Source: Atractiella rhizophila
Taxonomy: Eukaryota
NCBI GenBank assembly: GCA_021432655.1
Contig: MU271333.1
Location: 44,607 to 64,606 of the forward strand
Length of the DNA stretch: 20,000 bases
Direction: 5' to 3'
Shown: one piece after another, positions 1 to 20,000 of the stretch
Layout of the letters: each line of letters opens with the position of its first letter
Position numbering within the stretch: the stretch's first letter is position 1
Made by a program: the position numbers and the translations under genes
The notes under the pieces: generated by a model
The model's input: the letters and a program-made list of their open reading frames with translations, nothing else
The model's database searches: none
What the model was told of the DNA's origin: nothing

Positions 1-53
1 ATGTAAGTTGGACTGGAGGTCGATGCTATGATTAATGAGTTGAGTTTAAACTG

Positions 54-1179
54 TCAAGCATTGATAGCAATTCCTCCGTCCTTTTCCCACCTCGTCAAAA
101 TCTCCTCCGCCCTCTCTTCAACCCATCTGAACGAACCCCACCTACCCCATCCCTCCATGAACCTGTACCAATCGACCACCATAAGCTCCCAATGAAACTT
201 GAGCCTTTCTTGTTTGTACTCGATATTAGGGTTCTTCTCCAGCAGGATGGAGAGGTAATAATCGAGTAAGTTGTCTACAGACGAAAGAACTGACAAGGAG
301 GCAGTCGTACAGAGAAAGTAGACAAGGTCGCGGGTCGGAAGAGAGAGACCAACATATTGGAAGTCGTACATGGCGCAGGTTGGACTGGGGTCGGATGAGG
401 GAGAGAAAAGGATGTTTTCGCCTTTTGGATCGCCGTGGACTAGCGTTCCATAGTTCTTGCTTTCTTCCTTGATGATTTTATCGAGCTGCGTGATATTATC
501 ATGTGAAGAAGCGAAGAGTATTAGAGAAGTAACGGACTGGTTCTACCCATTTGAGTAAGAGTTTATTACGGACGCCTTTCAGCTCGCTTTTCCTTGTGTC
601 TAAATACCAATATCCACCTTGCGTCCACACTCCTCCAGTTTGTTCACCTCCGTTGTTGTATTCAAGGGGCGGCCTAATCTTCGCGGCCTCCTTCGCTGGG
701 TTACTCCAAAAAGTGGCATGGAAGCAAGCCAACCATCTCAACGCCACCAGCGTTTGTTCCAGATCAAACTCGTACAGACTCTCAGGGAAAGAGACACTCA
801 AATCCTCCATCAGCAACTCGATGTTTCCTTCCTTAGACCGTGTGGAAGAATAACACTTTGCGATATTGCAATCACCAGCCTCGGCGTGGAGAGATAATTC
901 GGGAGCAAGGTGAGCGTAGAACCAGCTCTCGACTTCGTACGAGAGAAGTTTTCGCAAGTGGCTCTCGTCCGCCTTCTTTCCCTTGGCAGGAGGGGGAGAC
1001 ACCCGTTTGAGAATTAGACTGAGAGAAGGCGAGAATACAAGACGAGCGATCGATCCATAATTTGACCAGAGTGAGGATAAGACATAGGTCTGTGTCAATT
1101 TATAGGTCGAGAGAGAGGGAATAGTAGACGTTATGGATTGAATAGCAGGATCGGGTGAGCGGCCAAATTTTGAACTCAT
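54..1179 (-). CDS. APH/choline kinase/EcKinase-like phosphotransferase, 357 aa; exons 1179-538 and 485-54
   Basis: Intron 537-486 (GTCCGT...CAG, 52 nt) joins ORF 499-1179 in frame to ORF 54-371. The join gives WVEP|LDKIIKEESKNYGTLVHGDPKGENILF...MYDFQYVG, i.e. the HGDxxxxN catalytic loop plus the DFQ metal-binding motif. The N-lobe carries SYEVE and LLMEDL. Confidence 0.88.
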
Positions 1180-1962
1180 GGTCTACAACAGGAGAATCAG
1201 TCAAGATAAAGAGTATGTCAACGGAGTAATGTATTGTAAGTCGAGTTGAATGCCAATTTAAAGTCAGAAAATTGAAGAGCTGTCGCGTAAAATCACATCC
1301 CAATTGTTACGAACCCGAGCAAGTCATTGAGGCCAGAAACTCGAAAACTGAACTCTCAGAGTCGAATGCATCAAGACGTCGAGACAATAAGTCCTCAAAC
1401 ATTGTGCTTTCATGCACTGGTAAAACCGCATACTTGAGAGCTTCTGTTTCGACATAAACATCTAAGGTCGCCTGCGGGTGCTTGGGCTGGAGCGAATATC
1501 AAGTTCCAGACACAGACTGTGATTTGAACTCTGACGCTATATTGACATCCGTGATATACGAAATCTTGGAGGCGACGTTGTGATTAGAAGGACAATAAGC
1601 CCCAGTATAGTATGCTTATGAGATAATGGAGTTGGCACCTACCAGTTCCCTCTCCGCGTCTCTGATTGCGACCACTGGCGATACCGCGCGACAGGTTACG
1701 CAGAGAAGGGAGGAGCGTATTACAGCGTAATCATAATCTAGTCACGCGGTTGAGTGCTGGGAGTCTTATTATAATTCTTTGTAAATGTCTTTTACGCAAA
1801 GGAATCACATTGGACAAAATTTAGACAAGCAACAAGCACATCTCACCGAAACGACGAAAAGCACTTCCTTGAACACAAAGGAGAAGATAAAACTTCGGAC
1901 AATCCGGAACGATTAATGTAAATGTGGACATTGAAACCAGATATGTGAACAAGAATGACCGC

Positions 1963-2836
1963 TTATTCCGCCTTTTTGTCTGTCTCGCCCCTGACCGCTC
2001 TCTTCGTATCAACAAGTGCCCAACACGTAGCTCTGGCGACAATTTGTGCCCTGATTCCAGCTTCCAACCCGACGACAAGAGCACCGATCCAGTCAACTGG
2101 GAGCTTGGAACCGAGGGTGGTGAAAGTGTCGATGAACATGGAGAGTGTAATGATGTTCGACACCACAGCTGGAGATGAAGGTGTAACAAGGTAGAGGGCG
2201 GCGACAGAAAGTGGAAGCGGCGCCTGTAAGCATTGATGAGCAAAAGTATACAAGGCATGGATGGTGAAGGGAAGAGCGTACGTTAAGTGTGATAAAGGGG
2301 ATGATTGACTGGTATCCTTTGTACAAAGGCTCTGGTCTCAGCATCGGAACATGGAGGAGAGGTAACTCGAACAACTTTGCTGTTCCTGACACGTTCTGGG
2401 GAGGAGCGAGAATTTCGACCGCATGTTCTCTGAAGAAGTTTTCCAAGAAAAATCTGTAAGAGACGTAGGACAAGAAGGTGGAAATCGCCAGTCCAAGAGC
2501 GGGAGCAAGTAGCTGTGACAGCAGCTCTTCAGGCTTAATCAACCGGTTAAAGAACTTTTTGCCACGACGGGGAGGCGGCACGTTAGGTGAAAGGTAGTTG
2601 GAATGGAATGGGACTAGATACGCCGCAGCAGAGAGCGCGAGAGCTAGGGAGACCACATGCGAAGCTCGATGGTAGACCAACGTGTTGGTTTGAACCAAAT
2701 AGTGGGAGTGAAGGAATAGGTCGATAGATGCGGAGGGAAGCGAGAGGAGGAGCGCGATCGCAACTACATCGTGATCATGGTCAGTCTCATGATAACAGCT
2801 GAGATAACAGTAGGGTGGAGCGTGGAGCAGTCTCAT
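1963..2836 (-). CDS. Hypothetical multi-pass membrane protein, ~271 aa; exons 2836-2282 and 2223-1963 (5' end uncertain)
   Basis: Intron 2281-2224 (GTACGC...CAG, 58 nt) links ORF 2093-2836 in frame to ORF 1963-2253 (FITLN|APLPLSVAALY). Several hydrophobic segments; no family recognised. Further upstream exons are possible. Confidence 0.65.
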
Positions 2837-3355
2837 TGGGGAAATCTCTATGGCGCGTTAAGTATTGAAAGAGGAAAGGAACAAACATCGAGGGCAGATA
2901 AAAATACCACCTCCCGTGTCTGCATAGGTACTCAGCCAGTATTTGAAGAGCATTGAGAATGTTTGATGATTATAATAATATGACCTATAGTAGTCTTATT
3001 GAAGGGTGAATATTTTCCTTGGAATCAAGGTACTTTCATAGTCAGCTGTTTGCGTGTAGGTCTTTCGGCACAACGAGATTGTCACCCACTCCCATCTCCA
3101 CGAAGGTAGAAGTAGACTGATCTTTGGGGAAAATTCTGTCACTGATCTAGGCATTATATTCTGGTTCCGTGATCCACACAAGTCAATATAATAATAGGTG
3201 TGTTTTAACTGATGGAAGAGATCACGAAACAATGCCAATATCACCATTGAAACTTATTTCCCACTGAGGATGTCTTATTCTGTGCCTGCTCTAGGACGCG
3301 CCTAAATGCAAAGACAGAGAGGAGCTTGCCAATGACATCATGCAAAAGTTTCGCT

Positions 3356-3754
3356 TCACTCCCATAACATTTCAAGGAATGGAGACGACGTACCGGGTCC
3401 AGCTTCACCGTTCGCCCATCTGAACGTCCATTCTCCCAGTGCAACTAGGAACAGCCCTTGCAATCCCGTAAAAGCTACCTGCGAGTACGCGCTTGGTGGA
3501 AGAAAGAATTTATCGATACCCGTTCTCACGGCGGTGAGAGGAATATGTTCCTATGGTCATGTTGGGCTCGATCGGTTGAAGAAAAGTGACACTCACCTGC
3601 GCGAAAATCCACTGGGTCGAGTAGAAGATCAGCAGCGAGCTGGCAAATGCCTACCCCAAAGAGTTCAGATTCGTGCCATAGAAAAAGAATAGCGCACAGC
3701 ATAGATTCTGTGATTGCTCAACGGCTGACCGAAGATTTGGTACAAAACACTCAT
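3356..3754 (-). CDS. Small hypothetical membrane protein, ~101 aa; exons 3754-3698, 3650-3597, 3550-3356
   Basis: ATG at 3754 and two phase-0 introns (3697-3651 GTGCGC..TAG, 47 nt; 3596-3551 GTGAGT..TAG, 46 nt) give the open frame MSVLYQIFGQPLSNHRIYA|AFASSLLIFYSTQWIFAQ|EHIPLTAVRTGIDKFFLPPSAYSQVAFTGLQGLFLVALGEWTFRWANGEAGP... The C-terminus may differ if a GTACGT donor near 3393 is used. Confidence 0.6.
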
Positions 3755-3790
3755 GGCGTCGTGGATGGAATTCGTTGTCGTCGTTTAGTT

Positions 3791-3820
3791 GGCGGGGCGG
3801 ACATAAAGACACACGTGACT
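3791..3820. promoter_or_regulatory. Putative promoter motifs (GC box and GTCACGTG E-box) upstream of the small gene
   Basis: GGCGGGGCGG at 3791-3800 and CACGTGAC at 3812-3819 (GTCACGTG on the minus strand, a bHLH/Cbf1-type site), 40-65 nt upstream of ATG 3754. Motif match only. Confidence 0.25.
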
Positions 3821-4265
3821 TCAAAACACGCTATTGAGAATGTGCACGCATTCTAGTTGAACCTGTTGGATCTCAGGAATTAAACAGCCAGTTTGAGAGC
3901 TCGAGGAGTTAGCAAGTCTCATGGTTGGAGACATGTGTGAGGTCAGGGGTACAGGGACTTGATTGAAAGAAGTTTAACTTTATTTCAATCGAGGCACATC
4001 TTTGTGTGGTGGTTGGAAGGTGGAAGAGTCTGGAGGAGCTGCAAAACTGACTGAGGCCTGAGGATTAACGGTGGCAGCGTTTCTCCCAGTCCTAGAGGCA
4101 CGGTATTCACCAGTTATGGCTCTTGGATGCACTTTTACTGTGCAGTGGAAAGCGAAGTTTCTATTCGCAGTCTCAAATTATAACGACTTGCTTGCTTCAA
4201 CTGTCTGTTGCGCGCCGAAATACCAAAAAGTTGCGAATAGTTCTTAGATCATGAGCTACACTTGC

Positions 4266-5805
4266 TCAACTTTCTCCTCCATACCACACTTCTATTTCTT
4301 CTTCGATTCCCCACCGTTTCCCTTCTTCCCGAAACTTTTGCACGAATGGCTCCATATACGCTGGTTGCAACGAAAACGAGATTTCTACTCCTTTTCCCCA
4401 CGCACCGCCATGTAAAGGAGCATTTCGTTGGAACATCTTAATATACCGCGGAGATTCAGTGATGGTATGGAGGAAGTGGGACTGAGCTTTCTCTAAACCG
4501 AAGGAAACATCTGAATAGTCGAACCTTCATCATGTCAGCGGGATCGTACTATCAAACGAGGCCTCGACTCACTTGATCGACGAGTTTACAGCAAGCCAGC
4601 CATCCCTCGGGGTGAAATTCATGTCTTCCCCCTTCACTGCTGCATCTAACCATTGCTCAGCCAACACCTTGAAATGGTCTCTCGTAAACTCGTCCCTTCT
4701 CATCTCCACCCACATAAATCTCAAAGCCCTTACAATATCTATCATTGTACTTTCTTTTCCCCAGTGCGCAGACGGCCACAGAAGGCAGTTTATTGCTGCG
4801 TTTGAAGCGGTCTGGATAATGGTGCCACGACCGTTATAGCATGTTGCCGCATGTATTATTCGCTGCTCGGATGTGGAAAGAGCGATTGCAAGAAGAGCAG
4901 TGAGGCAATCTTGAAGACTGAAATGCAAGGAGGGGTCATTGATGGCTTTGCCGACGGAAGATTTGAGTGAAGACAGCTGTGCATCCAAGAGAAAGAGAGA
5001 GATTATTCGAGTTGGAGGTGGAGGCGGAGGATTGCGGCCAGTGAGCATGGGGAGATTCTCCAGGAATTTTGATTCTGCTGAAGAACTGAGCTGTGGAATC
5101 GAGGAAAGTGGAAGAAGCCGGTTGTAAGACGGAGGCGAAGGCAGGGATCCCGTCGAGTAAGCGGTGGAGAAACAGGACCAGAACATGACCATGTTTGCTC
5201 CATCCCCTGTCACAAGCTTAGCAATTTTGTATACCAAAAGCCGGAGTACACCTACCAACGACATGGGATGAGGTCGCAGCCAGCAAGGTCCAACCCTTGT
5301 CAAGAAAATGAGTGATGCGCATTTTCATGAGCGCTTCTTCTCCTCTACCCCTCCGGATACCTTTCATATTCAGCGTTGGTGTCCATTTCCAGGTGGTCTG
5401 AATCACCCGATCATCCGGAATCTCATATTGCGCATCACCGTATAGGTGAACCTCCTCCACTTCGAGAGGTTGCAGAGGGTCGAGGGAGATGCGCCATCCG
5501 CCGCTTTCTCCTTCTTCGTTCGTTGAAGGATCGCGAAATCGACCACAGTATAACGGGAAGTAAGAAAGTGTCTTTGAAAGAGCAAGAAGCAATCTCTCGG
5601 TGTCGAGTTTAGCGCGCAGGAGGTATCCTGTCTCGACCTAATGCCCAAGTTCAACTCTCATCTTTGAGTTCGAAACAGTCGTAAAAGAATTACGAACCGA
5701 AAAATGGAACATGAGATCAGCTTCGTGCAATGGGAAGCTTTTGCTATCAAGCGTCACTACATCTGGTGCTGGCAATACTTGATGCACTGTTGTCTTAGTT
5801 GTCAT
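4266..5805 (-). CDS. BAHD/Transferase-family CoA-dependent acyltransferase, copy A, 460 aa; exons 5805-5698, 5637-5256, 5206-4573, 4524-4266
   Basis: Spliced product has the N-terminal LLLALSKTLSYFPLYCGRF motif, catalytic HxxxD (SHVVG|DGAN, split by intron 5255-5207), and C-terminal FDYSDVSFG where the DFGWG motif normally lies. Introns are 60, 49 and 48 nt and the frame is intact. Confidence 0.88.
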
Positions 5806-6516
5806 CTTGCTATTCAGCTGACGTTTACAGTCAGAGGTGGTCACACGGGTACAAAAGCGAAGTGATTTTGCTCGCTACTGCTCGCATATAAGAAGACGTG
5901 TTCCAGAAGCAGAATCGTTCGAATCATCGTGAGCACGGCACCCCGAGCGAGAGAGAATCGGGGGAGTTAGGAGGGACCGAAAGCTAGTAACATTAGTAGT
6001 GTTGCCATGTACTTCCTTGAGCCTGCAGATGCGGAATAATCTTGAGTCCTTGTGACAGCTTGTGCCGTCGTTTCTTTCAAGTTGCGATAGTATTGAAATT
6101 TGCTTGTATATTCCTATAACTAGCCTCGTCTTTCAACCGACGGAGTAATCTAGCTCCTTCAGACGAGCTATCGAACGTACAGGGCCGCCTCCCAGCAAAC
6201 GATTCTGCCAACAACTTGAATAACATTCGATCAGTAGTATTCTTCAAACCTCTTCTGTCCAACAGGCGGAAAACGAGGCTACTCCGAACAGATAAACTAG
6301 TCACATAGTCGATTCCATAGGAACATGAGGGACCAGCTTTCAGTCCAGCATTGAGCTTGACTTGTTGCAGTAAATGATGTTATCTCTAATTTGAAATTGC
6401 CAACAAGGACTTGTGATCGAGATCGAATCATCCTCCACCCAGAGTCAACTACTTTGCAACTTTTCGAGCATCTCTGAGGTGTCCAATAGCAGAGACAAGT
6501 AAACCAGCAACGAAAT

Positions 6517-7673
6517 ATGGCCAGTGACACTCCCACTCCCGCAGATCGTGTTCCTCTCTCCTTTCCCGCATTCCTCCTTCTCCGACCACCCAATTCTCGA
6601 ACTCTCCGTCCTGCTGCTACCACACGCACACCGGAGGATCCATCTGGCCGCCCTAGTGTCCCCAACAACTTGAGGCAGCAGAAGATTAGTCCAGTGGGGA
6701 AACGACGATTGAGGAGGCTGGAAAATGGTGTGTCATTTTTCGACGTCAAACCTGCTTTTGGGTGAATCGTAGGCTACTGTGCGAAGTGCCTGCCCAGACG
6801 AACGCTATACTGCCTTCGGATTACAACCCTCTACCTATTGTGAAGCGATCCTACCTACCTCCCCTGCCCAATAATCCGTCATCCAATGTTCCCACACCGT
6901 TTTGCCCAGACACAGCTTCGAGCGGCCTTTTCCGTATGTCTCGCCGCGGGATGAGGAAGGAGATGCGCCTTCTTCTTGGACGAGGAGAGGGACGTCCATC
7001 CCTTATTGCCCTGATCGACCGCATCGAATCCGACCTCCGCAGCTGGCTAGCGGGCGAAGCGCCGCCGGTCAAAGAAGGAGGATGGGTGCTAGAAGGGCGA
7101 AAGGTTGATGAAGGGGTTCTGGAGACCGGAAGAACGGACAACATGCTCACTTGGGAAATCGAAGACGCTTTCATCCGCTACATTACCCACTGCACAGCTC
7201 TCTATCTCTCTATCGCTTCGTTCTCGAAGACGGTCAATCCGGAGAAGAGAATCACTCTTCTGATGCGTCCCCCCAAGCTCGATCTCCCTCCTCCTGTCTC
7301 TGCAGGCCCCGGTGCCGCTGGAGGGATGGACTCCAGCTCGGACATATTTTATTCAAATTCTCTGAATTCCTCTTTCTCCAATCTTTCGATGACAACCGAT
7401 GAATCCGTGAAGGAGAGCATTGAGTCATTACGTGATTCCCTCCTTGTGGTTTCGGAGGAGGGCGAAGATGGCGACGAAGTACGCATCGATCTACAAGAAC
7501 GGACACCCCGTGCACCTCGAGTGAACCGCACGAGAAGCAGAGATAGGGAATCGGATGAGAGTCGGAGCCCAGTACGAAGGATTGCAGACATTCCACCATC
7601 TGTGGGAGGATCCATTGGACTGAGGGAAGTGCTTGGAAGGAGGAAATTTGTGGACTGGATCAGATATGGCTAA
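6517..7673 (+). CDS. R3H-associated/R3H-like domain protein (putative nucleic-acid binding); one intron from ~6728 (acceptor probably AAG at 6786)
   Basis: Exon 1 ends GKRRLRRLEN, resembling the R3H-associated N-terminal motif. Exon 2 has GLFRMSRRGMRKEMR and WEIEDAFIRYITHCTALY..SFSK (RxxxH). The GTGTGT donor at 6728 restores the frame only with the AAG acceptor at 6786, so the junction is uncertain. Confidence 0.7.
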
Positions 7674-8101
7674 CCAGTTAATTGACAGGCAAAGAATTCA
7701 GAGATGGTTGGTGAATAGTGGGAGTTAATATTGCTTGTTATGCTGGTCGATTGTTATTCCTATCTAACCGAATCATTGTGTTGACCATCGAGAAATGGTC
7801 AGAAATCTCATTCCGAATTTTTTCACCTAAGACTCCAGCATAGAGGGTTCCCTCTAGTTGGGAAAATGACGCCTCACTATCCCGGCCCCGTTTCTTGAGC
7901 CTCTCATGTTGCTGGCGATACGGCCCAATTGGTCCAAGAAGTGTGTACAACTTACCAACGGCAATATTTCTGAATCGAGTCTGGATGACTCAAATACTCA
8001 TGAGATGAATGAATATAAAGGTCTAAGTGGGCTCTCTTTGCTTTCCAAAGCAATTGAAGCTAATCTAATATCTGCTAGTGCCGGGGTAGAACCTGAACAA
8101 G

Positions 8102-9677
8102 ATGGCAGGAAACACGAAAGTCAAGGTGCATCACGTCTTGCCAACGTCGCAAGCAGTGGCACAAGGATCCAAGAGCTTCCCGCTACATGAGCTTGACTTG
8201 ATGATCCAGTTCTCAGTTCGTGCCCTGCTCAATCACCGTGTCAACTGCAGGCTGAGCACAAAGAATTAGGTCGAAACAGGCTACCTTCTCCGAGCTCAGC
8301 TCGACACGGACAGATTGCTTTCTGCCCTGTCAGAGACACTTTCTCACTTTCCGTTATACTGCGGTCGGTTTCACGTTCCTTCGACGGATGAAGAAGGCCA
8401 AAGCGAAAGTTGGCGTATTGCGATGGATCCTCTACATCCAATAGAGGTGGAAGAAGTGCACCTTGATGGGGACGCGCAATCAGAGATTCCAGACGATAGA
8501 GTTATACAGTCTGATTGGAAATGGACCAGGATGTTAGACATGAAGGCTGTCCGAGCGGGCAGAGGGGAGGAAGCACTCCTCAGAATGCGCATCACGCATA
8601 TCGTCGAGAAGGGGTGGACTTTGTTGGCTGCCAGCTCAGCACACATCGTTGGTGAGTGACTGTGATCTCGCAACGGCCTGGAAATAGTGTTAATCCGTAT
8701 AACAGGCGATGGAGCAAACATGGTCATGTTCTGGTCCTGCTTCTCCTCTGCCTACTCAACGGGATCCATCCCTTCGCCGCCATCCTACACACGTCCCATT
8801 CCTCTATCCTCGATCCCATCCCTCACTTCTTCAGAGGAATCAAATATCCTCGCAGACCTTCCTATGCTCACGGGCCGGAATCCTCCCCCTCCACCACCAA
8901 CTCAGATCATCTCAGTCTTTCTCTCGAATTCACAGTTGGAGTCATTCAAATCCTCCATTGGACAAGCCATCAACGATCCCTCTTTGCATTTCAGCATCCA
9001 AGATTGCCTCACGGCTCTTCATTCAATCGCATTGTCTACATCTGAGCACCAAATAACGCGTGCTGCGGCAGTTTACAATGCCCGTGCCACCGTACTACAG
9101 CCCGACTCCAACGCAGCCATTAATTGCCTGCTTTGGCCCACTGCACAATGGAGAGAAGGGAGCTCAATGATAGATGTTGTAAAGGCTCTGAGAGCTATGT
9201 GGGTGAAAATGAGGGGAGAACGGTTCATAAGGGATCACTACAAGGTTTTAGCTGAGCAATGGTTGGATGCAGCTCTAAAGGGTGAGGATGTCGATTTTAC
9301 GCCACAGCACGGATGGATGTCAGTCAACTCATCCATCAAGTAAGTTAAACACTTCGTGATTACACTGGCGCCTAGTTGATGATTAATTCTATAGGTTCGA
9401 CTATTCGAGTGTCTCCTTCGGATTGGATAAGGTTCAGTCTCACTTCCTTCACACAAACAGCAGAGCTCCACGCTATGTCAAAATGTTCAAAAGAAATCCT
9501 CCCATCGACGGCAGTGGGTGGAAGCAAGGTGTTGAAATAACGTTTTCGCTCCAAGTGCCGTATATCGAATGCTTTCTCCAGACTTTTCGAAAAGAAGGAG
9601 AGCGATGGGGAATTGAAGGTGATATAGAGGTGTGGAAAGGAGAAGAAAGCAAGATAAACGTAGCCAATGAAGCTTGA
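8102..9677 (+). CDS. BAHD/Transferase-family CoA-dependent acyltransferase, copy B, 470 aa; exons 8102-8215, 8270-8651, 8706-9339, 9395-9677
   Basis: Paralog of 4266-5805 with LSETLSHFPLYCGRF, AHIVG|DGAN (HxxxD) and FDYSSVSFG. Same three intron positions and identical internal exon lengths (382 and 634 nt). Confidence 0.88.
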
Positions 9678-10273
9678 AATAAATTCTCACAGTTCTGTAA
9701 CGTTCTCCGTTATTTATTCTGCAGTTTTGGGAATATCAAGGAAATTCCTTTAGGTCAGGATGTGCCGAATTTCTGGCTGAAATGTAATAAATTCGTTAAA
9801 AATTCGAATTTACTACAAGGCAGGGCATCGTGAACTCAAATTATCGCTATTATTTAGCTTCTTAGAATTGTTCCCGAAATCACTCCTCACCTCAACTTCA
9901 GAAAGTTCAGAGTATGGAGTGCACGAGAAGTGTGCCATCCACTTCGCACTAATTAATCATTAATGGGTCTGCTGACGTTGGAACAACGTTCATTGTGGTC
10001 CCAAAACGGCAGGTTCCCTCGGGTCGCAAGCAATAAGAACGCACCACAATCAGGTTCTCTTCTTCTCTTCTTCCATTTCAGTTGTTTGCATAAAGTTCTT
10101 CCAACACATGTGAATGAGAGACGAGACATATTCATGCTCCAGCTCATTGTTGGCGACTGTTGAAGACTTCCACTGGTTCTCCACGAAAGTCGCTTTGCGA
10201 TTTGTCTGAAGTGCCCTGAGATCTCCTCTCAATTGATCATTGTTCTAGATACCTTCCTAAATCCTCCTCCACG

Positions 10274-11986
10274 TCAATGTGTGATAGGGATTACTGAAAA
10301 GAACCCACCAAACTTTATCCCACGATCTGCCAGCGCATTCCTTAGCCGGATGACGCTCTCGCTTTCTCGCCTCCAGACTCCTGATGGCCCATACACCGTT
10401 AACGTCTTCAAACAAGGCATGATAGCCTCAGTTGCCTCTTCGAACGTCATTGATATTGTGTCTAGAAAGGTGTCGGTGTCGCTAACAGGCTTTCCACACC
10501 ATGAATACTCGCTGAGATCAATGACCAAATGCTCCGTCCTCGACGTGGTTGATTTAAGAATATCGTACATCTCCGGCTCATACCATGTTGCGCTGTCGCT
10601 CAACCGCAATTTGAGCTCCGGAAAGTGAGTAAGCTGATTCGTGACAGAACAGACGATCTTTGTGATAGTGCTGGTGGGGGAAGGGAAGACAACACCTAGA
10701 TCAAAAATGTGAGGTATCAATTGTCTATTCACAAGTTGTTCAATGGCATCTCGACATTTCCGCGCCGTCGCAGGTGAGTCCTCCCCAGCGTTTGTTTTCA
10801 GCACCAGAGATCTGAGAGGTGTCGACGGGAGGAATGATAGGAAGAACTCGTCAACGAAGCTACAATGCCAAAGTGTGACTTCCTGAAGGTGTTCTAGTGG
10901 GTGGTATCCTTTTGCCAATTCGGTCCCAAACGACATGCTTATTAAGTGTAACTTTCGCAATTCTAGAGATTTGGAAATGAGAGGAAACATCTTGAACAAT
11001 CGGCATTTGTCGTTCATATTGTGTTTGCCCTCGCTGAAATCAAACATGAAGGTTTTTAATCGCGGAAGGTGTCCAAAAGGAACCATCAGCCGCTGCTGCT
11101 GCACGCTTTCTGTGACTGTAACTCGTAAGTCGAGCAAAGCTTTTGCGAGCAAATTTGTCACGTCAGCGAGGCCCGACCAAGCTAACTCGTGCAGGCATTC
11201 GAGTCTCAAATGGGTGACGTGTAGAGAAGTAGCTTGAGCCGTGAACCTCGTGACAAAGTTAACCGGAGTGTTCTTTAGAGCCAAATAGAAATTGCGAAGT
11301 GTAGTTAAATCGGAGCCAATTGTTTCAATGATCTCGGAAGGAACGTCATTGTGCCCAACATATAGATAGCTGAGAGATGAAAACAATGCAGCCATTGGAA
11401 GATCGAAGCGCAAAGTTCCACGTAACCGCGCCACGTGAAGACTACCAGATGAACTACCGAGGTTTGGAAGAAGAGTAGAGAGGTAGAACGGCCGAAATCG
11501 TGAAGAGTTTGTCACAGAGAGATTTTGGAGAAAGGGTAGAGCTGGAAACCTGAACCTCGGGTGCTCGACGCCGATAACATCCCACCAGAGGAGAGAACGA
11601 AGGTTCGTGCATCGATCGATGACAGCTTGCCCAAATTCGAGAGGGAGGTCCTTTTGGTCGTTAGAATCTCCTAAAAAGCGGAGTGTCCAAACAGAACTTG
11701 CACCATTCTCATCCCTATCCAAAGCAGCCAAGCAAGCTTCCATCTTAGCCTCTCTCATTTCTGGATCCCTAGATCCTTGACAAACGGAGCGCAGATCAAT
11801 TACTCGCATAATCAATTGGTTCGATATCTCTTTCCATCTTCGACAAACGAGGGCAGTTGTGCAGTAAGATCTCCGGGGTAAAAAGCGATTCTTTCCCCAG
11901 AGCCAGAAGTTTTCTACTTCGTCGATCGAAACGAGAATTTTTCGTATAAGTTCCAAAGGCAAGATATCGTTCATTGATTTCGCCAT
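10274..11986 (-). CDS. F-box protein with probable LRR/RNI-like C-terminal region, ~570 aa, single exon
   Basis: Long open frame. From ATG 11986 it reads MAKSMNDILPLELIRKIL...ALVCRRWKEI (F-box), followed by repeated LxxLxL segments (NLRSLLW, FLQNLSV, SLSYLYV, RLKTFMF, HLQEVTL, CLKTLTV). Confidence 0.8.
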   Translation of the reverse strand: MAKSMNDILPLELIRKILVSIDEVENFWLWGKNRFLPRRSYCTTALVCRRWKEISNQLIMRVIDLRSVCQGSRDPEMREAKMEACLAALDRDENGASSVWTLRFLGDSNDQKDLPLEFGQAVIDRCTNLRSLLWWDVIGVEHPRFRFPALPFLQNLSVTNSSRFRPFYLSTLLPNLGSSSGSLHVARLRGTLRFDLPMAALFSSLSYLYVGHNDVPSEIIETIGSDLTTLRNFYLALKNTPVNFVTRFTAQATSLHVTHLRLECLHELAWSGLADVTNLLAKALLDLRVTVTESVQQQRLMVPFGHLPRLKTFMFDFSEGKHNMNDKCRLFKMFPLISKSLELRKLHLISMSFGTELAKGYHPLEHLQEVTLWHCSFVDEFFLSFLPSTPLRSLVLKTNAGEDSPATARKCRDAIEQLVNRQLIPHIFDLGVVFPSPTSTITKIVCSVTNQLTHFPELKLRLSDSATWYEPEMYDILKSTTSRTEHLVIDLSEYSWCGKPVSDTDTFLDTISMTFEEATEAIMPCLKTLTVYGPSGVWRRESESVIRLRNALADRGIKFGGFFSVIPITH

Positions 11987-12285
11987 TGTCTGAAGATTTG
12001 GTGAGCGTGTTGTCGCGTCTGTTAAACACTGGCAGCTTTTTGAGGCAAGGATTTTTCTCCTTGTTGCTTGATAAATAGGGTTCGGACTTTTGTGTTCAGA
12101 ACAAGGAACCATTGCTGTTCGGAGACCTTTGCTTGCCGCTTGATCTCGGACATGAAACAATTACATGGCACATATAAGCAATCCAACTTTCTTCAGTGCA
12201 TGGCAAGTAGTATACATTCATCGTGACCGCTATAGCAATTGAGAGCCAAGCAATCGTACCAGCCACAAAGGAATATGCATCTTGA

Positions 12286-14521
12286 TCATGCAAGGGCACC
12301 TTTGATTGAGTACAATTCAGCTTTAATATCTTTCACATTGAAAAGTAAACTCACCAAGAGGGTCCCAAGGCGGCAATTCAACGGCATCCTTGTTCTCCCA
12401 TACCCTTCTTAATTCTTTAGGCACAAAGCTCTTATGAGCCACAATCTGGTACACAAACTCGTCGAACCATCCATCCGTCTACCCATCAGGCGCAAGGGAT
12501 CAACATCTTATCTCAGCCGACAAGTGGTGAGAGAACAGACCATCATGAAATAACCTTTCTCTCCTGGCGTTGGACCCCAAGAGTTCTCAACCCTCCATCT
12601 GACAGGTCTTCCGTCTTTGTCGAGGTGAACGGCGGTGATCGTCATCGCGTGCGTCATGGCCGAATCGCCCATTTGGAGTCGTTCGGATTTGGTCATTCCT
12701 TTAGTGGTACCAAAGGCGTTGGATAGGTCGAATAACTACATACATCCACATTCTTGTTCATGTCAGTCGGTCAGCGAAGGCGATAGGCAGACCTTGTGGT
12801 CCATTAATCCAAGAGTGCGCTCAGAGGATTGCCCAACGTCGCACCCGAACCAGACTGTGGACCAGATGCAATGAGTCAGCTAGGAATTATAGAACTCGAT
12901 GGGAAGAACGGACCAGGCTGGTCGGCTTTAAGGAGGGCGATTGCGACCTGCTTCATCTTCTCCCTTCATGCAAAATTCAATATCCACCTTTTGACAGTAG
13001 GGTCAACTTACACTCCCGAGTTCACATAACTGGGGATCCCATCAGTAAGGTTAATCAAGAATGATAAAGGGAGATACGAACCTCACTCTTTCTCCATCCC
13101 ACACATTACCAAGATGTTTGACGGTATAGAGTTTCCCATACTCGTTCCTTGGATCGTCGATCAAAGAAAGCGAATCCTTAGCCGAGAAAAAGTCGCATTG
13201 CTCCTTATAAAACGACAACGGGGTCGCCTTGATCGAGTGAAACTTGCCATTCTTATCATAATACTCCCACGTGAACTCTTCCACCTTCTTCGGGCTTCCA
13301 CAGGTGATACAAAGGATGCGATAGACCTCGTCCATCTGCTCGCTCTTCCTCTTCCTCAACCCCTTCACCGCCAACGCCTTCGCTTCGGCGCACGAGAGAC
13401 CTTGAGTGGTGTAAGAGGAGAGGAAAGAGGCGTAGAGACGACGGAGCTCGAGGGTATATTCTCGCAGTTTGGTCGTGAGGAGAGAGTCGACCTTGGAGGA
13501 GTTGGAGGAGTTAAAAGACTCCGGATAGACGCTTTGGGGCACTAGACCGTATTTCTCGATCAGATTCGAGGCCATGTCCCATTGTCCACCATCTATTTCA
13601 GTAGATGCTTCAGATTCATCGAGAAGAGAAAGGCTCGAAACAAAGGACGAACCGTTCTCAGGTGCTGTGGATAGGAATTGGATCACTCGACTGTCAAGAG
13701 GCTCATCGACTAATTCAATCATTGTCTCGAGGTAGCTGTCGCCACGTTTACCCGTCAACAAGCTGAAGCTCAGAAGGATGAAAGGAGATAGAAGACGCAC
13801 TAGTTGCTCTTCTCAACATGGTCATAGAAGAACAGGTAGCTTCGTTCTTCTCGTCAGCACAGTGGTCTCGCGAGAACTAGAGAAAGAAACACCTTTGCGA
13901 GAGTTGGAAGTCGTCTATCTCAAAAAATCCATCAATTTTATTGGGAGAGGAAGAAGGGACGAAGAGACGAACCAAGGTTATATTTCTTCTTGAGCCCGAT
14001 TCTGATCACATTCGTTGTAGCAAAGAGCCAGCATCTGCCCGAGGACATTTGACTGGTGACTACATACACCAAAGACTTAATAATTGGTGGAGCAGAGGGA
14101 GACTGGGAGGGACGAACTCGGCGTTCCCTCCGTCGAAATCTTGGTGTTATAGATATGCAAATCCTCCGTCACTCTCTCTCTCCCGGCGAGTGCGATAGTC
14201 CAGTCTTGCTTCGACAGTAGCGTGCTGGAGAGCTGAAAGCGAGCCGAATTCTCACTACCCATTCGGCATCCCACAATCAGCACATAGCTTCGTCGAAGGG
14301 AGGTGGAAGACGAACAAGTTCTCCTGCCACTCTTTCAATCCGTCAAACGAGACATCAGCTGTCGCAGGTCCATACTTCCCCCTCTGGGAAGAGGAGGAAG
14401 AGGAAGATCCATTGGAGTCGCGGATCTGGAGCGAGCGAAGGAGGGACGTGGCCGTCTCGAGCTCCCTCTGCTTCTCGGACACTTGGTGTTCCTGGACTGG
14501 CTTCGAAGGTGTGGCTCCCAT
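12286..14521 (-). CDS. LAP3: Bleomycin hydrolase / cysteine aminopeptidase (peptidase C1B), 13 exons
   Basis: Spliced product has ITSQMSSGRCWLFA (catalytic Cys), DFQLSQSYLFFYDHVEKSNYYLE, DGGQWDM, VWFGCDV, SAMTHAM (His), WRVENSWG (Asn) and the family C-terminus PWDPLGALA*. Twelve GT-AG introns keep the frame, including micro-exons of 22, 18 and 14 nt. Confidence 0.95.
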
Positions 14522-14924
14522 GGTTATCGTGCTGCTTTCTTTGACTGGTGTGCGAAAGGAGGAGCTCAGAATCGGACCCTGAGGGTTATATAAGGGTTGC
14601 TGGAGGACTGCTCGGAGGAGGACCACACTGCTCGTTGGTCTCGCTTTAAGATGCAGGTGATAAGAATTTGAAATTGCTCCACAGGGTCACATGAGGATGT
14701 GGATTGCTTCCAGGTATTTGCTATTTCATTTCACCATGTATCCTCCCAGCCAAAGCATGTTCAGTCTATCCCTTTGCAACCGTAGGACTTCTCGTCAGTG
14801 TTGCTTGCTGGAATCCAAATGGGAGGATAGTTCGGCGTATCTCACCTTCCCCTCATGGAAGATTTGAAATATGCCAATGTTGTCCCCGGCGGCCCAAGAA
14901 TATCTGACGCTCATTTAGCATTGT

Positions 14925-17603
14925 ATGCTCACCTTCCCCTTCACCCTTCGCCCACTCCGCTCACACTACTCAGACTACGCACCCCTGCCCACCTCCCACG
15001 AAATGGCTGCCATGTCAGCCGAAGACTCCACAGGCAGCCACGCCTCCTCGACAGCCAAGATCGAACTGCAGCATCCCCCATCGCTACGGCGCGCACAGAG
15101 CCACTCGAGCATCTCCATAGGCTTCGCACCCACCGATCCTCACGCCAACAATCCTTATTATCCCTTGCTGCTGTGGGCACGCAAATTTGCGCCGTTCAGA
15201 GCAACCGAGAACTGGCTGCGCGGACCTTCTCCTTCCGTCGAGCTGCAAATCAAAAGGTGGCGCTTTACGGCGCCGTTGGAGGAGTTGGCGGATAGATTGG
15301 ATGTCGGTAGATATGTGGGCAAGTGGAAAAATACGGTGCTTGCGCTGTTTCTTGCCCTTTGGATCGTGGGATTCGCATTGTTGGTTAGAGAGAGTAGCTT
15401 CTATGGGGTGGACAAAGACCAGTTTGTGGATTGTACGAGCGCTTATTGGACGGGAAGGAATGCTGATGTGAGTCTCCCTTTGATTTGTTGATGCTGTGGT
15501 GCACTGGACTTCAAGAAGTCACCTTGAAATCCTCTTTAGAGCTAGTATTCATTCTAGCTTTCTAGAGGTATCAGGATGACTGGACACATATTACATGGTT
15601 ACCTAGAGCTTCAAGGGCAAGAAGCCTCAGGTATACCTCAGGTTGTTGCTATCCAGAACGCGCAGTATTGATGCTTTCTGCTTTCTTCAATTGATTCCCC
15701 AATTGCGATGAGTACTTTTGTACTGCGTCTGTTTTCCCAAATTTAGAAGCTGATATCCTACGTACACTTCTCTGATAGTGAAAAGAAGAGGGCGACTTTT
15801 TTGTTATGTCAACAGGAGTGGCAAAAATATGCAGTCAGTGTCAATTAGGCAACCTTCCGTTCTGCTTTTAGATTTGACATGCTAGAAATGCACTCGGGTC
15901 CTACCTGTCATGTCGGAACTGTGCCATTAGCACGCGAAAGATCTTTTTCGTGCGAAAAATACTGTAGACGTCTGGGCGGCAAAAGCCATCCAATTTTTTC
16001 CAACAGATACAGTGTTGTTCACCTGCACTACTTTGTGCCCGATCACCAATCACCTTCAGTATTGACACAGTTTACTGATTCTTTCGTCTAGTGCGCTCTA
16101 AATGGCGAAAATTGCACACCTTTCAACGATACGACCTTCCGCTTCCGATGTCCTGCCAACTGCGCAAGCGTCACACTGCTCAATCCCCGAATTGTGGGTT
16201 CGCAATCCGTGAATTACGTTCCCTTGCTGGTTGGCGGAGGAGACGAGCTGGGGACATACCGCGGAGACAGTTGGATTTGCCCTGCCGCATTGCAGAAGGG
16301 GCTTTTTAGTAACAGCAAGGGAGGGTGTGCGCGCGTCAACACCGTTGGAACGTTTCAACGATATGTTGGGTTCGAGGCACATGGACTCAAAAGCGTAGAT
16401 TTCGATACGCAGTTTCCGAGTAGTATTCGCTTCGATGGTACCAGTCAGAGAGGGTGCAAGGATCTGCGGGATGAGATTTTAGGGTAAGACTCCTGTCTGC
16501 ATCTGAATGATATAACTAAGCACTTGACAGTTTCGACGTCGCCCTCTCCGTCATCTTCTCTCTGGTCTTTCGTCCCCCACCTCGAGTCTTTTTCTGGGTC
16601 CTCGTTTGCCTAGGTTTCTGGCACATCTCTCTTGTCTCCGAACCATCAGCTTCTCCTCCATCGATATCCCGACCAATCGGTATCTTCCTCCCAACACTTT
16701 TCGTTGCTTACGCCATCGGTCGTTTTGCCTGGCGCTGGACCCTGCCTGCATTTGAGATTGTTCCCATCGAACGAACAATATGGTACCTCGGTGGCTTTTG
16801 GGTTGGTGTATTGCTGAATGTGACGACTGGTTGGATACCTATTGACCGTCTCACCCCGCACGATATTAAACAACGACCCGGAGGGCTCGTGGCAGTCATC
16901 ATCTTGTCGATAGTTGGTGCATTCTTGGTTGGCAATCAGGTTTGGTTTATCAGGAAGACGGGGTGGCTAATTACATACCTCAAATACTACTGCCTTGGAA
17001 TTCTCGTCCTGGGCATCTTTGCCACATTGCCAAATCTCCAGTTCAGATTTCATCACTACTTTGCTGGAATCGTCCTCTCCCCCGGAACCGCATTCAAAAC
17101 GCGTGTATCTGCCCTACTCCAAGCATTTCTTCTCGGAATGTTTCTGAATGGGGTGGCGAGGTGGTCAGTCGGAATTTTCACTTTCTTTCTGCTGCTCCTT
17201 CTGACTGATATCGATGTATAGGGACTACGACGCCATCTTCCAAACTCCCGACGAGCTTCGAGGCGACGCTACCTTTGGAACTGACGTGCCCTCGTTCGCT
17301 ACGAACGACACGAATTTCCAACCTAACCAGCGCGTCATTTCGTGGCCATCAATACCTTCCGACCTCACCTCTTCGTGGAGCGGCCATTCGCTTCTTGTCG
17401 ACGACGTCCTGCGATACACTGGCGCTGCACTAAATTTCTCCCTAGATGCGTTGTCGGACGGCTTTGTCCTCGACTTCTCTCTCCCTCATTATCTCCGATT
17501 AGCATACGCAGACAACGATGGCAATCCCGGAGACTTCACCACTGCTGCCACTGCTTTTGTGAGCAATGGGACATGGATCGATCCCTTGCCGGGTTCGACT
17601 TGA
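14925..17603 (+). CDS. LCCL-domain multi-pass membrane protein (fungal type); exons ~14925-15467, 16092-16483, 16531-17163, 17222-17603; start uncertain (ATG 14925 or 15003)
   Basis: The splice gives CTSAYWTGRNAD|CALNGENCTPF...FRCPANC...LNPRIVG...YRGDSWICPAA (LCCL core). Downstream are many TM segments with the GFWHISL, IPIDRL, RFHHY and GVARWDYDAIFQT motifs that I recognise from fungal LCCL membrane proteins. Confidence 0.88.
15486..16067 (+). ncRNA. Putative structured intronic RNA of unknown class inside LCCL gene intron 15468-16091
   Basis: Terminal helix 15486-15496/16057-16067 (11 bp, 3 G-U), a 13-bp helix 15738-15750/15864-15876 (2 G-U), and about 6 further stem-loops found by eye. 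No known ncRNA motif recognised. Confidence 0.45.
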
Positions 17604-18181
17604 TTTGTTCCATTCAGTTCCTCCTTTGAGTAGACATTTGGATGCTTTCGTTTCATTTCATTTTCGGATGGATTGTATGTGGCAAGGACTGTGGTTGTGC
17701 ATTGTTGTATCATCAAAACTCACATTTCATACCCGATACTGTAATCGATTCTAGATTCACTTACCCTCATTTTCTCTTCCCTCCAGGGGTCAAGCATCTT
17801 CAAGCAACACTCGTACAATCACTCCACTCGGAGTCCATTCATTCCAATACCCTACGACACACGACCGCGACACCGCAACTACTTGATGAAGACTGGGATG
17901 AAGAACAAGGATGAAAGGAAGGCTCAAACAAAGGACCAACCAACCAGCATCTGGATTTGATTGAACATATGTAGCAAAGAAATCAAAGGGGGGAGGGGTC
18001 ACATTCGAACATATTGCACTGCTCGGGAATTGGGAGTGGGGAGTCGAAGGATGGAAAAACACAGACGTGGATCACGGACAAGGCTTTTGAGATGGATCAA
18101 ATGAGTAGAGCGAGATGAAGGGAGAGAGAGTATATGTTAAGGACCGTGTTTCTTGTTTCTCTGCACAGGATGCAAGTTGCA

Positions 18182-20000
18182 TCATCGGACACTCTCTGGT
18201 CCCATGTTCCGGTTCTGGAACGTGAAACCTGAGGAAGCAGACACATCAACCTTCCAACAACTGAATGAAGAAATTGGTAAGATGAACATACCTTCAAACT
18301 GTGCCTGTACGCTCTCGCTCAAATGACTGGGTTCAACCACACTATCAACTGGCGCTTCGGCGGTAAACTCTTCATCGAACTGTACCGAACAACAAACCAG
18401 TCAGCTTCTTCTCTACAAAAGGGACAATGAGGCAGTATGCGGTGGAGTTACGCACATTAGAAGTATCAGCAGCGCTCTCCACGCTCGGCTTGAACGGCGG
18501 CTGGATCTTCTTCGTGCTCAAAAGTGCCCAATCCAAATGATTCTTGAAGAACGGATGGTTCTTTATATCCTCAGCACCACGATTTCCCAACCTATTGCAC
18601 GTGTGAGGAAGAGTCGAAAGAGCCTCAATAGAAGAAACGAACCTCTGTGACGGTTCTCTCGTGAGTAAGCCGGTGAGCACGGAGCGAGCTTCAGCTCCCA
18701 TGTCGTCAGGGAAAATCAACGGATTCTGTGATCACAAATATGAGTCCCAATACGCTTGCACTATCTTCTAGAGTTGGTAGACGGGAGTACGGACCTGCAG
18801 AATCTTCTTGTACATAGTTGGCACGTCTTCGTCATAGTAAGGTGGTAATCCCGTCAACATTTCGTACAACAAGACGCCGAGCGTCCACCAGTCCACACTC
18901 TTCGTGTATCCCTGACCCAGCAACAGTTCCGGCGCGAGATATTCAGGCGTTCCGCAGAAAGCTGATCATTATCAAAATGGCATGAGTGAGGATCCCAACA
19001 TGGAGTAGGGAGGACGAACTGTTAGTCGTCTCTTGATCCGTCATGTTCAGCTTGCACAGACCAAAATCGCAGAGGGAGATGTGTCCGACGTAATCGAGAA
19101 GGATATTTTCTGGTTTCAAATCCCTACGTTGCAGGATCAGCTGGGCGTTTCCACGCAACCGTATGGAAAAAGAGGAACTTACCGATAAACGACATTGAAG
19201 CCATGGAGACATTCAAGGGCACACAACAATTCGGCGGCGTAAAACCTGCTCCTCTCTTCACTGAACCTTCCCTCTCGTTGGAGGTGATGAAAGAGTTCTC
19301 CACCATTGACGAAGGCTAGGACGAGGTACAATTTATCTGGAGATTGGAAGGCGAATTTGAGAGGAGTGATGAATGGATTGTTGACCTTTGCGAGGACGCT
19401 CCTCTCGGCAAGCGTATGGGTGACTTCGGATCGATTGACGATGTGTGCTTTTTTGATCGTCTTGAGAGCATAAATCCTCCCCGTATCCGTCTTACGGACT
19501 TGCATGACTTTTCCAAAGCTCCCTTTTCCGATGACCCTCAACAAATCCAGATCTTCGATCCTCAAGCCCTGTTCAGTGGCCTTGAACGCAATCTGTAAAT
19601 GGAAGTGACCGCCTTGACCAGTCGAAGAGGTGCCTTCGAACCACTTGTCGATTACTTTCGGACCCAATGCGCCGGCGGGGAGTGTGGTGTTGAAGTCGGG
19701 TGTTATGGTGACGGATGAGAGAAAGACGTCGTCGCCCATGTCATTCCTTTGACCAGGAGGAGCGGAGGAGGTGCGTAGGTAGGCGGAGAGGGTGAGTTCA
19801 GAAGAGCGGGACACATCACTTTTTTTCCCAAGACCACAAGCAATCAATACACCCATCAATCAAAAGGCGTGGTAAGGATAAAAAAAGACGCACAAAATAG
19901 TTCGAAACATGTAAACCGGCTTATCCATCTCCCCTCCCAACGCATCGACGAGCACATCGTTCTTATCGAACTGAAGCACGACGTAAGGGAGCCACCAGCA
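18182..20000 (-). CDS. YPK1: AGC-family Ser/Thr kinase, Ypk1/Gad8 (SGK-like); 5' end lies beyond the window
   Basis: C2-like N-terminal segment ([12 protein letters not shown]), then [51 protein letters not shown] (activation loop), turn motif APVDSVV and hydrophobic motif FEGFTF. Seven introns in the window; TGA ends at 18182. Confidence 0.95.

Follow-up and report, generated by a model that had tools for sequence, protein, structure and literature searches.

Results

A 624-nt intron upstream of the LCCL domain is removed as one unit

A predicted LCCL-domain gene of Atractiella rhizophila is interrupted, just upstream of the domain, by 624 nt whose ends can pair around a series of hairpins. 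This layout raised the questions of whether the interruption is a single intron or several short introns and exons, and whether its predicted fold marks a hosted RNA, a splicing element, an inserted sequence or an intron that is merely long. The gene lies in the window (the whole 20,000-nt stretch of DNA that was analysed) and has the following parts.

15003..15467, + strand: exon 1 (LCCL-domain gene), 155 codons from the ATG at 15003 (open frame, homologue alignment and contig ends)
15468..16091, + strand: intron 1, 624 nt, phase 0, GTGAGT...TAG (contig skips and gap-free protein junction)
16075..16079, + strand: branch-point motif CTGAT, read off the sequence, with the branch A at 16078, 13 nt 5´ of the acceptor G
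16092..16483, + strand: exon 2, coding for the LCCL domain (Pfam PF03815, E 4.5e-17)
16484..16530, + strand: intron 2, 47 nt (skipped in X3 and X4 contigs; splice signals)
16531..17163, + strand: exon 3, membrane-spanning part (gene model)
17164..17221, + strand: intron 3, 58 nt (skipped in one X3 contig; splice signals)
17222..17603, + strand: exon 4, running to the stop codon TGA (gene model)

Joined in silico, the four exons encode 624 aa with no internal stops, and the spliced protein reads ...GRNAD/CALNG... across the junction of exons 1 and 2. Retention of intron 1, which is about ten times as long as the other introns of the gene (47 and 58 nt), would bring an in-frame stop after 7 codons. 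The intron is in phase 0 and sits directly 5´ of the point where the LCCL domain of this membrane protein has its first conserved cysteine. With exon 2 we found 434 homologues at E ≤ 1e-3; the spliced protein aligned with homologues over most of its length, and the step from residue 155 to residue 156 was gap-free in all 12 aligned.

Assembled contigs joined exon 2 to position 15467 in 4/4 public runs (X3, X4, X5 and X6), of which X5 alone is recorded as RNA, the types of the other three being guessed; the count covers the contigs of these four, with X1 and X2 (0.70 and 0.57 of sampled words) left out. The X3 and X4 contigs skipped exactly 624 nt, from GT to AG. The skip was scored as 630 nt in the X5 contig and 633 nt in the X6 contig, with 6 and 9 replaced letters, respectively, in the first codons of exon 2. 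The interior of intron 1 had zero cover in the X3-X6 contigs, a kind of data that cannot reveal a stable excised intron. As to several short introns separated by exons, the contigs show removal in a single step with no hidden exon. Together with the homologue alignment, they bear out the first-pass annotation, which had described one outsized 624-nt intron with the protein continuous across NAD/CALNG. Thus, 15468-16091 is a genuine intron, excised whole at GUGAGU ... CUGAU ... UAG. The branch-point consensus of fungal introns is CTRAY, and intron 1 shows the features of a U2-type intron: a GT donor, a branch motif near a YAG acceptor and precise removal.

The predicted fold of intron 1 appears modestly unusual

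We compared the folding energy of intron 1 with that of shuffled sequences on both strands. The sense strand gave z-scores of -3.60 (20 shuffles), -2.84 (150 shuffles, one of which folded as well) and -3.37 (20 shuffles), and the antisense strand gave -0.73, -1.50 and -1.56 in the matching tests; by this measure, the intron's sense RNA is predicted to be more stable than shuffled sequence, as had been anticipated. Set against all strand-tiles 624 nt long in the 20-kb window (62 in total), the sense strand of the intron came second, about 3 sd below the mean of the 60 background tiles (mean z +0.26, sd 1.06). A rival tile of the same size reached z -3.9 with 20 shuffles and -2.63 on another test, and the gap between sense and antisense z-scores was equalled or surpassed in 3 of 30 background tiles. 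These comparisons suggest a fold that is only modestly unusual. The rival tile is what might be expected if nothing other than length were special about intron 1, with the fold statistics a chance fluctuation and the helices picked post hoc; we regard this as unlikely, given that just 1/150 shuffles folded equally well.

Three internal structures were considered individually.

15517..15581, + strand: arm 1, an imperfect palindromic hairpin of 23 bp and 65 nt (z-score, window scan and deletion test)
15600..15633, + strand: arm 2, a short hairpin (stronger z-score on the antisense strand)
15738..15876, + strand: domain shut by a 13-bp helix, 15738-15750 with 15864-15876 (13/13 pairs)

Folded alone, arm 1 gave z -4.60 on the sense and -3.66 on the antisense strand, and arm 2 gave -2.80 and -4.13, values that are inflated because the windows were chosen by eye, a circumstance that also fits chance fluctuation. 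Against chance, a scan of 7972 windows of 71 nt across the 20 kb placed the energy of arm 1 third lowest, and its z of -5.4 was the best within the 15 lowest-energy windows. Without arm 1, the z-score of the intron was -1.8 (6/100 shuffles as good) and without arms 1 and 2 it was -1.42 (11/100), while the interior without the closing stem described below still scored -3.09 (0/100). The excess stability of intron 1 is therefore predicted to come mainly from arm 1. The folding of both arms on the antisense as well as the sense strand points to DNA-level inverted repeats.

The pairing of 15738-15750 with 15864-15876 proved to be as first described, 13/13 with 2 G-U pairs, and has a pair probability of 0.6. 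This helix is at chance level, however, because 135 of 300 shuffles contained runs of at least 13, a result that, like the generic end closure reported below, agrees with the chance reading. Several of the successive arms listed in the first-pass annotation reappeared in the minimum-energy fold (15517-15581, 15600-15633, 15933-15952 and 16025-16038), which also includes the 13-bp helix and the closing stem; the arm at 15661-15727 was seen only if folded alone, and in the global fold it is replaced by pairing of 15662-15669 with 15958-15965. The repeats inside intron 1 (direct repeats of 9-12 nt and inverted repeats of up to 17 nt) were taken as chance. It had also been argued that G-U pairs in the long helices point to selection on the sense RNA. 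That argument finds no support, with the 13-bp helix at chance, a strand asymmetry found in 3/30 tiles and arms that fold on both strands.

A closing stem joins the two ends of intron 1, and end closure is generic

The ends of the intron are predicted to be joined by a stem with two strands.

15486..15501, + strand: 5´ strand of the closing stem, 11 bp + 4 bp (pairing verified; pair probability)
16051..16067, + strand: 3´ strand of the closing stem, ending 10 nt 5´ of the branch A (pairing verified; pair probability)

Both proposed segments were verified, with 11/11 pairs between 15486-15496 and 16057-16067 (3 G-U) and 4/4 between 15498-15501 and 16051-16054. The sequence outside the helix, described at first as close to a normal intron length, counts 18 + 24 = 42 nt and not the approximately 41 nt first given. 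Pair probabilities for the stem were 0.94-1.0 for the intron alone; once 150 nt of flanking exon were added at either end, most were 0.87-0.88. Shuffled sequences gave an equal run length in 25/1000 cases and an equal duplex energy in 41/1000, so that the stem by itself is at best borderline beyond chance by these predictions.

We also evaluated the proposal that the stem hides the length of the intron from the spliceosome. Donor and branch point came to lie at a structural distance of 30, down from 610, when the splice signals were forced single-stranded. The same distance in 150 shuffles of the interior had a median of 31 and was as short or shorter in 71/150, so the closure is, in this model, generic for an RNA of such length and the proposal is not supported. 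When the intron is folded alone, donor positions +3 to +7 (15470-15474) pair with the branch region at 16077-16081 with a mean probability of 0.85; this pairing, if formed, would hinder rather than help splicing. That large RNAs generically have their two ends close together has been described before (Yoffe et al., 2010, PMC3017586). Intron 1 agrees with this in that its shuffled versions bring donor and branch point equally close (71/150), and differs in that its stem beats 96-97.5% of shuffles.

Stems of a related kind, termed zipper stems, are found in long introns of Saccharomyces cerevisiae, including RPS17B (Rogic et al., 2008, PMC2536676; Rangan et al., 2025, PMC12350175). As in yeast, the host intron is far longer than the short class, and the predicted stem links a segment shortly after the donor with one shortly before the branch point, so shortening the structural branch-point distance. 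A zipper is a helix of at least 6 bp between a donor-proximal and a branch-proximal segment, and the predicted stem here has 11 bp + 4 bp. Its donor offset of 18 nt also agrees with the yeast rules. However, these rules further place zippers 20 nt or more away from the branch A with a linker of 42-85 nt (PMC2536676, PMC12350175), whereas the stem of intron 1 lies 10 nt from the branch A with a linker of 28 nt, and merely its inner 5-6 bp fall inside the allowed zone. The host here, moreover, is a short-intron fungus and not a budding yeast, and the stem is predicted from sequence alone.

Searches for a hosted RNA or coding sequence in intron 1 are blank

The first-pass annotation had raised the possibility of a hosted noncoding RNA. 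Across the whole window, Rfam returned 0 matches at the gathering score, and near the intron it gave two chance-level matches alone (E 2.7 and 5.6). A tRNA scan found none. For snoRNA C/D boxes in the intron, the C-box candidates all carried 1 mismatch and terminal stems were at most 4 bp, leaving no convincing pair. These blanks in Rfam, tRNA and box C/D searches speak against the proposal. The two reading frames within intron 1 (80 aa and 61 aa) matched no Pfam family. No homologue of the 80-aa frame was found among proteins of 44-140 aa, a blank that is uninformative, its own sequence also being missing there.

If intron 1 carried a functional RNA, this might be an lncRNA or an excised intron that stays stable, a hairpin (arm 1) that gives rise to small RNAs, or a structural switch that regulates splicing of the gene. 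In favour of such a function, short repeated words allow alternative pairings: CAGTATTGA is present at 15663 and 16057, and its complement at 15958-15967 pairs with 16054-16063. The sense-strand z-scores (-2.8 to -3.6) and those of arm 1 (-4.6 to -5.4) point the same way. We nevertheless consider it highly doubtful in view of the blank Rfam, tRNA and box C/D searches, the folding of arms 1 and 2 on both strands, the undistinctive strand asymmetry (3/30 tiles) and the unremarkable remainder once arm 1 is removed (z -1.8).

Four distant relatives are intron-free at the intron 1 site

Orthologous introns were sought in metagenomes, where five distant loci were recovered at 43-59% identity, too far to align the intron. 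The four that cover the site (L001, L002, L003 and L005; 43-59% identical) all lack an intron at the intron 1 position. L001 lacks an intron at the intron 2 position as well, so intron positions turn over in the family anyway. A shared intron had been hinted at by homologue models that start near the LCCL domain. We rejected this hint: at least P0058 and P0022 have residues that align with the end of exon 1, so these are no evidence of a shared intron.

The intron-free site is among the observations expected if intron 1 were a copy, perhaps degenerate, of an intron-generating mobile sequence gained in the lineage, of the introner-like or the Hypoxylaceae "sister" type, with the hairpins and end pairing belonging to the element. 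The length of 624 nt next to neighbours of 47 and 58 nt, a predicted structure stabler than shuffles, the canonical splice signals and the palindromic hairpins all fit this origin. It is weakened by the search for a second copy, which found none in the rest of the window (19.4 kb) or among the five metagenome loci (every hit at E > 1), and by the distance of the relatives compared, which are merely 43-59% identical and, as L001 illustrates for intron 2, differ in intron positions. We judge a mobile origin possible though not probable; more broadly, intron 1 appears lineage-restricted and is possibly insertion-derived.

The primary report of introner-like elements (ILEs) is said to be that of van der Burgt et al. 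in 2012. ILEs of Dothideomycetes are stably folded introns, longer than regular ones, with canonical splice signals (Collemare et al., 2013, PMC3609843). Length, structure and splice signals are ILE traits that intron 1 shares, at 624 nt and z -2.84 to -3.6, together with a site that is intron-free in distant relatives. By definition, ILEs exist in near-identical copies numbering tens to hundreds per genome, in unrelated genes, whereas intron 1 is single within the window. The symmetrical sister (stw)introns of Hypoxylaceae are multicopy and have terminal inverted repeats that span 45-55 nt (Fekete et al., 2021, PMC8469720). Intron 1 is likewise fungal with ends able to pair, and the sister introns integrate without flanking duplications; the end pairing of intron 1, unlike theirs, spans 11 + 4 bp with 3 G-U pairs required, and at the DNA level it is no inverted repeat.

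Introners derived from DNA transposons are recognised by terminal inverted repeats together with a duplicated target site where intron and exon meet. We rejected this class for intron 1, which has no Watson-Crick terminal inverted repeat and border direct repeats of at most 4 nt. Watson-Crick complementarity of one end zone to the other reached 8 nt at most, in a run pairing 15535-15542 with exon 2 bases ending at 16102, away from the termini.

Discussion

On balance, we lean towards intron 1 being an ordinary U2-type spliceosomal intron, merely long, that carries palindromic hairpins and a zipper-like end stem, with generic closure and no hosted RNA gene. Its extra stability would derive mostly from two hairpins, both short and palindromic, that lie in the first quarter of the intron and are most simply taken as relics of the sequence that lengthened the intron, and the closing stem (15486-15501 with 16051-16067) would contribute further stability. 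This stem probably forms, and some 30 nt would then separate donor and branch point, a shortened distance that would aid a spliceosome adapted to 50-nt introns, as yeast zipper stems do. The end closure itself would be a generic trait of RNAs of such size and no special device, and a separate hosted RNA gene would not be needed.

The sense-strand outlier, the over-stability of arm 1 and the closing stem (top 2.5-4%) could jointly reflect selection on RNA structure. That the 65-nt hairpin and closing stem are a selected RNA, either a self-propagating introner-like element or a splicing enhancer for the 624-nt intron, seems to us quite unlikely on these predictions; if true, the former would place introner-like elements in a fungal lineage not known to harbour them, and the latter would be a dedicated enhancer serving an intron-definition spliceosome.

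The analysis mostly counsels caution: for any RNA of 600 nt, folding programs would be expected to return a closed fold that has several arms and paired ends. Being generic for RNAs of this length, such folds therefore cannot alone identify an intronic RNA gene. The locus may still serve as a reasonable test case for two further questions: whether zipper-like stems, studied so far in budding yeast, are relevant to fungi with introns of about 50 nt, and whether long, hairpin-bearing, lineage-restricted introns may be a trace of past intron-generating elements.

A single 624-nt intron in the LCCL-domain gene

The LCCL-domain gene is modelled with four exons:

15003-15467, + strand, exon 1
15468-16091, + strand, intron 1 (624 nt), GTGAGT start, TAG end
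16092-16483, + strand, exon 2, LCCL domain (Pfam PF03815, E 4.5e-17)
16484-16530, + strand, intron 2 (47 nt)
16531-17163, + strand, exon 3
17164-17221, + strand, intron 3 (58 nt)
17222-17603, + strand, exon 4

Intron 1 carries the branch motif CTGAT at 16075-16079, with the acceptor G 13 nt beyond the branch A. The spliced four-exon model is 624 aa long, has no internal stops, and can be aligned across most of its length with the 434 homologues found using exon 2 alone as query (E <= 1e-3; top identity 58%). Since this model is intact and the protein is gapless in a MAFFT alignment with 12 homologues at the junction, where ...GRNAD meets CALNG..., no exon is hidden within the 624 nt. The first two exon 2 residues are CA in the window; of the 12 homologues in the alignment, 11 have CG there.

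Assembled contigs of four public sequencing runs (X3-X6) were mapped to 14900-17700; such contigs give no measure of splicing efficiency and cannot reveal a stable excised intron. A contig linking 15467 with exon 2 was present in all four runs. The skip is exactly 624 nt, with GT..AG ends, in X3 and X4, and is scored as 630 nt in X5 (six replaced letters) and 633 nt in X6 (nine replaced letters); the latter two are the same junction, with differing first codons of exon 2 (within 16092-16100). A record as RNA exists for X5 only, the kinds of X3, X4 and X6 being guesses. The 47-nt intron is also skipped in X3 and X4, and the 58-nt intron in X3, so these runs behave as cDNA; of the 24 contigs in X3, 14 match the window at 99% or more. 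Together with the gapless protein junction, the contigs in 4/4 runs bear out the first-pass annotation of a single outsized intron, with 624 nt removed as a unit.

Excess predicted stability of the sense strand

Three helices noted earlier are present as written: the two segments of the closing stem (15486-15501 with 16051-16067; 11/11 pairs including 3 G-U, and 4/4) and a 13-bp helix (15738-15750 with 15864-15876; 13/13, 2 G-U). All three are held by both the minimum-energy fold and the centroid, the 13-bp helix at a pair probability of 0.6. A proposed arm at 15661-15727 forms solely as an isolated piece; the global fold pairs 15662-15669 with 15958-15965.

The predicted fold was more stable than shuffled controls, with sense-strand z of -3.60 (20 shuffles), -2.84 (150 shuffles, 1 as good) and -3.37 (tiling, 20 shuffles), and antisense values of -0.73, -1.50 and -1.56. 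For the tiling, the window was divided into 31 segments of 624 nt, which were folded on both strands with 20 shuffles apiece, and the 60 background values had a mean of +0.26 (sd 1.06). Given these sense-strand scores and its second place among 62 tiles, the intron is genuinely over-structured for its locus without being unique, 4236-4859(+) alone being lower. Pure chance behind the fold statistics is distinctly unlikely. The 13-bp helix is at chance level, as runs of at least 13 occurred anywhere in 135/300 dinucleotide shuffles.

Removal of arm 1 (15514-15584; the hairpin itself is 15517-15581) raised z to -1.8 (6/100 shuffles as good), and removal of arm 2 (15600-15633) as well gave -1.42 (11/100); the interior without the closing stem kept -3.09 (0/100). 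On the sense strand z is -4.60 for arm 1 and -2.80 for arm 2, and on the antisense strand -3.66 and -4.13; the other arms range from -3.02 up to +1.20. G-U pairs had been taken as a sign of selection on the sense RNA; this did not hold, as arms 1 and 2 fold on both strands and a strand difference equal to the intron's or larger was seen in 3/30 background tiles. Arm 1 is remarkable despite the strand result: its energy is the third lowest among 7972 windows of 71 nt at just 39% G+C, and its z of -5.4 is the best among the 15 lowest-energy windows. The excess stability probably derives from two palindromic hairpins, arms 1 and 2, that would be DNA-level inverted repeats.

Tile 4236-4859(+) (z -3.9 in the tiling, -2.63 on repeat) overlaps one arm of an inverted duplication. 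Segments 4249-5642 and 8265-9670, ~1.4 kb each, are 70-75% complementary. The complementarity falls into three blocks of 644, 394 and 278 nt, and the innermost arms are 2.6 kb apart; the two segments look like diverged paralogous genes in inverted orientation, and four long frames from them matched no Pfam family. Frames 499-1182(-), 10274-12160(-), 13051-13812(-) and 19179-19859(-), matching Pfam EcKL kinase-like, F-box-like, Peptidase_C1_2 (bleomycin-hydrolase type) and protein kinase domains, are ordinary fungal gene content.

Predicted closure of the intron ends

Pair probabilities in the closing stem were 0.94-1.0 with the intron folded alone; when 150 nt of exon was included on either side they fell to 0.87-0.88 (outermost pair 0.5). 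Runs of at least 11 linking the initial 50 nt to the final 50 nt occurred in 25/1000 shuffles, and 41/1000 reached the duplex energy of -25.1 kcal/mol (shuffles -16.5 +/- 4.6), making the stem borderline against chance before correcting for the free choice of helix. With the first 8 nt (donor) and everything from 16072 on kept single-stranded, the donor-to-branch-A graph distance was 30, against a median of 31 in 150 interior shuffles (5-95%: 19-46). The suggestion that the fold hides the intron's length from the spliceosome loses its footing here, closure being as short (<=30) in 71/150 shuffles, in agreement with the general finding of Yoffe et al. (PMC3017586) that large RNAs have their two ends close together.

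In the folding model the closing stem probably forms and may act like the yeast zipper stem. We say "works like" rather than calling it one, since only 10 nt separate its end from the branch A and the remaining linker is 28 nt. In the intron-alone fold, donor positions +3 to +7 (GAGUC, 15470-15474) pair, at a mean probability of 0.85, with the GAUUC at 16077-16081 that spans the branch A. This pairing could be a by-product of the two splice consensus sequences; if formed, it would hinder splicing, a further reason against over-reading the model.

Nature of intron 1 and its site in relatives

The first-pass annotation had read the fold as a possible hosted ncRNA. Across the whole window nothing reached the Rfam gathering score, and near the intron there were only two chance-level matches (E 2.7 and 5.6); a tRNA scan found none, and no box C without mismatch was present, terminal stems being at most 4 bp. 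Two intron reading frames matched no Pfam family, and the 80-aa frame had no homologue among 44-140-aa proteins, a collection that also lacks that frame's own sequence. A hosted or regulatory RNA in intron 1 is, on these searches, very unlikely. The annotation's observation was confirmed and its interpretation supported in part.

A degenerate introner-like element is a possible but unlikely source. Such elements are described in PMC3609843 as longer than regular introns, stable in predicted structure and degenerating with time, traits that the intron fits; however, multicopy occurrence is their defining trait, and a search for sequences resembling the intron in the remaining 19.4 kb of the window and in the metagenome loci gave only hits with E > 1. 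Direct repeats spanning the intron borders did not exceed 4 nt, and the intron ends carry no Watson-Crick terminal inverted repeat. We lean towards an ordinary long spliceosomal intron, whose palindromic hairpins would probably be relics of inserted or expanded sequence.

When metagenomes were scanned with exon 2 as query, five loci of 43-59% identity were found. All four covering the junction (L001, L002, L003 and L005) are uninterrupted there; L004 stops short. The missing intron 1 in these distant loci is weak evidence that it may have been gained recently. L001 is also uninterrupted at the position of intron 2, and elsewhere in L001 and L005 the aligned segments are separated by short gaps; the family therefore seems to gain and lose introns at different sites.
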